Below are positions 1 through 64,000 of a stretch of 64,000 nt of DNA, piece after piece (position 1 is the stretch's first letter; the number at the start of each line of letters is the position of its first letter). The DNA lies in IMG/VR virus record IMGVR_UViG_3300044723_007969; one strand, written 5' to 3'. The translations under genes were made by a program, and so were the position numbers. This DNA comes from a virus. Taxonomy: Duplodnaviria; Caudoviricetes. The notes under the pieces were generated by a model. The model ran no database searches, had not been told where the DNA came from, and saw only the letters and a list, made by a program, of their open reading frames with translations.

Positions 1-276
1 GATTACATCCACAGAGAGATAAGAAATCATTACAAAGAGTTCATCAATCCAGAAGGCGGCGTGAATATGTATGCCGTGGGCGACGAGTTCGCTTTTGACT
101 TCGTACCTGAGGACAGGGAGACACCTGTTTTCATACACGAGGACGAGGACCAGGATGAGGAAGAGGAAGACAAGGGCATCTGGTCAGAGTTCGCGGAAGA
201 TGAGATGATGAACAATATACCAGAAGAGGTGGACACCATGCTGGACCTGGAGAACGACGCGAAGGAGGGCAGATAG
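1..276 (+). CDS. acidic hypothetical early protein, 5'-truncated by window edge
   Basis: Frame 1 is open from base 1 to TAG at 274-276; D/E-rich product. Confidence 0.7.
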   Translation, partial: DYIHREIRNHYKEFINPEGGVNMYAVGDEFAFDFVPEDRETPVFIHEDEDQDEEEEDKGIWSEFAEDEMMNNIPEEVDTMLDLENDAKEGR

Positions 277-277
277 C

Positions 278-562
278 ATGACGAGAAACAATTGGATCGC
301 GAAACAGATATTCGCGGATGTGAAGAACAACCTGGGATGGTTGTTCAAGGGGGTGTTGATAGCAGGTGGTTTCATAGGTGGGATCAAGTTATTGACATTC
401 TTCAACCTACCAGAGGAGATAGCCTTTCCGATACTTTGGATCGCGTTCATCCTGGTGATGATCTACAAGTGGTACTCGATGAAGTACGACTGGTCCAAGC
501 AGGACAAGAGCTACGAGAGAGCGTCAAAGAGATACATGAACAAACTAAAGGGAGGAAAATAA
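278..562 (+). CDS. hypothetical two-TM membrane protein
   Basis: SD GGAGG upstream; two hydrophobic segments; tightly packed operon. Confidence 0.75.
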   Translation: MTRNNWIAKQIFADVKNNLGWLFKGVLIAGGFIGGIKLLTFFNLPEEIAFPILWIAFILVMIYKWYSMKYDWSKQDKSYERASKRYMNKLKGGK

Positions 563-563
563 T

Positions 564-794
564 ATGACATCAGAATATGATGAGATAAAACAGATACTGA
601 TCAAGCACGATGCCTTGGGCATGGACCTGGATCAGATAGTGGAATACGGTGAGCCGTTGTACGAGGCTCTCTTCGACTACTACATGAACTCGGGCGAGAT
701 GCCATATGGTGTCATGAAGGCCAGAACAGGTGATCCGGATGTATGGATCGCGGACAGATTGTACGAACTGGGCTTAATCAAGGAGGAGGCGTAA
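564..794 (+). CDS. hypothetical phage protein (SGEMPYGVMKARTGDP motif)
   Basis: SD GGAGG upstream; packed between neighbours. Confidence 0.8.
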   Translation: MTSEYDEIKQILIKHDALGMDLDQIVEYGEPLYEALFDYYMNSGEMPYGVMKARTGDPDVWIADRLYELGLIKEEA

Positions 795-795
795 T

Positions 796-996
796 ATGTT
801 GAACCTACAAACGGTAATGAACAGAGTGTTAGAGATTGAATCTCAATTGGACAGTGGCAACGTCGCTGGAGCCAAGGACGATGTTCAGGTGTTGAAAGAA
901 GACCTAGAGAAGTCAGGATGTCAGATAGACGACAGCAAACCTGTCGCAGATGCCCTAGACCATCATCAGATAATGCAGAAAGGAATAGTGAGATAA
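796..996 (+). CDS. hypothetical protein
   Basis: SD GGAGG; TAATG coupling to next ORF. Confidence 0.7.
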   Translation: MLNLQTVMNRVLEIESQLDSGNVAGAKDDVQVLKEDLEKSGCQIDDSKPVADALDHHQIMQKGIVR

Positions 997-1172
997 TGCC
1001 TAAATTCAAAGTCAAGATGAGTTGGTTGGAGACATATGAACAAGTGATCGAAGCACCCACCGAAGCAGAAGCGATAGCAGAAGCACAGGACGGTGGTGAG
1101 TGGGGAGAGGCCAAGTGGGGTGGTGATGAACAGGACATTTGGGCAGAACAGATGGAGGAGACCGTTCAATGA
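996..1172 (+). CDS. small acidic hypothetical protein (MPKFKVKMSW...)
   Basis: ATG 996 overlaps upstream TAA; ATGA coupling downstream. Confidence 0.7.
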   Translation: MPKFKVKMSWLETYEQVIEAPTEAEAIAEAQDGGEWGEAKWGGDEQDIWAEQMEETVQ

Positions 1173-1435
1173 TAGACCCGTTCACTAGGTTCTGCCTGCC
1201 GAGATCACTACAGGTGTGGATCAACGAACACGACGCACCAGAGAGGGAGTCGGCCATCATGAAGGATGTGCCCAACACGCCATTCAACCATTTCATGGCC
1301 AACCAACTGAAGAGGTATGTGAAGATCCGTAGGAAGTACCGAGGATCAAGTTCGGAGACATACCGTAGACCCACAGCCTACTGCCACAAGGCACAGGCGG
1401 ACAGGTTCGCGATCTATGTGAGGGAGGCGTCATGA
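1169..1435 (+). CDS. hypothetical protein
   Basis: ATGA overlap at 1169-1172; SD GGAGGAG. Confidence 0.7.
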   Translation: MIDPFTRFCLPRSLQVWINEHDAPERESAIMKDVPNTPFNHFMANQLKRYVKIRRKYRGSSSETYRRPTAYCHKAQADRFAIYVREAS

Positions 1436-1719
1436 TGAAGGCGATATCAACCAGCGGACTACCACTCAAGATACAGGCGGAGTGGACGGACACGGATTAC
1501 TGGAACCGAAGGAGCAACTACAACGATGACCTAGACATGGTCAATGTGAAGGGTTGGCAGATCAGGATCAACGGCCAGAAGTACCCAAGGGGACACACGG
1601 ATGGCGAGGGCTATCCAGACTGGACCTATAGATACACACCACGAGAGGGCAACACTGAAGAGGGCAAGAGGAAGGCCATAGAGAACGCCCTACAGGATGC
1701 GAGGTTGACGGTTTGGTAA
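1432..1719 (+). CDS. hypothetical protein
   Basis: SD GGAGG; ATGA overlap. Confidence 0.75.
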   Translation: MMKAISTSGLPLKIQAEWTDTDYWNRRSNYNDDLDMVNVKGWQIRINGQKYPRGHTDGEGYPDWTYRYTPREGNTEEGKRKAIENALQDARLTVW

Positions 1720-1732
1720 TGTGTAGTATAAT
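1705..1732 (+). promoter_or_regulatory. sigma70-type early promoter TTGACG-N16-TATAAT
   Basis: TTGACG 1705-1710, TATAAT 1727-1732. Confidence 0.7.
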
Positions 1733-1821
1733 GAATTATGTAGGTGGAGAATATCGGCAGTCTCTTAAATGTTGCGACAGCATAACGGCCTACACTAAAA
1801 CAACGAAGGGAGAAAACTAAT

Positions 1822-1965
1822 ATGAAGACTTACTATTTTTGGGTGACCATAACAGGCAAAGGCCCAATGAAGGTGGCGGAGGATGGCAGAACGGCATCTG
1901 AGGCCAAGCAGATCGTGGAGAGCAGATTTCCAGGTGCAAGGGTCATGTTCGCGGAGGGATTCTGA
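1822..1965 (+). CDS. 47-aa hypothetical protein (MKTYYFWVTITGKGPMKVAEDG...)
   Basis: Not in ORF track; SD GGGAG; TGATG coupling to next gene. Confidence 0.7.
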   Translation: MKTYYFWVTITGKGPMKVAEDGRTASEAKQIVESRFPGARVMFAEGF

Positions 1966-2165
1966 TGAAGAAGACTGTTAAAGCGAGGAAGGGATCCAAG
2001 CACGAATGTTCGGTATGCTACAAGGATTTCAAACATGAAAAGCCATCTACATTGGTGGGAATGTTAGGGATCATACCGGTGCAATTCTGTAAGAAATGCT
2101 TTCCGAGAGTGATGGCACAATCCGAGGAATTGAACCTAAATGACACAAGATTAAGGGTTGTATAG
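1965..2165 (+). CDS. small Zn-ribbon protein (CxxC...CxxC)
   Basis: CSVC and CKKC motifs. Confidence 0.7.
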   Translation: MKKTVKARKGSKHECSVCYKDFKHEKPSTLVGMLGIIPVQFCKKCFPRVMAQSEELNLNDTRLRVV

Positions 2166-2170
2166 GTAGG

Positions 2171-2198
2171 TTGACGCATTGGTAATCCATGTTAAAAT
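2171..2198 (+). promoter_or_regulatory. sigma70-type promoter TTGACG-N16-TAAAAT with extended -10 TG
   Basis: TTGACG 2171-2176, TGT-TAAAAT 2190-2198. Confidence 0.7.
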
Positions 2199-2219
2199 TA
2201 ATATAAAAAGGAGTTGAAT

Positions 2220-2660
2220 ATGTCAGAAGAAATAAAAATAATAGACGGTACTTACAAAAAGGATGATCCACACAAGGACATCGGTAAGCAAAAATTTAGA
2301 GTAAGAAGATCATATACAGCCTATGTTGAATATGATGTGGTCGCCAATAGCAAAGACGAGGCAGAGTCGGCTGTATCAGAGCACGGTGGTATTGAACGGA
2401 TTGAATGGCAAGAAGGATACTACGGTGATGAGCCTGTAGAAGTATATGCCCAAGATCATAACATAGATTACAGTTCAGAGAATGGTGACTTCACAAAGAA
2501 GGTGGCAGAATGTGTACCATATGAAGACAGAGACATAGACACAGATCAGCACTTCGAGAACTACGAAGATCCTGAATGGACTGAAGATGAATACAGATGG
2601 AAACAGGAAGAGAAGGCAGACAAGGTTGCGAACTCTAACTTATCGGAGGTACCATTTTAA
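2220..2660 (+). CDS. acidic hypothetical protein
   Basis: SD AAGGAG before ATG 2220. Confidence 0.75.
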   Translation: MSEEIKIIDGTYKKDDPHKDIGKQKFRVRRSYTAYVEYDVVANSKDEAESAVSEHGGIERIEWQEGYYGDEPVEVYAQDHNIDYSSENGDFTKKVAECVPYEDRDIDTDQHFENYEDPEWTEDEYRWKQEEKADKVANSNLSEVPF

Positions 2661-3001
2661 TGACTGGAACTAGATTAACAGATATAATTTTTGATAGACA
2701 CGAAGACTTCTTGTATGAAGATTCGAGGGCGATGAAACTGACTCCTTATGTGATGTCAGAGAGATGCCTACAGGTAGAGATATCAAACATCTACAAGGAT
2801 TACAAGAGTGGTGACTATGACACACTGACCTACCTACTTGAAGGTGGATTCAAAGGCTTCCACAAGATGGACTCTTCGGAACTGATAGAAGAATACAAGG
2901 CCATAGAAGAGCAGTGGTATAACCTGTATGAGTGTTCGGAGTTTGAGTTCACGCCATACGAGGATGACCCTATCCATAACCTGGAAGAGGAGAAGGTATA
3001 A
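2660..3001 (+). CDS. acidic hypothetical protein
   Basis: TAATG coupling; SD GGAGG. Confidence 0.75.
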   Translation: MTGTRLTDIIFDRHEDFLYEDSRAMKLTPYVMSERCLQVEISNIYKDYKSGDYDTLTYLLEGGFKGFHKMDSSELIEEYKAIEEQWYNLYECSEFEFTPYEDDPIHNLEEEKV

Positions 3002-3168
3002 TGGGCACCTTTACATTGGAGACCGGATTGGGAATGTTGATGACAGGATTGGTTGTGATGGCCATAGCAGGGACGATCATGTACCTGACTGTGAACGCCA
3101 TGGAAGACAACAGGATCAAACAAGAACAAGAAAAGAAAGCGAGGGAGAAGATACATGGACTTGACTAA
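3001..3168 (+). CDS. 55-aa single-TM protein (MGTFTLETGLGMLMTGLVV...)
   Basis: Not in ORF track; TAATG coupling at 2999-3003; hydrophobic N-terminal half. Confidence 0.65.
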   Translation: MGTFTLETGLGMLMTGLVVMAIAGTIMYLTVNAMEDNRIKQEQEKKAREKIHGLD

Positions 3169-3388
3169 AGAACCAAACCCGCCATTCGAGGTGGAAATAA
3201 TAGACACGAAGCCTGTGGAAGTGGAGAACCCATTCTCCAAGCAGAAGGTGACCTTACAGCCTACGGCAGTCGCGGTGTATGATTGCATCAAGGGGGCGGA
3301 GATGTTGGAAGACTATGACATGATGCAGAAGGGCATCGACTGGTTCATAGAACACTATCCCGAAGAATACGGGGTATTATTAGACTGA
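3155..3388 (+). CDS. hypothetical phage protein
   Basis: SD GGGAG; TGATG coupling. Confidence 0.75.
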   Translation: MDLTKEPNPPFEVEIIDTKPVEVENPFSKQKVTLQPTAVAVYDCIKGAEMLEDYDMMQKGIDWFIEHYPEEYGVLLD

Positions 3389-3612
3389 TGCTTATATATG
3401 GAAACACACCTAGTGACATCAGGAAGATGATATGGAGACGGAAGTTCAAGTTGCTGACCGTTGCTGTATTGATCTTGATCGCTGTGACCTTGATGGGTTG
3501 CACGGTTGGAAACAAGAAGATCAATCCACCATTACAGGCCCTGGACAAGTTCTGGGACACCCTGGGATCAGGCAAGGATAAAACCAAAAAGGATTCAACG
3601 GATGTTGAGTAG
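3388..3612 (+). CDS. putative lipoprotein
   Basis: Hydrophobic stretch ending in lipobox-like LMGC. Confidence 0.6.
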   Translation: MLIYGNTPSDIRKMIWRRKFKLLTVAVLILIAVTLMGCTVGNKKINPPLQALDKFWDTLGSGKDKTKKDSTDVE

Positions 3613-3622
3613 AAAGGTACAC

Positions 3623-3874
3623 ATGAACAAGATAAAAGAATATTCGATGATCATCGTGATAGCATTGGCATTCATGTTGATCACGGGCATTGCCAAGTCG
3701 GAGGAGAAGACCTACACCCCCCAGGAGACCATAGAGGCGTTCGCTTCTGTCCCAGGCAAGGTGGCCAGTCATATCTCTAACGAGTGGGCAGACGCCAAGG
3801 AGTACCAAAAGAACAGTTGGGCAGACGCCAAGTTGCAGTTCGCCAGACTGAAAGCAAAATTCATCAAGAACTAA
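3623..3874 (+). CDS. secreted/membrane hypothetical protein
   Basis: SD AAAGGT; N-terminal signal-like segment. Confidence 0.7.
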   Translation: MNKIKEYSMIIVIALAFMLITGIAKSEEKTYTPQETIEAFASVPGKVASHISNEWADAKEYQKNSWADAKLQFARLKAKFIKN

Positions 3875-3884
3875 TGATGGATCG

Positions 3885-3926
3885 GATTGGGTGGGGACTT
3901 CAACTCCCTCCACCCAATCTTATTTT
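3885..3926 (+). terminator. intrinsic terminator
   Basis: GATTGGGTGG...CCACCCAATC stem followed by TTATTTT. Confidence 0.65.
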
Positions 3927-3937
3927 ACCAAATGGAG

Positions 3938-3965
3938 TAGACTGGATTTGAAGATGTGTTATAAT
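3938..3965 (+). promoter_or_regulatory. sigma70-type promoter TAGACT-N16-TATAAT (extended -10)
   Basis: TAGACT 3938-3943, TGT-TATAAT 3957-3965. Confidence 0.65.
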
Positions 3966-4000
3966 ACAATATATCATTTAATTTACAAGGGAGGAAACAA

Positions 4001-5059
4001 ATGATCAAAAAATATATAAAAGTAGACAAGGGGTCTTATCGTAATCAAGACATGAGCGGTAGGATATTCCCGATCCTCAAAGATTACCAAAGGTTCGAAG
4101 GCAAGGAAGGTGGATTCATCACCGTGGATTGCTCAGAGCTGGATGGCTTTGAGGGACTGAACAAGGCTCGTATAAATGTGCCTGCCATAACGGATCTGAC
4201 ACTGACCACTGAAGGTGCATTTCAGATCAGCAGGGACGAGTTAGAAAACGAGACAGAAACGGTCACAGCCACAGAAGGTGCGGAGACGGATGAGCAGGCG
4301 ATAGAGCGGATCGCGGCCAGATTCTCTATACTGGATGAGATGGCAGAAGCGGTATCCACATCCAAGGTCAGAGCGATGATAGTGTCAGGACCTCCGGGCA
4401 TAGGTAAATCTTACGGTGTTGAACGGGCACTGGAGAAGCGATCCATGTTCGATGACATAGCAGGCTCGCAACGGAAGTTCGAAGTTGTCAAGGGTGCCAT
4501 GAGTGCCATAGGCCTATACAAGAAGCTCTACGAACACAGTACGAAGGGTCATGTGGTCTGCTTCGATGACTGTGATGCCATACTGTATGATGACTTGGCT
4601 TTGAATCTATTGAAGGCCGCATTGGACACGGGCAAGAAGAGAACCCTGTGTTGGAACACAGAATCTAGAACGCTGATGGCGGAGGGTATGCCCAATTCAT
4701 TCGAGTTCAATGGTGGGGTGGTGTTCATAACGAACATCAAGTTCGACAATGTGAAATCCAAGAAACTACAGGACCATCTACAGGCCCTACAGAGCAGATG
4801 CCATTATTTGGATTTGACCATCGATTCAATGCGAGATCGTATGCTTCGTATCAGACAGATATGTGGACAGGGAATGTTGGAGAAGTACCAGATGCCCCAT
4901 GCGACACAGGAAGAGCTGATCCAATTCATATTCGATAACAAGCACAAGTTGAGAGAGATCAGTCTGAGAATGGTGCTGAAGATAGCAGACCTCTGGAAGA
5001 TGAAGCCCGAGGGCTACCAGGATCTCGCCAGAAGCACCTGTATGAGGCCTGGAGCCTAG
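4001..5059 (+). CDS. AAA+ family ATPase
   Basis: Walker A GPPGIGKS, Walker B VVCFDDCD, sensor-1 FITN, Arg-finger ALQSR. Confidence 0.9.
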   Translation: MIKKYIKVDKGSYRNQDMSGRIFPILKDYQRFEGKEGGFITVDCSELDGFEGLNKARINVPAITDLTLTTEGAFQISRDELENETETVTATEGAETDEQAIERIAARFSILDEMAEAVSTSKVRAMIVSGPPGIGKSYGVERALEKRSMFDDIAGSQRKFEVVKGAMSAIGLYKKLYEHSTKGHVVCFDDCDAILYDDLALNLLKAALDTGKKRTLCWNTESRTLMAEGMPNSFEFNGGVVFITNIKFDNVKSKKLQDHLQALQSRCHYLDLTIDSMRDRMLRIRQICGQGMLEKYQMPHATQEELIQFIFDNKHKLREISLRMVLKIADLWKMKPEGYQDLARSTCMRPGA

Positions 5060-5060
5060 T

Positions 5061-5183
5061 ATGTGGATGTTCTTACAATACATCCGGGACATTTGGGCGG
5101 ATGCAATCCCATGGATATATGCAGTGATAATAGTCACCGTGACGGTGTTGATACTGTCGACCGCCATAGGGATCCAACCATGA
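5061..5183 (+). CDS. 40-aa single-TM peptide (MWMFLQYIRDIWADAIPWIYAVIIV...)
   Basis: Read manually; follows ATPase stop; ATGA coupling to next ORF. Confidence 0.55.
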   Translation: MWMFLQYIRDIWADAIPWIYAVIIVTVTVLILSTAIGIQP

Positions 5184-5272
5184 ACAGACAGCAATGGATA
5201 GCCAGTCTGATCATAATAGCACTGAGCCTGATAGGCAACCTTGGAGGGATATTATGGGCCTTGAGCTGGTAG
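5180..5272 (+). CDS. 30-aa single-TM peptide (MNRQQWIASLIIIALSL...)
   Basis: ATGA overlap; hydrophobic. Confidence 0.55.
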   Translation: MNRQQWIASLIIIALSLIGNLGGILWALSW

Positions 5273-5334
5273 TATTCGCCACCGTGTTCACCCTGATCGT
5301 GTTGCTGACGGGAGGACCTGGCAACACACTCTAA
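5254..5334 (+). CDS. 26-aa single-TM peptide (MGLELVVFATVFTLIVLL...)
   Basis: SD GGAGG before ATG 5254; hydrophobic. Confidence 0.5.
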   Translation: MGLELVVFATVFTLIVLLTGGPGNTL

Positions 5335-5365
5335 AAGAATTCTTTGGACCTCCCTCTGAAGAATG

Positions 5366-5402
5366 GCCCCCGTTAGATGTAATAGTTTATTGGGGGTTTT
5401 TT
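5366..5402 (+). terminator. intrinsic terminator between convergent genes
   Basis: GCCCCC...GGGGGT stem followed by T run. Confidence 0.6.
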
Positions 5403-5407
5403 CTTGA

Positions 5408-5668
5408 CTAGTCTATCAATGCCCAAGCGGCCTGATAGGCAGTCTCACACTTTTCTTTGTCACCTGTGGCCCAATAGTTGGAACCTTCGTCCCTCTTCAC
5501 TATGGCGGCGGCCCGGTCCTCATCTGATGCTGAAGTGGTCTTCACCAGGTGATTGTAGTGTTTGATGTCGTCCAAGCACTTGCCATCATCGGCCACATCG
5601 TTCGCACTCGCGGGAGTGGAACAGGCAACCAACAGGCCAAATGCCATGATTGATAATAGTCGTTTCAT
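5408..5668 (-). CDS. putative lipoprotein
   Basis: Signal peptide with LLVAC lipobox; TAAATA box and AAGGA SD upstream. Confidence 0.75.
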   Translation of the reverse strand: MKRLLSIMAFGLLVACSTPASANDVADDGKCLDDIKHYNHLVKTTSASDEDRAAAIVKRDEGSNYWATGDKEKCETAYQAAWALID

Positions 5669-5716
5669 GGTGGATATCCTTTGTTATATGGCAGTATTTA
5701 TGGGCATTTTCCGAGG

Positions 5717-5744
5717 TTGACGGTATTACCAGATATGCTATTAT
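5717..5744 (+). promoter_or_regulatory. sigma70-type promoter TTGACG-N16-TATTAT
   Basis: TTGACG 5717-5722, TGC-TATTAT 5736-5744. Confidence 0.65.
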
Positions 5745-5778
5745 ATTGAATAACTTAACAAAAGGGAGAACGAACAAA

Positions 5779-6075
5779 ATGAAGAAAATCATATTAACAA
5801 TAGCAATATTGGCAGGATTGAGTACATCTGCACAGGCCATGACAAAGACACAGGCCTGTCAAATGGTAGAGCTGATGGGTGTGGAGGTCATGAAGTTCAA
5901 ACAAGTGGGTGGCACCCTGGATCAAGCGATTGCGATCATGGAACCAAATCTAGTGGGATTGACGGTGTCACATCAAACATATTTGGCTGGCGTGATAGCG
6001 GTTGCCTTTGAAAGCAATATGTCACCCGACTCATATGGCAGAGCGGTATATTCAAACTGCCTGACACACTTGTAG
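5779..6075 (+). CDS. secreted hypothetical protein
   Basis: SD GGGAG; signal peptide MKKIILTIAILAGLSTSAQA. Confidence 0.75.
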   Translation: MKKIILTIAILAGLSTSAQAMTKTQACQMVELMGVEVMKFKQVGGTLDQAIAIMEPNLVGLTVSHQTYLAGVIAVAFESNMSPDSYGRAVYSNCLTHL

Positions 6076-6085
6076 GAGGATCACG

Positions 6086-6265
6086 ATGGGACATTTCTTA
6101 TTCATCCTACTACACATCATCGCGATCGTTTTCACGGGCTTCATATTCTTGATGGCAACGATCCCTTTGCACCTGATCTATTCGGCTGTGAAGGGGAACC
6201 GACCCCAGGCAGTCACGGTCAAGAAGAAAGCAAGACCAAAGGGTTTTGAGTTGGGCAGACTGTAA
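6086..6265 (+). CDS. 59-aa membrane protein
   Basis: Not in track; SD GGAGGA; hydrophobic N-terminal half and basic tail. Confidence 0.65.
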   Translation: MGHFLFILLHIIAIVFTGFIFLMATIPLHLIYSAVKGNRPQAVTVKKKARPKGFELGRL

Positions 6266-6301
6266 TCGAATTCTCCCACTAGACACTAATCAACACCACG
6301 G

Positions 6302-6331
6302 GGGCGGTACTAATCATATCGCCCTTTTTTT
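6302..6331 (+). terminator. intrinsic terminator ending the early + strand block
   Basis: GGGCGGT...ATCGCCC stem followed by T run. Confidence 0.7.
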
Positions 6332-6590
6332 GTGACCACTCGATCTGGTAATTGGTAAGGGTCAGAGTCGGCCCGCGCCTGGAAGGCGATGCGTCCGCAA
6401 AAATTTTCACGAGATGTTCGTGCTTGGTAATCCGGGCTTATGCCAACTAATCTTCTGCGAAGATTTGCGTAGCAGAATTTTTGACACCTAGCCCTACCCT
6501 ATACTAATTGTTCTATTGATCGCGGCTTACCCTAGATAGAGTTCTTATTGTACTCCTATTGATATGCTCTTATGGACGGCGCTTATACGA

Positions 6591-6785
6591 TTAAAAGAAT
6601 AATGAGTATAGGCCATATAGGGCTAATAGTATGACACCTATCCGGATGGCCGTACAGCCAGGACACTGACGCATCTGATCCATATGGTTCAGGAAGTGTA
6701 GACGGAATGTGGAATGGTCGTGCTTGTACTTGGCCACGTCGTGACCCAGATCGTTGAGCCGGGATTGTTCTCTTTCTGTGGGCAT
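6591..6785 (-). CDS. small protein with CxxC and C-terminal TM
   Basis: TAAATA box 5 nt before ATG 6785. Confidence 0.6.
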   Translation of the reverse strand: MPTEREQSRLNDLGHDVAKYKHDHSTFRLHFLNHMDQMRQCPGCTAIRIGVILLALYGLYSLFF

Positions 6786-7015
6786 ACGACTATTTAGATG
6801 TGGGCGGAACAGTAGGGTCTTAATGTGGTTTATGGGCATGGAGCATTTTCGCTATGCCTGCCATCCTTAGGATTTTTCGTTACCAAACTGACGCTTCGCT
6901 GTCGCTTATTGGGTCAAGCCTGTCGTATGGCCAGATCGTGGGGTGAGGGCACCATGGCCAGGATGGGGACACGAGCAGTCTGCCGCATTCGATCCTGCAG
7001 TCGGTCGGGGTGGCT

Positions 7016-7102
7016 TTACTTCTTTCGGAGGGTGTTCCTGAGGTATCGGGCCGAGCCAAGTAGGCCCACTATCACCACGAGGAATATCACTGTTGCGATC
7101 AT
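7016..7102 (-). CDS. 28-aa TM peptide (MIATVIFLVVIVGLLGSARYLRNTLRKK)
   Basis: TAAATA box (7111-7116, minus strand) upstream; TM plus basic tail. Confidence 0.5.
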   Translation of the reverse strand: MIATVIFLVVIVGLLGSARYLRNTLRKK

Positions 7103-7418
7103 TGTGTGTGTATTTAACTCCGCGGCTGGTAACACATGGTAATGTCTGCAGGCCCGCGGCATTCTGTACGCCGTTCTGGTTCTACCAATCCCTACCGGAT
7201 CTCACGCATGGGTGGCGTAATCCATTGGTGGTTTTGGTTTGGTGCCTGTGGCGATTACCATCGCTTACCACTCCGCACATGCCCAACCCTTGGTGGATTA
7301 GGTTTGGTCTACCATTCATTACCATGCCCCGGATCTGGGTCGGAACCTACCGTACAACTCCTTTACCAAACTCGACCTCCGCGACCAAGGGGACAGGGCA
7401 TTGATTTAAATAGTAGAT

Positions 7419-7541
7419 ATGAACAAGCCAGATGATTGGGACACTATATCCTTGTGGACACTGAGGGCAGTGGTGGCCATGGCAGTCGTAGTGATGTGGC
7501 TGGTGGTCACGGGCAGGATAGATCGTTGGCTGGGGTTATAA
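7419..7541 (+). CDS. 40-aa TM peptide (MNKPDDWDTISLWTLRAVVAMAVVV...)
   Basis: TAAATA 7407-7412, 6 nt before ATG. Confidence 0.55.
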   Translation: MNKPDDWDTISLWTLRAVVAMAVVVMWLVVTGRIDRWLGL

Positions 7542-7766
7542 CAGCATAGAATGGTCACACACCATCAGAAGTGGCACACACCATCAGGGTCGGTGTCGAA
7601 AAGATTTTCTGAAAAAGTTTTTCTTCGGTCGCATAGCCGTTAGTGAGCATGGTGGTAAAACTGGTAGGGCAATGATAAAATACCCCCTATATAAAAAAAA
7701 TAACAGCAGAAATTTTACCCTCGTATACCCAGGTCGACAGATCGTGTAACTGTGCTATAATGGCGT

Positions 7767-8084
7767 ATGTCACCTTTGAAGTGGATCCTGCTGGTAGCAT
7801 TCATTGTGAGTGCGTACTGGTTATGGGCCTTGTATCTGATCATAGCCATTATAGTGCTGGGTGCGTATTTCGACACAGGCAAGGGTGGCAGATCTAGACG
7901 CACGACGCACAAGCCATACAGGCCTTACCGATTCAAACGACCCAAACGCACAGTGTACAAAGCACCCAGATACAAGAGATCACGACCCGCCAACAAAGGC
8001 AGGCTCTTGAAGTCAGGTACGAGACAGCACTATCGTCATGGGCGTTGGTGGCCACCCGCACGGAAGGACAACACGCCTGACTAG
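7767..8084 (+). CDS. membrane protein with Arg/Lys-rich tail
   Basis: TCGACA-N16-TATAAT promoter 7734-7761 directly before ATG. Confidence 0.65.
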   Translation: MSPLKWILLVAFIVSAYWLWALYLIIAIIVLGAYFDTGKGGRSRRTTHKPYRPYRFKRPKRTVYKAPRYKRSRPANKGRLLKSGTRQHYRHGRWWPPARKDNTPD

Positions 8085-8094
8085 TAAATACGCC

Positions 8095-8268
8095 ATGCAG
8101 TACTACTACGTCATGTGTCAAAGGGACTCCCTGACGCATCGTGCGTATGTGCAGTTGGACCCAGAATCTGCTGACACACTGCATGATCACCTGGAATCAA
8201 CAGCAGACATCTGCCAGGTGTGTCCCGTGGCAAAAGCAGACATAGATCCAGATCTACTCATTAAATAA
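8095..8268 (+). CDS. small hypothetical protein
   Basis: TAAATA 8085-8090 before ATG 8095. Confidence 0.55.
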   Translation: MQYYYVMCQRDSLTHRAYVQLDPESADTLHDHLESTADICQVCPVAKADIDPDLLIK

Positions 8269-8272
8269 CTGT

Positions 8273-8536
8273 ATGCTCGTGCGTACAATCGTGATCTATT
8301 GCCTAATGATCGTGTGTGCGATCGCTTTCCATGAGAACACGTTCGCTGTTTTCCAACTCAGGGAGGAGTTGCAGATGTTGTACATGAACATGTGGGAGTT
8401 GCTACATCAATTGGAGTATGTGACGGCGGATCAACGCCCGGTGGTGTACTCGGACATCCAACACATACAGTCAGAGATCCAGCGTGTGACGGATCTACTG
8501 GTTGAGCATGATCAAAGCCAACATCCGCTACCCTAG
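8273..8536 (+). CDS. hypothetical secreted/coiled-coil protein
   Basis: TAAATA 8262-8267 before ATG; hydrophobic N-terminus. Confidence 0.65.
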   Translation: MLVRTIVIYCLMIVCAIAFHENTFAVFQLREELQMLYMNMWELLHQLEYVTADQRPVVYSDIQHIQSEIQRVTDLLVEHDQSQHPLP

Positions 8537-8558
8537 TACTAGGGCCCAGGGTGTGGCG

Positions 8559-9245
8559 CTACCATTGCCAATCTTTTGGTGATAATTTTCTTAGATCCCT
8601 GTCAATTGGTGGTAACACCATGGTTTCTACCGTGATGGGATTGTTGCGGTGGTGCCAGATGCTGTCCTTGGTCCATTGGCTGTGTTTTGTGTAGTCCAGT
8701 TCTGTCAGGGCCGTGTGGACCTCTGCCCTGGTGAATTTGTCTTCCACGACTATCCATGGATGAAATTTAGTAATTGTGGCGGATGCTCCCTTGATGGCGG
8801 ATGTCTCGTGCCCCTCGACGTCGAATTTTATCATGCCCGGCGGGGGTAATGTCATGTCGTCGATTTTTCTAATGTCGACCGTCGTGCTGTCGGCACTCTT
8901 GTTTTTTATCACATGATTCCCGGGCGATTGGGCTTTGGTGGTGAAATGTGCTGTGCCGTTGTAATCACCCACCGCGACATTGAAAAGTTGTTTGGGTCTC
9001 GAATTCCACCGGATGTACTTGTTGAGAGCAGGATTTGGTTCAAAACAGTAGACATCCACGTCAAATTGATTGCACAACCAAGCATGTACACCGATGTTGG
9101 CACCCACGTCGAAGTACGTCTTTGTTGTGAGCAACGGCAGTAGCATGCCTATAGCATAAGTGACATTGTGTCTATTCTTGGTCCAGGTTTTTTTTGGATC
9201 TTCACAGTCACGATGGAAAATATTTTGATACAGGGATTCCCGCAT
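8559..9245 (-). CDS. FkbM-family SAM methyltransferase
   Basis: FDVGANIG, FEP and IKFDVEGHE motifs. Confidence 0.88.
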   Translation of the reverse strand: MRESLYQNIFHRDCEDPKKTWTKNRHNVTYAIGMLLPLLTTKTYFDVGANIGVHAWLCNQFDVDVYCFEPNPALNKYIRWNSRPKQLFNVAVGDYNGTAHFTTKAQSPGNHVIKNKSADSTTVDIRKIDDMTLPPPGMIKFDVEGHETSAIKGASATITKFHPWIVVEDKFTRAEVHTALTELDYTKHSQWTKDSIWHHRNNPITVETMVLPPIDRDLRKLSPKDWQW

Positions 9246-9534
9246 AATTGATATTTACCTCAAAAAAAGGTCTAGCACGCCCTAGGGCGGGCCAAAAACC
9301 CCATCGGGACCTGTACCGGCAGTTGCAAAAATTTACGCACAGGAAAAAATAACGGTAGCATACCCGGTCGGGGGCATGTTATAATTGCCCTGTATCGGAT
9401 ACGTGGCAACCATGGGTGACTGGATGCGAGAGTGGAAGTCACCCAACGCCATGCACGACCTCCGGTGTGATAACTGCGGGTCTAGGCCGCATGCTCCATA
9501 AATACGCTAGTAAACTTGCAAGGAGAATTTAACA

Positions 9535-10449
9535 ATGAATGACAAGAAGAAACTAACATGGCTACTGTTCCACGAGCCAGCTGAACTGTTCATTAGGACT
9601 GCCGAGCATTTCGGTGAAGAGATCAACAAGTTGACCGGTGACAAATACGAGATAGAGATTTTAAAACTGGACGAATACAACGACATGTACAACAACGGCA
9701 AACCCACCGATCCCATGGCTGAACTGAGGGCAGGAAGGGTGCAGATGAGTCAACTCTACACCAACTCGCTGGCACAGATGGATGCCACGGATTTCTTCGC
9801 ACTGGCGTTGCCATTCCTATTCAAGGATCACGACCACTGCACTAGGGTGCTGGAGGGCGAGATCGGAGATGAGTTGAGATCACACGTACACGACAAGCTG
9901 AACGTGAGGAGCCTGAGTTTCACTTACTCGGGTGGTTACAAGTGCATGGCATCAGACAAGCCAGTGGTGACAGTCGAGGACTTCGCCAGCATGACCGCCA
10001 AGTACGTTAGATCACCAGTGTTCGCGGAAACGTTCAAAGCGTTGGGCATGAGTTCCAAGGACTCTGACGCCAACACAACACAGACCACTCTACCGAGATA
10101 CCACGTGGAAGCGTCGGCATCACAGAAGCACGTGATCAACACAAACCACTCAATGTACCTGACCACCATACTCATGAACGACGAGATGTGGCAAGGGATG
10201 AGCGTTGACGAACAAATGAATTTCAAGGAAGCGGCCAAGATCTGTGCGAGAGCAGAGAGGATCAAGAGTGTGGCTGACGCTGACGAGATCAAGAACGACG
10301 TGAGCAAACAGGCCGAGAGAGGCATCGAGAGCATAGGTGACCTGTCAGAAGCCGAGTCAGAGAAACTGCGTGCCAAGTTGGTCCCAGTGACTGACAAGTT
10401 CGCCAAGTTCTTCGGCAATGACCTGGTAGACAGAATCAGAAAATCATAG
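9535..10449 (+). CDS. TRAP transporter substrate-binding protein (DctP-like), no signal peptide
   Basis: F.EEI.KLTG..YEIEI, LRAGRVQM, LPFLFKD.DH pattern of DctP family; SD AAGGAG. Confidence 0.8.
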   Translation: MNDKKKLTWLLFHEPAELFIRTAEHFGEEINKLTGDKYEIEILKLDEYNDMYNNGKPTDPMAELRAGRVQMSQLYTNSLAQMDATDFFALALPFLFKDHDHCTRVLEGEIGDELRSHVHDKLNVRSLSFTYSGGYKCMASDKPVVTVEDFASMTAKYVRSPVFAETFKALGMSSKDSDANTTQTTLPRYHVEASASQKHVINTNHSMYLTTILMNDEMWQGMSVDEQMNFKEAAKICARAERIKSVADADEIKNDVSKQAERGIESIGDLSEAESEKLRAKLVPVTDKFAKFFGNDLVDRIRKS

Positions 10450-10462
10450 TAAACTCGTGCGT

Positions 10463-11071
10463 ATGCATGACTTCGCGGTAACGGACAGCAATTCAAAGGA
10501 ACACAGTTTTGCCGACGTTATCGGCACGGAGCCGGTGATTGTCGCACACGCCTGCGTCCCGGCGGGTGAGATAGGACTCTACAAATACATGCACAGCCTC
10601 GGCCACCGGGTGGTCCTGGTGTCGAGCGGCAACAACCCCATGCTACACATCATGATGGCCGCACACGACCTAGCTGTAGAGACCTACAACGATCCCGGAT
10701 GCACTCTCGTGTCATGGGCGAGGGAGGAATGGTCACTGCAACCCGCGGTGAAGGACCTAACGAAACTGTTGCGATGTCAGATGCTGTGTGTGGACGGTCG
10801 GGTCACGCATTCATGGAGACAACCCATGTCGTGGCGGGAGTTTCTGTCGGACAGGCAGATGGTTAAGGACTTCCATGCAAAATTTGGAGTAGGGGGCGTG
10901 CTGTGGATGAGGGAGCAGGACAAAGACGATCAATCACTGTGGAGCACACCCGGCATAGCGGCCTACCCCAGATCGATGTTCACACCCAACAGGGACGTGG
11001 AGGAGTTCATGAAACAACATAAACTGATGCCCAACAAAGAGCTAGAAGACATGCTAGCCAACCTGTCCTGA
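10463..11071 (+). CDS. hypothetical protein, possibly redoxin-fold-derived
   Basis: N-terminus DFAVTDSNSKEHSFAD resembles AhpC/redoxin starts; weak. Confidence 0.55.
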   Translation: MHDFAVTDSNSKEHSFADVIGTEPVIVAHACVPAGEIGLYKYMHSLGHRVVLVSSGNNPMLHIMMAAHDLAVETYNDPGCTLVSWAREEWSLQPAVKDLTKLLRCQMLCVDGRVTHSWRQPMSWREFLSDRQMVKDFHAKFGVGGVLWMREQDKDDQSLWSTPGIAAYPRSMFTPNRDVEEFMKQHKLMPNKELEDMLANLS

Positions 11072-11152
11072 CACATACGTGTCCTAGTGGCACACATCCA
11101 GTTATAACAGCATATTTGGTCCACGGTGCGACCCAACATTAAATACCCTTAT

Positions 11153-11557
11153 ATGTCACACCCCACAACAGTATCACTGACCGTGAGAGCACGATTCTCA
11201 CAGGCACAGACGGCACCCGGGGTCAAGATGAGACTGGGGGACAGCAGAGCAGAACACCAATTCACGCAGGACCAGGAACAGCACAGGATCACAGTGACGG
11301 CGGACCTCGAGGAGGGACAGCACACGGTGTTCTTGCACTACAAGTCCACGGCGGACGCACAGGGCACACTGGAGGTAGTGCAGATGCACATACAGGGAAT
11401 GCCCATGGGCAGACCCATGTACGATGGCGTATACCACAGATGGGATGAACCCAACAATGAGATTCAAGGGGAACTGAACATGACACACCCGGGCACATGG
11501 AGATACAACATAGGCGTACCGGCACACACCAATCACTACGGAGTTGGATTTGCCTAA
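11153..11557 (+). CDS. hypothetical beta-rich protein
   Basis: TAAATA 11140-11145 before ATG 11153. Confidence 0.7.
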   Translation: MSHPTTVSLTVRARFSQAQTAPGVKMRLGDSRAEHQFTQDQEQHRITVTADLEEGQHTVFLHYKSTADAQGTLEVVQMHIQGMPMGRPMYDGVYHRWDEPNNEIQGELNMTHPGTWRYNIGVPAHTNHYGVGFA

Positions 11558-12410
11558 CACACTGGACACATGGAACGAACACATGGATCCAGCACACCTG
11601 CGATCGATGGCACAACACGTGTGGGGACCAGACGCGACAGCCATGGTGGAGAACCATGAACCACAGGACGCACTGCTGATGAAGTACCAGCACAACATAG
11701 TGGACATGGAACAGGCAATCAAAGGCAAGCGGGTCTTGGACATAGGTTGCAACCACGGATTATGGAGTTACATGGCACACAGGCACGGCGCCGAACACGT
11801 GGTGGGACTGGAACCTCGCGGCATGTTCACAAAAGGACTGAACGCTTTCGCCCAGGAACACGCACTGCCCATGGAGTTTGTGCAGGGCTATGACACAGAC
11901 GCAGGCAGACTGATAGAACAACACAGCATAGACACAGTGCTGTTGATGAGCCAGGAGAGCCTGGTACAGTGGGAGAGACTGATGTATGACATACGAAACT
12001 CCGGTGTGGAATGGATCATAATGCAGACGGCGGCGTTCCCAGACGAATGGTTACAACCAAGCGATGAGTTGAAACAGTGGATAGACCAGCACAAGGACAA
12101 AGAAGCCAAGGGCTACACTGTACAGTACAGGGTGCCCAACGCCACAGTGCGTTCAGGACTAGACCCAGTGGCCAAGGACAAGGTAGACCCCGACACAGGG
12201 TACAGGCTGACTGACAGCGGACAGCCAGAGCCAAACGAAGTTTCCGAGATAAGGTGGACCAAGAGCAGAGGTTACATAGAGAACTTCCTGGCACACGCAG
12301 AATTCGAAACAGTGAAAGTCACAGCACAGGACGAAGAAGTCAAGCAGACAGTGGGATCGGACGCACTGCTGAAACTGATGCAATGGTGGTTGATAAGGAA
12401 CAAGAGATGA
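11544..12410 (+). CDS. class I SAM-dependent methyltransferase
   Basis: GKRVLDIGCNHG and VVGLEP motifs; start codon uncertain. Confidence 0.85.
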   Translation: MDLPNTLDTWNEHMDPAHLRSMAQHVWGPDATAMVENHEPQDALLMKYQHNIVDMEQAIKGKRVLDIGCNHGLWSYMAHRHGAEHVVGLEPRGMFTKGLNAFAQEHALPMEFVQGYDTDAGRLIEQHSIDTVLLMSQESLVQWERLMYDIRNSGVEWIIMQTAAFPDEWLQPSDELKQWIDQHKDKEAKGYTVQYRVPNATVRSGLDPVAKDKVDPDTGYRLTDSGQPEPNEVSEIRWTKSRGYIENFLAHAEFETVKVTAQDEEVKQTVGSDALLKLMQWWLIRNKR

Positions 12411-13993
12411 AATTCTTCATATCAAACAAGACAGAGACGGGCAACAAGTTCGGCAAGTGGCACTACTTCGCTGACAGCAAGTGTAGGATTACCAGACATG
12501 GTGGAGACATGTTCATATACTTTGGGTACCTCATAGACGGCGACCTAGAAACAAGGATAATCGAGGACTTCGACACGCTGGCTAGAGCAAACGGCTCATT
12601 TACCGCGATCCGACTATCACCAGACAGGATGGATGTGATCGTGGACTACTTCGCGAGGTACAAAGTGTTTGCACACCAAAAGGACGAACTTATTGAGATA
12701 ACAAACAACTTTGGTCTGCTGTCATTAGCAAGGAAAGACATAGATGTTGTAGAATCAAACAAAAGGATGTCTGTACCCGATGAATACACAGCACGTCCAC
12801 ACCTGACCAATCAACGTGCCGGCTCTTGGACAGACTACACACTAGACCTACAAGGAAGGTCAGCAAGGGAGTATGAACCGGCCGCACATACGAACATATT
12901 CAAAAATGTTTATTTGCTGGAACCAGGCACACAGTTGACTGCAACAGATAATGTATATAGAACTAAACTGGTAGATCATCACAGAGACTTCAGTGATGCA
13001 TTCAAGCAAAAATCCAAGTTTGACAACGCGACACAACTGGAAGATCACATACACGAGTGCATGAACAACCATGCCAACAAAATTAAAAGCAAGTACAAGC
13101 ACATACACAGCACAGTGAGTGAAGGCATAGATTCTGTTTTACAGACCATGTACTTCAAAGATCAAAAGCATTCAAAATCCATGTACAAGTTCGTTCCGTC
13201 CATGGTGCCAGAACAGTACAAACAAAAAATAATAGACCACTTCAAGGACATCGAGATTGAACACTTTGATCTAAACAGATTGGACGAGTACTGCAAAGAA
13301 CTAGCACAAGATCCTAGTTGTCTTGACTTTGACACGTTGCCCACATTCAGCACAATAAAAAATTCCGCTGTCCCTATAGACATGATGATGTATGGAGCGG
13401 GAGGCGACGAAGTGTTCTTGAAGAGAAGAAAGATGATCGAAATACAGGCATTCCAACTCATTTTGCAAAACGGCAAGGAGAATTTACTGCAAAGGTACAA
13501 CGATTTCCTAAAGACACAAGACAACACATACTCCGCGAGGAGAAACATAGATACTCCAGAAGGGTTAAGGACACTGCAACAACAGTACCCATACTTAGAT
13601 TGGAGCAACGAAAAGGATGGCCTAGATCATGTCAGCAGGCAATACACTTTCCCGGAAGACATACGAGACTCGCTGATACCTCAAACACTGTATTGGACCT
13701 TATACTGTCGACAGATATCTACGGAGACAGATACAGAGATATCCAGTCTGTACCATGACTTAAACATATCATATGAAGTAATGAAGTTACCACTTGAAAC
13801 AAGACTAGCACACACGGCAGACATTGGCCTACAACGCAACATCTTGAAAAGGCACTGGAACTTTGATTTCCAAACGCCGTACAAGGACCAAGCAGTGTTC
13901 AACACCTACAAGGCGATCAAACCATATTACAAAAATTCCATTGCACACGTGCTTAAAGATAACCTCAGAGAGTTATTAGACAATGAAGGTTGA
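12407..13993 (+). CDS. asparagine synthetase B-like ATP pyrophosphatase (no catalytic Cys1)
   Basis: ATGA overlap; PP-loop SEGIDS; GAGGDEVF; NGSF..I..DYF GAT-II remnant. Confidence 0.75.
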   Translation: MKFFISNKTETGNKFGKWHYFADSKCRITRHGGDMFIYFGYLIDGDLETRIIEDFDTLARANGSFTAIRLSPDRMDVIVDYFARYKVFAHQKDELIEITNNFGLLSLARKDIDVVESNKRMSVPDEYTARPHLTNQRAGSWTDYTLDLQGRSAREYEPAAHTNIFKNVYLLEPGTQLTATDNVYRTKLVDHHRDFSDAFKQKSKFDNATQLEDHIHECMNNHANKIKSKYKHIHSTVSEGIDSVLQTMYFKDQKHSKSMYKFVPSMVPEQYKQKIIDHFKDIEIEHFDLNRLDEYCKELAQDPSCLDFDTLPTFSTIKNSAVPIDMMMYGAGGDEVFLKRRKMIEIQAFQLILQNGKENLLQRYNDFLKTQDNTYSARRNIDTPEGLRTLQQQYPYLDWSNEKDGLDHVSRQYTFPEDIRDSLIPQTLYWTLYCRQISTETDTEISSLYHDLNISYEVMKLPLETRLAHTADIGLQRNILKRHWNFDFQTPYKDQAVFNTYKAIKPYYKNSIAHVLKDNLRELLDNEG

Positions 13994-14024
13994 CCAATCG
14001 CCGGTAATCGTGTAAAATAAGACT

Positions 14025-14627
14025 ATGCCACTTACACCAATAGTAATAGAACAGACATCCAAAGGCGAAAGAAGTTACGATATTTTTAGTAGACTTCTAA
14101 AGGATAGAATCATTATGTTGGAAGGACCGATAGAAGAGAACACCGCTTCAGTGCTGTGTGCTCAACTGTTATTCTTGGAATCGCAAGATGCCTCGAAGGA
14201 TATCACACTGTATATCAATTCGCCGGGCGGACTGGTAACGGCAGGCATGGCGATATATGACACCATGCAGTATGTTAGATCAGATATACAAACAATAGTG
14301 GTGGGCCAGGCATGTTCCATGGGCTCACTCCTAGCGTCAGCGGGTACAAAGGGCAAGAGATTTATGCTACCACACGCTAGGCACATGATACATCAACCAC
14401 TGGGTGGTGCAAGTGGACAGGCCACTGACGTTGAGATCAGAGCAAACGAATTGTTGAGATGGAAACGAGAACTCACAGAGATATACGAAAAGACAACCGG
14501 ACAACCTTTACAGAAGTTAAAGGATGACATGGAGAGAGACAAGTTCATGAACGCCGAAGAGTCGGTTGCTTATGGACTTGTAGACAAGGTCATCATCAGC
14601 AGAGCCGAAGACGATAAATCACAGTAG
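14025..14627 (+). CDS. clpP: ATP-dependent Clp protease proteolytic subunit
   Basis: [26 protein letters not shown] (Ser), MIHQP (His), ERD (Asp). Confidence 0.96.
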
Positions 14628-14629
14628 CA

Positions 14630-15550
14630 ATGAAACAACCAGAGTTTGACAAGGCCGGATACAGCATCTGGGACATGGAGATATACAATCACGCATTGAC
14701 ATATCCCCTAGACAAGTTTCATCCAACAGACATTCCTAGATACATCGACGAATACGTTGATCGCTTCCCCAAATGGATAATGAGCACAAAACTTAACACC
14801 GTGGAAGGTCTGGACACCTTCCCCAACCAAGTGGTCACACACGGAACCAGCCAAGCAATGGACTGGTGGCACTACTGGTGTGAATGGAACAATCTGACCT
14901 GTAAAGTGTTTCGTGGGGAGTACCCTTATCACAAGGACCTGCGTCAAGGTGCATGTCCATTCATAGAGGACCATCCATTACAGGAAGGTGATGCACTGCT
15001 GATCAGTTTGCCATTCAGTGGCAACGGTGGCACACATGAAAGAATGCTTGAAGCGTTTGATACCTGTGATAAGTTAGGCATACCTGTGTTCATAGATGCA
15101 TGTTGGTTTGGCTGTTGCAGTGGATTGGACTTCGACTTCGCAAGAGATTGCATACAGGCGGTTGCGTTCAGCACAACCAAGAGCCTCAAAACAGATGCAT
15201 GGCGAAACGGGATGATATTCAGCAAACACAGGGTGGGTGGCATACAGAAACTCTACGAATGGCGTTGGCTGAGCAGTTTCAATCTAGCAATAGGACTACA
15301 CCAGATGAAAAGTTTCAATCCAGATTATATGGTCAACAAGTATAGCGATGTGTATCGGCGTGTGTGTTTGGACCTGAAGTTGAAGACTACCAACACGATA
15401 TTCATAGCCATGGGCGAAGGTGAGGAGTACAAGGATGAGAAGTACGACATGTACTGGCGGGACGGCACCTATTGCAGGTTCAACATACGCAATCATCTCA
15501 AGCATTTTTATAAAATTCAAAAAAAAACTGATACCCAGAAACAACAATAA
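14630..15550 (+). CDS. PLP-dependent aminotransferase-like enzyme (fold type I)
   Basis: THGTSQA, VFIDACW, FSTTK (Schiff-base Lys), RxG. Confidence 0.7.
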   Translation: MKQPEFDKAGYSIWDMEIYNHALTYPLDKFHPTDIPRYIDEYVDRFPKWIMSTKLNTVEGLDTFPNQVVTHGTSQAMDWWHYWCEWNNLTCKVFRGEYPYHKDLRQGACPFIEDHPLQEGDALLISLPFSGNGGTHERMLEAFDTCDKLGIPVFIDACWFGCCSGLDFDFARDCIQAVAFSTTKSLKTDAWRNGMIFSKHRVGGIQKLYEWRWLSSFNLAIGLHQMKSFNPDYMVNKYSDVYRRVCLDLKLKTTNTIFIAMGEGEEYKDEKYDMYWRDGTYCRFNIRNHLKHFYKIQKKTDTQKQQ

Positions 15551-15589
15551 GTACTTGCGAATAATAACTATTCGCAACTAGGAGACAAC

Positions 15590-15736
15590 ATGAGTTTTTT
15601 ACTACACGAACTGATGGAACTGGGATTGCTGATCAGCGCGATTGCGGTGACATGGGCAGTGCCGAGACCTGAATGGGTTTCTAAACTGTACACGAAGATC
15701 GCTAGGTTCTTCGGATCACAGAAGACCTTCAACTAA
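15590..15736 (+). CDS. 48-aa membrane peptide
   Basis: SD AGGAG; hydrophobic segment. Confidence 0.6.
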   Translation: MSFLLHELMELGLLISAIAVTWAVPRPEWVSKLYTKIARFFGSQKTFN

Positions 15737-15777
15737 TAGCACACTATTTCTTGCGCATCGCGAGAGTAAGTACTTTT

Positions 15778-16023
15778 ATGTACACTCTTGAGAAGCGCAA
15801 GATGATCTACATAATGACCCGCAAGCCGGTGTGGTATCACACCCACTGCTTGACGCCATGGCGGGGAACGCCACTTTGGTACGATCCCATCTGGGTGATA
15901 GGTGACTGTGAATTGTGTCGCATGGACATAGAAGCACAGGACTGGTGGAATGGCTGTTCCTACAAAAACTCACAGAAGAGATTATTTGACAACATAGAAT
16001 TGAATAAAAAGTATTGGTACTGA
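15778..16023 (+). CDS. hypothetical Trp/Cys-rich protein
   Basis: ORF track; TAAGTA box 5 nt before ATG. Confidence 0.55.
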   Translation: MYTLEKRKMIYIMTRKPVWYHTHCLTPWRGTPLWYDPIWVIGDCELCRMDIEAQDWWNGCSYKNSQKRLFDNIELNKKYWY

Positions 16024-16182
16024 TTATTTTTCGTATCTTGTGCGAGGCACGGGGCTCTTGCTGAACTGCTTCTTCTTGATGTACTTCTTGGTGCCTATCT
16101 TATAGACGACGGGTGACACGTCATACTGTTCCAGTGTGAATCGCTCATATCTCTTGTACAATCGTTTGATCCATCCAAACAT
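16024..16182 (-). CDS. 52-aa basic hypothetical protein
   Basis: SD GGAGG; read manually. Confidence 0.55.
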   Translation of the reverse strand: MFGWIKRLYKRYERFTLEQYDVSPVVYKIGTKKYIKKKQFSKSPVPRTRYEK

Positions 16183-16204
16183 CGGTCACCCTCCGTCATT
16201 GTGA

Positions 16205-16315
16205 TTACTTCTTCCAGAACATCAGTTTCTTGCCCACGTTTGCTAGGTCCTCGAACTTCTCGTTCACCCACCATCCAGCGACGAAGCCTATTACTAATCC
16301 AATTGTTAAAAACAT
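16205..16315 (-). CDS. 36-aa TM peptide (MFLTIGLVIGFVAGWWVNEKFEDL...)
   Basis: TAAATA and TAAGGAG upstream. Confidence 0.6.
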   Translation of the reverse strand: MFLTIGLVIGFVAGWWVNEKFEDLANVGKKLMFWKK

Positions 16316-16392
16316 ATAGTTCTCCTTATTTCGTTAATGGTAAACGTATTTATTCACTTTACAACGCTGTAAAATGTGCTATAATCGTTGTT

Positions 16393-16584
16393 ATGAAGAC
16401 AATTATAACAATCGCAATATCTCTTTTATTGGTAGGTTGTGCTGTTCCTTCTAACCCTAGCGTGAGTTTTGGAAAGAAATGTCACGTAAATGATGACAAC
16501 ATAACGTACTCATACGTATGGTTGTACGACAAAAATCAAGGTCTAGATGCAACAGAGGCACAGTGCGTACACCTACCTAAGTAA
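16393..16584 (+). CDS. small lipoprotein
   Basis: MKTIITIAISLLLVGC lipobox; TATAAT 16380-16385 upstream. Confidence 0.75.
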   Translation: MKTIITIAISLLLVGCAVPSNPSVSFGKKCHVNDDNITYSYVWLYDKNQGLDATEAQCVHLPK

Positions 16585-16589
16585 TTGAT

Positions 16590-16907
16590 ATGTATAAACT
16601 TCTGATCTTGGCCTATTTGATAGGCCAAGACCCCATAGCCACACAACAGACGTTCCAGATGGATCGTACGTTTGATACCATGGCAGAATGCAAGACCGAA
16701 CTGCTCAAACAGGATCCAACTCGTGGCACTTACGATGTGATGTGGGATTTCGTCAACGACATGAACTTTGACTACGACTGGCTGGCGGCCGGATGCAAGA
16801 ACGACGAGACAGGAGAGGAGTTCATCATAGAACCTACCTACCCAAAGGGCAAGCCGGATGAACTGGAAGGTCTAGACTTTGACCGTGAACCCTTTATTCA
16901 ACTTTAG
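16590..16907 (+). CDS. hypothetical protein
   Basis: ORF track; packed after lipoprotein. Confidence 0.7.
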   Translation: MYKLLILAYLIGQDPIATQQTFQMDRTFDTMAECKTELLKQDPTRGTYDVMWDFVNDMNFDYDWLAAGCKNDETGEEFIIEPTYPKGKPDELEGLDFDREPFIQL

Positions 16908-17190
16908 ATTTTTGGATGTCTTCTTCTAGTTGGTCAAACTCTTTGTTGACTTCATCTAGGTATTCTTCCTGTGTTTGGTGAGGAGCCTTCTCATCTTTGA
17001 TTCGTTGACACTCCTTGTTCCATGGAGCGAACACACAACCTATGGCCTTGCCTGCCTTGCCCATGTTGCCTATGGTCTCGATCAGGGTTGGTTGTTTTTG
17101 TTGGTCCACCACTTTTGGTTTGGCACAGGATGCCAGACCCAGCAGTAAAACCAGTAACAGCATGATTGTAAGGTCTTCGATTTTCTTCAT
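16894..17190 (-). CDS. putative lipoprotein
   Basis: LASC lipobox; TAAATA 6 nt upstream. Confidence 0.7.
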   Translation of the reverse strand: MKKIEDLTIMLLLVLLLGLASCAKPKVVDQQKQPTLIETIGNMGKAGKAIGCVFAPWNKECQRIKDEKAPHQTQEEYLDEVNKEFDQLEEDIQKSKVE

Positions 17191-17240
17191 TCTGGTTATT
17201 TACACCAGATAAGGATTTTTACATTTGGTGTTGATACAGA

Positions 17241-17420
17241 CTATTGGAACTTGTCCTTCAATGCGACTTTGCCGGCGTTCTCACCGTTCTTGATCACATA
17301 GTCTCTCGTGCCATTGGCACCCACATTCACTTCCTTGCGTAGGTTCCTGAAGAGCAGTTTCTCTTTAGACTCACGCACGAACTTGCTGATGTGTGATGTT
17401 ATTGTTTTTGTGTCTCTCAT
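17241..17420 (-). CDS. 59-aa basic hypothetical protein (MRDTKTITSHISKFVRE...)
   Basis: TTGACA...TATAAT promoter on minus strand at about 17427-17454. Confidence 0.6.
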   Translation of the reverse strand: MRDTKTITSHISKFVRESKEKLLFRNLRKEVNVGANGTRDYVIKNGENAGKVALKDKFQ

Positions 17421-17615
17421 AGTTTTATTATATAGATTATTTATGCGTTGTCAACAGGTCAGATATGCTAATATTACATACGTTCATTTATGCACGTGTA
17501 TTATGGGCCGATGTATAACTTATCCTAGATCCGTTTTACCATGCGTGTACGTGCGTCTGTGTGCGTTTAACAGGTAGACTAGACGGGGTTTATAGTGTAA
17601 TATTTTAACTGTGGC

Positions 17616-17691
17616 GCCGCTTTAGCTCAGCCGGTAGAGCAACTGATTTGTAATCAGTAGGTCCGCGGTTCGAATCCGTGAAGCGGCACCA
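17616..17691 (+). tRNA. tRNA-Thr(UGU)
   Basis: Acceptor GCCGCTT/AAGCGGC, anticodon arm ACTGA-TTTGTAA-TCAGT, GTTCGAATC, encoded CCA. Confidence 0.95.
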
Positions 17692-17763
17692 TATGAACCA
17701 AACATGCCAGAATTACCATACACACCAAAAAAGTCAATGGTCTCGCATGTGATTGGTTAGATT

Positions 17764-17837
17764 GGGGGATTGGTGAAGTGGGATCACGCATCCATGGCAT
17801 GGATGAGTCAGGAGTTCGACTCTCCTATCCTCCACCA
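17764..17837 (+). tRNA. tRNA-Ala(GGC)
   Basis: Acceptor GGGGGAT/ATCCTCC with G3-U70, arm CATCC-ATGGCAT-GGATG, GTTCGACTC, CCA. Confidence 0.93.
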
Positions 17838-17842
17838 CTCAA

Positions 17843-17919
17843 GTGCCCGTAGTTCAGTTGGATAGAATACGAGTTTCCTAAACTTGGGGTCGGAGGTTCG
17901 AATCCTTCCGGGCACGCCA
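17843..17919 (+). tRNA. tRNA-Arg(CCU)
   Basis: Acceptor GTGCCCG/CGGGCAC, arm CGAGT-TTCCTAA-ACTTG, GTTCGAATC, CCA. Confidence 0.95.
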
Positions 17920-17954
17920 AACAACGCAATAATTACTCATATGAGAGAAACGTT

Positions 17955-18257
17955 ATGAAGAAGTTCTATTCAGTGAAGATAAAACACCACAAGGAAAATA
18001 TACCGCCAAGATTGGCAGAACAGATGTTGTTAGATGAATCTAAAATGATCAAGTACCTTTGGAAAAACAAAGCACTACACTTCAAATATCCAAAAGGTAA
18101 GAACAGACTAGATGTGTACGCTGATGAGGAATACCTTATGTTGGCCAAGATGAAGTATCCGACCATATTTGGTCGCAAAGGCAGGATGGGATTCTTGGAG
18201 TTGTACATAGCAAACCAGATAGACAGAAAATTAAAATTAGCGGAAGGTTCCACGTAA
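17955..18257 (+). CDS. basic hypothetical protein
   Basis: ORF track; TAATG coupling. Confidence 0.65.
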   Translation: MKKFYSVKIKHHKENIPPRLAEQMLLDESKMIKYLWKNKALHFKYPKGKNRLDVYADEEYLMLAKMKYPTIFGRKGRMGFLELYIANQIDRKLKLAEGST

Positions 18258-18928
18258 TGAAGTATGGAATGTACTCAGACAGTGAACTACCTCTAGGAGA
18301 TTACAGATGTCCTAGTTGGGATCCGATGCCCGATGGCAAGAAGAACGTTGTGGTGTTAGGATGTTCACACACATATGGTGTTGGTCTCGACGACGACAGC
18401 CACTGGGTGGCACATCTATCTAAACACAACACAGATCGTTTGCGTTATTGGAATCTAGGACAACCAGGTGCAAGTGGAGATAAAGTTGTTCGCATACTGT
18501 ACGGATCACAGAAAGTAATACATCCTAGTATAGTCATAGTGTGTTGGCCATTCTGGAGCAGGAGAGAACGATTAGGTGAACATGCAAAAGACTTGGTCAG
18601 TTATGACAGTGTACTCAAAGATGAGGACGAACACACAGACAAAAACAATTTCTTGAAAAACGTTTTCTTGGTTGAAAAATTTGCTGAGCAGAATGAATGT
18701 AAGACGTTCCATTGCTTTGCCCAAGAGTCATATCATGAACACATTCCAAATCTCAATGTGTTAGACACCTACACAATAAAGAACTGCTGGCCATACTGGG
18801 ACAAGTTCGAACAGCGTGAGCAATTCAACACCCCAAGCCTTGCCGCTGACGGCGAGCACTACGGTGTTGACCACCACAAGCGGTTTGCTGAGCTATTCCT
18901 GCAGAAATTCAAATCAAAATTAAGATAA
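18257..18928 (+). CDS. SGNH/GDSL hydrolase-like protein
   Basis: VVLGCSHTYG, NLGQPGAS, DGEH motifs. Confidence 0.7.
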   Translation: MKYGMYSDSELPLGDYRCPSWDPMPDGKKNVVVLGCSHTYGVGLDDDSHWVAHLSKHNTDRLRYWNLGQPGASGDKVVRILYGSQKVIHPSIVIVCWPFWSRRERLGEHAKDLVSYDSVLKDEDEHTDKNNFLKNVFLVEKFAEQNECKTFHCFAQESYHEHIPNLNVLDTYTIKNCWPYWDKFEQREQFNTPSLAADGEHYGVDHHKRFAELFLQKFKSKLR

Positions 18929-19909
18929 GGTCCAACTCCGCACCACAGGGTACTCCATGGCCCTGGCCAGCTCCTCTTTGTAACCGGTGTGCGACATGAA
19001 GTCCTGCAGGCTATGATCCAAAGCCGTGTTCCAGTCCTCGATCTTGTTGAGAAACAGTCGGTCGACATTGTGCTTGGTGGCCATTTCGGCCATGGCCGAC
19101 ATCTCTTTCCAGTTGTCGTTCTGCACTACCATGTGCCAGTCCAGGCCAAAACCATGTCTCCGCTTGTCTGCTGTTATGGCTTCCAGAGATTCTAAAATCT
19201 TGTGCCAACGTCCACCCAGTCTCAATTTCTCATAGGTCCCCGCCGAGGCACCGTCAATGCTGACGCCGATCCTTGAGAGGTTGTGAGCGATGTGCGGCAC
19301 GCGATCTATGGACTCCTTGTACATGAGCCCGTTGGTCAGTATGGAGTATTTGATGTTGTCTCTTTCAGGTGTTTGTTTCATGAAGTGTCTATACACGTGT
19401 GAAGCAAACGGGTCGCCGTCCGATCCCATGTGTACCTGTATAGGATGTTCATGGTTGCAGAGCCAATCATTTATCTTGTCAGCAAGTCGTATGCCCAAGT
19501 TGTATGCGGAACCTTCCTTGTGGAATATCATGCCTTTCCTACAACTGGGACACTGCAGATTACAACTGTCATCGATGGCAAGTCTTAAATGTTGTATGCG
19601 ATCCGGCTGGCCATGCAATACAGCACCTGACTTTATGTATGAACATTGATGTTCGTTGCAATAACGATATGTGCCATCTGTGATGGAACTTTGTAGATGT
19701 TGATGCATGTCACTGCCAATAATATCCTTTAGTGATTTTATCTGTAGATTGCCTATGCTCTGCGGCAACCAACCAGTACACTCACAAGCATAACATGACC
19801 CCATCTTGTCGATCAGCACAGTATCCTTAGGACGAGGACACCTGCTCTCGATCTTCAGGTCCTTGTTGGTGTCGATGCCGTAGTGTTCGAATAATCTCTT
19901 GTTTATCAT
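18920..19909 (-). CDS. radical SAM enzyme with N-terminal SPASM/twitch-like Cys domain
   Basis: CNLQCPSC, GDPF, TNG, VSIDGA; N-terminal Cys-rich segment with IGNL. Confidence 0.88.
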   Translation of the reverse strand: MINKRLFEHYGIDTNKDLKIESRCPRPKDTVLIDKMGSCYACECTGWLPQSIGNLQIKSLKDIIGSDMHQHLQSSITDGTYRYCNEHQCSYIKSGAVLHGQPDRIQHLRLAIDDSCNLQCPSCRKGMIFHKEGSAYNLGIRLADKINDWLCNHEHPIQVHMGSDGDPFASHVYRHFMKQTPERDNIKYSILTNGLMYKESIDRVPHIAHNLSRIGVSIDGASAGTYEKLRLGGRWHKILESLEAITADKRRHGFGLDWHMVVQNDNWKEMSAMAEMATKHNVDRLFLNKIEDWNTALDHSLQDFMSHTGYKEELARAMEYPVVRSWTLS

Positions 19910-20082
19910 TTGTTAGGATCAGTGATCATGTCCAGGGTCAGCACCACGTCCTCTGGCACAGTGTACTCCTTTTGTTTTTCAACCGGTGTGTGCTTTTTCC
20001 TCCGCCTGCGTTCATCACGTTCCTGTTGCTTCTGCATCTTCTTGGCACCCCTGGTGCTCTTGTAATCGTAGTGTATTCCCAT
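19906..20082 (-). CDS. 58-aa basic hypothetical protein
   Basis: TAAATA 7 nt upstream; ATGA coupling to radical SAM gene. Confidence 0.6.
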   Translation of the reverse strand: MGIHYDYKSTRGAKKMQKQQERDERRRRKKHTPVEKQKEYTVPEDVVLTLDMITDPNK

Positions 20083-20179
20083 GATGCAGTATTTACAGTG
20101 CTGTCATGGGTTGTAAAAACTTTACCAGATCCTACACATTAAGGTTGCATTTACCAATAAATATGCGTTACAATCCAGA

Positions 20180-20201
20180 GTGATCATCGGCCGATGATCA
20201 C
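20180..20201. promoter_or_regulatory. perfect 22-bp palindrome in porin leader
   Basis: GTGATCATCGGCCGATGATCAC. Confidence 0.7.
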
Positions 20202-20237
20202 ACATTCATTAAACTATCGATAAGGAGATAAAAAATA

Positions 20238-21176
20238 ATGAAAATGACAAAGAAAAAAGTAGGCCTAGGTGTGGCTATTATAATAGCACTAGGAGTACTA
20301 GGGTGGGTGTTCAAACCTGCTCCAGCGGAAGCGGCTGACATGCAAGTATACGGTTCACTGAACTACATGCTTTCAAACAACGAGGACGCCAACGGCGTTT
20401 CGACCTCAAAGGCCGAGAACAACGGTTCTGCCATCGGTGTGGACTTCGCACAACCTCTGTCAGAGGGCGTTGAAGGATTCGCAACACTGGAAGTGGACAT
20501 CGATGCGGATGACTCGGGTTCCAACCCATTTGATTCAAAACTGGCCTTCGCCGGTGTGGACATGGGCACTGCTGGTACAATATCAGCGGGTAGACAGAAC
20601 TCGGTGTTCAAAGGTGCTGTGACATCTAAAACAGATGTATTCCCAGAATACGGAAATGGTGCCGCACAGAAACTGTTCAGCAGGGACTCACACACAGTGA
20701 TCTACTCTAACCAGTTTGGTGCAGTGACTTTGGACAACATGATCAAAGTGGACGGTACGACCGGTAAGTCAGGTGTTGACGTTTATGAGACGGCGGCCAG
20801 CATGGACATCAATGATGCCATGAACGTGGGTGTTGCTTACACAGATGACAAAGTCAATGAAGTTACCTACACGGGTGCGGGCTTGACATATGCCGTGTCA
20901 GCAGTGACCACAGTGGGCTATACGCACACAATCAAGGATGCGGAAACCACCAACCTTACCACAACTGCCAATGAAGTGGTTGCCAGCCATCTGATAGATA
21001 ACACAACTTACTCAGTGGGTTACGGTAAAGTTGAGGACGGTGCCGCGTACACAACGGTTGGAGCCGAGAAGAAGATCGGTGAAAACTTCAGCATGTACGG
21101 TGCATTCGAGATGACTGATCCAGCGTCTGGCGTAGATACGCAGGATGCCGCTGTTGGAATCAAGTTCACGTTCTAA
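20238..21176 (+). CDS. Gram-negative outer-membrane porin
   Basis: Signal peptide ending AEA; VYGSLN; GTISAGRQ; C-terminal GIKFTF; SD TAAGGAG. Confidence 0.88.
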   Translation: MKMTKKKVGLGVAIIIALGVLGWVFKPAPAEAADMQVYGSLNYMLSNNEDANGVSTSKAENNGSAIGVDFAQPLSEGVEGFATLEVDIDADDSGSNPFDSKLAFAGVDMGTAGTISAGRQNSVFKGAVTSKTDVFPEYGNGAAQKLFSRDSHTVIYSNQFGAVTLDNMIKVDGTTGKSGVDVYETAASMDINDAMNVGVAYTDDKVNEVTYTGAGLTYAVSAVTTVGYTHTIKDAETTNLTTTANEVVASHLIDNTTYSVGYGKVEDGAAYTTVGAEKKIGENFSMYGAFEMTDPASGVDTQDAAVGIKFTF

Positions 21177-21288
21177 TCTAAACACAGTATAAGCCGGCGG
21201 AGATCTGAGAAGGTCAAGGTCGGCTTTACGCTTTTTAACGCTCCGCGTTATTCTTTTTTTACGCTATCTCTGGTAATTTACGCTTTCG

Positions 21289-21843
21289 CTATTTCTTGAA
21301 GTAATGTACTGTACGTGTGTCTCTGGATCTGCCCTTGCCTACTCTAAATTCCTTGCCATACATCTTTCTGAATGAAGCAATCATCGCCACGGCATGATCT
21401 TTGTGTCTAGGTTTGGATAGTTTTTGAGTCTCATATATGAGCACTCCGTCATTGGCAGTGAGGTCATAATATTCCTTTGCAATAGTATCTGTGTCTATCA
21501 GATCTATATCGGCCACTTGTATGGTCATCGCAAAAGAATACACTACATCAAACATCTGTGTGTTCGACTTACAGAAATCTTTGAATCCTTTCTTGATCCA
21601 AGTGACATTGGCAGGCTGTGATACAGGCTCGGCAAAAGGTTCTACCGCTGTTGCTGAACGGAAAAGATGTGCCAGTTTTGCTGTGAACTTTCCGTTATTG
21701 GCTCCTGTGTCCAACAAAGTCTTATCGGTGCCTGTGTATGATTCCAGTTCAAACAGTTTGATCCTTTCCTCGACATTGTTTCCTAACTTGCTGTGTTGGT
21801 ATTGATCCCATGCATGGAGATTCTCTGCTTCACTTTTCTTCAT
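21289..21843 (-). CDS. class I SAM-dependent methyltransferase
   Basis: LLDTGANNG, AVEP, FDVV. Confidence 0.78.
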   Translation of the reverse strand: MKKSEAENLHAWDQYQHSKLGNNVEERIKLFELESYTGTDKTLLDTGANNGKFTAKLAHLFRSATAVEPFAEPVSQPANVTWIKKGFKDFCKSNTQMFDVVYSFAMTIQVADIDLIDTDTIAKEYYDLTANDGVLIYETQKLSKPRHKDHAVAMIASFRKMYGKEFRVGKGRSRDTRTVHYFKK

Positions 21844-22423
21844 ATTGTCCTTTTGGTGGGTCTTCTCTGTTTGCTGTAATTATGGTTTCTTTGAGCATGG
21901 ATTTGAATTTTGTATCATTATGATAAGCAAAACTTGATGTTAATGCCTTGTTTATATTCCCCTCCTGTTCAAATCCTACAGGCCATGCCCTTTCGAAATC
22001 GATCAGGTTCAACAGCTCATCTTGTATCATCATCATGGAAAGCATGTATCCTATCTTACCGTCGTTTGGATTCAACTCGTACGCTAATTTTATTTGATGT
22101 TTGGTTAGTGTGTCCACTATGGGATCAACCTGTTCGATGTATTTTTGTCGGTCGTCATCAGCAAAGTGTCTGAAGGGCCGGCCCACGTAAGACATCTCTA
22201 TGGTCAGATTCTTCACGTCATGGTCAATCAACTGTGGGAAATGTTCTTCTCCTTTGAGCCTTCGTAGACATTCCACTTCCCTTGCAAAACACATTTCCAA
22301 CGATCCTCTCAAAGGGCCATGGCCCGGCCCGAATTTTTTCTTTCTGGGGACAAAATGTTTTACCACTTTGTTGTCTCTAGGGTAGCATTCTACTATTGCT
22401 GTCTCTCCTCGTGATCTGTACAT
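21830..22423 (-). CDS. protein-kinase-like (Kdo/RIO/APH-type) phosphotransferase
   Basis: VVK, REVECLRRL, FPQLI, MSYVG, LIDFE. Confidence 0.7.
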   Translation of the reverse strand: MYRSRGETAIVECYPRDNKVVKHFVPRKKKFGPGHGPLRGSLEMCFAREVECLRRLKGEEHFPQLIDHDVKNLTIEMSYVGRPFRHFADDDRQKYIEQVDPIVDTLTKHQIKLAYELNPNDGKIGYMLSMMMIQDELLNLIDFERAWPVGFEQEGNINKALTSSFAYHNDTKFKSMLKETIITANREDPPKGQYEEK

Positions 22424-22522
22424 TATTTTGGTTATGCTCTTTGACGTAATTTATTTTTGGGTTTCTCGTTTGCGTATTCTGGATATAGTGAACTTAACTG
22501 TTCGTAAATGTGTTCGATGTCT

Positions 22523-23965
22523 TTACTGTTCTTCATCTGAGTGCAGTTCGTTCAATAGTTGTCTCAGTTTACCGCCCTCCACTGTGGCCTTAACTTTAAC
22601 TCCCAGGGCATTACCTTTACGAGGGTCTGGAACCTCCAGCCTTGCATCAGTAGACGTATCACCACTGGTTACTTTGGATGTCTGCTTTAACGAGTCGTAA
22701 ATTTTATTTTTGCCCTGCTGGTTGTAACTCTGTGACTCGTCCTCATCCAGACTCCTGATTCTTAAACTATCTACGTCAAACTCCAAGTCCACTTTCTGTC
22801 CTACCCCAGAACTTGATCTGGTCTTCATAAACTGTATTTGATATCTTCCACGTTCTTTCATTGCCCTCGATGTGAATATACCTATGACATTGTCTGCTGT
22901 CTGTATCTTGGACAGTCCACCTGAGATGTGACTGTGATCAAACTCTATCTCTTCAACGCTGGCCCTGTTTAACTGTGATGCTGTTGCCAACACACACTGT
23001 TTCTCAACGACCAAGTTTCTCAGTTCCTCACTCACATACTTGTCTTTAATGAACAAGTCTGCCGGACTTATTCTTTTGCTCTTAGGCATCATGAGATCCA
23101 AGTAATCGATCAGTATGCAGTCTATATTCTTTTTGTTCTTGAGCTCTAGTTCTTTCAAATACGTCCTCACATCCAACACGTTGCTACCACTTGGTAAGTA
23201 TTTGATCTGTAAGTTACCTGACTTCTTCTTCAACATTTTCACTTTCATCTCAACGTTTTCTATTTCCGGGAACACTTTCTTGGTTGGAATGTTTGTCATC
23301 ATTGCATCCAATCTCATGGCAGTAAGTTGTTCACTCAACTCAAAAGATATGTAACAAACGTTCAGGCCAGCCTGTGCCCAGTTCACCGCAAGATTCTGCA
23401 AGAACAAACTCTTACCTGCGCCTGATCCACCTGCAAAGATGTTTAGTTCTCCTCGGTTAAATCCACCGAATAGTTTCTTGTCGAGATTCTGCCAGCCAGT
23501 GCTGACCTGTCCGTTGTTCGCCTTGAGTGCCTCTAGTCTTCCTTTCGGATCCTCAAAGTAGTCTGTACCTAGGTCTCGTGTTAATCCCACATTGACCGCT
23601 TCCTTGACCATGTCCTCAACAGGAGCATAGTCGCCCTTCTCCAGCAAGTCCGCTGATTGTAGTATTGCATGTTCAAGTGCCTTGTGCCTAGAAAATGTTT
23701 CGAATTCGTCTAGCAACCAATTGAAGTGACTTGGATCTAAATCCTTCGCTGTCTTTAATTTTATATCGTGCGATGCATTTACTATGTCAACTTCCGGCAT
23801 GACCTTGTACTCGTCCATGTAGTCTTTTACAAACTTGGCGATTGGTTGTAGTTTACGATCAAACGATTCCGGTTTGAATATGTTCTGTGCCCTAGCAAAT
23901 GATTCTGCATCCGCAAGAAGCATCTCTATATAAAGTTTCTGTACATCAAATGTGTATTCAGCCAT
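22523..23965 (-). CDS. replicative DnaB-like helicase (T4 gp41)
   Basis: GGSGAGKS, IDYLDLM, TASQLNR. Confidence 0.94.
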   Translation of the reverse strand: MAEYTFDVQKLYIEMLLADAESFARAQNIFKPESFDRKLQPIAKFVKDYMDEYKVMPEVDIVNASHDIKLKTAKDLDPSHFNWLLDEFETFSRHKALEHAILQSADLLEKGDYAPVEDMVKEAVNVGLTRDLGTDYFEDPKGRLEALKANNGQVSTGWQNLDKKLFGGFNRGELNIFAGGSGAGKSLFLQNLAVNWAQAGLNVCYISFELSEQLTAMRLDAMMTNIPTKKVFPEIENVEMKVKMLKKKSGNLQIKYLPSGSNVLDVRTYLKELELKNKKNIDCILIDYLDLMMPKSKRISPADLFIKDKYVSEELRNLVVEKQCVLATASQLNRASVEEIEFDHSHISGGLSKIQTADNVIGIFTSRAMKERGRYQIQFMKTRSSSGVGQKVDLEFDVDSLRIRSLDEDESQSYNQQGKNKIYDSLKQTSKVTSGDTSTDARLEVPDPRKGNALGVKVKATVEGGKLRQLLNELHSDEEQ

Positions 23966-24971
23966 GTATTTTTCTCTTTAGATCAATTTTCAGTTTACTT
24001 GATTCTGTTGTTTTTAATATCGATTGTATAGTAAACAGTCTACCATATTTTAACACAGCATCCGCCACATCGCCAACCGTTTTGTCCCATTCTGGAAAAG
24101 CAACGCTCCATCCAAAATCTATTGCTTGGTTAATCAGTTTCTCTCCTGGAGCATCTCTGTCCGGTACTACAATTACCTTTCTACCAAGTCCGTCTATGAG
24201 CTCTCGCTGTACATCATTTATCTCTGATCCTAATATACTAACACCAGAAACGGATATGGCATCAAACGGTCCTTCAGTGACAATCACAAACTTCCTTGTC
24301 CAGTCCTGTGCATCCATGTTGAATACATAGCCAGGTTGTACGTCTGTGTAGTATTTGACTTTGTCGGACTGCTCAAACATTCTACCGGTGAAGCCAACAA
24401 TATCACCTCTCCAGTAAAAAGGTATCAGCAATCTTTTGTTCACGTCCCAGTGTTGATCGGGCGAGTACATAAAGTCATACCACTCTGGGCCGATGCCTCT
24501 GCTTTCTAAATATTTCAGCAGTCCGTCTATTTTTTGCCATTGTGGTTCTGTTAGATCGTTTGCCACGTATTTCTCAAGCCATACATCTAGTTTATGTGTG
24601 TTCTTGGGTAGTGTTTTATTTTTGAATGTAACAAATTTTTTCTTCTCATATTTTACATCTCCCTCTTCTTCACGCATGGCTTCTATCGCTAGTTTTCTAA
24701 TGGTGTCGTCAGGTATACCTATGTAACCCATGAACTGTCTCATCTTGTAAGTAAGTTTACGTCCTATCACATAACTGGCTTTGAATCCACAGTTGAAACA
24801 GTGATAACTCACTGTGCCATCTGCACTTGTCATTATGCCACCACGCTTCTTCTTGTCTGCTGTCTCACCGTTGTGTACGCAACAAGGTGCATTGAAGGAT
24901 ATCCACCCACTGGGAGTTTTCTTTCTACCCGCAGGTAGACTTGTCAGAATTGTATTCTGGATCAGGTTCAT
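23958..24971 (-). CDS. DNA primase (T4 gp61-like)
   Basis: Zn-binding CC...HCFNCG; TOPRIM EGPFD and DRD. Confidence 0.9.
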   Translation of the reverse strand: MNLIQNTILTSLPAGRKKTPSGWISFNAPCCVHNGETADKKKRGGIMTSADGTVSYHCFNCGFKASYVIGRKLTYKMRQFMGYIGIPDDTIRKLAIEAMREEEGDVKYEKKKFVTFKNKTLPKNTHKLDVWLEKYVANDLTEPQWQKIDGLLKYLESRGIGPEWYDFMYSPDQHWDVNKRLLIPFYWRGDIVGFTGRMFEQSDKVKYYTDVQPGYVFNMDAQDWTRKFVIVTEGPFDAISVSGVSILGSEINDVQRELIDGLGRKVIVVPDRDAPGEKLINQAIDFGWSVAFPEWDKTVGDVADAVLKYGRLFTIQSILKTTESSKLKIDLKRKIHG

Positions 24972-24981
24972 AAACTATATT

Positions 24982-25761
24982 TTACTGTCTATATAGGATT
25001 TTGTCAACACGGCCTGTGGTGCCTGTGGATCTTACCGCTTTGAATCTTACGTTTTGGTAAACACCTGTAAAGTTCACATATGAAACACTTGACGAACTTG
25101 ATAGAGTTGATGTGGTAATATCAAAGTAATCATTATCTGTAGGACTTGTTGCAACCATGGTACCTTGTACTTTAACTGTTCCTGAAAAGTCTCTAGGATA
25201 AATTGCAATGGTATGTAGAGCAGTGTTGTTATTGATTCCCGGTCTACCAGTTATTGCACCTGATGTAAATGTGTCACTTGAAAGTGTAAAAGCAGTAATA
25301 GATGTGCTGTCGGTAAATTGAGCATATGCCCCGTCGAGTAGTTCAATTGTACCTGCCGCAACATATCCAGTGTTTGAATAGGTTACTTCAGGATTGTTTT
25401 CATCGGTTACATCGCTCACTGAATAATTGTAAAATTTTGCATCAAGTTTGAGTAGATCGCCATCTGTGATTGTACAACTAGCGGTACCTTTCACACTGGT
25501 AGTCGAGCCGTCGTCTAGTATTGTGAGGCTCTTTGTTAAGGCATTTTTCTTTGACTCCGTATCAACAATATTCAGCGTATACTTCTTGCTAGTAATGTCT
25601 TGTGGCTTCTGATCCTCATTTTTGAACGTGAATGAGATAGGATTTGATACCCCTCTATGTAATGTTAGACGTCTATCGTACACTTTTGAGTTCCTTCCAT
25701 GATAACCACTTATGTAGGCAATTACCAATTGATTTATTAAATACCTTTGTACTGTTTGCAT
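24982..25761 (-). CDS. Ser/Thr-rich probable virion structural protein
   Basis: TAAATA late box; beta-rich composition. Confidence 0.65.
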   Translation of the reverse strand: MQTVQRYLINQLVIAYISGYHGRNSKVYDRRLTLHRGVSNPISFTFKNEDQKPQDITSKKYTLNIVDTESKKNALTKSLTILDDGSTTSVKGTASCTITDGDLLKLDAKFYNYSVSDVTDENNPEVTYSNTGYVAAGTIELLDGAYAQFTDSTSITAFTLSSDTFTSGAITGRPGINNNTALHTIAIYPRDFSGTVKVQGTMVATSPTDNDYFDITTSTLSSSSSVSYVNFTGVYQNVRFKAVRSTGTTGRVDKILYRQ

Positions 25762-25793
25762 AATACATATTTAACAGTATTTATAGATAGAGT

Positions 25794-26168
25794 ATGAACG
25801 AAATTTTTAACACACTGAGGGACAAGTTCCCCTTTTTAAGCCTGATCAGAAAGGGCGATCTGGAGTTTGTGGGCATAGTACAAAATGAGGATGTCAATGT
25901 AATCAGTTTCTATGATTACGGTAGACTTATGCTATCCCAAGACAAGATGAGATATCTCAAGTGTGGAGAAACTTGGTGGCACGAGTCGAATCGCAAACTA
26001 CCAATAAACATATTTCTAAAAGGTGAGTTCAGATATTTCAGGACAACATTAGTCACATTGAATTCTAAAGATGTTGAAATAGTTCATGGGCCTACTGTTA
26101 AACTTTCTGAAATTTCGAAGAAAAGGGTGAAAAGGAAAACTATACAGTTAGTAAGAAGACCTATTTAA
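25794..26168 (+). CDS. hypothetical phage protein (WWHESNRKLPINIFL)
   Basis: ORF track; divergent from neighbour. Confidence 0.75.
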   Translation: MNEIFNTLRDKFPFLSLIRKGDLEFVGIVQNEDVNVISFYDYGRLMLSQDKMRYLKCGETWWHESNRKLPINIFLKGEFRYFRTTLVTLNSKDVEIVHGPTVKLSEISKKRVKRKTIQLVRRPI

Positions 26169-26291
26169 ACTTTTCCGTCTTTATTGATATACTTCGCAAA
26201 ATATATTGTCAACGGGTTGGTAGGATCATAAGCGTTCTCATACCGATCTTTTTTGGTGATTCTTTTACTGCGTTTTTTGGATTTTCTTTTC

Positions 26292-26882
26292 TTAGTTTTT
26301 TGATGGTGCATCAAAACTATATTTAGCTCTGCTGACCAAATTCATCTGCACCACAATTGCCTGTGCATATGCAACTGCATGTGATTTCTTAAAAAAGTAA
26401 CTGCCGTCTGTTGGTTTGACCCATACCTCTTTCATTATGTCGATCCAGTCCTTGTACATCAGTCCTCGTTTAGCAGGACGTATGATTGCTAATACAGCCG
26501 CAAGTTGTTCGATGGTTTTAGGTTCTAGTTTGGACACTATGTTGAAATGACCATTCAGGTGAAAAAGGTTTTCGACCACCTTTGGATCCTTCAGCATATC
26601 CCAATCTGGTTCCTGTATCATCAGTTCTACAAGTTCTTGTTCTGATTTAATATTTTTGTAAATATTAACGTTCAACATGTCTATTTTGAAATACCCTCGA
26701 TCCTCTGCATTCTTGTAATCCAGTGATGCATGTCCTGTAACAGGATGTTCAGGCACAGCATGGAAGTATACTCCAGTCTTGTGTTTTTCTGTTTTGTCTT
26801 CTTTGATCATCGATGCCGGGGTGTGCTTAAATAATTTCAAAACCCCATCTCTGTCAAAAAAGTCTATGTCAACATCAGGCAT
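26292..26882 (-). CDS. miniature DNA polymerase III alpha (DnaE)-like protein
   Basis: PDVDIDF, KHKTGVY, GYFKIDML, LAIIRP, FKKSHAVAY match PolC/DnaE palm and finger motifs. Confidence 0.85.
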   Translation of the reverse strand: MPDVDIDFFDRDGVLKLFKHTPASMIKEDKTEKHKTGVYFHAVPEHPVTGHASLDYKNAEDRGYFKIDMLNVNIYKNIKSEQELVELMIQEPDWDMLKDPKVVENLFHLNGHFNIVSKLEPKTIEQLAAVLAIIRPAKRGLMYKDWIDIMKEVWVKPTDGSYFFKKSHAVAYAQAIVVQMNLVSRAKYSFDAPSKN

Positions 26883-27130
26883 TAAAGTTTAAACTCCTCG
26901 AATGTTATCTTACCACTCGAGTACTTCCAAGTACCGTCTGTGTTGTAATGGTCAGGATGTTTACCTGTCTTTTTAAATTTGTTAATAGTTTTTGTTAAAC
27001 TATACCCCTCTTCGTTTTTCATAGACATAAATTTATTCAATACAAAATTCAAAGGATCTTTCTTGTACAGTTCTATAGCAAGATATTCTATCACTTTTTC
27101 GTCCATCGATGTCTTTAGATGTTTACCCAT
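26882..27130 (-). CDS. hypothetical protein
   Basis: TAATG coupling on both sides. Confidence 0.65.
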   Translation of the reverse strand: MGKHLKTSMDEKVIEYLAIELYKKDPLNFVLNKFMSMKNEEGYSLTKTINKFKKTGKHPDHYNTDGTWKYSSGKITFEEFKL

Positions 27131-27363
27131 TAGTGCATACTCCCTTTGCCTTTTTGGGCGTAATTTATCATTTTATCACGTGAACCTGGTTGCAATACTT
27201 CCAGGACATCTAACAGTTTCTTATATCCTTCCGACGCTATCATTTTCCTATTCACGTCTGGCATGATCACTCTTCCTATGGATCCATCCTCTTTGATTAT
27301 TACGGCACAGTCGCCGTCATCAAATTGTAAGTTGTCAGACACTTCTAAATCAATCTTAGACAA
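27130..27363 (-). CDS. hypothetical protein
   Basis: SD GGAGG; coupled to neighbours. Confidence 0.65.
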   Translation of the reverse strand: MSKIDLEVSDNLQFDDGDCAVIIKEDGSIGRVIMPDVNRKMIASEGYKKLLDVLEVLQPGSRDKMINYAQKGKGSMH

Positions 27364-28039
27364 TCTTGGCCTCCTTTGCTGTGTCCTGCACCAGCATATG
27401 ATCAGCAGGATAACTTTTCAACTTGCTTGGCCAGAAACTTGGGTTTATAAATCTTTCTATCATTTGTAATTGTTCGTCGTTAAATGATTTTAACATCCTT
27501 TTGCCTGCGTTGCAACCTAGCAACAACCATGGACTTATCTTTCCCTGTTGTATGTGTGCAACTGCCCTGTTCGTATTCACGAGTCTGAAGTAGTCTGACC
27601 ATTGTGCATTTTGTTCGTTCGCCCAATCCATCATTGTTGTAATACTTCTTTGCAGTGCGGCTTCCACGGGTTCTGACTTCAGTGCTTCGATCAAGTATGT
27701 TTCGTACAAGTCATCTCTGGCCCAGTGGTCCAATTTAATTTTTGATCTCAGCACAAACTCTATGTACTTTTCAGGATACAAGGGGTTGACGTGCATGATG
27801 AATCGTCCAAACTTGACAAAAGCGTTGTAGTAAGAACTTTTCACAAAGTCTTCGTATGTCTTGGGTTTTGAATTGTGTTGATGTATCTGATAGAATCTTT
27901 GGAACACCATGAATGCATTAACCACCCACTTCTCGTCTCGTTGTAGATATCTTCTCTTTGGTTCGCACAGATGCACTTGCAGTGTACGTTCCTTGGCAAA
28001 CTCTTTGCCACAGTATGTGCATTTATACATCGATACCAT
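27356..28039 (-). CDS. hypothetical protein with N-terminal C2H2-like Zn finger
   Basis: CTYCGKEF...LQVHLC. Confidence 0.75.
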   Translation of the reverse strand: MVSMYKCTYCGKEFAKERTLQVHLCEPKRRYLQRDEKWVVNAFMVFQRFYQIHQHNSKPKTYEDFVKSSYYNAFVKFGRFIMHVNPLYPEKYIEFVLRSKIKLDHWARDDLYETYLIEALKSEPVEAALQRSITTMMDWANEQNAQWSDYFRLVNTNRAVAHIQQGKISPWLLLGCNAGKRMLKSFNDEQLQMIERFINPSFWPSKLKSYPADHMLVQDTAKEAKIV

Positions 28040-28475
28040 GGGCCTCAATCAGTTCCTCTAGTTCTCTGTCTGTTATCACTTTGTCTAGCGTTTCGAGATC
28101 TGATTCTTTCCAAGTTGGATAAATTTGTTGCAGTTTTTTCAAACTTTTGTTTGGCACCCTCTTCATGGGTTTGATCCACGGATGAAACTGTTGTTGCAAA
28201 GTTCCGCACATTGCCGTTAGTATCCAGAGTAATTTCTTGTGTTTGCCTAGAGTAAAGCAGTGCTTGTTCACACACTCGTTGACCATCTCCACGTAGTGTT
28301 CAACAAAGAATGGGTCTTTGGACGAACAACTAGACACATACCTCATCAACATATATGGTGAGTATAATGATTTCTCTTTGTCGTCTATACGATCAAAGTA
28401 ATCCTTGTTCCTGAAGTCCACGGCTTTTAATCCGTTCCTTAAATCAAAAAATTTCCTATTTTTTTCTGCCGGCAT
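28023..28475 (-). CDS. clamp-loader small subunit (gp62-like)
   Basis: YSPYMLMRY...EMVNE...HPWIK pattern; replication context. Confidence 0.6.
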   Translation of the reverse strand: MPAEKNRKFFDLRNGLKAVDFRNKDYFDRIDDKEKSLYSPYMLMRYVSSCSSKDPFFVEHYVEMVNECVNKHCFTLGKHKKLLWILTAMCGTLQQQFHPWIKPMKRVPNKSLKKLQQIYPTWKESDLETLDKVITDRELEELIEAHGIDV

Positions 28476-28698
28476 ATTTTAATCCAAAAATTGTACAGTC
28501 TTGTGCTGTGACAAAAGTTAATTTTATTTTACTCTGCATATGTTGTAAACCTGAAAGTTTGTTGTTTAACTTGTTCTTGGAGAGCCAATCAAAGAAATCC
28601 CTGCACCATTCTCCTTGATCCATCCACACGGCTATCTTATCGTTTGTAACCATGATGGGTGCTTCTATCTTTATTGTTCTCCTACCAGACTGAGCCAT
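28456..28698 (-). CDS. hypothetical protein
   Basis: Overlapping operon member. Confidence 0.6.
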   Translation of the reverse strand: MAQSGRRTIKIEAPIMVTNDKIAVWMDQGEWCRDFFDWLSKNKLNNKLSGLQHMQSKIKLTFVTAQDCTIFGLKYAGRKK

Positions 28699-29185
28699 AA
28701 TCTATCTGTTCGCATTGCCTTGAAATATCCTTAACAAAATAAGCACACATGGGTTTAGGACCGTTTCTCAACGGAACCGCCAGCATCTGTCCTGACTTTA
28801 TTTTTGGAAAGTACCATTTGACCTCTGTGTATATGTCCACAACATCTATGGGCATGAAGTCTGGTTTAGCACTGGATAATGGATTGAAAGTGAAAGCATC
28901 AAACCCCCTGTCGTTCAAACTTGTTATTGGTAGCACATGCATCTCTTGTTGCCCGGCCTCTCCGATCAGCATCTTCCAGTCCAAAGGCATTTTAATTTTA
29001 TACTTTCCAATTTCTAACACCGCCGCCGGCGCATTGAAACTTTCAAGAAATATTAATGGTATGTAGAAGAAGTCCGGTTCGTTTGGATCCGAATTGTCAA
29101 GCACAGCGAATCTCAAATCCTCGTCCACCCATTCGGGTATTTTTTCTAGTGTGTAAGTTCTATTGTCTAATGTAAGGATTTTCAT
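28682..29185 (-). CDS. hypothetical protein (possible degenerate Hint fold)
   Basis: ORF coupled to uvsW. Confidence 0.75.
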   Translation of the reverse strand: MKILTLDNRTYTLEKIPEWVDEDLRFAVLDNSDPNEPDFFYIPLIFLESFNAPAAVLEIGKYKIKMPLDWKMLIGEAGQQEMHVLPITSLNDRGFDAFTFNPLSSAKPDFMPIDVVDIYTEVKWYFPKIKSGQMLAVPLRNGPKPMCAYFVKDISRQCEQIDYGSVW

Positions 29186-30629
29186 AATCTATCTTCTCTA
29201 TATTATACGGGTAATTGGCCTCTTTGTAAAACTTTTTCCTTGCACCTAGGTGTCTTTTTGCAAATTTACATGAACTGGTAATATCCCAAATCTGCACGTT
29301 CTCTTTGTCTTCTGCTTTACGAATACCTCGTCCTATGCTCTGTATTACCCTTACGAAAGATTTCCCAGGTTCAATAAGAACAAGATTGAATATCCGAGGA
29401 ATATTAATTCCAACGGATGCGACGCCATATGTCGCAATAATGATTTTGTTTTGTGTTGTAGACACTTCATCGTAGTGTTCTTTCCTTTCTAAGTTTTTTG
29501 TCGACCCCGATATAAACACAGAGTCCTTTAACTTCTTATTGAGTATTTCACCCGCGGATATTCTGTCTACTAAAATTAACGTGTTTCCCGAAGTTGAAAT
29601 ATCTTTTATTGTGTTAGCCACCCAGGTCATCCTGGTACTATCCGTAGTTAGCCATTTCAGTTCTTCTGCATAGGTTTTGAACTGTGGGTGATCCTGTGTC
29701 TGTAAAACATTCACGTGACAGTTTGCAAGTACACCTTTGTCTTGCAATTCACTTGCCTGTATCCTGTTTGCAACTTCTCCTATGCTACATTTTAGGCCCA
29801 TGAATTCAAAGTCTGCTTTAGGAACAGTGCCTGTGAGACCCCAACGTATGCCACAGTGTGCAAATGGTCCTGTTAATAATCTTTTCAGTACATCTGCTTT
29901 TGCCATGTGTACTTCGTCTATGATGATTGTATTGATGCCTTTTATTGCTTCGAGGAAATCAGTGGTATGTTCGTCCTTGCTTTTCTTTTCTAACACGTTC
30001 AATGACTGCCATGTTGCTATTGTGTTGAACCTTCCTAGTTCTTTACGATCTCCGTAGTATACACCTGTGTCCAAGTTACAAGCAAGGAAATCTTCTTCAG
30101 TCTGTGTTACTAGACTCTTGTTTGGCACTATCGTCAGTGTACGTCCGTAAGGTTCGACCAATTGGCATAACGCCGCTGTAATTATAGTCTTACCTGCACC
30201 AGTGGCGATCTCTTGTATGCATTGTGGATTCTCTATGAATTTGTTTATTGTCTCTACTTGATAGTCCCTTAACTCTATAGGCTGTCCGGCACACGGGTGT
30301 GCCTCCGGCCAAGTTATGTTTGAAAGATAATTTTTATCAACTGCTTTAAATTCGAAATTATGTTGAGTTCTTTGATCCTCGAAGTCAACATACACCCCGC
30401 CCTCTTCTAGTATCGGCAGTATTTGATCCACCAGGTTCAGATATGTTGTACCACCTAGTCCAAAGAACGACACCTTGCCGTCCCACCTGCCTAGTTTCAC
30501 TGCTGGCAAATGTCTAGCATATGGTATCTCGTATTTGAATTTGTTAGATAATCTCTTACGCCATTCGAGAGATAGGTTCTCGAACTTCACATTTACTTCG
30601 TCTTTTATTACTAATTTACAACTGCTCAT
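29160..30629 (-). CDS. uvsW: SF2 DNA helicase UvsW
   Basis: LRDYQ, ATGAGKT, DEVH, LTGT, QSIGRGIR. Confidence 0.92.
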   Translation of the reverse strand: MSSCKLVIKDEVNVKFENLSLEWRKRLSNKFKYEIPYARHLPAVKLGRWDGKVSFFGLGGTTYLNLVDQILPILEEGGVYVDFEDQRTQHNFEFKAVDKNYLSNITWPEAHPCAGQPIELRDYQVETINKFIENPQCIQEIATGAGKTIITAALCQLVEPYGRTLTIVPNKSLVTQTEEDFLACNLDTGVYYGDRKELGRFNTIATWQSLNVLEKKSKDEHTTDFLEAIKGINTIIIDEVHMAKADVLKRLLTGPFAHCGIRWGLTGTVPKADFEFMGLKCSIGEVANRIQASELQDKGVLANCHVNVLQTQDHPQFKTYAEELKWLTTDSTRMTWVANTIKDISTSGNTLILVDRISAGEILNKKLKDSVFISGSTKNLERKEHYDEVSTTQNKIIIATYGVASVGINIPRIFNLVLIEPGKSFVRVIQSIGRGIRKAEDKENVQIWDITSSCKFAKRHLGARKKFYKEANYPYNIEKIDYENPYIRQ

Positions 30630-30630
30630 T

Positions 30631-31989
30631 CTAAAGTTTTACTATAATACGATCTTGCCAATCCCAACTGCTTGGCTGATAGTCACTATAATACAACTTT
30701 TTTGGAAGATTTTCAAGAAGTCTTTTGAGATTGTCTGTTCCTCCTGCGTAATGTCCTCCACCTATTGCCACCAATGATGCTTTTGGTTTTACCTTGCTTT
30801 TGATCAACGCTCTTGGTATTCTATTACGTACGAAAATTACTTTTGTGTTATCAGTTATCAATTTAAACTGTTTGCTCATCTGATGTAACTCATACAGATT
30901 CTCAAAGAACTCCTGCGGTTTTTGATTGTCCACCAACCAATGTTTTTCATCTGTAAATTTATCTATATCTTTTTTGTATATCGGCTCTTTGACATCGAAC
31001 CCCCAAGAACAATCGTTCAGTATATCTATGCCGTGCGATTTAAAAACATTCAACCATTCCCAACAATTCCTTACATCTTCTTCCATGTGTATGTCTCCAC
31101 TTACAGGCATGATCAAAGGAAAACAGTCTAACTCTAAAAGACCTTTGACCACTTCGTGCTTTGCAAAAGTTTTTGAGTCTACCCATAATATATGATTGTT
31201 GTTGTGTGCTATCTTTTTTGCCACAATGGTCTGCGCCGGAACATCTAGTCCGTTTGCTTTTATATCGAAGTTCTTTAAAGAATCCAATTGATGCAACGTT
31301 GGTTTACTTTTCAAATTATCATTCCAGTAGTCTTGCAACGACTCTGCCGCATTATCTAATACAATCTCTCCACCAATCAGTCTTGCTGTTGGCTTCCTAT
31401 GTCCCATTATCTCTTTCTTAATTTGTTCGTAGTCGTTTAGTAGACTATCGTCACCGAATTTAAAATCATATCTTACTGCTATCAATGTCAAGTAGTAAGC
31501 AGTAACGTCGGTGTGTAAGAAAGTCCATTTTTTAGATTCGCCATCATACAGTGCATACATTCCGGGTAGGCCACGTTTGTCCTTCACACATCTAATCAAT
31601 TGTATTACTTTCTTGTTGTATGGGAATCGCATCTCTATTTTTGTGACATTGTCCTCGTCGATATACTTTTCAATGCTTTTATCAAAACTGATAACCCGGA
31701 AATCGTCATCGTACTTGGGGTTGTCCAGCAAGTCTTTGATGTCCATTCCGTGTGCCTGGAATTTGGTAAGGTATCTCTTCAGTAAAACTAGAGCCAACTT
31801 GGCCTGCTTTTCAGTCCAAGCATACTGAGATTCTGCCAGTGATTTCACTGTTGATAGGTCCTTTGGGTGTGGCTTGATTACGGTTGTATTTCCTACCATT
31901 GAGGGATTTGCCCAAAAATAATCATTATATGCTAGTATTTTGAGTGCTTCGTTAATTGTTTTTGGTAAATCTGTGTGCATATTGTCCAT
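30631..31989 (-). CDS. hypothetical protein
   Basis: 452-aa ORF upstream of uvsW. Confidence 0.8.
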   Translation of the reverse strand: MDNMHTDLPKTINEALKILAYNDYFWANPSMVGNTTVIKPHPKDLSTVKSLAESQYAWTEKQAKLALVLLKRYLTKFQAHGMDIKDLLDNPKYDDDFRVISFDKSIEKYIDEDNVTKIEMRFPYNKKVIQLIRCVKDKRGLPGMYALYDGESKKWTFLHTDVTAYYLTLIAVRYDFKFGDDSLLNDYEQIKKEIMGHRKPTARLIGGEIVLDNAAESLQDYWNDNLKSKPTLHQLDSLKNFDIKANGLDVPAQTIVAKKIAHNNNHILWVDSKTFAKHEVVKGLLELDCFPLIMPVSGDIHMEEDVRNCWEWLNVFKSHGIDILNDCSWGFDVKEPIYKKDIDKFTDEKHWLVDNQKPQEFFENLYELHQMSKQFKLITDNTKVIFVRNRIPRALIKSKVKPKASLVAIGGGHYAGGTDNLKRLLENLPKKLYYSDYQPSSWDWQDRIIVKL

Positions 31990-32043
31990 GGGTTTTTAGA
32001 TAATTACTAGTATATTATAGCATAATTGGTAAAGCAGTCAACC

Positions 32044-32523
32044 ATGAAAAAGAAGAAAATAAACAAAAGTGTAAATGTCAAGAAACAACTGAAGATCAAG
32101 TTGGAAAATACTCTGACTAGACACAGGAACGCAGTCGGCTTTAGACCCACAGAGGCTCAAGCATACAATTGGTTTAGGTATCTAAACAAGACACTATTCA
32201 ACAGTAGATTACCAATGGTTCCGTTATATATTAGGAATTTGCATAAAGATTGGGGTAGATGTGTGGCCAATTGGGACAATAGAAAAACACCTAAAGGAAA
32301 ATTTGATCAGAGAATTATACCTTACCATATCGAAGTTGAGTACTACATCGAACTACATCAAAAATTTCCTAAATGGAAAGATTTTATAGAAACGTTAGCA
32401 CACGAAATGGTGCATCTATATCAAATGACATGGATCAAAGATCCTTATTCAAATCACAATGCAAACTTTTTTGCTTGGAGAGAAAAATTTAAAGCGTGTG
32501 GGCTAGGCCTGACTAGGTGTTAG
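32044..32523 (+). CDS. SprT-like Zn metalloprotease
   Basis: TLAHEMVHLYQ...HNANF. Confidence 0.85.
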   Translation: MKKKKINKSVNVKKQLKIKLENTLTRHRNAVGFRPTEAQAYNWFRYLNKTLFNSRLPMVPLYIRNLHKDWGRCVANWDNRKTPKGKFDQRIIPYHIEVEYYIELHQKFPKWKDFIETLAHEMVHLYQMTWIKDPYSNHNANFFAWREKFKACGLGLTRC

Positions 32524-33258
32524 TTCTTTTTCAAACTCCGCATAAGTTATAACTCTACTGTTACCTAGGTCCGTTCCTGTCTGTAAGTAATTCATATAAT
32601 CAGGAGGATTGTCATGTACCACAGTGTAGTTGACGTAAGGTCTCATCTTCAACATGTCTCTGAATTGTTTTAGCCACCCTTCGAAAATTTTATCGTCGTG
32701 TCGTTTGCCATAACATTCTGTGTCTTGATAAATGTTATTCAGTCGGTCCTTGCCGTACTCTCTGAAGTCGTAGCCCAACAAATAGATGTTCTTGTGCCCA
32801 TGCACACCAGCCGTCCAGAATGCCGCATTACCTGATATCCAGTGCGGGTTATTAGGAATGAGATGTAGCATACCTTTGTTCTGTTTCCTATTGACTTCTA
32901 GAGATGGCGCATAGTGTATTGTTTTCAGGCCCACTTCGTCCTCACACATTTTCACTGACATCTTGGTGTCTACGGAGAAAATGAAGTCAGGCATAAAGTC
33001 TCTGTACAACGCATTACATCCATATGTCTGCCCTGTTGCCTTTAGTTTGTTTAGGTCGAATCCTTTACGTGAAGGACCGTTGCCTATACAGTATGCATTG
33101 CCTCTAGGTACTGCTTTGACCTTGTCTTCGAAGAATCCTGTTTCCTGTATACGTTCTCCTTTGCGTATTATTGTGTTTAAGATAATAGTTTCACCTGCGT
33201 ATGGTGTCCATTCTATGGGTGCGATTTCAGGTTTTCTAGGTAATGTTATAGTTTTCAT
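32503..33258 (-). CDS. MAF_flag10/GT-like (sialyl/pseudaminyl-transferase-type) protein
   Basis: IGNGPS, YGCNALY, SVD, IYLLGYD. Confidence 0.7.
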   Translation of the reverse strand: MKTITLPRKPEIAPIEWTPYAGETIILNTIIRKGERIQETGFFEDKVKAVPRGNAYCIGNGPSRKGFDLNKLKATGQTYGCNALYRDFMPDFIFSVDTKMSVKMCEDEVGLKTIHYAPSLEVNRKQNKGMLHLIPNNPHWISGNAAFWTAGVHGHKNIYLLGYDFREYGKDRLNNIYQDTECYGKRHDDKIFEGWLKQFRDMLKMRPYVNYTVVHDNPPDYMNYLQTGTDLGNSRVITYAEFEKELTPSQA

Positions 33259-34127
33259 TTAAGATATTTCTCTTCTAATCTTTTCCTAATTCTAGCCCAT
33301 GGCAGGCCCGCTTCTATCTCGTCTTTGAACCACTCTGTATAACTCAACCAGTTTGCCCAGTTCAATCTGCTAGGCATGGCTGGTGTGTTTATGTCTGCCA
33401 GTTCGATATTGCCCACGTCATGGCACAGACTCGATTCGGAAACAAAAACAGGTATGCCTCTGATGACGGCCTCCATCGCAGGGTTAGAACTGTGATTAAC
33501 AACGGCCCATGTACGTTCTAAAGTTATCTTGAAGTCAGTGTCGTCGTATGTCCTGAAATCTCTTTTAGGCAGTCGAACTTTTACATTTTCAAAATCATTT
33601 TCTTTGAACTGTATTGTGTTCCTCGGATGCGGTCTCACCAATATTGGCCTTGTGGTGTACTTTCTGATTTCCTCTATTTGTTGGATTATCCATTTTTCCA
33701 TTCTAGGAAGTCCCTTCCATTGTTCTGACGCATCGTGTTGTCCACATATGACAATCATGTCTCCTGTTGGATTCCAATGTTTTAGTGTGTGTTTGAAAAG
33801 TGGCCAACGTTTATCGTCGAACTGTTGGTTGGCAAAGTCTGCATCTCTGTTGATTCCGTTTATCCCTATTTTAAAACTTTCGTTCCTTCTAAGTCCTCCC
33901 ACTTCTAATACTATCACCGGCTTACCTCTACTCCTGTAGTCGTTCCATATTCTCTTGTATTGTTCCATTCTGCCACGCCAAAGCACACTCCATATCACTG
34001 CCACGTCGGCATTGGCCGATTTATTTAGATATACAGTATCGCCTGCATCCTTGAGACTTTTTACAAAAGCGTCAAATATAGGCTTTGAATTTTGTGGTCC
34101 ATGGTCTGTCCATACTTCTAATCTCAT
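33255..34127 (-). CDS. capsule-polysaccharide-synthesis (KpsS/KpsC-like) GT-B glycosyltransferase
   Basis: GQHDAS, ILVRPHP, NHSSNPAMEAVIRGIPVF. Confidence 0.72.
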   Translation of the reverse strand: MRLEVWTDHGPQNSKPIFDAFVKSLKDAGDTVYLNKSANADVAVIWSVLWRGRMEQYKRIWNDYRSRGKPVIVLEVGGLRRNESFKIGINGINRDADFANQQFDDKRWPLFKHTLKHWNPTGDMIVICGQHDASEQWKGLPRMEKWIIQQIEEIRKYTTRPILVRPHPRNTIQFKENDFENVKVRLPKRDFRTYDDTDFKITLERTWAVVNHSSNPAMEAVIRGIPVFVSESSLCHDVGNIELADINTPAMPSRLNWANWLSYTEWFKDEIEAGLPWARIRKRLEEKYLK

Positions 34128-35047
34128 CAGTTTCCTTGTTTTCCTTTGGCCACTTTACTTACTATGTCATCTGCCTGTTTAGGATCAAATTTTATACCAC
34201 CAAAGGGATCATAGGCTTCTACATTTTGCCAGTAAGACTCGTTCCTGTCGCCACGTAAATCGCTTTTACTACTTTTACCTTTGACTTTTCTTTTACCCTT
34301 CATGTGATCGATATACGCACCTAACACACTGTTAATGAACACGTGATGCCCTTTGGCGCCTGCACCTTTTCCTATATCTTCCCCTTCGTCAGGAGCAATA
34401 CGTTTTACACATTGCCAGAACAGATAACTGTCGTGCCATTCTAGTTCTTGAAATATTGTATCGTTGATATACATCTCTGTCCAGTATTTCATAAATTGAT
34501 CTACCTTAGGATGTTTTGTGTTGTAGCATACCCATCCGCACTCCGGGTACTTTTCTCCACGTCCTAAAAAGTTAACTAGTTTTGTTTCAGGCAAAAGTCC
34601 TATAACAAAATCTTTTGTGATTGGCCTAAACGTATATGTGTCAGCATCTAGCCACAACACATAATCTGTGTCTGCATTCTTGATTGCATGATCAACAGCA
34701 AAAGTTTTATGAGCAAATCTAATAGCGTCCCAAAGATACGAGCCTTTTCCACGATCATTTTTTCCAGCGTTGGGATCTCTTCTCACACCCCCTGCTATCT
34801 CTGTGATCTCGCCGTTGGCAACAGGATCGTCCTTGTGTCTTTGTTTGAATTTTACTAGTTCAGGATTTACTTCCTCTATATTAATGTATTTTATTTTTTC
34901 GTGATTGAAGTTTGGTTTATCACCTTCGTGATATGCATGGATCATTACGTCTCCCGGCCAAAAATCAATATGACTTTGTAACATTCTTTTAGCATACGCA
35001 TTCCATCTATTAGGAGGGAACGTAGTAATGACTGTTAATGTTTTCAT
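34127..35047 (-). CDS. GT-A glycosyltransferase
   Basis: VLWLDAD (DxD), ECG, EWHD, DHMKG. Confidence 0.75.
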   Translation of the reverse strand: MKTLTVITTFPPNRWNAYAKRMLQSHIDFWPGDVMIHAYHEGDKPNFNHEKIKYINIEEVNPELVKFKQRHKDDPVANGEITEIAGGVRRDPNAGKNDRGKGSYLWDAIRFAHKTFAVDHAIKNADTDYVLWLDADTYTFRPITKDFVIGLLPETKLVNFLGRGEKYPECGWVCYNTKHPKVDQFMKYWTEMYINDTIFQELEWHDSYLFWQCVKRIAPDEGEDIGKGAGAKGHHVFINSVLGAYIDHMKGKRKVKGKSSKSDLRGDRNESYWQNVEAYDPFGGIKFDPKQADDIVSKVAKGKQGN

Positions 35048-36030
35048 TAAAGACCCAGCCTTTGTTTGAATCTTTTATATACTGTACCGTCTTTGATTTC
35101 TTTGATACTCCACATCTTGTAACCAAGATCGTTGGTCCATTGTGTCCTATCGGGATACTCAGGGGTTTCTATATTATTTAGATTTGTATTCGCTACAGGC
35201 CAACAGAGTGCAAGATCTGAGGTAACAAAGGTAGGGATTCCACGAATGCAGGAATCGACACTGGCAGTAGAATTGTGAGTAACAAAAGCATGGCAATTAT
35301 TTAAAGCCTCCTGGAAATGAAATCTATAGTGCTTTTTCTGATCTCCTGCAAAATGTTTCTGTGTGAACTGTATTTCCACGTCGTCAGGCAGTTCGCCACT
35401 ACGTCCATCAATATTTGCCACATTGTTTGGATGTGGTCTCACGATAAATTTTCTATCTGTTATAGGTCTCAGTTTTTCATACACTTTATTGAACCATTCA
35501 ATAGGATCCATTTCGTTCATACTCCAGTTGTCCTTTGGTTGTAGTCCAAATAAAATAGGATCATCCTGATTTGATTTTCTCCATGGCTCGTACCGCACTT
35601 TAAATTTCTTTACCATCATTTCCCAACGATCACTAGGACTGTTATCTGATAAGAAGTCGCCGTCGTTCATAGGAGTGTACAATGACACCCTGAAGTGGTG
35701 ATCGGGAGATGTTGATACGTTTCCAAAACTTGACAGCAGTCCGCCATCAAATGTTATCAACGGAATTTTTTTTGCTCTGCAGTTGTTTGCAAGTTCTCTC
35801 CGTCTTCCTTTTGTGTGGTGCATCTGTTTGTCTCCACCGTAGCCAAACATGGCCGCCATTGGGGCAGTTGGTGTCATTTCGCCTTCCACAGTTGGCCCAG
35901 TCCTATGTTCATTCACTATGACTGCTTCGTCACCCGAGGCCTCTATGCCTTCTTTCAAGTGATACAAGAGATCATAACTATTTCCTCGTTTACGATCTTT
36001 TACCGTCCTTCTAAATATTTCAACCTTCAT
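35047..36030 (-). CDS. KpsS/KpsC-like GT-B glycosyltransferase
   Basis: LQPKDN, FIVRPHP, THNSTASVDSCIRGIPTF. Confidence 0.72.
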   Translation of the reverse strand: MKVEIFRRTVKDRKRGNSYDLLYHLKEGIEASGDEAVIVNEHRTGPTVEGEMTPTAPMAAMFGYGGDKQMHHTKGRRRELANNCRAKKIPLITFDGGLLSSFGNVSTSPDHHFRVSLYTPMNDGDFLSDNSPSDRWEMMVKKFKVRYEPWRKSNQDDPILFGLQPKDNWSMNEMDPIEWFNKVYEKLRPITDRKFIVRPHPNNVANIDGRSGELPDDVEIQFTQKHFAGDQKKHYRFHFQEALNNCHAFVTHNSTASVDSCIRGIPTFVTSDLALCWPVANTNLNNIETPEYPDRTQWTNDLGYKMWSIKEIKDGTVYKRFKQRLGL

Positions 36031-36829
36031 TGAGCATTCTCCAGGCAGTTCCATCTGCCATTTCTTTTAGTGTCCAAATATTATATGCTAGACTGCTGAA
36101 TAATGCAATCCTATCGCCGTATTTAGGTGTTTCTATCTTGCTGAAATCCGTCTCAGATATAGGAGCGGCCGCACTGTTGTTGGGATCACAGAACACAGGA
36201 ACACCATTTGTCAGACTGGCAACCATGGTATTGGAATTGTACGTGACCGTTGCATGGTAATCGTTCCAGTTTATTTTGCCTTTGTGTATTGTTTTAGTTT
36301 CAATCTTAACTGTTGCACCGACATGATCTTTACCAACAATTGGATTGTAAGGTTTCTCTCTGATGTCAATTTCTCTATCTGTGTTTTCTTTTAATACTTT
36401 AATAGTTTTGTCTAACCATTCTGTTGCATTGAAAAAATTTGCTATTGCATTTGTTGGAGGCAATACTAGAATCTTTTTCCCTTTATTCCATGGCTTGATA
36501 TCTTCCTTAAAATTTTTCTCATAACGGTCTATAGGCCTTTGTTGTAATATGTTTTGACAGTGCTTGTTTTTTGTTATTCTTAGCCAGTGTGGTGTCACAT
36601 GAGCATTTGTAAAATAGCCGTGATCCATGAAATAGAAATCTCTGTGTTCCTTCTCACACCATTTGTACACCTCCCCTGACCCTGCAAGTATTCCATACAT
36701 GGTTAACTCTTCTTTAGGTAGTTGTTTTAATTGACGGAAATGATATATACTTCCTTGACCAGATCCTCTAACAAAGGCATCTATGTATCGTTGTGTCCTC
36801 GGTTTGGTTGTGTGTATGCCTGACAGCAT
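36020..36829 (-). CDS. KpsS/KpsC-like GT-B glycosyltransferase
   Basis: MDHGYF, IDIREKP, TYNSNTMVASLTNGVPVF, SLAY. Confidence 0.7.
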   Translation of the reverse strand: MLSGIHTTKPRTQRYIDAFVRGSGQGSIYHFRQLKQLPKEELTMYGILAGSGEVYKWCEKEHRDFYFMDHGYFTNAHVTPHWLRITKNKHCQNILQQRPIDRYEKNFKEDIKPWNKGKKILVLPPTNAIANFFNATEWLDKTIKVLKENTDREIDIREKPYNPIVGKDHVGATVKIETKTIHKGKINWNDYHATVTYNSNTMVASLTNGVPVFCDPNNSAAAPISETDFSKIETPKYGDRIALFSSLAYNIWTLKEMADGTAWRMLNEG

Positions 36830-37584
36830 TATCTTCTATTTTCCTTTACTTCAAACATTTTACGTTTGGCGGCTCTATTGAACTCAGCAATGATATTAAC
36901 ACTTCTTCTATGTAGTATGGCATCTTGTCTAGCAGATACACTGTGTACACATTTTGTCGAGTTGTTACAAAAGGCAACCAGTGTGTTGGATTTGTATGGT
37001 ACAGTCTTAACTATCTCACCGGCTTTATCGCCCACCGCCCTTCCGCCATTTTTATTAACTTCATGTATGTTTGTATCTGTTTTGTGTATTTGGAACTCAC
37101 CCCCTGTGCTTTGGTCATCTTTGTAAGGCATGTAAAGTAAGGCCGCATAAATTTCTCTAGGGTTGTCTATGTGTGGTGTTCTCGAACTAAAGTCAATAGG
37201 TTTGTGCATGACAGTCTGACAGTCAGTGCCGACCCAATCGTCACCTTTGTCCCACCCCCTCGGACTTAAAGTATTCTCTAAATTCTCTATGTGAGGTACA
37301 AGATTACTAAATGCTTCTTCCATTTCTTTATAGAAAGACGCAGAAGTATGGTATTCAGTAAATTCTTTCCATACATTGGAAACCTTTCCTGGCTTCAACA
37401 TCTCGTCTGCTTTTAGTCTGTGACAAATACCTGAGTCAAACGGTTCAGTTTCTAACAGTTGCTCCTTTGGCCATTCTTTTTCGAGACTATCATAGATGTC
37501 CTGTGGAAGTGCATTCTCGATTACAAAATGCGGATATGGTTCTAAGACCAATGTTGGTTTTTTCTGCAGGACTGAAATTCTCAT
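36829..37584 (-). CDS. 2OG-Fe(II) oxygenase
   Basis: PYPHFVIEN, HID, GGEF, HSV, RRS. Confidence 0.82.
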   Translation of the reverse strand: MRISVLQKKPTLVLEPYPHFVIENALPQDIYDSLEKEWPKEQLLETEPFDSGICHRLKADEMLKPGKVSNVWKEFTEYHTSASFYKEMEEAFSNLVPHIENLENTLSPRGWDKGDDWVGTDCQTVMHKPIDFSSRTPHIDNPREIYAALLYMPYKDDQSTGGEFQIHKTDTNIHEVNKNGGRAVGDKAGEIVKTVPYKSNTLVAFCNNSTKCVHSVSARQDAILHRRSVNIIAEFNRAAKRKMFEVKENRR

Positions 37585-38669
37585 TCGAGGTGCTCCATTA
37601 TTTCGGGTATGTTAATTTTAAAGTTGATCATGTCACTGAAACGTTTTATACCTTTTGGTTTAGATCCGTCTTTTGAAGGAATTGGTTCCACCTCTGCCAA
37701 ATATAATTTATGCTGTAGATTTAGATTGTGTGACAACAACGGATATACCTTTTTGTGTATCATGTTTTTATCCTGTATCTCTATGACTTTCGTTCCAGGC
37801 TGACACCACAACAAGTTCACCAACCCTGCACCATGTGCCGCAACAACATGTGATGCCTCTGCAAAGGTCTTCATTTGTTCTCGTATTGACATTTGTTCCA
37901 ATGCAACAGTTTCCCATCCTTTTAATTTTAATAATAACTCATCGGAGTTTACTAATTTCCTACTTTTTGCTCCGGGTCTTAGCACCACTATCTTTCTGTG
38001 TGGCGTTACACCTCTTAGATTTTTGAGACCTTTGAAATGTCGCAACCATGGCGCAAGTGGAGGAACAATCACTCCGTCTTTTGAGTTACTCATACTAGGC
38101 ACGATCAAGTGTTTGAATTTCCACGTGGCACCCTTAGGCATCACAACAATCTTAACATTTGGAAATAATTCTTTACATACCTTTTCAAAGTAAGCACTAT
38201 GGTTGGCCAAAACAAAACAGTATCTTGTGAAATTTGTGGACCATCTTTTTTCTAACAATCTAAATTTAGAAATAACGTCAATCCATATGTGCCATGGATT
38301 GTTTTGACTGTCGTCATCGATCGGCAACCACACGTATGTGTCCTTCTCATGAAAAAACTCAGTGATCGGAGGCATCTCAACAGACATCTCGTCCTTCCAT
38401 TCTTTCCACAGGCCGTGTGTCTTGTGAGGTTTGTGTTTGTTCTTGTGAGTTATTGGCCACACATATTCTGTGATCATTTTATTTTCTCTAGTCATTAGTA
38501 AAGGACAGGTGTTAACCTTACATTCATGAAACTCTGCAACGAATGTTGGTAAACTAGTGAACGTTGGATCTATTGACTCGTGATAACGTACTGTGTAGTT
38601 GTACTCGGGATCTACCATTTCCCACCTATCAAGGAAATACTTCAGGGAGTTTATATTTTTTACTGACAT
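37581..38669 (-). CDS. glycosyltransferase family 61 (DUF563)
   Basis: NPWHIWID, RKLVN, EQMKTF, AAHGAGLVNLLWC. Confidence 0.85.
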   Translation of the reverse strand: MSVKNINSLKYFLDRWEMVDPEYNYTVRYHESIDPTFTSLPTFVAEFHECKVNTCPLLMTRENKMITEYVWPITHKNKHKPHKTHGLWKEWKDEMSVEMPPITEFFHEKDTYVWLPIDDDSQNNPWHIWIDVISKFRLLEKRWSTNFTRYCFVLANHSAYFEKVCKELFPNVKIVVMPKGATWKFKHLIVPSMSNSKDGVIVPPLAPWLRHFKGLKNLRGVTPHRKIVVLRPGAKSRKLVNSDELLLKLKGWETVALEQMSIREQMKTFAEASHVVAAHGAGLVNLLWCQPGTKVIEIQDKNMIHKKVYPLLSHNLNLQHKLYLAEVEPIPSKDGSKPKGIKRFSDMINFKINIPEIMEHLE

Positions 38670-38700
38670 TTTATTAATAATTATGTTATAATACACGATC

Positions 38701-39363
38701 ATGATATTATTTTCAAACGGATGTAGTTTTCTTACACCCAGGCCCAAAGACGGCGTGGACACATTTACCACAAAGATAATCGCTGAAAATTACGGTATGG
38801 ATTTAGTAAATCTGTCAATGGGAGGAAGAGGTAACACCAGGGTAGGATTCTCCACTAAAGTTTGGGTTGAACAAAACAAAGGCAAAGATATTTTTGCTGT
38901 GATAGGTTGGTCCAGTGCTGTCAGAAATGATTACATAACAGATGATGGGTGGAAGAAAGGACGTATACCGGGCACCGATCTTACTTGGCGTACCTGGAAA
39001 ACATTGGATAATGTAAGTTTCATACGAAGTCGTAAAGGATGGGATATAGAAAACAATCTCACTATGAATTTTCTTGATAATGTTTTTGACTTACAGAACT
39101 ACTTCGAGCGTAAGCAAATACCCTATGTGATGTATAACTCTTTACCCAATGACTTTGGTAACGGCACAGAAGACTTTCATGTGATTAGGAACGCAATCAA
39201 CATGGATAGATTTTTCAGTCCAAACATAAGTCATCTTGAATTTGTTTCCGATAAAAAATTGATAGTGAGTCCAAACGATCCTCATCCATCTGCAGAAGGA
39301 CACAATCAATGGGCCGAACAACTTATGGAATTTATAGATGCTAACAATTTACGCACCATTTAA
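38701..39363 (+). CDS. SGNH-like hydrolase/acetyltransferase
   Basis: NGCSF, NLSMGGRGN, DPHPSAEGH. Confidence 0.72.
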   Translation: MILFSNGCSFLTPRPKDGVDTFTTKIIAENYGMDLVNLSMGGRGNTRVGFSTKVWVEQNKGKDIFAVIGWSSAVRNDYITDDGWKKGRIPGTDLTWRTWKTLDNVSFIRSRKGWDIENNLTMNFLDNVFDLQNYFERKQIPYVMYNSLPNDFGNGTEDFHVIRNAINMDRFFSPNISHLEFVSDKKLIVSPNDPHPSAEGHNQWAEQLMEFIDANNLRTI

Positions 39364-40150
39364 TAATAAGAACAGCAAGGCATATGAAGTGTTTGATGGC
39401 GTACAGAAGTCTTGGCCAGAACAAACTAAACTGTTAAACAATCAAACTGAAATAGAACCAGTAGCGAACAGCATGTTCTGGGGATTTGTTGGCAATAATA
39501 GAGCAATGGTCAAAAAACTCGAAGCACGTAAACATCAGTTTTGGTTCACAGATACTCCATACTTTGGAAGATTTGATAACAATAATCTAAAACCTAACAA
39601 TCATTATTGGCGTATTTGTAAAAATAAAATTCATGCATCGTATATTAAAATGTGTAAGTCTGATAGGTTTGATAAATTTGGAATTAAAATTAAAGCACCC
39701 AATTTCAAAGGCAGTTACGTATTAGTGTGTCCTAGTTCGGCAGGTATACACGAGTATTTAGACAAACCAAACTGGACGAAAGACATTGTAAAACAAATTA
39801 AAAGATACACAGACAGACCGATAAAAATTCGACACAAACCACGTGGCAGAGGAACGTCAGGACCAAGTGAGGCAACAGTTCCCTTATCTGAGGATCTTAA
39901 AGATGCTTGGGTGTGTATAACAAGTTGTTCGATAGCGGCCGTTGAAGCACAGTGCATGGGCATACCTGTAATATGTGATGAAAAAAGTTTTGCCAAAGAA
40001 GTCGGAGGACAAGAACTTTCAAATATTGAAAATCCTTATTTTGTTGGTTGTGAGGATTGGCTTTACAGTCTGGCATATCAACAGTTTACTCCTGAAGAAA
40101 TTGTCAACGGAAAAGCAGTAGAGATATTAATGGACAAAGGTCTGCTATGA
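39338..40150 (+). CDS. KpsS/KpsC-like GT-B glycosyltransferase
   Basis: TDTPYF, IKIRHKP, TSCSIAAVEAQCMGIPVI, WLYSLAYQQF. Confidence 0.72.
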   Translation: MLTIYAPFNNKNSKAYEVFDGVQKSWPEQTKLLNNQTEIEPVANSMFWGFVGNNRAMVKKLEARKHQFWFTDTPYFGRFDNNNLKPNNHYWRICKNKIHASYIKMCKSDRFDKFGIKIKAPNFKGSYVLVCPSSAGIHEYLDKPNWTKDIVKQIKRYTDRPIKIRHKPRGRGTSGPSEATVPLSEDLKDAWVCITSCSIAAVEAQCMGIPVICDEKSFAKEVGGQELSNIENPYFVGCEDWLYSLAYQQFTPEEIVNGKAVEILMDKGLL

Positions 40151-40788
40151 GTATAGAACAATTATCTAATGGATTATGGGTGCCATCAAACGATGCACAG
40201 ATAGAACAATGGCGTGAAAAAGGACATCCTTACATGCAGGACACCTGTCTAAATAAATTGATAGAGTGGTGTAAGAAGAATGACATGAAATTTAATTGTA
40301 TAGTTGATGTGGGAGCATGGTGCGGCACCTGGACATTGTCTATGCAACAATTTGCAAAAAAGATTCATTGCTACGAACCTAACAACATACACTACGAATG
40401 CCTCCTAAGGAACATAAGTCCATACATTCATATAGAATCACACAATCAAGCAGTAGGCAACGAAGACGGACATATAAAGTTAACAAAAGAAAGTGCTACC
40501 CAGAACACTAGGGTGTTGCTAGAAAAAGGTGATATCTGGATAAACAAACTTGATCATTTAGGATACAAGGATGTAGATTTCATAAAGATAGATGTTGAAG
40601 GATTAGAGATGGAAGTACTTAAGGGTGCGGAAAAAACTCTAGAAAATGTCAAATACTTAATGATAGAATTAAACGGCAACAGTGAGAAATACGGTAGCAG
40701 TAAGAAAGATATAAAGGAACATTTGAAATCCTTGGGATTCAACGTCTTGATCAAATCTTGGCCAGATATAATTTATTACAAAGCATGA
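40147..40788 (+). CDS. FkbM-family methyltransferase
   Basis: VDVGAWCG, YEP, IKIDVEGLE. Confidence 0.88.
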   Translation: MSIEQLSNGLWVPSNDAQIEQWREKGHPYMQDTCLNKLIEWCKKNDMKFNCIVDVGAWCGTWTLSMQQFAKKIHCYEPNNIHYECLLRNISPYIHIESHNQAVGNEDGHIKLTKESATQNTRVLLEKGDIWINKLDHLGYKDVDFIKIDVEGLEMEVLKGAEKTLENVKYLMIELNGNSEKYGSSKKDIKEHLKSLGFNVLIKSWPDIIYYKA

Positions 40789-41390
40789 TGTACGATTATC
40801 TAAAAAAACTTAAGACAGAAAAAAATTTTATGCCAATGAAAATCCTAGACATAGGTGCTAACATAGGATTCTGGACCAATAGTGTAAAACCAATATGGCC
40901 TGATGCAGAATACACTTGCATAGAAGCAGGACCAAAATATGAAAAACATTTGAAAGAAATTGCCCACAATTATCACATCGCTGTGCTTGGAGATAGTAAT
41001 AGAGAAGTTAAAATGTATCTACGTGAGATAGACAAGGGAAGTAAAAAGAAGATCACTTACACAAAAGGCTCAACAGTGTTTGGCATTTTCAAAGATCACG
41101 AGATCAGACAGATGCAGACTTTGGATCAATTGGTTGGCAAGGATGCACAGTTTGATTTGATAAAACAGGATGTGCAGGGTGCCGAAATTATGATTATGAA
41201 AGGTGCTCCTGAAATATTCGCACGTGCCAAGTACGTTGTTCAAGAAATCAATACACACAAGGACAAACAATTCCCTGACATGCCATCAGAAAGCGAAATG
41301 GACGAATTTATGTTTGAATTAGGATTTGACAACAGTGAAGTCATCGAACAGAAGTCTAACGTTGATCAGATAGATAAGATTTATTTTTAA
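40785..41390 (+). CDS. FkbM-family methyltransferase
   Basis: LDIGANIG, IKQDVQGAE. Confidence 0.88.
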   Translation: MMYDYLKKLKTEKNFMPMKILDIGANIGFWTNSVKPIWPDAEYTCIEAGPKYEKHLKEIAHNYHIAVLGDSNREVKMYLREIDKGSKKKITYTKGSTVFGIFKDHEIRQMQTLDQLVGKDAQFDLIKQDVQGAEIMIMKGAPEIFARAKYVVQEINTHKDKQFPDMPSESEMDEFMFELGFDNSEVIEQKSNVDQIDKIYF

Positions 41391-41392
41391 TT

Positions 41393-42067
41393 CTATGAAC
41401 TAAAAAGATTTATTAGCTCTTTCTTCCAGTCATCTGCATATTCACAATCTCGATAACCGTCGAACCATGGCCCACCTTCGGTGTAGTGTAATACTTTTGG
41501 TGTGCCGTCTCTAGGCTCCTTATACCAGCCTACCAACCAGTTGTACTCTGCGGGCATTGAACCTATCTCATTGTCTTTCAACCAACTGAACCTGTGCAGG
41601 AACTTCGGTGATTCTTCGTTCAGTAATTCTGGGGTCAACATTTTATTCTTTTCGTGTTCGCAATTCCAAAGCACCATGCTTGACCAGTTCTTCCTAGGAT
41701 ATGATGTCTGTACCTGTCCATCCATTTTTGTTGTCTCTTTTGGAGTGTAGTCGTGTTGTACAACGACAACTGCTTTTGAGTCGTCACAGTATTTCTCAAG
41801 TTCATGGCTTGGTATCTTCCATAGGAAATCACAATCACAGAACACCGCCCATCCTTTGAAGTCATTCATGTAAGGCACGAAGAACCTTGTGAATGTGAAT
41901 TCAGTTGATGCCAACTTGTCCACAGGCCTGGTGTACAGTCCTTGGTCTCGCATCTGTTTTTGTTTGAGGGGGATGACTTCCGCTGACGGATCTCGTCTTT
42001 TTATAGAATGCTCACAGACTTGGTATGCTATGTCTTCTCTGCTGTCGTGCCCTACATATATTTTCAC
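41393..42067 (-). CDS. GT-A glycosyltransferase (GT8-like)
   Basis: IYVGHDSRE, STEFTFTRF, FCDCD, PRKNWSS, HYTEGGPW; GTG start 5 nt after TAAATA. Confidence 0.85.
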   Translation of the reverse strand: MKIYVGHDSREDIAYQVCEHSIKRRDPSAEVIPLKQKQMRDQGLYTRPVDKLASTEFTFTRFFVPYMNDFKGWAVFCDCDFLWKIPSHELEKYCDDSKAVVVVQHDYTPKETTKMDGQVQTSYPRKNWSSMVLWNCEHEKNKMLTPELLNEESPKFLHRFSWLKDNEIGSMPAEYNWLVGWYKEPRDGTPKVLHYTEGGPWFDGYRDCEYADDWKKELINLFSS

Positions 42068-42096
42068 ATCAATATTTAACTTATAAATATTTCCAT

Positions 42097-42789
42097 ATGC
42101 AAATTTCAGAACGTTGCCGAGAGTATGAAAGTAGATTTCCTCTATCACCCAGTGGCGGTCCAGTAAATCAACAAGGATGGACGCGGTACAAACAGTACAG
42201 CACACCCGACCACGTAAGGAAAAATGCAAGAATGTTTTGGAACTTTGGTGTTTCTAGGGAGATCAGGTACGAACTCAATTGCAGGAAAGACAATCGCACA
42301 GCAAAGATATTGACCTTTGATCCAACACCGTTATCAAAACAGACCACAGACAGTGCCAATGGGGGTGATTACAATATTATTCATACAAGCAAAGCCTATG
42401 ACACAGTGGCAGGGCAGACAATGAAGTTTTACGATGTCGCTGGTGATGGCAAGTGTTTTCAGTTAGACGAGCCGGAGAAATACGAGAATGTGATAGAAGT
42501 ACAAACAACTAATCTCAAAGAGATCGTTGATCAGCACGGCGCTGAAGTAGATATTATAAAATTAGACGTGGAAGGACGTTGGTATGAGATGTTGAACGAA
42601 ATACTGGATTTGTCTTTGCCAGCAAAAGTGATCCTGTGTGAATGCGAAATGGATATAGGTGACACAGATAACAACTTTAATAGACTAGACGAGATAGTGG
42701 AAAAATATCAAAGTCGTGGATATAAAGTTTGGACAAACAGAATTGGTAAAAAACAAAACATCGAACTTATTTTTACCAACAATATATAG
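42097..42789 (+). CDS. FkbM-like methyltransferase
   Basis: NFGV, FDPTP, IIKLDVEG. Confidence 0.72.
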   Translation: MQISERCREYESRFPLSPSGGPVNQQGWTRYKQYSTPDHVRKNARMFWNFGVSREIRYELNCRKDNRTAKILTFDPTPLSKQTTDSANGGDYNIIHTSKAYDTVAGQTMKFYDVAGDGKCFQLDEPEKYENVIEVQTTNLKEIVDQHGAEVDIIKLDVEGRWYEMLNEILDLSLPAKVILCECEMDIGDTDNNFNRLDEIVEKYQSRGYKVWTNRIGKKQNIELIFTNNI

Positions 42790-42793
42790 ATTG

Positions 42794-43420
42794 TTATTTT
42801 CTTCCTGAAACTATTTGGTGTATGTCTTTCCAATTACTCACACGTACAACGTCAGGATGAGTGAAGTCCCGATTGTATGGATGGTCTATTAATATAGGCT
42901 TTAAACCGTATTTGAGCCCCAGTACAGCGTTCTTTGGCTTGTCCTCGACCCAATATAGTCCGGTATCATGAAACTCCGCTAAAGCACTATCTTTGTCCGC
43001 TCCTGTTCCTAGAATATGATAATTTGTGAATATATGTTCTCCAAACAGTTCTCCTAATCTCTTCTTACGTAATTGCTGTCCAGGTATGTCTGATGTCTGC
43101 GATGTTATAGGTATGAACGTCCATCCCTCCGCGGCCAACAGTTTGACCCATGTTTGTGATTCCAACATTGGTCTCTGTGTACCCATCCAAGCACTCCTGT
43201 TAAATTCCCTTATCTCTTGTCTAATTGTGTCTTTGCTGACTCCATACCTGGTCGCCATATCATATTCGTTCAGCATATCCGGTAATTGTTTATAGGGATA
43301 ATATCTCGTTCCTTTTTCATCGAAATATGATCTCAGCGACATCCATTTAGAAAAATGGTATTCCCATTCTAGCAATACACCATCTACGTCTGTGAGTATG
43401 ATCCTATTTGATGTCGGCAT
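42794..43420 (-). CDS. HAD-family 5'(3')-deoxyribonucleotidase-like protein
   Basis: TDVDGVL, WVEDK, HPYN. Confidence 0.82.
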   Translation of the reverse strand: MPTSNRIILTDVDGVLLEWEYHFSKWMSLRSYFDEKGTRYYPYKQLPDMLNEYDMATRYGVSKDTIRQEIREFNRSAWMGTQRPMLESQTWVKLLAAEGWTFIPITSQTSDIPGQQLRKKRLGELFGEHIFTNYHILGTGADKDSALAEFHDTGLYWVEDKPKNAVLGLKYGLKPILIDHPYNRDFTHPDVVRVSNWKDIHQIVSGRK

Positions 43421-43865
43421 CTTCCATTCCCGCGACTCTCAGTTTGACAATGTTTGTGATCTGCCATTGCTTCTGGTCAAGTCCCTTGGTTATGCCCAGC
43501 CATTGATTTCTGATTAGTGCGAAGTCGTTTATGATCTTGTCCATGTCGACTACATCATCCTCGCCATCCACATACTTCTCTGCATCTCTGCTTGAGAGTG
43601 CCCTGTTGTAATTTTCTAAGTATTTCCTGAAAGTCTTTGATCTCAGTCTCCTCAATTCAATGTTTAGGTATTCTAATATCGCTTCTAACTGTTGTAGTTG
43701 ACTGAATCTTTCTTCCACTATGCCTGGTAGTGCGGCACTGGCCCTTTCCAGGTTACCGTAGATCTTGCACTGCTTCTTGGCCTCCAACAACTCCTTGTCG
43801 AAGTATGCCACGCAGTCTGGTATCTTTGCTAGGTTCCTGCTGACTTCGTTGTACCAATTAATCAT
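43404..43865 (-). CDS. uvsY: recombination mediator UvsY
   Basis: YVDGEDDV...KGLDQKQWQITN; next to uvsX. Confidence 0.78.
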   Translation of the reverse strand: MINWYNEVSRNLAKIPDCVAYFDKELLEAKKQCKIYGNLERASAALPGIVEERFSQLQQLEAILEYLNIELRRLRSKTFRKYLENYNRALSSRDAEKYVDGEDDVVDMDKIINDFALIRNQWLGITKGLDQKQWQITNIVKLRVAGMEDADIK

Positions 43866-44091
43866 CTTCGCCGTATCCGTCTGACTCATCGTCTTCCTCG
43901 AACACAGTGTTGATCGCTTCTTCTAACTTGGGATCGTATTCAGCAGACGCCTTGATCTCGTCGTGCTCCACTCCTATGTCCTCTAGGCTCTTGATGAAGT
44001 CTATGGCACAATCCAGTTTCTGTCTCTCTGGAACGTAGTGTGTTATGGAGTTCCATAACCTTTCGATGTCCTCGTGTGTAAAGTCTATCAT
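43858..44091 (-). CDS. acidic hypothetical protein
   Basis: Coupled between uvsX and uvsY. Confidence 0.7.
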   Translation of the reverse strand: MIDFTHEDIERLWNSITHYVPERQKLDCAIDFIKSLEDIGVEHDEIKASAEYDPKLEEAINTVFEEDDESDGYGEDD

Positions 44092-45194
44092 TACTCTTCT
44101 TTTTTACTCTTTGCTTTTGGTTTTGTTTCTGTTTCTACTTCGATAGGGGCATCTGTGTCTTCCATTTCGGTAGGTACTTCTTCTTTGAACTCTGCCATTA
44201 TCATATCTAATTTATCACCAACCCATGCTTTCCTGAAGTCTATGTGTTCTTTACCTGCTTTATCAACATACTTCAGCCTGTTTCCTGTTTGGACTAACAG
44301 TCCTTTTTTCTCGAACAGATCCACAAGTCCACTGTAGGGATCCATGCCTGTGTCATAAGGAATCTTGACTTGTACACCTTCAAAAGGTTTGGCATATCTG
44401 GTCTTCATGACTTTACAAGCGGCTCTTATACCTCTCACATCTGAAACTTTATTGCCTGCTTCATCTTCTTTTAATTTTAATTTTTTCATTGCAACAACGA
44501 TAGAACTTGCATAGATAAATCCTTGTCCGCCTGATATCTTGTCATCTGGATCAAACATGTCCTGTGATGCGTATGTGTGGTTGGTTGCTATAAGTCCTAC
44601 ATTCCAACTACCAAACATGTTCACACAGTTTCTTACAAGTGCTGTCAAAGCCTTAGGCTTTCTACCCAAGTCACCCTTCATGTCACCTGCCTCAAACTGA
44701 TTAACGTCTGTTGGTGTAAGCATCATGCCCAGACTGTCTATAACGAATAGTACTTTAGGTGCACCTTCCTTATTGTCTGCGTGTTGCTCTTTGTAGCCTT
44801 TCATGAACTCTGAAACAGTTTTTGCAACATCATCAACCATTGACATACTCAATTTTAATAGTTTGTCTTCTGATGTGTCCACTTTCAATGCCTGTAACCA
44901 TTTCTCATCTAGTGCATTCTCTGTGTCGATCAATATAACGAAGATGCCTTGCTCTTGTGCATTCTTGATTATGTTTCCTGATGCTATGTAACTTTTTCCC
45001 GCTCCTGATTCACCTGCAAGTACAGTCACTTTTCCTAGTGGAATACCTTTGTTGAAATCACTGGTCATCAAATAGTTCAATGCGTAATTTCCTGTTGAGA
45101 TCCAATCTGTTGGATCACTAAATCCTATGCCTAAGCCTTGGATTGATTTTGTAATACTCTTTCTAAACTTTGTTGCGTCAAATACTTTTGTCAT
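44091..45194 (-). CDS. uvsX: RecA-like recombinase UvsX
   Basis: GESGAGKS, IDTENA, VIDSLG, NHTY, SGG. Confidence 0.93.
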   Translation of the reverse strand: MTKVFDATKFRKSITKSIQGLGIGFSDPTDWISTGNYALNYLMTSDFNKGIPLGKVTVLAGESGAGKSYIASGNIIKNAQEQGIFVILIDTENALDEKWLQALKVDTSEDKLLKLSMSMVDDVAKTVSEFMKGYKEQHADNKEGAPKVLFVIDSLGMMLTPTDVNQFEAGDMKGDLGRKPKALTALVRNCVNMFGSWNVGLIATNHTYASQDMFDPDDKISGGQGFIYASSIVVAMKKLKLKEDEAGNKVSDVRGIRAACKVMKTRYAKPFEGVQVKIPYDTGMDPYSGLVDLFEKKGLLVQTGNRLKYVDKAGKEHIDFRKAWVGDKLDMIMAEFKEEVPTEMEDTDAPIEVETETKPKAKSKKEE

Positions 45195-46021
45195 AATTTT
45201 TGATTCCTTTCCATTATTATATTTGCCTTGCTATCTTTTGTCAAATGTTCTAAGTCTAATATTTCAACTTTACCAATTGGTAATAAACCTATTCCGTTTT
45301 TTTTATCTTTGGGATCAATGTTATTGTACCCACACCAATTCAAAAACCCCTTATCAAAAATGTTTTCTCTGTCTGTTAGTTCAATTCGAATATCAGCACC
45401 GATATAATGATTGTTTTTTGTGGCTTCATAATCAAGTGGTAAGTTGTCTTTCCACAAATCATAATAACTTTTTCCTAACTCGTTGTATCCTAGATATACT
45501 TCATTTTTTTTTGCGTAGAATTGTATAAGATCATATTCTTTGTCAATAAGTTTTACTCTTGGCATTGTTTCTCTTTTTTTAGTCCATTGTATAGTCAAGT
45601 GTTCCGATGTGTTTTTGTTTGAATTGTGTTCCAACGCATGAACACAAAAATTTAAATCTCGAATACTTTCTTGTATGTGCATTGGTGCTATTTTCATTAG
45701 TTTAGTTGGGTTATCAAATTCTCCAGACAGTTTTTCAAATGATATGTGTAATGTATTGTATAAATCTTGATCCTCCCAATTTATTTTTTTTGGTATTTTT
45801 ATGAATTCTCTTCGTAAAAAACTGTTAATGTGTGCTACAGCATCTAGCAAGGTTTTTTTTATCTCATCACGTGTACGCAGATTAAAAAAAGATCTTATAT
45901 GATCTATGTCTTCACCGTCGCCAACATATATGGATTCAATCAAGTTCTTCCATTTATTGGCAACGGTGTGATCATAAAGATCTATACGAAATGCGGGCTT
46001 CCCATCAATCTCGTATAACAT
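45191..46021 (-). CDS. AT-rich hypothetical protein
   Basis: 276-aa ORF between gp32 and uvsX. Confidence 0.75.
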   Translation of the reverse strand: MLYEIDGKPAFRIDLYDHTVANKWKNLIESIYVGDGEDIDHIRSFFNLRTRDEIKKTLLDAVAHINSFLRREFIKIPKKINWEDQDLYNTLHISFEKLSGEFDNPTKLMKIAPMHIQESIRDLNFCVHALEHNSNKNTSEHLTIQWTKKRETMPRVKLIDKEYDLIQFYAKKNEVYLGYNELGKSYYDLWKDNLPLDYEATKNNHYIGADIRIELTDRENIFDKGFLNWCGYNNIDPKDKKNGIGLLPIGKVEILDLEHLTKDSKANIIMERNQKL

Positions 46022-46029
46022 TTGTCAGA

Positions 46030-47034
46030 TTATTTCGCTTGTCTTGATCTGATCAGTTTCAGTATGTCTTCCGCCCTCTTGGCACTGTCACCTGCAGAAG
46101 CCGCCGTAGCCGCCGCTGTTGGTTGTGGTGCAGATTCAGTTACGGGTGCAGTTGTAGTCACTGGTGCACTTGTTGGTGCCGCTTCTACTACTGGTGCCGC
46201 CGCTGGAGCCGATGCTGTTGGTACTTGTACCTGTGGTTTGCCTTGATAGGCCATACCCGCTGGTCTGAAGTACTGTCCATACTGCTCAAGATCATAAGCC
46301 TCACCTTCAACAGATTTCGCAAATAATTCTGCAATTATTTTGACTTCTGCTTCTGTTGGCTCTTTTGGTCTGAAGTCACCTAGGTTATATAAACCATGTG
46401 TATCAATTGCGGCTCTTTCTGCCTCATCTAATGCACGTTCTCTTCTTGACCATTTTGATGTTGAGTAATCAGCATAACCACCTTTGGTAGTTTTGTTGAT
46501 TCTGAAGTCAACACCTTTTACATAATCAGTTGGCATTTCTTCCATCTCTGGATCCATTAATGCACTTCTAATGATGTTAAAGATTTGAGGACCAATTATG
46601 AATCTTCTAATTGGATTCTCAGGTGTTGAGTCTTCTGTTAGTGGATTCGTTGTGACAAAACCTTGGAAGATGTAACTTTTCTTCTTCCAATATTTTCTTC
46701 CCATGTCTTCCATGCTCTTGTCTTTGAACCATGGTCTAACTTCTGTCAGTACTGGACAAGATTTGCCATACATCTCCATGCACGGTACTTGTACTTGTAC
46801 TGGTCTAGAATCAGTCTGACCTTTAATACCTGCGAAAGGTAATTTGATCATGTTTCTTTCAGTCCAGAAGAAAGTGTTGTTTGTGTCCTTATCTGGTAAG
46901 AACCTAACAACTGCTTCTGAGCCTTCTGCTATATTCCAGTGTGGGTAAATGGCGTTGTCTCCGCCTGTGTTGGAAGTGGAGCGATTCACTTCTTGAGATT
47001 TTAACTTCGCTCTTATTTCAGCCAATGATGCCAT
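46030..47034 (-). CDS. single-stranded DNA-binding protein (T4 gp32)
   Basis: VRFLP, CMEMYGKSCPV, GYADYSTSKW; SD AGGAGG. Confidence 0.88.
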   Translation of the reverse strand: MASLAEIRAKLKSQEVNRSTSNTGGDNAIYPHWNIAEGSEAVVRFLPDKDTNNTFFWTERNMIKLPFAGIKGQTDSRPVQVQVPCMEMYGKSCPVLTEVRPWFKDKSMEDMGRKYWKKKSYIFQGFVTTNPLTEDSTPENPIRRFIIGPQIFNIIRSALMDPEMEEMPTDYVKGVDFRINKTTKGGYADYSTSKWSRRERALDEAERAAIDTHGLYNLGDFRPKEPTEAEVKIIAELFAKSVEGEAYDLEQYGQYFRPAGMAYQGKPQVQVPTASAPAAAPVVEAAPTSAPVTTTAPVTESAPQPTAAATAASAGDSAKRAEDILKLIRSRQAK

Positions 47035-47163
47035 AATGTAAGCCTCCTTTATTGTGCCTGTGTTTGTTTTAGTTTGCCTAAATGTATATTAGACATATAG
47101 TACATAATATACAACTATATTTATCTAAAGTCTACTACTATTATTGGTAATATGGAAGTTTTA

Positions 47164-49278
47164 TTATGAAAGGTTAGCCAGTGTCTTGATTCTGTCCAGT
47201 TCCGTGTTTATTGCTTCTGCTTCGTCGTGTGCTTCTGCTGGAACTTCCATTTCTTCTTCTGAGAAGAACTCTTCTAGTTGTAAGCCTGCCATCTCTATGG
47301 CATCTTTCAGTGTGTATTCCTCGTCGCCTACTTTGAACTTGTCTCCGGCTTTCATGCCTGCCGCTTTGGCTTTTTGTACTGCCTGTGCGAACTGATTTCC
47401 TTCGTTTGTTTTGTCTGCGTATCTTGGATCACCTGATTTCATCTTTTGGTACGCTACTGTGTTTGCTTTTTGATCTGCTTTTGTTACATTAAGTTTTGTA
47501 GCGTTCTCTTTGTCCTTTTTTGCTAGTTCAGGATCTCTTGGATAATTTCCCATCTTAGCATATTCGGACACTTCCATCTCGCCTGCTCTTAATTTGTCAA
47601 AGTTTTTTCTTAAAAATTCTGTTGCCGCCTTCTCATCTTTTGATGCATATACTGTTTTTTCATTTCTGTCTAGAACGTTGTACATCATCTTGCCGTCATT
47701 TTCGCCCCTGCTCATTGACACGTAAGGCTTGATCCCACCTTCGTCGATCATTGAGTCAACCCAACCTTCAAATGCTTCTGTCTCTTTTGCTTTGCCTTTT
47801 AAATCTTTCTTAGGTGCGAACGCTCCTGGTTCCATCCTGACTTGATCAGTGTAGCCTGGCTCCGCCTGCATTTTCTTGTAGTCGTCGATGTATCTCTTTG
47901 CCAACTGCACTGCGATCTTCTTGTTCTTGATGTAGTCTGGACTAGGCTTGAATGCCGCTGAATTCTCTTGTTCCATCTCGTCTGCAACTCTAGAAGCAAA
48001 GTTTGCCACTCTGTCTTCTTCGCCTGATTTGGTTAATAGTCTACTTGCTATGTCTGATAATATAGAACTCAACATTGTGTTCTTGTTTGTGAATTTTGTT
48101 ACTTTCAACATTTTATCTGCAGAATCATCTTTTCTCAACACTAGTTTGTTATCTGGGTCGTTCAAGAAACTCTGTACAACAGCACCGTGATCAACTGGTG
48201 GTTCCACTGGTGCGTCAATTGGTTCTGCATCTGGCTCTAGTTCGTTCACTTGATCTTCTTCTTTATGTGCATTTTCCAATTCACTCATTATTTTGTTTAT
48301 GATTGGTAGTGCATCTTCAACTCTGCTGTCTAGGTTTGTCATTGTAAACTTCTCTCTCATTTTGTTTACAGTTTCATCGTCCAGTATTTGTTCTTCTGAT
48401 GTTTTGAAATCCTTACTTGCGTTCTCGTAGTGTGCTTGGTTAGAAAGGTTCTTCATGTAACCTCTTAGGTTCTCTAGTTTCAATTTAGTTTGCTCAATAA
48501 TATCACCTGCATTGTCGTTTAACTGATCTTTGTTGGTAACATATCTTGAGAATGAATTTAATTTTGCGATGTCCTCTGAAGTTGAAACAATGTGTTGTCC
48601 AAATTCATCATGTGGTCTTCCACCATTTGACACGTGTCTCATCATTGCTCTTGCGCCTGCTAGGTGTGTCAGTGGATACTTGAATCTTTCACCGTCTTCG
48701 TTTTCTATGTATAGTGATTGTATCTGTCTTGATCTTGCACCTGGCACAGTCTCGTCAACTTTGCCTTTGTGTCTGATTATCAATTTTGTTTTGTTTAGGT
48801 TCTCGTATGAACGTTTCGCTGTGCCTGTTAAACCTTCTTTAACTTCGACACCTGCTAATTTAGTAATTCTTGCTAGTTCTTCTGACATCTCGTCAGTATT
48901 TACCGTTTTGTTCGTATCTGCAAGATTTTCATAGTCCTGCTTCGTTAGGTTGTTTTTCGTGATATCTCTGACATCGAACCTCAATTGGTGCTCAACAGCG
49001 AAGTCTTTTAACTCCTTGAGGAATGCATACCATTCATCCTTGCTATCCTCGTCTATTTTGTTCACTAGATCCCTGTTGTAGTACACTTTCATGTTTTCAC
49101 CATCTGCTAGACTGACACTCACACTTCCAAATGTGTCTGCATCTTCCTGGAATTCAAACTCAAAGAATACAGCACCGGACGGGTCTGCCGTAGCGGCACC
49201 ATTCTCGTCACCTAAACGTATGTTGGAAAACTGCGACCTAATCTTGTTGAATAAATCTACTGAGTTTTTTGGGTTCAT
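47164..49278 (-). CDS. large acidic probable head/internal structural protein
   Basis: TAAATA late box; xxE-delimited C-terminal modules. Confidence 0.7.
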   Translation of the reverse strand: MNPKNSVDLFNKIRSQFSNIRLGDENGAATADPSGAVFFEFEFQEDADTFGSVSVSLADGENMKVYYNRDLVNKIDEDSKDEWYAFLKELKDFAVEHQLRFDVRDITKNNLTKQDYENLADTNKTVNTDEMSEELARITKLAGVEVKEGLTGTAKRSYENLNKTKLIIRHKGKVDETVPGARSRQIQSLYIENEDGERFKYPLTHLAGARAMMRHVSNGGRPHDEFGQHIVSTSEDIAKLNSFSRYVTNKDQLNDNAGDIIEQTKLKLENLRGYMKNLSNQAHYENASKDFKTSEEQILDDETVNKMREKFTMTNLDSRVEDALPIINKIMSELENAHKEEDQVNELEPDAEPIDAPVEPPVDHGAVVQSFLNDPDNKLVLRKDDSADKMLKVTKFTNKNTMLSSILSDIASRLLTKSGEEDRVANFASRVADEMEQENSAAFKPSPDYIKNKKIAVQLAKRYIDDYKKMQAEPGYTDQVRMEPGAFAPKKDLKGKAKETEAFEGWVDSMIDEGGIKPYVSMSRGENDGKMMYNVLDRNEKTVYASKDEKAATEFLRKNFDKLRAGEMEVSEYAKMGNYPRDPELAKKDKENATKLNVTKADQKANTVAYQKMKSGDPRYADKTNEGNQFAQAVQKAKAAGMKAGDKFKVGDEEYTLKDAIEMAGLQLEEFFSEEEMEVPAEAHDEAEAINTELDRIKTLANLS

Positions 49279-49290
49279 ATAGTGTATTTA

Positions 49291-50883
49291 TTAACCTGTG
49301 AACGATCCAAATATGGGCATTGGGGTTATCTCACTTGTCCTGTCAGTCCATTTTTCGAATATTTTAGGGTCAAAATCTGCTAGAACTTTCATCATACGTG
49401 TCATAAGCAAACAAGAACTTACTAGGTCGTCGTGCTGTCCTGGCTTGGCCTTATATGATAATCCTGACGCAACAAAGTCTTTGAGTTCTGATATCAATAA
49501 CTGCGAGTGGATTTTCATTTTATCATTCTCCACAAGCTCTTTGAATTTTGTACATGCATCAATTTTGTGTTTTGCAGTTGTATTGAATCCTCTCCTAAAT
49601 TTACGTCTGTGGCCTTTTCTAATTGGTTCTGATAAAAACATACCTTGTATATTTTCTTCTCCTATGTCCATAACTCTCATGAGTGCGGCTTCTCCTATGG
49701 AATTATTTTCCATTGAATAGAATATTTGTGGAGTTGCTGTTGAGTCTTTCTCCATGATTGTGTCATGTATATGTTTGTTGATACCTTGCAGTATTCTCAC
49801 TTGTTGGTTCATTGGTGTTTGATTGTGTTGCCATTCGCCCACTTGTTCGAAAGTGGGCAGTTCGAAAACCTGTATTGCGGCAAAGTCTCCACCTGTACCC
49901 ATGCTAGGATCCAGTGATACCATGTATGTGTGTCCCGGTGTTGGCCTTTTGAACCAACGCACCTGACCTGTTGTTTCCAACGGAGGAATGCCTTCCATGT
50001 CTGCAAGTACTAAACTTGATATAAGGGTCTCGTCAAAGATCAAGAATTCACACTCGTGTTCCCTTCTGAATCTTTCTTCACCTATTCTGGCCTTCTCTGC
50101 TTCCGCCCACGTTTCGTCTCTGTCTGGGTGTTCTGACCAGTGTGCTTTCATGGCATAAAAACCGTTAGTGCCTACTAGTTTGTCATTGCCATACTCATCA
50201 AATCGTTTGTTGGCCTCTTTCCAGATCAATGCGAACTGATCTTCGTCACTGTTTGGTGTTGAAGTAATCAGGCATTTACCTCCAGTTGATAGTGTTGGAG
50301 ATAGTGAAGTCCAAAATTCTTTGGCTTTTTCTGGTGGTTGCACGAACGCAAACTCATCGCAATATATTAATGTAAGTGACATACCCCTACCTGTGTTCTC
50401 TGTGGTTGTGGTTGCCATTATCTTTGATCCGTTGTCGAATTCTATCGAGTTCCTGTTGTATTGTGTAACCCCTGCCTTTATCCAACTAGGCAACATCTCG
50501 TAGGCATAACGCACCCTTGACATGATGTCAGATGCTCCTGCGTATTTGTGTGCCGCGATTAGTATCTGTGAATCTGGTCTGAACATGGCATACCATATAA
50601 GGTATCCCGAAGCACAGGTAGTTTTTCCTGTCTGCCTTGGTAACATCGATATGCTGAATCTATGATCGTTGTAGGCCTCTACTAATCTTTCTTGATATGG
50701 AAATGGTTGAAAACTCATCTCACCTTTTGTTGGATGTTGTATCTTCATGAAAGTTTTCATAAAGAACAGAGGACCAGTTTTTGTGTCCATACACTTCTCA
50801 AGTTGTTCAACTTGTTCTTTCGTGTATTTGTGTTTCTTGTGCGCCTTTTTAATTTGGTCGCTATCTAATGATACATACGCCAT
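49291..50883 (-). CDS. terminase large subunit (T4 gp17)
   Basis: PRQTGKT, YCDEFAF, TSTPN, LDPSMG, HDDLV. Confidence 0.95.
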   Translation of the reverse strand: MAYVSLDSDQIKKAHKKHKYTKEQVEQLEKCMDTKTGPLFFMKTFMKIQHPTKGEMSFQPFPYQERLVEAYNDHRFSISMLPRQTGKTTCASGYLIWYAMFRPDSQILIAAHKYAGASDIMSRVRYAYEMLPSWIKAGVTQYNRNSIEFDNGSKIMATTTTENTGRGMSLTLIYCDEFAFVQPPEKAKEFWTSLSPTLSTGGKCLITSTPNSDEDQFALIWKEANKRFDEYGNDKLVGTNGFYAMKAHWSEHPDRDETWAEAEKARIGEERFRREHECEFLIFDETLISSLVLADMEGIPPLETTGQVRWFKRPTPGHTYMVSLDPSMGTGGDFAAIQVFELPTFEQVGEWQHNQTPMNQQVRILQGINKHIHDTIMEKDSTATPQIFYSMENNSIGEAALMRVMDIGEENIQGMFLSEPIRKGHRRKFRRGFNTTAKHKIDACTKFKELVENDKMKIHSQLLISELKDFVASGLSYKAKPGQHDDLVSSCLLMTRMMKVLADFDPKIFEKWTDRTSEITPMPIFGSFTG

Positions 50884-50922
50884 AGTGTAGTATTTAACGC
50901 TGTGGTACGGGGTAGAAAAGTA

Positions 50923-51798
50923 TTACTTTGCTTCTTTATCCTTGATGGCTTTTTTCATTGGTTCTTTTTTATCGCCATCTTTGTCCATGTCCAAGAAGTC
51001 AGGTTTTGCTTCCATCTTAGCCGCTTTCTTGTAACCTTCTTTGAAAGCATTGTATTGGTCTCTTAAACTGTTTGCAAGGTCCTGCTCTGTGATCTTGTCT
51101 TCCGCCGCCATTGGGTTGTCACCACTAGCAACTTTTGGATAAGTTTTCTTCTGCCTGTTCAAACCACCTGAATGTACATTTACCAAAGTATCAGTGTCCA
51201 TTGTCTTAGGTTCGTCTTTTTCTCTGTCTCCTGGAGAATTAGCAAACGTTTCTTCCTGTTTTTCATCTTCAGGATTTTTAATAATGTCTCTCATTCTAGC
51301 CATGTCCATGGATCCTGCCGCATCGTCGTCGCTGTGATCATGTTCAGGTTCGTCTGCACCTATCATTGCTGGATCAACTTGTTGAACTCCTGCTAGTTTT
51401 AGGATCTGCATCATCATTGATGCTTCTTGTGGCGTATCTGCTGAAATTTTTATTGCTTCTTTAACAGTTTCTTTTTTGTCTTCTTTTTCTTCTTTGCCTG
51501 CTTTTTTATCTTGGTATGCTTTTAAGCCTGCTGGTATTTTTCCCTCTTTTGCTTCTTCACCTTCGTCGTCTTCCGAACCATTGATTGCATCATAGAAACC
51601 TCTTAGGCTTTCACCATGTTTAGCCAAGAATTCTTTTCTAGACATTTTTTCTGCCTCACTATGTAGGTAGTCTTTCACTCCACCTTCCGTGACTGCTTCT
51701 GGATTTGTTCTCTCAACGTTTTCCACTGCGCCTTTGACCAATTCAGGTTTGCTTTCTGCTATCTCTTTTAATCTTGTTAATACGTCAATCATTTCCAT
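50923..51798 (-). CDS. charged low-complexity probable prohead core/internal protein
   Basis: Repeated xxE|A/G motifs; DMDKDGD; late operon. Confidence 0.65.
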   Translation of the reverse strand: MEMIDVLTRLKEIAESKPELVKGAVENVERTNPEAVTEGGVKDYLHSEAEKMSRKEFLAKHGESLRGFYDAINGSEDDEGEEAKEGKIPAGLKAYQDKKAGKEEKEDKKETVKEAIKISADTPQEASMMMQILKLAGVQQVDPAMIGADEPEHDHSDDDAAGSMDMARMRDIIKNPEDEKQEETFANSPGDREKDEPKTMDTDTLVNVHSGGLNRQKKTYPKVASGDNPMAAEDKITEQDLANSLRDQYNAFKEGYKKAAKMEAKPDFLDMDKDGDKKEPMKKAIKDKEAK

Positions 51799-51801
51799 AA
51801 C

Positions 51802-52407
51802 TTATTTCCTTTTTGGGTCTGGGTGTGGGTTGGTTGATTTACTGAAAGGACTTGGTGTTCCTTTTTCCTCTATGTGGCTCTGTACGCCAGTGTCTTGTCC
51901 ACCCTTTGGATGGTCTTTGTGTTCTTCTCTGTCTTTTAATAATTCTTTTAACAATCCCATGTTTGCTTTTGTTGAATGGAATTCTTCACCTTTAACTTTT
52001 GGTGCGTCCTTGTATTCAATGTCCATCAGTTTATTAGCATACTCAGATTTTTTAGCAACCTGCATGTCATCTTGATATTGTTCTGTGGGCTCGTCTGGTT
52101 TTTTCACAACCATGTGAGATGCTGGAACTCTTAAAATGTCTGAAAGGTATTCTTTCATCACATTTGATGATGCTGGGTAATTTGTTGTCACGTCGAAGAT
52201 TGTAACCTGCTCGTTGCTTAAGGCAGGAAAATCAAGTGGCAGTGTCATGATAGGTGTTTTCTTACCTGCTGACATGTTTGCAACTTCAAACTTCGCAAGT
52301 GCTGATTCTAGTTTAGAAGCGAAATCGTCTGCTAACGTGCCTGCTACCTTTATTTTGTAGTCATACGACTTTGCTGATTCTGTTAGATAGTCTTTAAACG
52401 TGCTCAT
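51802..52407 (-). CDS. probable internal head protein
   Basis: N-terminus MSTFKDYLTE resembles T4 capsid-targeting sequence; TAAATA upstream. Confidence 0.65.
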   Translation of the reverse strand: MSTFKDYLTESAKSYDYKIKVAGTLADDFASKLESALAKFEVANMSAGKKTPIMTLPLDFPALSNEQVTIFDVTTNYPASSNVMKEYLSDILRVPASHMVVKKPDEPTEQYQDDMQVAKKSEYANKLMDIEYKDAPKVKGEEFHSTKANMGLLKELLKDREEHKDHPKGGQDTGVQSHIEEKGTPSPFSKSTNPHPDPKRK

Positions 52408-52416
52408 ATGCAATAT

Positions 52417-52941
52417 TTAGTCTTTTTTCAGTAGTTTCTTCATCAATTCGTTACGGTCAGATATGACGAATCCGTCGCTTTCCTCTATAGGACCGCCGTC
52501 TTTGTTGCCGTCCTTGTCCAGTTTCATTTTCTTCAACTGTAATTCCACCATTTTGAGTTTTTTGTCTATTTTTGAACCTTTTGCATCTATGGCATTACGT
52601 AGGAAATTACTTGCAACCTCAAATATACGTCCTGAATAACGTGAGTCAACGTTCATGCCCAAGTCCATTAAGTTTTTGTAGCTCTCTTCGGACTCTATGG
52701 CCAGTTTGTCCAACTCTAGATCAGACAGCTCTCCCAGTCCTTTTACCTGTGGCAGTGCGGCCGCAATCTTGTCAAACTCTGCGTAACTTTTTTGTAGGTT
52801 CTTTGCTGTCTCAGGATCTACATTTTTCATTACATTTTTAGTTTGATCCTTGTTGGCACGGGCCTGTTCTTTCTTATCTACCTCTTTGAACGCTTCTTTT
52901 ACGTTTGGTAAATTAAGAATATCTTCTAATTTTTTTGTCAT
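52417..52941 (-). CDS. possible terminase small subunit
   Basis: Helical, RIFEVA...RNELMK pattern as in gp16-like proteins; near gp17; tentative. Confidence 0.5.
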   Translation of the reverse strand: MTKKLEDILNLPNVKEAFKEVDKKEQARANKDQTKNVMKNVDPETAKNLQKSYAEFDKIAAALPQVKGLGELSDLELDKLAIESEESYKNLMDLGMNVDSRYSGRIFEVASNFLRNAIDAKGSKIDKKLKMVELQLKKMKLDKDGNKDGGPIEESDGFVISDRNELMKKLLKKD

Positions 52942-52949
52942 CGTCGTAT

Positions 52950-53390
52950 TTACTTACGTTTACCGTTGTGGAATAGTTGTTCTTCTGACACTACCCTAAA
53001 TCTAATTTTTCTTTGTTTTGCAAATGCATTCGCGGCCTCCCATTTAGCCATGTTTATTACAACCTGTTTTTTCTTTGCTTGGCTCTTTCCTGCGGATTCC
53101 ATGTTGGTCTGGCTCATGGGTTTTACTTCCACCATCTCTGCGTGTTTCCTACCGTTCTTGTCTTGATACACAATAAAGAAGTCTGGAACGTATACTGTGT
53201 ACTTTCCCGTGAAAGGGTGTCTGTACGGAATCTTTATACTTTCGCTCGCCCACTGGTACACATTAGGATGTTCATCACACAGTCTCATAAATGCGTGTTC
53301 CCAACTGCTTCTGTATGTAGGAGTTTTTGTTCCAACATACTTGTCGCCATTTTTTGGAGAGAACTTACCTCTTGCAAATCGGGGTAACAT
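52950..53390 (-). CDS. head completion nuclease (T4 gp4, TnsA-like)
   Basis: YRSSWE, WASE, YVPDF, EVKP, AKWEAA. Confidence 0.88.
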   Translation of the reverse strand: MLPRFARGKFSPKNGDKYVGTKTPTYRSSWEHAFMRLCDEHPNVYQWASESIKIPYRHPFTGKYTVYVPDFFIVYQDKNGRKHAEMVEVKPMSQTNMESAGKSQAKKKQVVINMAKWEAANAFAKQRKIRFRVVSEEQLFHNGKRK

Positions 53391-53767
53391 TAGTCTATGA
53401 TGTTTCTAGATACAGTTTCTTTTGTTGTAAGCGTTTGTCTGACCCCTAACCTACTAGACTTGTATCTGTTGGCATTTAATATTATGGTTATCAGTTCTGA
53501 AAGCAAAGATGGCTTTGCTTTGGTCAGTTGGTCTAATATCTCTTGTGGCTTGATGTTGTCTATCTTTGCCTGTGTAAGGATTACATATGCTGTGGACTCT
53601 GCAGACGTTCTAGTGAATCCTCTCTTGACAAAAAAAGCGACGGTGCTGTCATACTCTCCAACATTGAACTGATATTCCGACTCGTAGTTTTCAGTTGTTA
53701 ATTTATCTATTGACTTTTGTAGTCGGTCTTTATCTTTAGGTGGTAAGTTAGTATAAAAATCTGCCAT
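53390..53767 (-). CDS. hypothetical virion-module protein
   Basis: Coupled in late operon. Confidence 0.7.
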   Translation of the reverse strand: MADFYTNLPPKDKDRLQKSIDKLTTENYESEYQFNVGEYDSTVAFFVKRGFTRTSAESTAYVILTQAKIDNIKPQEILDQLTKAKPSLLSELITIILNANRYKSSRLGVRQTLTTKETVSRNIID

Positions 53768-55158
53768 TATAAAGTTGCTTTCTCTGTTGCTATCTCAACA
53801 TCTTGTCCTTGTCTTGATACTTTTATATATCCTTCTGTGACCAACTTTCTAACATCTGTTATGGACTTACTGGTGTACACATTCTTCACACTGTCTGAGG
53901 CCGCTTCATATTCTATGTTCGACTCCGCCGGTGTCAGACCTTTCCTTGAACCAATGTCCTTGAAGTATATGCCTGCCGCTATTTCATCCTTGGCCTCACT
54001 ATCGTTGGATATAAGGTTAAACACCTCATCTGGACCTAGGAAGTTTACAGTATCCAGTCCTGATCCATTTGAAAGCACCGTATTATTTTGATTAGTTTTG
54101 TTGTCACTTGTACCTTTGGCACTCGCTATAACAGTTCCAGCGGCTACTACCGCACCAACAGAAAACGCTCCTATGGGGTTGTCTATTGATCCTGCTTGTT
54201 TTCCTATTTCAAGTACTCCCTGCTTTGCTATGCCTTTCAGTTCTGCTTTGATATCTTTTTTCTTTATTTTTTTAGCATTGTTGTAGGTGTTTGATGCTGA
54301 TAGTATGGCACCTAGTACGTTACCATTTTGAACATTTCTCATTACGGATCCTATGCCGTCTATTACGCCGCCTCGGCCGAATATAGAATTTGTTCCGCCA
54401 CCCAATACTGAAAGTGGTGATGGTTCGTTGTCGTATCTCACTGTTGCAAAACCAGGAACAGTATTTTTATTGACTATTCCGGATTTGTAAATTACAGTTT
54501 CGTATAGTATCTGCATTGTGTTGGCTAAAACACCCTGCCCATCTGCTTGATCTAGATTGTCATGTGAAAAGGACCCTATCACAGGGTTGACCAAAGTCAT
54601 GGAAGTGAATCTCTGTTTGTGTAGGACAAATATCTGTATGCCTTTAAGGTACGGAGACTTTCTCGATCTTGGTGTGTCCATACCAAACTTGTTGATAGAT
54701 TTTGTATCAATACTATCGTATGCATCATCCTTGGTGTTGGATATCTGTAAGTCGCTACTCATTGATACTGAATCTGCTATCTGGTGTTCGTAGTACTTTT
54801 TCCAGAAGGCGTTGACAGTGTCTGCGTGATCGTCATGGAATGTTATGTTTACTGGTTCGTAAGCGATTCTAGTTGCATTGTACATCTTCTTGTTGTACTG
54901 AGTCTTCTCTTCGTAACTCAAATTGTACTTTGGCAGATCACATGTCTTGACCAACATGTTCAGTTCGTATCTTTCCTCTGGACTGAATGCACCCACATGT
55001 TGAGACTCATCTAGGTCAAAAACCACGTGGAACAGAAATTTCTGTTTTGGCATCAATTGATAGTTGTTATCAACATACAATCTAGATGCGTGTCTGTAGT
55101 CTTTCATTCCTGGAAGACCGTCCTGGAAACCTTTTAGGAAGTCATTTATCTTTGGCAT
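53767..55158 (-). CDS. tail-tube-like baseplate/tube initiator (gp19/gp54 paralogue)
   Basis: PKQKFLFHV, LVKTCDLP, YEPVNITFHDD. Confidence 0.72.
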   Translation of the reverse strand: MPKINDFLKGFQDGLPGMKDYRHASRLYVDNNYQLMPKQKFLFHVVFDLDESQHVGAFSPEERYELNMLVKTCDLPKYNLSYEEKTQYNKKMYNATRIAYEPVNITFHDDHADTVNAFWKKYYEHQIADSVSMSSDLQISNTKDDAYDSIDTKSINKFGMDTPRSRKSPYLKGIQIFVLHKQRFTSMTLVNPVIGSFSHDNLDQADGQGVLANTMQILYETVIYKSGIVNKNTVPGFATVRYDNEPSPLSVLGGGTNSIFGRGGVIDGIGSVMRNVQNGNVLGAILSASNTYNNAKKIKKKDIKAELKGIAKQGVLEIGKQAGSIDNPIGAFSVGAVVAAGTVIASAKGTSDNKTNQNNTVLSNGSGLDTVNFLGPDEVFNLISNDSEAKDEIAAGIYFKDIGSRKGLTPAESNIEYEAASDSVKNVYTSKSITDVRKLVTEGYIKVSRQGQDVEIATEKATL

Positions 55159-55176
55159 ACTGTTATTTATAGTCAC

Positions 55177-55204
55177 AAAAAAAGCGCCTATAAAGACGCT
55201 TTTT
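55177..55204 (-). terminator. intrinsic terminator after tail tube gene
   Basis: AAAAAAGCGCC-TATAAA-GACGCTTTTT hairpin flanked by A/T runs. Confidence 0.65.
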
Positions 55205-55233
55205 ATGTATAATTGTTAACTTAATTTTGTGTA

Positions 55234-55860
55234 TTACTGTCCACCACCAGTACTTAAAGTACCGATCGTTCTTGCAACTGCTGTTCCAATACCTGTTCCT
55301 TGTGGAGTTTGGATACAGTTGTCATATCTAATTGACATCGTGATCGTAGCCGGTTCTGAAGTTTGGTATGCTAGTGAGTTGTAGTTCACGTTCTCAACAT
55401 ATGCACCGTATAGTTCAAATGTTTCTAACACATTTGGTGCACTCGCTCCGTTACCACCGTCTAGCATTTCAATCCTAGTTGTGAATTTGTAATCAATACC
55501 TGATGCCGCACTTGCTTGTTCAAAGAAGTCGAACTGTTTCTGGATCTGTTCACCAACCAGTTTAGTAACTGAGTTGTTGACATCATCTCTCAAAGTGATC
55601 GTGATCGGTTCCCAAGTGTGTTTACCAGCAGTGTAAACTTTTGAGTTGTACACATCTAGTGTTACTGTGTCAAAAGTTAGATTTGGTCTTGTTATGTCCG
55701 CCACTTGTTTTGTAAGTTCTGATCTCGGTGTTGATACTCCAAAATTCTCCAGGATCGCTCTAAAACGATATTGCAGTTTCGGCATCAACAAGCCTTGTGA
55801 TGCACTACTCTGGTCGTTTGCTAAAGGTACTGTAAATTTTGATAATGTTGATATTGCCAT
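55234..55860 (-). CDS. tail tube protein (T4 gp19)
   Basis: PKLQYRFR, AGKHTWEPITITLRDD, IRYD; follows sheath. Confidence 0.88.
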   Translation of the reverse strand: MAISTLSKFTVPLANDQSSASQGLLMPKLQYRFRAILENFGVSTPRSELTKQVADITRPNLTFDTVTLDVYNSKVYTAGKHTWEPITITLRDDVNNSVTKLVGEQIQKQFDFFEQASAASGIDYKFTTRIEMLDGGNGASAPNVLETFELYGAYVENVNYNSLAYQTSEPATITMSIRYDNCIQTPQGTGIGTAVARTIGTLSTGGGQ

Positions 55861-55883
55861 GTGTTTCTCCTATTTATCGAAAA

Positions 55884-58800
55884 TTAGTTCCCTAATTTTG
55901 CAATTTCTCCTGTGTTTTTGATTCTTAATGGTATGTAAATGAACTCAACTGATTTGATTGGTTCAATTGCTATATCCACATACAATTCGTTTCTGTCAAT
56001 CCTTGTAGGTGTGTTGTTTGTGTCATCACATACTACTAGGAAATCATATAACGCTCTTTGTCCAACAAGTTCTAACATGAAAGACTCGATCGCACCCTTG
56101 ATCTCATTCCTTGTTAGTTCATCATTTGGTTCAAATATGAACGGTTTAGCAATGGCATCCAGTTGTGATCTTAGATACACTGCTAGTCTAGAAACGTTTA
56201 TTCTGTCTAACGCCGAACTTGCTGATGTCTTAGTTAAGTTACCGAAGTTAACAATACCTGCTCCTGAGAAGAACGTGATTGGGTTTACTTTAACTTCATG
56301 CATAGAATCTCTCACTGACTCCGTAACAGATATTGTCTGGAACTCTCCTGACGCTGTGTCAATGTAACCAACTGCTGTTGCGTTGTCAACGATACCTCTT
56401 CTTGTTCCTGATGGTGCGAACCATGGGAAAGCGATGTTATCATTGTTTGCCAGTGTTCTCATCATCATGTGTGATGGTGGAACGACAATCGTTTTACCTG
56501 TGTTGTCAGTTGTTGATCCTGATGGATAAAACACACCCAAGTAATCACTTGCACTTACAAGTCCGTCTTCACCGTTGTCCAGTGCCGCCGCCGAGTTGTT
56601 AGCCCAATCCTGTATCTTAGTTGATGTGCCCTCTAATCTCATTGGGGTGTCACCTACTATAAATGCAGTGTTGTTTCTGTCTGTGTTTAAGTTAATCATG
56701 TTTGAAATCAACTCTGGATAACCAGGTGTGGCAATAACATTGTAGCCTCTTTGGTCTTCTCTGATTGCTTGGTTGGTGTCGATCTCTGATTTCAGTTGTT
56801 CAACAATCACTTTTCTCTGTGCTTTTCTACCGAATGTACCGGACCCGTCAGCGTTGTTGCTTGATTTAGTCACCCATCTGTCTGGGAAGTATGTAGCAAC
56901 AGATTCATTGTTTGATGTTCTGATGTTACCTAAGCCTGCTGATCCTGAACCAGGATATTTCGTAGTTGTGATGTAGTTGTTTTTGTATTCTTTAACATTG
57001 TAACCAGATCTTCTTGTGTTCCAAAGCATTATACCTTGTGGGTATAGGTCTGGGTTAGGAGCATCTGGGTCTAGGAAGCCATCGCTCAATAAACTTTTAA
57101 TTGTGCTGAATGTTCCTGCACCGCCTGTTGACAATGAATCTGCCTTGTCGGCCGCTGTGTGTAATCTAGCATCAGCAAAAACAATACCGTCTTCTGTTGT
57201 TTGGTCTGATTTGTCAACTAGTTCCCACGCCGCGCCTGTCGTAGTTACTGCTACTTGGTTCGCTGTGTTTGTAGAACTCAAAGTTGCTGATGTGTTATAT
57301 TTGTAAAGTTTTGGATAGTTTTCTAAGTCACTAGTGTCAATCCATAAGTCGTTAGTTACAAGTGCAGTACCATCTGACTGTGTAGTCGGTGCTGTTGCAC
57401 TGAATTGTGGACCTTCTGGATCTGTGCTTGAGTATGCTGTTGCGTATCCAACCCAAGTTGTACCATTGTGTGCCATGATGTCTGCTTCGTCTGTAGAAGT
57501 GTCATACCATAATGTTCCATCTGCTGGCTCATTAGTTGGTGCACTTGTTGAAGCAGTGTAACTTAATCTTTTCCAGTTACTTGCTATGATACCTGTGTTA
57601 GCACTTGAGTCAATGCTGTCACCTGTTGGTATGTCATACAAGTTGTCAAGTAATGTTGCACTGTTGTTTGTGAATGTTCCATAAGCGTGAGCAGTTGTTT
57701 GACTGAATCCTGCATCTGCTAATGGTGTTCCTGATGTGTCAACCATCCTGAATTCACCACCTAGTTTGTGTGTCATAACAATCGCACCTGCAGTTGTCTT
57801 ACTTGCTGAAACGTTTGTTAATGCCGCACCGTTCACTGCCGCAATAAAGGCATCAGCATCAGTACCACCTAGCGTTACTGTTACTGCTGTACTCAATGCT
57901 TCTTGGTTCTTCACTGATTCCTGTATTGAGAAAGTTTCTGAACTTGTGAAAGTTGGGGAAGTAACGTTACTAGTAATTGTAGTAGCACCACCTTCATATC
58001 TGAACAGTTGGAAGTCACCAACGTTTGGAGTAGCATCTGTGGCATCTGCCGCTGTCATTGACTCTTCAGTTATGTTGTATTGTGCGTATATTGTTCCAAC
58101 TGTTAAACTTGAACCACCGTTTGCCGCATCTAGGTTGAAAATCGCTGATGTATGGTTGGCGTATAATGGACTAGCAACTGTTGAGAAACTAGCGTTTGAT
58201 GAACTGTAAATCTTAGTAACAAGACTTGCTCCTGAGTTTGCAGAAGTTGTCTTGAACCAAACTGAACCGTTAGGTCTGTTCTCGTCTGCAGTCTTCCAAG
58301 TTGGTCTGTTTGTGTGTTTGTCCTGTAAGAATTGAACACCGTTTAACACAGTGTTTGAAGTTATTCCTAAGTCCGCTACTAATGTTCCATTTCCTTCTTC
58401 AAATCTTATTGTGTTAGTACCACCTGTTGAGTCGCCTAGTGCCTTACCGTTGTGGAAGATTTCTAAGTTACCTGTTGTAGCATTTACACTTGCAGTAACG
58501 TTGGTTACATTTGAACCAATCGCCGCCGCAACGTTTGCCAGTGTTGTACCACTTGTTGTCACGGTAGTACCGTTGATATCCATTGTGTGGCCACTTGTCA
58601 CTGTTGTTCCTGAAGCAACCGTCACCACTGGGAGTGATGTGTTCCATGCTTCTGATCCAACCTGTACCCAAGTGTTACTTGCAGTTTTTTTGTAGATCTT
58701 GTTTGAAACGTGTGTTGTGTTGATTGCGTAATCACCAATTACACCGATTGAAGTTTTTGGTGCACCAGTTGAGACACCGCCAACTAGGTCACTTGTTGAA

Positions 58801-59294
58801 GTGATAAGTGTTGGAGTAACTGTTGTGAATGCTTGATTAGTCTTTGACCATTCAAATAAACCAAAACTGCTTGTTGCAAGGTCAAACCAGTATGTTCCAT
58901 CTGTTGGTGCCGCTGTCGGTGCCGAAGCACTTCCAATTAAACCGTTTGTGTCAACGTTAGCTCTTAGCACATATGCTCTGTTGGCAACTCCTAAGAAACT
59001 GTACGCCGCTTGTAGACCCCATTCATTTAATTCATAACCGTGTAATGAATTTCCTGATGCGTCTGTGTAGAATTTTGGATCTCCAAAAGTCTCTGTTAAT
59101 TCTCTTTGAGAAGAAATCAAATATGCAGTGTTGGCATTTGATGTCTGTGTTCCAGACGCTGTGCCGTCACCTGCTCCGTTCTTCTTATCTTGTGCTGATG
59201 CTACTATGAATAGTGGTGTCGTACCCGCATCTGATGGTACATAGAAACTTTCGTTTATTACACTAACTTCTACTCCTGGTGATGTTAAAGCCAT
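55884..59294 (-). CDS. tail sheath protein (T4 gp18), 1136 aa
   Basis: LTSPGVEV, PWFAPSG..RG, DRINVSRL, FEPND, CDDTNNTP, PIKSVEFI. Confidence 0.95.
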   Translation of the reverse strand: MALTSPGVEVSVINESFYVPSDAGTTPLFIVASAQDKKNGAGDGTASGTQTSNANTAYLISSQRELTETFGDPKFYTDASGNSLHGYELNEWGLQAAYSFLGVANRAYVLRANVDTNGLIGSASAPTAAPTDGTYWFDLATSSFGLFEWSKTNQAFTTVTPTLITSTSDLVGGVSTGAPKTSIGVIGDYAINTTHVSNKIYKKTASNTWVQVGSEAWNTSLPVVTVASGTTVTSGHTMDINGTTVTTSGTTLANVAAAIGSNVTNVTASVNATTGNLEIFHNGKALGDSTGGTNTIRFEEGNGTLVADLGITSNTVLNGVQFLQDKHTNRPTWKTADENRPNGSVWFKTTSANSGASLVTKIYSSSNASFSTVASPLYANHTSAIFNLDAANGGSSLTVGTIYAQYNITEESMTAADATDATPNVGDFQLFRYEGGATTITSNVTSPTFTSSETFSIQESVKNQEALSTAVTVTLGGTDADAFIAAVNGAALTNVSASKTTAGAIVMTHKLGGEFRMVDTSGTPLADAGFSQTTAHAYGTFTNNSATLLDNLYDIPTGDSIDSSANTGIIASNWKRLSYTASTSAPTNEPADGTLWYDTSTDEADIMAHNGTTWVGYATAYSSTDPEGPQFSATAPTTQSDGTALVTNDLWIDTSDLENYPKLYKYNTSATLSSTNTANQVAVTTTGAAWELVDKSDQTTEDGIVFADARLHTAADKADSLSTGGAGTFSTIKSLLSDGFLDPDAPNPDLYPQGIMLWNTRRSGYNVKEYKNNYITTTKYPGSGSAGLGNIRTSNNESVATYFPDRWVTKSSNNADGSGTFGRKAQRKVIVEQLKSEIDTNQAIREDQRGYNVIATPGYPELISNMINLNTDRNNTAFIVGDTPMRLEGTSTKIQDWANNSAAALDNGEDGLVSASDYLGVFYPSGSTTDNTGKTIVVPPSHMMMRTLANNDNIAFPWFAPSGTRRGIVDNATAVGYIDTASGEFQTISVTESVRDSMHEVKVNPITFFSGAGIVNFGNLTKTSASSALDRINVSRLAVYLRSQLDAIAKPFIFEPNDELTRNEIKGAIESFMLELVGQRALYDFLVVCDDTNNTPTRIDRNELYVDIAIEPIKSVEFIYIPLRIKNTGEIAKLGN

Positions 59295-59412
59295 TTTTCG
59301 TATTCTCCTTGCAAGTTGTACGTATATACTAGAACTATTTATTCAATCATACGGTTTTTACGACAATTCTTACCATTTTCGTGGTGCCTATATAGGCGAC
59401 TTAAATACGTGT

Positions 59413-59772
59413 ATGCAGTATAAAAACAGACCATTGTGCAAAGAGTGTAAAGCAAAGCCGCGGGCCTATGCTTATCGCAAAGGGTCAACCGTGTATTGGC
59501 GTAGCCTGTGTGACACGTGTAATCGTAAAAAACACAACAAGAAGATAGGTGGGGTCACTGCATTACAGCGTTCAGGTTACAAAAAGAAACGTAAGTGTGA
59601 ACTGTGTGGATTCAAAGCACAAAATCAAACACAATTGGATGTGTATTTTATTGATGGGGATCTACGTAATACTGCTACTTCTAATCTAAAAACAGTTTGT
59701 GCCAATTGCCAGAGGTTGCAAGGGGTCAGACGTCTTGGCTGGAGAATGGGAGATCTTGTCGCTGACGATTAG
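59413..59772 (+). CDS. Zn-binding HNH-endonuclease-like protein
   Basis: Four CxxC; IDGD..N....NL..VCANC. Confidence 0.7.
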   Translation: MQYKNRPLCKECKAKPRAYAYRKGSTVYWRSLCDTCNRKKHNKKIGGVTALQRSGYKKKRKCELCGFKAQNQTQLDVYFIDGDLRNTATSNLKTVCANCQRLQGVRRLGWRMGDLVADD

Positions 59773-60339
59773 GTTGTCTATTTTTGCGTATAATTCTTCT
59801 TTTGTGCTATTGTTTTCAATGACGTAATCAAACTCTTCTTTTGCCCATGCATATTCAGAAGAATGTATGCCCTTGGGTTCTATATTGCCTTCTGTATAAT
59901 TGACAAACCAGTCAGGATCTTGTCCTCTTTTTACGAGTATTATTTTGCCACCCTGTTCCCTTATCTGTTTTACTTCGTTGGGAAATCTTGTGTCTGCTAT
60001 GACTGTATTTTGTCCTTTGTATCTACCTATACAACTGTCAACCCAAATTCCGTCATACATTTGACCACGCATTACTTCTGTGCCGAAAAACTGTAACACC
60101 CATCTTGGTGTGGTGGGTTTCCCAAACTTTTCACTCCAAAATTTGTCTGGCTGTTCTCTCCAGTGTCTACTGGATTCCGTGTCTCCTTCAAGCATAGCTC
60201 TATCCCAATTGAACATGGATGCGACAGCGTCTTTCAAACTTTTAGCAAAACTGTCTTTTTGATATCCGTGTTTTTCCACGAGTCTGTCAGCGACTGTGCC
60301 TTTGCCAGAACTTATCAAACCTACTATACCTATCAACAT
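59686..60339 (-). CDS. deoxynucleoside monophosphate kinase (T4 gp1)
   Basis: GLISSGKGT, SFAKSLK, PRWVLQFFGTE, DTRFPNE, HSSE. Confidence 0.9.
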   Translation of the reverse strand: MLIGIVGLISSGKGTVADRLVEKHGYQKDSFAKSLKDAVASMFNWDRAMLEGDTESSRHWREQPDKFWSEKFGKPTTPRWVLQFFGTEVMRGQMYDGIWVDSCIGRYKGQNTVIADTRFPNEVKQIREQGGKIILVKRGQDPDWFVNYTEGNIEPKGIHSSEYAWAKEEFDYVIENNSTKEELYAKIDNLIVSDKISHSPAKTSDPLQPLAIGTNCF

Positions 60340-60351
60340 AGGTTTATTATA

Positions 60352-60534
60352 CTATTTTTTTAGGCGTTTTTCAATGACTATTTTTGCTTCTTTTACCGCA
60401 CCCAGAATAGATTTACGGATTTCTAGTTTTTTACTTTTCAAAGCACTGATAGACATATTTTCTAGGTCATTAACTATTAGTTCTAGTTCGTCTATATTAC
60501 ATTCTTTATATTTCTTGTATCGAGAATTGTCCAT
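60352..60534 (-). CDS. small hypothetical protein
   Basis: TAAATA upstream. Confidence 0.6.
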   Translation of the reverse strand: MDNSRYKKYKECNIDELELIVNDLENMSISALKSKKLEIRKSILGAVKEAKIVIEKRLKK

Positions 60535-60566
60535 GATACTGTTATTTAAAAATATATGATTATGAA

Positions 60567-61328
60567 TTAACCAATAACAAAACTATGTGGTGTTCCGCCC
60601 TCTTGGAAATTACCTATGTCTGCTTCGAGTCTTTCAATTTCTGCTTGACCTTCTTGCTTCAGTGCATCACCGTTCAGTGTTGTTCCACCCTGCGGACCTG
60701 CTATTGTATTGAACTTGCCTCTTGCTTCACCCAACATTATTTTAGACACAGCGAGAGTGTAGTCTCTGATCCACGGTTTTGAATAGATGTCCTTGAACAG
60801 TGTGATGTCAGGTCTGTAGTTGTCTGTGTGCATCAGCACGGTCTCGTCATCTGCCCTAGGTCGTTGTGTGATAGTCAATTTTTTAGTTGCCACGTCAAAA
60901 TGGAACTGTATGAAACTTCCAAACATTTTACCAACCATTTCTTGATACGATGCGAAAGCATAGTAAGTTGCCAATCCACCTGTTGCACCCGCCCTCAGGA
61001 GATAGGTGTTTGTGTACGCTAGGTTGAACGGTTCAAACAATGTTCCGCCCTCGCCACCTTCGGTCCTTGAACCAACTGTTCTTCTGTTCAAGTTTCTCAC
61101 ATTAACTATTTCGTCTGGTAAGATATAACTGTTTTGGTTTTTCTTTAGTTCCAGGAATGCATACGATTCTTCCACAGCATTTGATGATCGCTGTCTGAAT
61201 TTGTTTACTGCTCTTTCCAGTGCCGTTTGATAGTGTTTTGGGTCCAATTCAACATCAATCATCCCGTCACCGAGATTGTTCTTAACGTAATCGAAAATTT
61301 CCTGTTGTCCTGATTGTAGTTCTGACAT
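60567..61328 (-). CDS. neck protein (T4 gp13)
   Basis: LGDGMIDVEL, KF..IAGPQGGTTLNG, C-terminal FVIG; TATAAATA upstream. Confidence 0.85.
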   Translation of the reverse strand: MSELQSGQQEIFDYVKNNLGDGMIDVELDPKHYQTALERAVNKFRQRSSNAVEESYAFLELKKNQNSYILPDEIVNVRNLNRRTVGSRTEGGEGGTLFEPFNLAYTNTYLLRAGATGGLATYYAFASYQEMVGKMFGSFIQFHFDVATKKLTITQRPRADDETVLMHTDNYRPDITLFKDIYSKPWIRDYTLAVSKIMLGEARGKFNTIAGPQGGTTLNGDALKQEGQAEIERLEADIGNFQEGGTPHSFVIG

Positions 61329-61371
61329 ACTCATATTTATAGTCATTGCCTGTGCAATAAATATGTATGAT

Positions 61372-62541
61372 ATGCCAAGATTATCCATTTTCAAGCCTGA
61401 AAAGGGCAATGACTACAAATTCTTCGATCGTAACATCAGAGAGATGTTCACGGTGGGAGGAACAGACCTACATTTCCACAAATACCTCGGACCATACGAC
61501 CAAGGTGACACAAACAAGGATGGACCAGCATCACCAAGTCAACCCAGAGTAACAGGTTCAGATTTGAACGAAACAACAATACAAGATCTATTATTTTTAG
61601 AGAACAGAGATAGAAAATATGGAGACGATGTGTATGTTGTTAGGGGAATATACAACGTGCAAGATCAAGATTTCAACTTATCGCAGTTTGGAATGTTCCT
61701 GCAGAACGATACACTATTTTTAACCGTACATCTTAATGATATAGTGGAAAGAATAGGCAGGAAACCAATGTCGGGTGATGTAATAGAATTCCCCCACATG
61801 AAGGAAGATTACTCATTGGACGAAAGCATACCAATTGCACTGAAAAGATACTATGTTGTGGAGGATGTGAATAGGGCGGCAGAAGGATTTTCTCCAACTT
61901 GGTGGCCACACCTATTGAGATTGAAGATGAAGACCCTAGTAGATTCACAAGAATTCAGAGATGTAATCGGAGACGCAACAACAGAAGGATCGCTGGCAAG
62001 TTATATGTCAACTTTCAACAAAGAAAAAACAATCAACGATCAGATTGTTGCACAGGCAGAACAAGATTCTCCAAAAGCAGGATTTAATTACAAACAATAT
62101 TATGTTGCACCTATAGACGAAAGAGGAAACATCAGGACAGAGAATGTCAATACAGAAAGTCAAAGGGCAAGTAGCTCTACAACAGTGAATGCAACAATAG
62201 ACACACCTGCAAGTTCGCACTATGGATTCTACTTGGATGGTGACGGTGTTGCCCCTAATGGTAATCCTGCAGGGTTTGGTATATCGTTCCCGACAACAGG
62301 AGTTGACAAAGGAGATTACTTCTTGAGAACTGATTATCTACCAAACAGATTGTTCCGATATGACGGCAACAGATGGATTAAGATAGAGGACAGTGTGAGA
62401 ATAACTACAACAAACAATGATTCAAGAGGAAACTACAAAACAAGTTTTGTAAACAACGCAACAGAATCTACTATCAATGGCTTGACAGTCAAACAGAGAC
62501 AATCATTGACAGATGCATTGAAACCAAAGGCTGACAATTAA
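61372..62541 (+). CDS. neck/head-closure protein (gp14-like)
   Basis: LSQFG...F, RKPMSGDVIEFP; between gp13 and gp15. Confidence 0.7.
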   Translation: MPRLSIFKPEKGNDYKFFDRNIREMFTVGGTDLHFHKYLGPYDQGDTNKDGPASPSQPRVTGSDLNETTIQDLLFLENRDRKYGDDVYVVRGIYNVQDQDFNLSQFGMFLQNDTLFLTVHLNDIVERIGRKPMSGDVIEFPHMKEDYSLDESIPIALKRYYVVEDVNRAAEGFSPTWWPHLLRLKMKTLVDSQEFRDVIGDATTEGSLASYMSTFNKEKTINDQIVAQAEQDSPKAGFNYKQYYVAPIDERGNIRTENVNTESQRASSSTTVNATIDTPASSHYGFYLDGDGVAPNGNPAGFGISFPTTGVDKGDYFLRTDYLPNRLFRYDGNRWIKIEDSVRITTTNNDSRGNYKTSFVNNATESTINGLTVKQRQSLTDALKPKADN

Positions 62542-62543
62542 GA

Positions 62544-63986
62544 ATGTTACACTTTTACGAAGGACAGGTTAGAAAATTCCTTACTCAATTCATTAGGATA
62601 TTGAGTAACTTCTCCGTGGAGACCGGCAAGGGCAGTGATGGATCAGTGTCACTGAGGGCAGTACCTGTTGTGTATGGAGATCCCACGAGACAGGTTGCAA
62701 ACATAATAAGGAATAACAGCGAAAACGCATTACAATATGCTCCAAGAATTGCTTGTTATGTCAGAGAATTAAATTACGATAGGGAAAGAATGCAAAATCC
62801 TTATCATATCGAAAAACAACATTTGAAAGAAAGAAAAATTGACAGCGACGGAAATTATACCAATGAATTGGGTGCCGGTTACACTGTTGAGAAAGTGATG
62901 CCTTCACCTTTTAGACTAGAAGTATCAGCAGACATATGGAGTTCAAACACAGATCAAAAATTACAGATAATGGAGCAAATACTTTACTTGTTCAACCCTG
63001 ACTTCGAGATACAGAAAACTGACAACTACATTGACTGGACAAGTTTAAGTTATGTTGAATTGACAGGCACTACTTTCAGTTCTAGGACAATACCAGTGGG
63101 TGCAGACACAGAAATAGATGTTGCGACACTAACCTTCTCCATGCCTATTTGGCTATCACCACCGGTCAAAGTCAAAAAACTAGGTGTGGTACAGAAAATC
63201 ATAATGAGCATATACGACGACGATGGAGGTATAGCAAAAGGTTTGATAGACGGCGAGTTGACTTCAAGAAGTTACATAACACCAAACAACTTTGGATTGT
63301 TAGTGACAGGAAATCAATTGAGACTGCTGGGTACGACAGGTACCAGTGTCAAGTCAGGTGGAGATGGGTTCCATACAGGTGCCAATGCTCCTTCGAATCT
63401 CGATCCATTTGAAACATTTGGACCTGCTGTGAATTGGAAAACATTACTTGACCAGTACGGCAAGGTCACAAATGGAACGTCACAGATAAGGTTGATGCAA
63501 CCAAACGGAAATGAGATCATAGGTACAATAGCAACCTCAACACTAGATGACACTATATTACTTTACACAATAGATCAGGACACTGTACCAAATAATACAC
63601 TAACGGGTGTTAAAAAGATCATAAATCCTGCAACATTTGATCCAGGTACTCCAGTAAACGGAGACAGGTATCTCGTGATCAACGATGTTGGAGATAGCAC
63701 AGCAAGTTTCCAAAGTGCCACTTGGGGTACACTTGTAGCCAGCGTTGGCGACATTATAGAATATAACAGTGCAACAAGCAAATGGAATGTGGCCTTTGAT
63801 GCTTCTAACCCAGATTCAACACAACATTATCTTACCAATCTTAACACAGGCATACAGTACAGATTCAACGGAACGGAATGGGTCAAATCGTATGAGGGTG
63901 TGTACACACAGGGTAATTGGAGTATTGTTTTAGATGGCGGCGCAAGTCCTGGATACAATTCAAGCCTTGACGCTACTACTCCTTAA
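62544..63986 (+). CDS. tail sheath stabiliser/terminator (gp15-like) with C-terminal extension
   Basis: HFYEGQVRK, VPVVYG, QIMEQIL.LFNP. Confidence 0.82.
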   Translation: MLHFYEGQVRKFLTQFIRILSNFSVETGKGSDGSVSLRAVPVVYGDPTRQVANIIRNNSENALQYAPRIACYVRELNYDRERMQNPYHIEKQHLKERKIDSDGNYTNELGAGYTVEKVMPSPFRLEVSADIWSSNTDQKLQIMEQILYLFNPDFEIQKTDNYIDWTSLSYVELTGTTFSSRTIPVGADTEIDVATLTFSMPIWLSPPVKVKKLGVVQKIIMSIYDDDGGIAKGLIDGELTSRSYITPNNFGLLVTGNQLRLLGTTGTSVKSGGDGFHTGANAPSNLDPFETFGPAVNWKTLLDQYGKVTNGTSQIRLMQPNGNEIIGTIATSTLDDTILLYTIDQDTVPNNTLTGVKKIINPATFDPGTPVNGDRYLVINDVGDSTASFQSATWGTLVASVGDIIEYNSATSKWNVAFDASNPDSTQHYLTNLNTGIQYRFNGTEWVKSYEGVYTQGNWSIVLDGGASPGYNSSLDATTP

Positions 63987-64000
63987 TTGTTATAATAACT

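What the first reader, a model, noticed from the sequence alone, without database searches (positions are those of the whole stretch)
6300..7720. Gene-poor 1.4-kb interval with 11 TGGTAA/TTACCA sites: candidate origin or control hub
Exact copies lie at 6346, 6353, 6425, 6880, 7127, 7137, 7255, 7265, 7319, 7363 and 7653, with CTACCA variants at 7182 and 7309. Under one copy is expected by chance (about 2x1300/4096). Two pairs are 10 nt apart (7127/7137 and 7255/7265), and orientation flips between those pairs. The interval also has A/T tracts (7598-7622, 7690-7704), a 13-nt direct repeat CACACACCATCAG x2 (about 7556-7587) and only tiny ORFs, and it follows the terminator of the early block. This looks like iterons for an initiator, or a packaging/nucleoid-organising site.
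Basis: partly seen in the sequence, partly recalled or inferred. Interest (0 to 1): 0.7.

Follow-up and report, generated by a model that had tools for sequence, protein, structure and literature searches.

The report
Phased TGGTAA protein-binding array in phage
A non-coding stretch of an uncultured marine T4-like jumbo phage carries TGGTAA hexamers set in pairs exactly one DNA turn apart, conserved in at least 87 sequence variants, which marks a docking platform for an unknown DNA-binding protein whose role (gene control or replication start) is still open.

Summary
All 11 TGGTAA/TTACCA copies lie where stated, against 1.2 expected, and it is the most enriched hexamer in the interval.

The core is 7127-7378: one forward pair and four reverse pairs, each two hexamers 10 nt apart. 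In 87 distinct marine and estuarine variants:
- spacing within a pair is 10 nt in 382 of 398 cases;
- pair-to-pair distances cluster at 54, 62-65 and 73 nt;
- hexamer columns are 88% invariant against 44-47% for spacers and linkers.

The spacers of opposed pairs do not pair with each other, and indels are not multiples of three. So this is a DNA-level protein-binding array, not an RNA hairpin or a coding region.

The origin reading fails several tests: no AT-rich unwinding segment, no DnaA boxes and no initiator gene. The packaging reading has no support.

The array lies between outward-facing TAAATA boxes of tiny membrane-protein genes. The same hexamer at the same 10-nt period forms bacterial MraZ operators, but the phage sites lack the operator's 5' G, and no MraZ gene was found.

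My best reading, at about 0.4, is an operator or architectural control hub. A replication origin remains the main rival, at about 0.25.

The parts
6300..6335 (+). Intrinsic terminator of the upstream 59-aa membrane-protein gene (6086-6265)
   Evidence: 10-bp stem followed by a T-run; sequence
6346..6430 (+). Three forward TGGTAA sites (6346, 6353, 6425) inside a conserved non-coding block
   Evidence: TGGTAAtTGGTAA is conserved in L112, L002 and L003; TTGGTAAT at 6424 is invariant in six relatives
6340..6500 (+). Conserved non-coding block with two small hairpins that show compensatory changes (stems 6376-6388 and 6449-6465) and the invariant word TTTTTGACACCT (6478-6489). It may be a structured RNA or a promoter region.
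   Evidence: 6 of 32 predicted pairs have double changes, from only 4 sequences; no Rfam match
6591..6785 (-). Conserved tiny gene (64 aa, starts MPTERE, C-terminal membrane helix), with a TAAATA box 5 nt before its ATG (6791-6796)
   Evidence: homologues in 51 loci; for the TAAATA geometry
6827..6900 (.). Very highly conserved non-coding block upstream of the tiny gene. It holds the palindrome ATCCTTAGGAT (6863-6873) and the TTACCA site at 6880.
   Evidence: In L004 the hexamer at this position is inverted to TGGTAA.
7016..7102 (-). 28-aa hydrophobic ORF, with a TAAATA box (7111-7116 on the + strand as TATTTA) 8 nt before its ATG and 10 nt from the first hexamer
   Evidence: sequence; similar ORFs in L108 and L003; the TATTTA box is present in 40 of 87 variants
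7127..7142 (+). Pair A: TGGTAA-N4-TGGTAA, the only forward pair, flanked outward by CCGCGG
   Evidence: present in all 79 distinct segments that could be scored
7182..7197 (-). Pair B: CTACCA-N4-CTACCG
7222..7308 (+). Two copies of the linker word TTGGTGG..T..GGTTTGGT (7222-7243 and 7287-7308), each abutting a reverse pair
   Evidence: D2; an identical 20-mer occurs in L008 beside a pair of opposite orientation
7255..7270 (-). Pair C: TTACCA-N4-TTACCA
7309..7324 (-). Pair D: CTACCA-N4-TTACCA (deleted in L108)
7363..7378 (-). Pair E: TTACCA plus a decayed second unit. Both units are intact in L112, L108 and most variants. It is flanked outward by CCGCGA.
7408..7541 (+). TAAATA box plus a 40-aa hydrophobic ORF, specific to this window (absent in L112 and L108)
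7556..7587 (+). CACACACCATCAG x2 with a 19-nt period; ACACCATCAG is conserved in relatives
   Evidence: (D5)
7590..7735 (+). Widely conserved 'right block'. It contains TGGTAAaacTGGTAG (7653-7667) followed 8 nt later by ATAAAATACCCCC..AAAAAAAA (7674-7701). It is also present in relatives that lack the array.
7734..7761 (+). Sigma-70-like promoter TCGACA-16-TATAAT with a TG extension, placed just before the 105-aa membrane-protein gene (7767-8084)

Best explanation
The core of the finding (7127-7378) is a DNA-level array of binding sites for an oligomeric, sequence-specific DNA-binding protein. Five pairs of TGGTA(A/G) hexamers have units exactly one helical turn apart, and the pairs are spaced about 5, 6 or 7 turns apart, so all sites lie on roughly one face of the helix. 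I infer that a protein binds cooperatively, head to tail, within each pair. I also infer that it bridges or wraps the roughly 250-bp segment and so controls the outward-facing promoters at its two edges. These are TAAATA-type boxes that drive tiny membrane-protein genes leftward and rightward. Similar hexamer pairs sit just upstream of another TAAATA-like box in the conserved right block (7653-7682). What is shown: the sites exist, are phased, are conserved as hexamers while spacers drift, are non-coding, do not act as a hairpin, occur at one locus per contig, and are common in marine phage populations. What is inferred: that a protein binds them, that it regulates transcription rather than starting replication, and its identity, which is unknown and could be phage- or host-encoded.
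For: In 87 distinct variants from 95 metagenome contigs plus the window, L112 and L108 (98 oriented loci), spacing within a pair is 10 nt in 382 of 398 cases and pair-to-pair distances fall at 54 (71 cases), 62-65 (73) and 73 nt (52). The linker from pair A to the first reverse pair comes in two alleles that differ by exactly 10 nt. Hexamer columns are 42/48 invariant, against 7/16 for spacers and 80/172 for other columns (Fisher p = 1e-7). The spacers of opposed pairs are not complementary, and indels of 10 and 44 nt rule out coding. More distant relatives keep 2-4-unit arrays at 10-nt period even where the DNA no longer aligns (L004, L008, L006, L001). Each contig has a single array locus. 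Position: pair A lies 9-10 nt from a TAAATA box in 40 of 87 variants. In this phage TAAATA is followed by an ATG 3-10 nt downstream in 20 of 44 occurrences, against 8-20% for control hexamers. The outer pairs face outward with the same CCGCG flank. Known systems work this way: MraZ boxes have a 10-nt period and are bound cooperatively by a ring oligomer (PMC12957436), and Apl/Cox/Xis bind direct repeats one turn apart over promoters (10.1101/784983).
Against: No candidate binding protein was found. The window and about 360 kb of relatives' contigs contain no MraZ, AbrB, OmpR-type or integrase gene. The neighbouring genes encode membrane or secreted peptides. In 47 of 87 variants there is no TAAATA box beside pair A. 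The three inner pairs have no promoter nearby. Hexamer orientation relative to the adjacent TAAATA-like box differs between the left edge and the right block. Promoter assignments rest on sequence patterns only.
Confidence: 0.4

Rival explanations
1. The array is an iteron-type replication origin. A phage initiator binds the phased hexamers and opens nearby DNA, or it stabilises a transcript from a flanking promoter as an R-loop primer, as at T4 origins.
For: The array is a unique non-coding locus of phased repeats. T4 oriE also carries evenly spaced direct repeats that are conserved in relatives, and T4 origins lie at promoters and points of divergent transcription (PMC3016281). The relative L004 has an AT-rich gene-free stretch of about 450 nt after its arrays. 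Unrelated phage contigs show TGGTA[AG] clusters in inverted orientation around AT-rich DNA beside primase-helicase genes, but those were found by searching for this very hexamer, so the support is weak.
Against: The array is GC 50-57% in a roughly 40% GC phage, and the nearest lower-GC segments only reach the genome average. There are no DnaA boxes. No initiator gene is adjacent, and the AAA+ neighbour folds like MoxR/RFC-type ATPases. Relatives with the same helicase and primase lack the array (L030, L009, L125). The replication module lies 15 kb away. The cumulative GC skew turns near 21 kb, not here.
Confidence: 0.25
2. The sites mimic host MraZ boxes. The phage recruits or soaks up the host cell-division regulator MraZ, either to time its own accessory genes or to disturb control of the host division operon.
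For: The triple TGGTAA-N4 array occurs in more than 120 bacterial genomes, mostly Bacteroidota. In 88 of 120 fetched loci it sits just upstream of a gene with the MraZ signature D.KGR. One such gene was confirmed as MraZ followed by MraW. MraZ boxes have a 10-nt period and are bound cooperatively by an 8-12-mer ring that tolerates longer spacers (PMC12957436). Shine-Dalgarno use in the window is low (21 of 63 genes), as in hosts that do not rely on it.
Against: The defining box is GTG(G/T). The base before TGGTAA is G in 97% of bacterial units but in only 16% of 763 phage units, where T is 50%. Phage spacers are G/C-rich where bacterial ones are A/T-rich. The phage has pairs, not triplets. The host is unknown. 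Sigma-70-like promoters and strong Shine-Dalgarno sites on several genes argue against a Bacteroidota host.
Confidence: 0.1
3. The array is a packaging (pac) site or lies at a physical genome end, with the hexamer clusters bound by the small terminase subunit.
For: Contigs of relatives end near the array from both sides: L001-L003, L005, L007 and L008 from the left, and L117, L120, L121, L123 and L125-L128 from the right. From memory, not checked here, the P1 pac site uses clustered hexamers.
Against: The contig break points scatter over about 1 kb. Of 98 metagenome contigs, 28 end 25-200 nt left of pair A, inside a segment with large indels between strains. Two contigs from one sample leave a gap of about 455 nt to the left of the arrays. 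Four contigs and the window read straight through. The large terminase gene is at 49291-50883, 42 kb away. No related record is classed as having terminal repeats.
Confidence: 0.05
4. The array is a structured RNA or DNA hairpin, with TGGTAA arms pairing with TTACCA arms.
For: Arms 7127-7153 and 7244-7270 are 74% complementary (I2). Fold z-scores are -1.8 on the + strand and -2.7 on the - strand.
Against: Only the hexamers pair. The 4-nt spacers are not complementary in the window or in the variants. L004 and L008 carry arrays in one orientation only. No Rfam family matches.
Confidence: 0.03

Closest known systems
MraZ operators of bacterial division (dcw/mra) operons
   Same: They are tandem direct repeats with a 10-nt period. 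In Bacteroidota and several other phyla the unit contains the same hexamer, TGGTAA. They are bound cooperatively by a ring-forming oligomer, one subunit per box (PMC12957436).
   Different: The bacterial unit is G-TGGTAA-A/T-rich, occurs three times, and sits directly before mraZ. The phage unit has T or A before the hexamer, G/C-rich spacers, pairs spread over about 250 bp in both orientations, and no mraZ gene.
Apl/Cox/Xis-type operator arrays of temperate phages (186, P2, lambda)
   Same: They are direct repeats one helical turn apart, bound head to tail with high cooperativity and DNA bending, and they lie between or over early promoters (10.1101/784983).
   Different: Those proteins accompany an integrase and an att site. 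No integrase was found in the relatives, and this phage looks like a T4-type lytic phage.
Iterons of T4 oriE
   Same: They form a cluster of evenly spaced direct repeats in a T4-type phage, conserved in close relatives and near promoters. Their function is likewise unproven (PMC3016281).
   Different: The T4 repeats are 12 nt long and lie in a different genome region beside repEA/repEB. Here the repeats are hexamer pairs at 10 nt, in both orientations, in a region of accessory genes.
OmpR/CpxR-type response-regulator boxes (from memory, not checked here)
   Same: They are tandem half-sites with a 10-11 bp period that share a TTAC/GTAA core. They control envelope genes, and the genes flanking the array encode membrane peptides.
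   Different: No such regulator gene was found. The exact consensus differs.

Membership tests
Iteron-type replication origin | Cluster of repeated initiator-binding sites in non-coding DNA | tested here: met
Iteron-type replication origin | Adjacent AT-rich DNA-unwinding element | tested here: not met
   the array is GC 50-57%; the nearest lower-GC segments are 35-40%, which is the genome average
Iteron-type replication origin | Initiator gene adjacent to or overlapping the repeats | tested here: not met
   the neighbours are a MoxR/RFC-like AAA+ ATPase and small membrane or secreted proteins
Iteron-type replication origin | Replication starts there | not testable with these tools
   Needs marker-frequency or nascent-strand mapping
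MraZ operator | Direct repeats with a 10-nt period (4-nt box plus 6-nt spacer) | tested here: met
   382 of 398 at 10 nt; PMC12957436 for the definition
MraZ operator | Box core GTG(G/T) | tested here: not met
   the base before TGG is G in 16% of 763 phage units, against 97% of 264 bacterial units
MraZ operator | Three or four contiguous boxes at the promoter of mraZ | tested here: not met
   The phage has pairs only, and no mraZ gene in the window or relatives
Apl/Cox/Xis operator array | Direct repeats one helix turn apart | tested here: met
Apl/Cox/Xis operator array | Partner integrase and att site | tested here: not met
   no PF00589 match in 362 kb of relatives' contigs; none seen in the window ORFs that were scanned
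pac site / genome terminus | Defined DNA ends or a coverage step at the site | tested here: inconclusive
   Contig ends cluster nearby but scatter over about 1 kb in a hypervariable segment. No read data are available.
pac site / genome terminus | Located in or beside the terminase genes | tested here: not met
   the large terminase gene is at 49291-50883
Structured RNA | Compensatory changes between paired arms | tested here: not met
   the spacers of opposed pairs are not complementary; no Rfam match

The most novel reading that the evidence does not exclude
A lytic marine jumbo phage carries eight to ten look-alikes of the host's MraZ boxes on one face of a 250-bp segment. It uses them to capture the host's cell-division master regulator. 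This would either tie expression of phage membrane peptides to the host's division state or drain MraZ from the host division operon.
Probability: 0.1. Interest if true: 0.8.

Novelty: new variant of a known kind. Interest (0 to 1): 0.55.

Why it matters
Cis-acting control DNA is almost unmapped in uncultured marine jumbo phages. This element is real and abundant, with at least 87 variants in coastal metagenomes, and it has a precise grammar: a hexamer, a 10-nt period and linkers of whole helical turns. That gives a ready-made bait for finding its binding protein. If it proves to be an origin, it would be the first sequence-defined one in this phage group. If it proves to be an operator, it would define a regulator of a cassette of tiny membrane proteins. 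Its likeness to MraZ boxes also raises a testable link to host cell-division control. In practical terms, the hypervariable segment beside it is a recurrent assembly break point for these phages.

Tried and rejected
- **Chance cluster:** rejected.
- **Coding sequence:** rejected. The ORFs over the array (7093-7404 and 7136-7435) are broken by 10- and 44-nt indels in relatives, and the 'protein' clusters found there are artefacts of conserved DNA.
- **Hairpin or RNA:** rejected, because the spacers do not pair and there is no Rfam match.
- **DnaA-dependent origin:** rejected. The interval has no DnaA box with one mismatch or fewer.
- **The AAA+ neighbour as initiator:** not supported. The sequence shows only weak RFC-like matches. 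The fold is closest to MoxR-type NorQ/CbbQ and to generic AAA+ ATPases. It is the homologue of a conserved T4-region ORF that is widely mis-annotated as 'thioredoxin'.
- **attP with arm-type sites:** no integrase found.
- **Phage-encoded OmpR-type, MraZ or AbrB regulator:** none found.
- **Fixed genome terminus:** not supported.
- **Analogous arrays with another motif in relatives whose ATPase is about 50% identical to the window's:** none found.
- **Host identification:** attempts through the porin gene and the DctP-like gene gave only phage or unnamed hits.
- **Nucleotide search of isolate phage genomes:** no match. An exact 26-mer from the array is not in IMG/VR.
- **Shared neighbour genes among unrelated array-bearing contigs:** primase-helicase and DNA methylase genes turned up. 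None has a relative beside the array; the single blastp hit to the window was its helicase at 29160-30629 (about 25% identity). That set was also selected by the hexamer itself.

Full report
**What the window is.** The window comes from an uncultured T4-type jumbo myovirus. It encodes a large terminase (49291-50883), a 1,136-aa tail sheath (55884-59294), a DnaB-like helicase (22523-23965) and a DnaG-like primase. Its closest isolates are PA5oct-like phages, and only at the protein level. No isolate genome matches at the DNA level, and no whole genome is held for the window. The first 21 kb or so are 45-54% GC, against about 40% for the rest.

**The observation.**
- Measured against the rest of the window, the interval holds 11 copies where 1.24 are expected (Poisson p = 8e-8). 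TGGTAA is the most enriched of 2,063 hexamers there, and this is the densest 1.4-kb window in the 64 kb.
- The paired form TGGTAR-N4-TGGTAR occurs three times in the window, all inside the interval, against 0.03 expected.
- The terminator at 6300-6326, the 13-nt repeat at 7556-7587 and the A/T tracts are also real.

**Anatomy of the array.**
- The core is 7127-7378. It holds one forward pair (7127/7137) and four reverse pairs (7182/7192, 7255/7265, 7309/7319 and 7363/7373). The second unit of the last pair has decayed in this window but is intact in relatives.
- Two spanning relatives from IMG/VR, L112 and L108, align across the whole interval.
- In that alignment, hexamer columns are invariant in 42 of 48 cases. 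The 4-nt spacers are invariant in 7 of 16 and the remaining columns in 80 of 172 (Fisher p = 1e-7).
- A metagenome scan with a pattern taken from pair A returned 95 marine and estuarine contigs, far above the roughly 10-20 I estimated by chance. Together with the window, L112 and L108, these gave 98 oriented loci and 87 distinct variants.
- In those variants, spacing within a pair is 10 nt in 382 of 398 cases. There are three or four reverse pairs per element. Pair-to-pair distances fall into three classes: 54 nt (71 cases), 62-65 nt (73) and 73 nt (52). These are close to 5, 6 and 7 helical turns.
- The linker between pair A and the first reverse pair exists in two alleles that differ by exactly 10 nt.
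- The unit consensus from 763 units is tTGGTA(A/g)nGnt.
- The outer pairs face outward and both are followed by CCGCG.
- More distant relatives (L004, L008, L006, L001) no longer align at the DNA level. They still carry 2-4-unit arrays at exactly 10-nt period near the same AAA+ gene, sometimes all in one orientation.
- At single positions the hexamer or pair is inverted in place while the flanks stay the same: window 6880 against L004, and window 7309 against L008 and L117.
- Each contig has one array locus.

**What the array is not.**
- It is not coding. Relatives differ by 10- and 44-nt indels inside the ORFs that overlap it, and a 10-nt repeat cannot keep a reading frame.
- It is not a hairpin or a structured RNA. 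The apparent long stem (I2) pairs only through the hexamers. The spacers of opposed pairs are not complementary in the window or in the variants. Some relatives have one orientation only. Rfam finds nothing.
- It is therefore a DNA-level array of protein-binding sites placed on one face of the helix.

**Surroundings.**
- The interval is gene-poor but not empty. Two tiny minus-strand genes are conserved. One is a 64-aa protein starting MPTERE with a C-terminal membrane helix (6591-6785, homologues in 51 loci). The other is a 28-aa hydrophobic peptide (7016-7102).
- Both genes, the window-specific 40-aa ORF at 7419 and many structural genes have a TAAATA box 3-10 nt before the ATG. This holds for 20 of 44 TAAATA occurrences, against 8-20% for control hexamers.
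- I read this as a T4-late-type promoter that gives nearly leaderless mRNAs. That is an inference from sequence pattern only.
- Pair A lies 9-10 nt from such a box in 40 of 87 variants.
- The right block has TGGTAA-aac-TGGTAG followed 8 nt later by a TAAATA-like box.
- The neighbouring genes encode secreted or membrane peptides, and none looks DNA-binding.

**Testing the origin reading.**
- The array is 50-57% GC, and the nearest lower-GC segments only reach the genome average.
- There are no DnaA boxes.
- The adjacent AAA+ gene (4001-5059) is always near the array, but its model (pLDDT 82) is closest to MoxR-type NorQ/CbbQ and to generic AAA+ ATPases, including RFC. It is not specifically close to initiators.
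- That gene is the homologue of a conserved T4-region ORF.
- Relatives that share the helicase and primase lack the array and any analogous phased repeat.
- These results lower the origin reading but do not exclude it. T4 origins are themselves heterogeneous, and the T4 oriE iterons are equally unexplained (PMC3016281).

**Testing the packaging or terminus reading.**
- Contigs of relatives do tend to stop near the array from both sides.
- The larger data set explains why. Of 98 contigs, 28 end 25-200 nt to the left of pair A. That lies inside a segment with large strain-to-strain indels.
- Two contigs from one sample leave a gap of about 455 nt to the left of the arrays.
- This is an assembly break caused by microdiversity, not a fixed end. 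The terminase gene is 42 kb away.

**An unexpected parallel.**
- In 88 of the fetched loci the array lies just upstream of a gene with the MraZ signature. In Maribacter that gene is confirmed as MraZ followed by MraW.
- The literature defines MraZ boxes as GTG(G/T) plus six spacer bases, three or four in tandem, bound cooperatively by a ring oligomer (PMC12957436).
- The phage sites share the hexamer, the period and the tandem arrangement. They lack the 5' G, which is present in 16% of phage units against 97% of bacterial units. They also have G/C-rich spacers and come as dispersed pairs.
- No MraZ or AbrB gene was found in the window, in the fetched phage loci or in 362 kb of relatives' contigs.
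- The array therefore fails membership as an MraZ operator, but it probably works in a similar way.
- The same binding logic is known for Apl/Cox/Xis arrays that sit over phage promoters (10.1101/784983).
- The host remains unknown.

**Verdict.**
This is a real, widespread, helically phased protein-binding array.
- Its function is unresolved. I favour an operator or architectural control hub for the flanking tiny-gene promoters (about 0.4).
- The rivals are a replication origin (about 0.25), recruitment or titration of host MraZ (about 0.1) and a packaging site (about 0.05).
- It is a new variant of a known kind of element.

Noticed in passing
window, genome-wide (e.g. 49290, 50896, 52419, 52952, 55169, 6796): TAAATA is followed by the ATG of a real ORF 3-10 nt downstream in 20 of 44 occurrences, with a peak at 5-7 nt. 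Only 21 of 63 genes have a Shine-Dalgarno-like motif. This suggests late-type promoters that give nearly leaderless mRNAs, and a host that does not depend on Shine-Dalgarno pairing.
   Followed up: partly
window 6340-6500: A conserved non-coding block has two small hairpins that keep pairing through double changes in relatives, plus the invariant word TTTTTGACACCT. In L002 and L003 it directly follows two tRNA genes. It may be a small stable RNA.
   Followed up: partly
window 6827-6900: A roughly 70-nt block upstream of the MPTERE gene is more conserved than the coding DNA around it. It contains the perfect 5-1-5 palindrome ATCCTTAGGAT, which looks like a separate operator for a dimeric protein.
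   Followed up: no
window 6950-7100 and equivalents in 98 metagenome contigs: A hypervariable segment with large indels lies just left of the array and is a recurrent assembly break point. Many contigs from both directions stop within 1 kb of the array.
   Followed up: yes
window 7590-7735; L004, L006, L009, L117, L120-L128: The 'right block', which ends in ATAAAATACCCCC..AAAAAAAA and then TATACCCAGG, is conserved across a wider set of phages than the array, including ones where it directly follows the AAA+ gene. Its function is unknown.
   Followed up: partly
L342-L461 (bacterial genomes): In many Bacteroidota and some other phyla the mraZ operator is three exact G-TGGTAA-A/T-rich units at 10-nt period, placed 60-110 nt before mraZ and followed in Flavobacteriaceae by a TAnnTTTG-type box.
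   Followed up: partly
L219, L208, L198, L187, L234, L210, L228, L245, L229, L137, L132, L176: Unrelated viral contigs carry inverted clusters of TGGTA[AG] at 8-10 nt period around AT-rich DNA. In several they lie between a primase-helicase (VapE-like) gene and a SNF2 helicase gene. These look like origins, but they were found by searching for this hexamer.
   Followed up: partly
window 1-21000 versus 21000-64000: The left third of the window is 45-54% GC against about 40% for the rest. It holds accessory genes (FkbM and class I methyltransferases, a DctP-like protein, ClpP, a radical SAM enzyme and a porin), and their content varies between relatives.
   Followed up: no
window 7499-7506: One exact copy of GCTGGTGG, the E. 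coli Chi sequence, lies inside the window-specific 40-aa ORF. It is probably chance.
   Followed up: no
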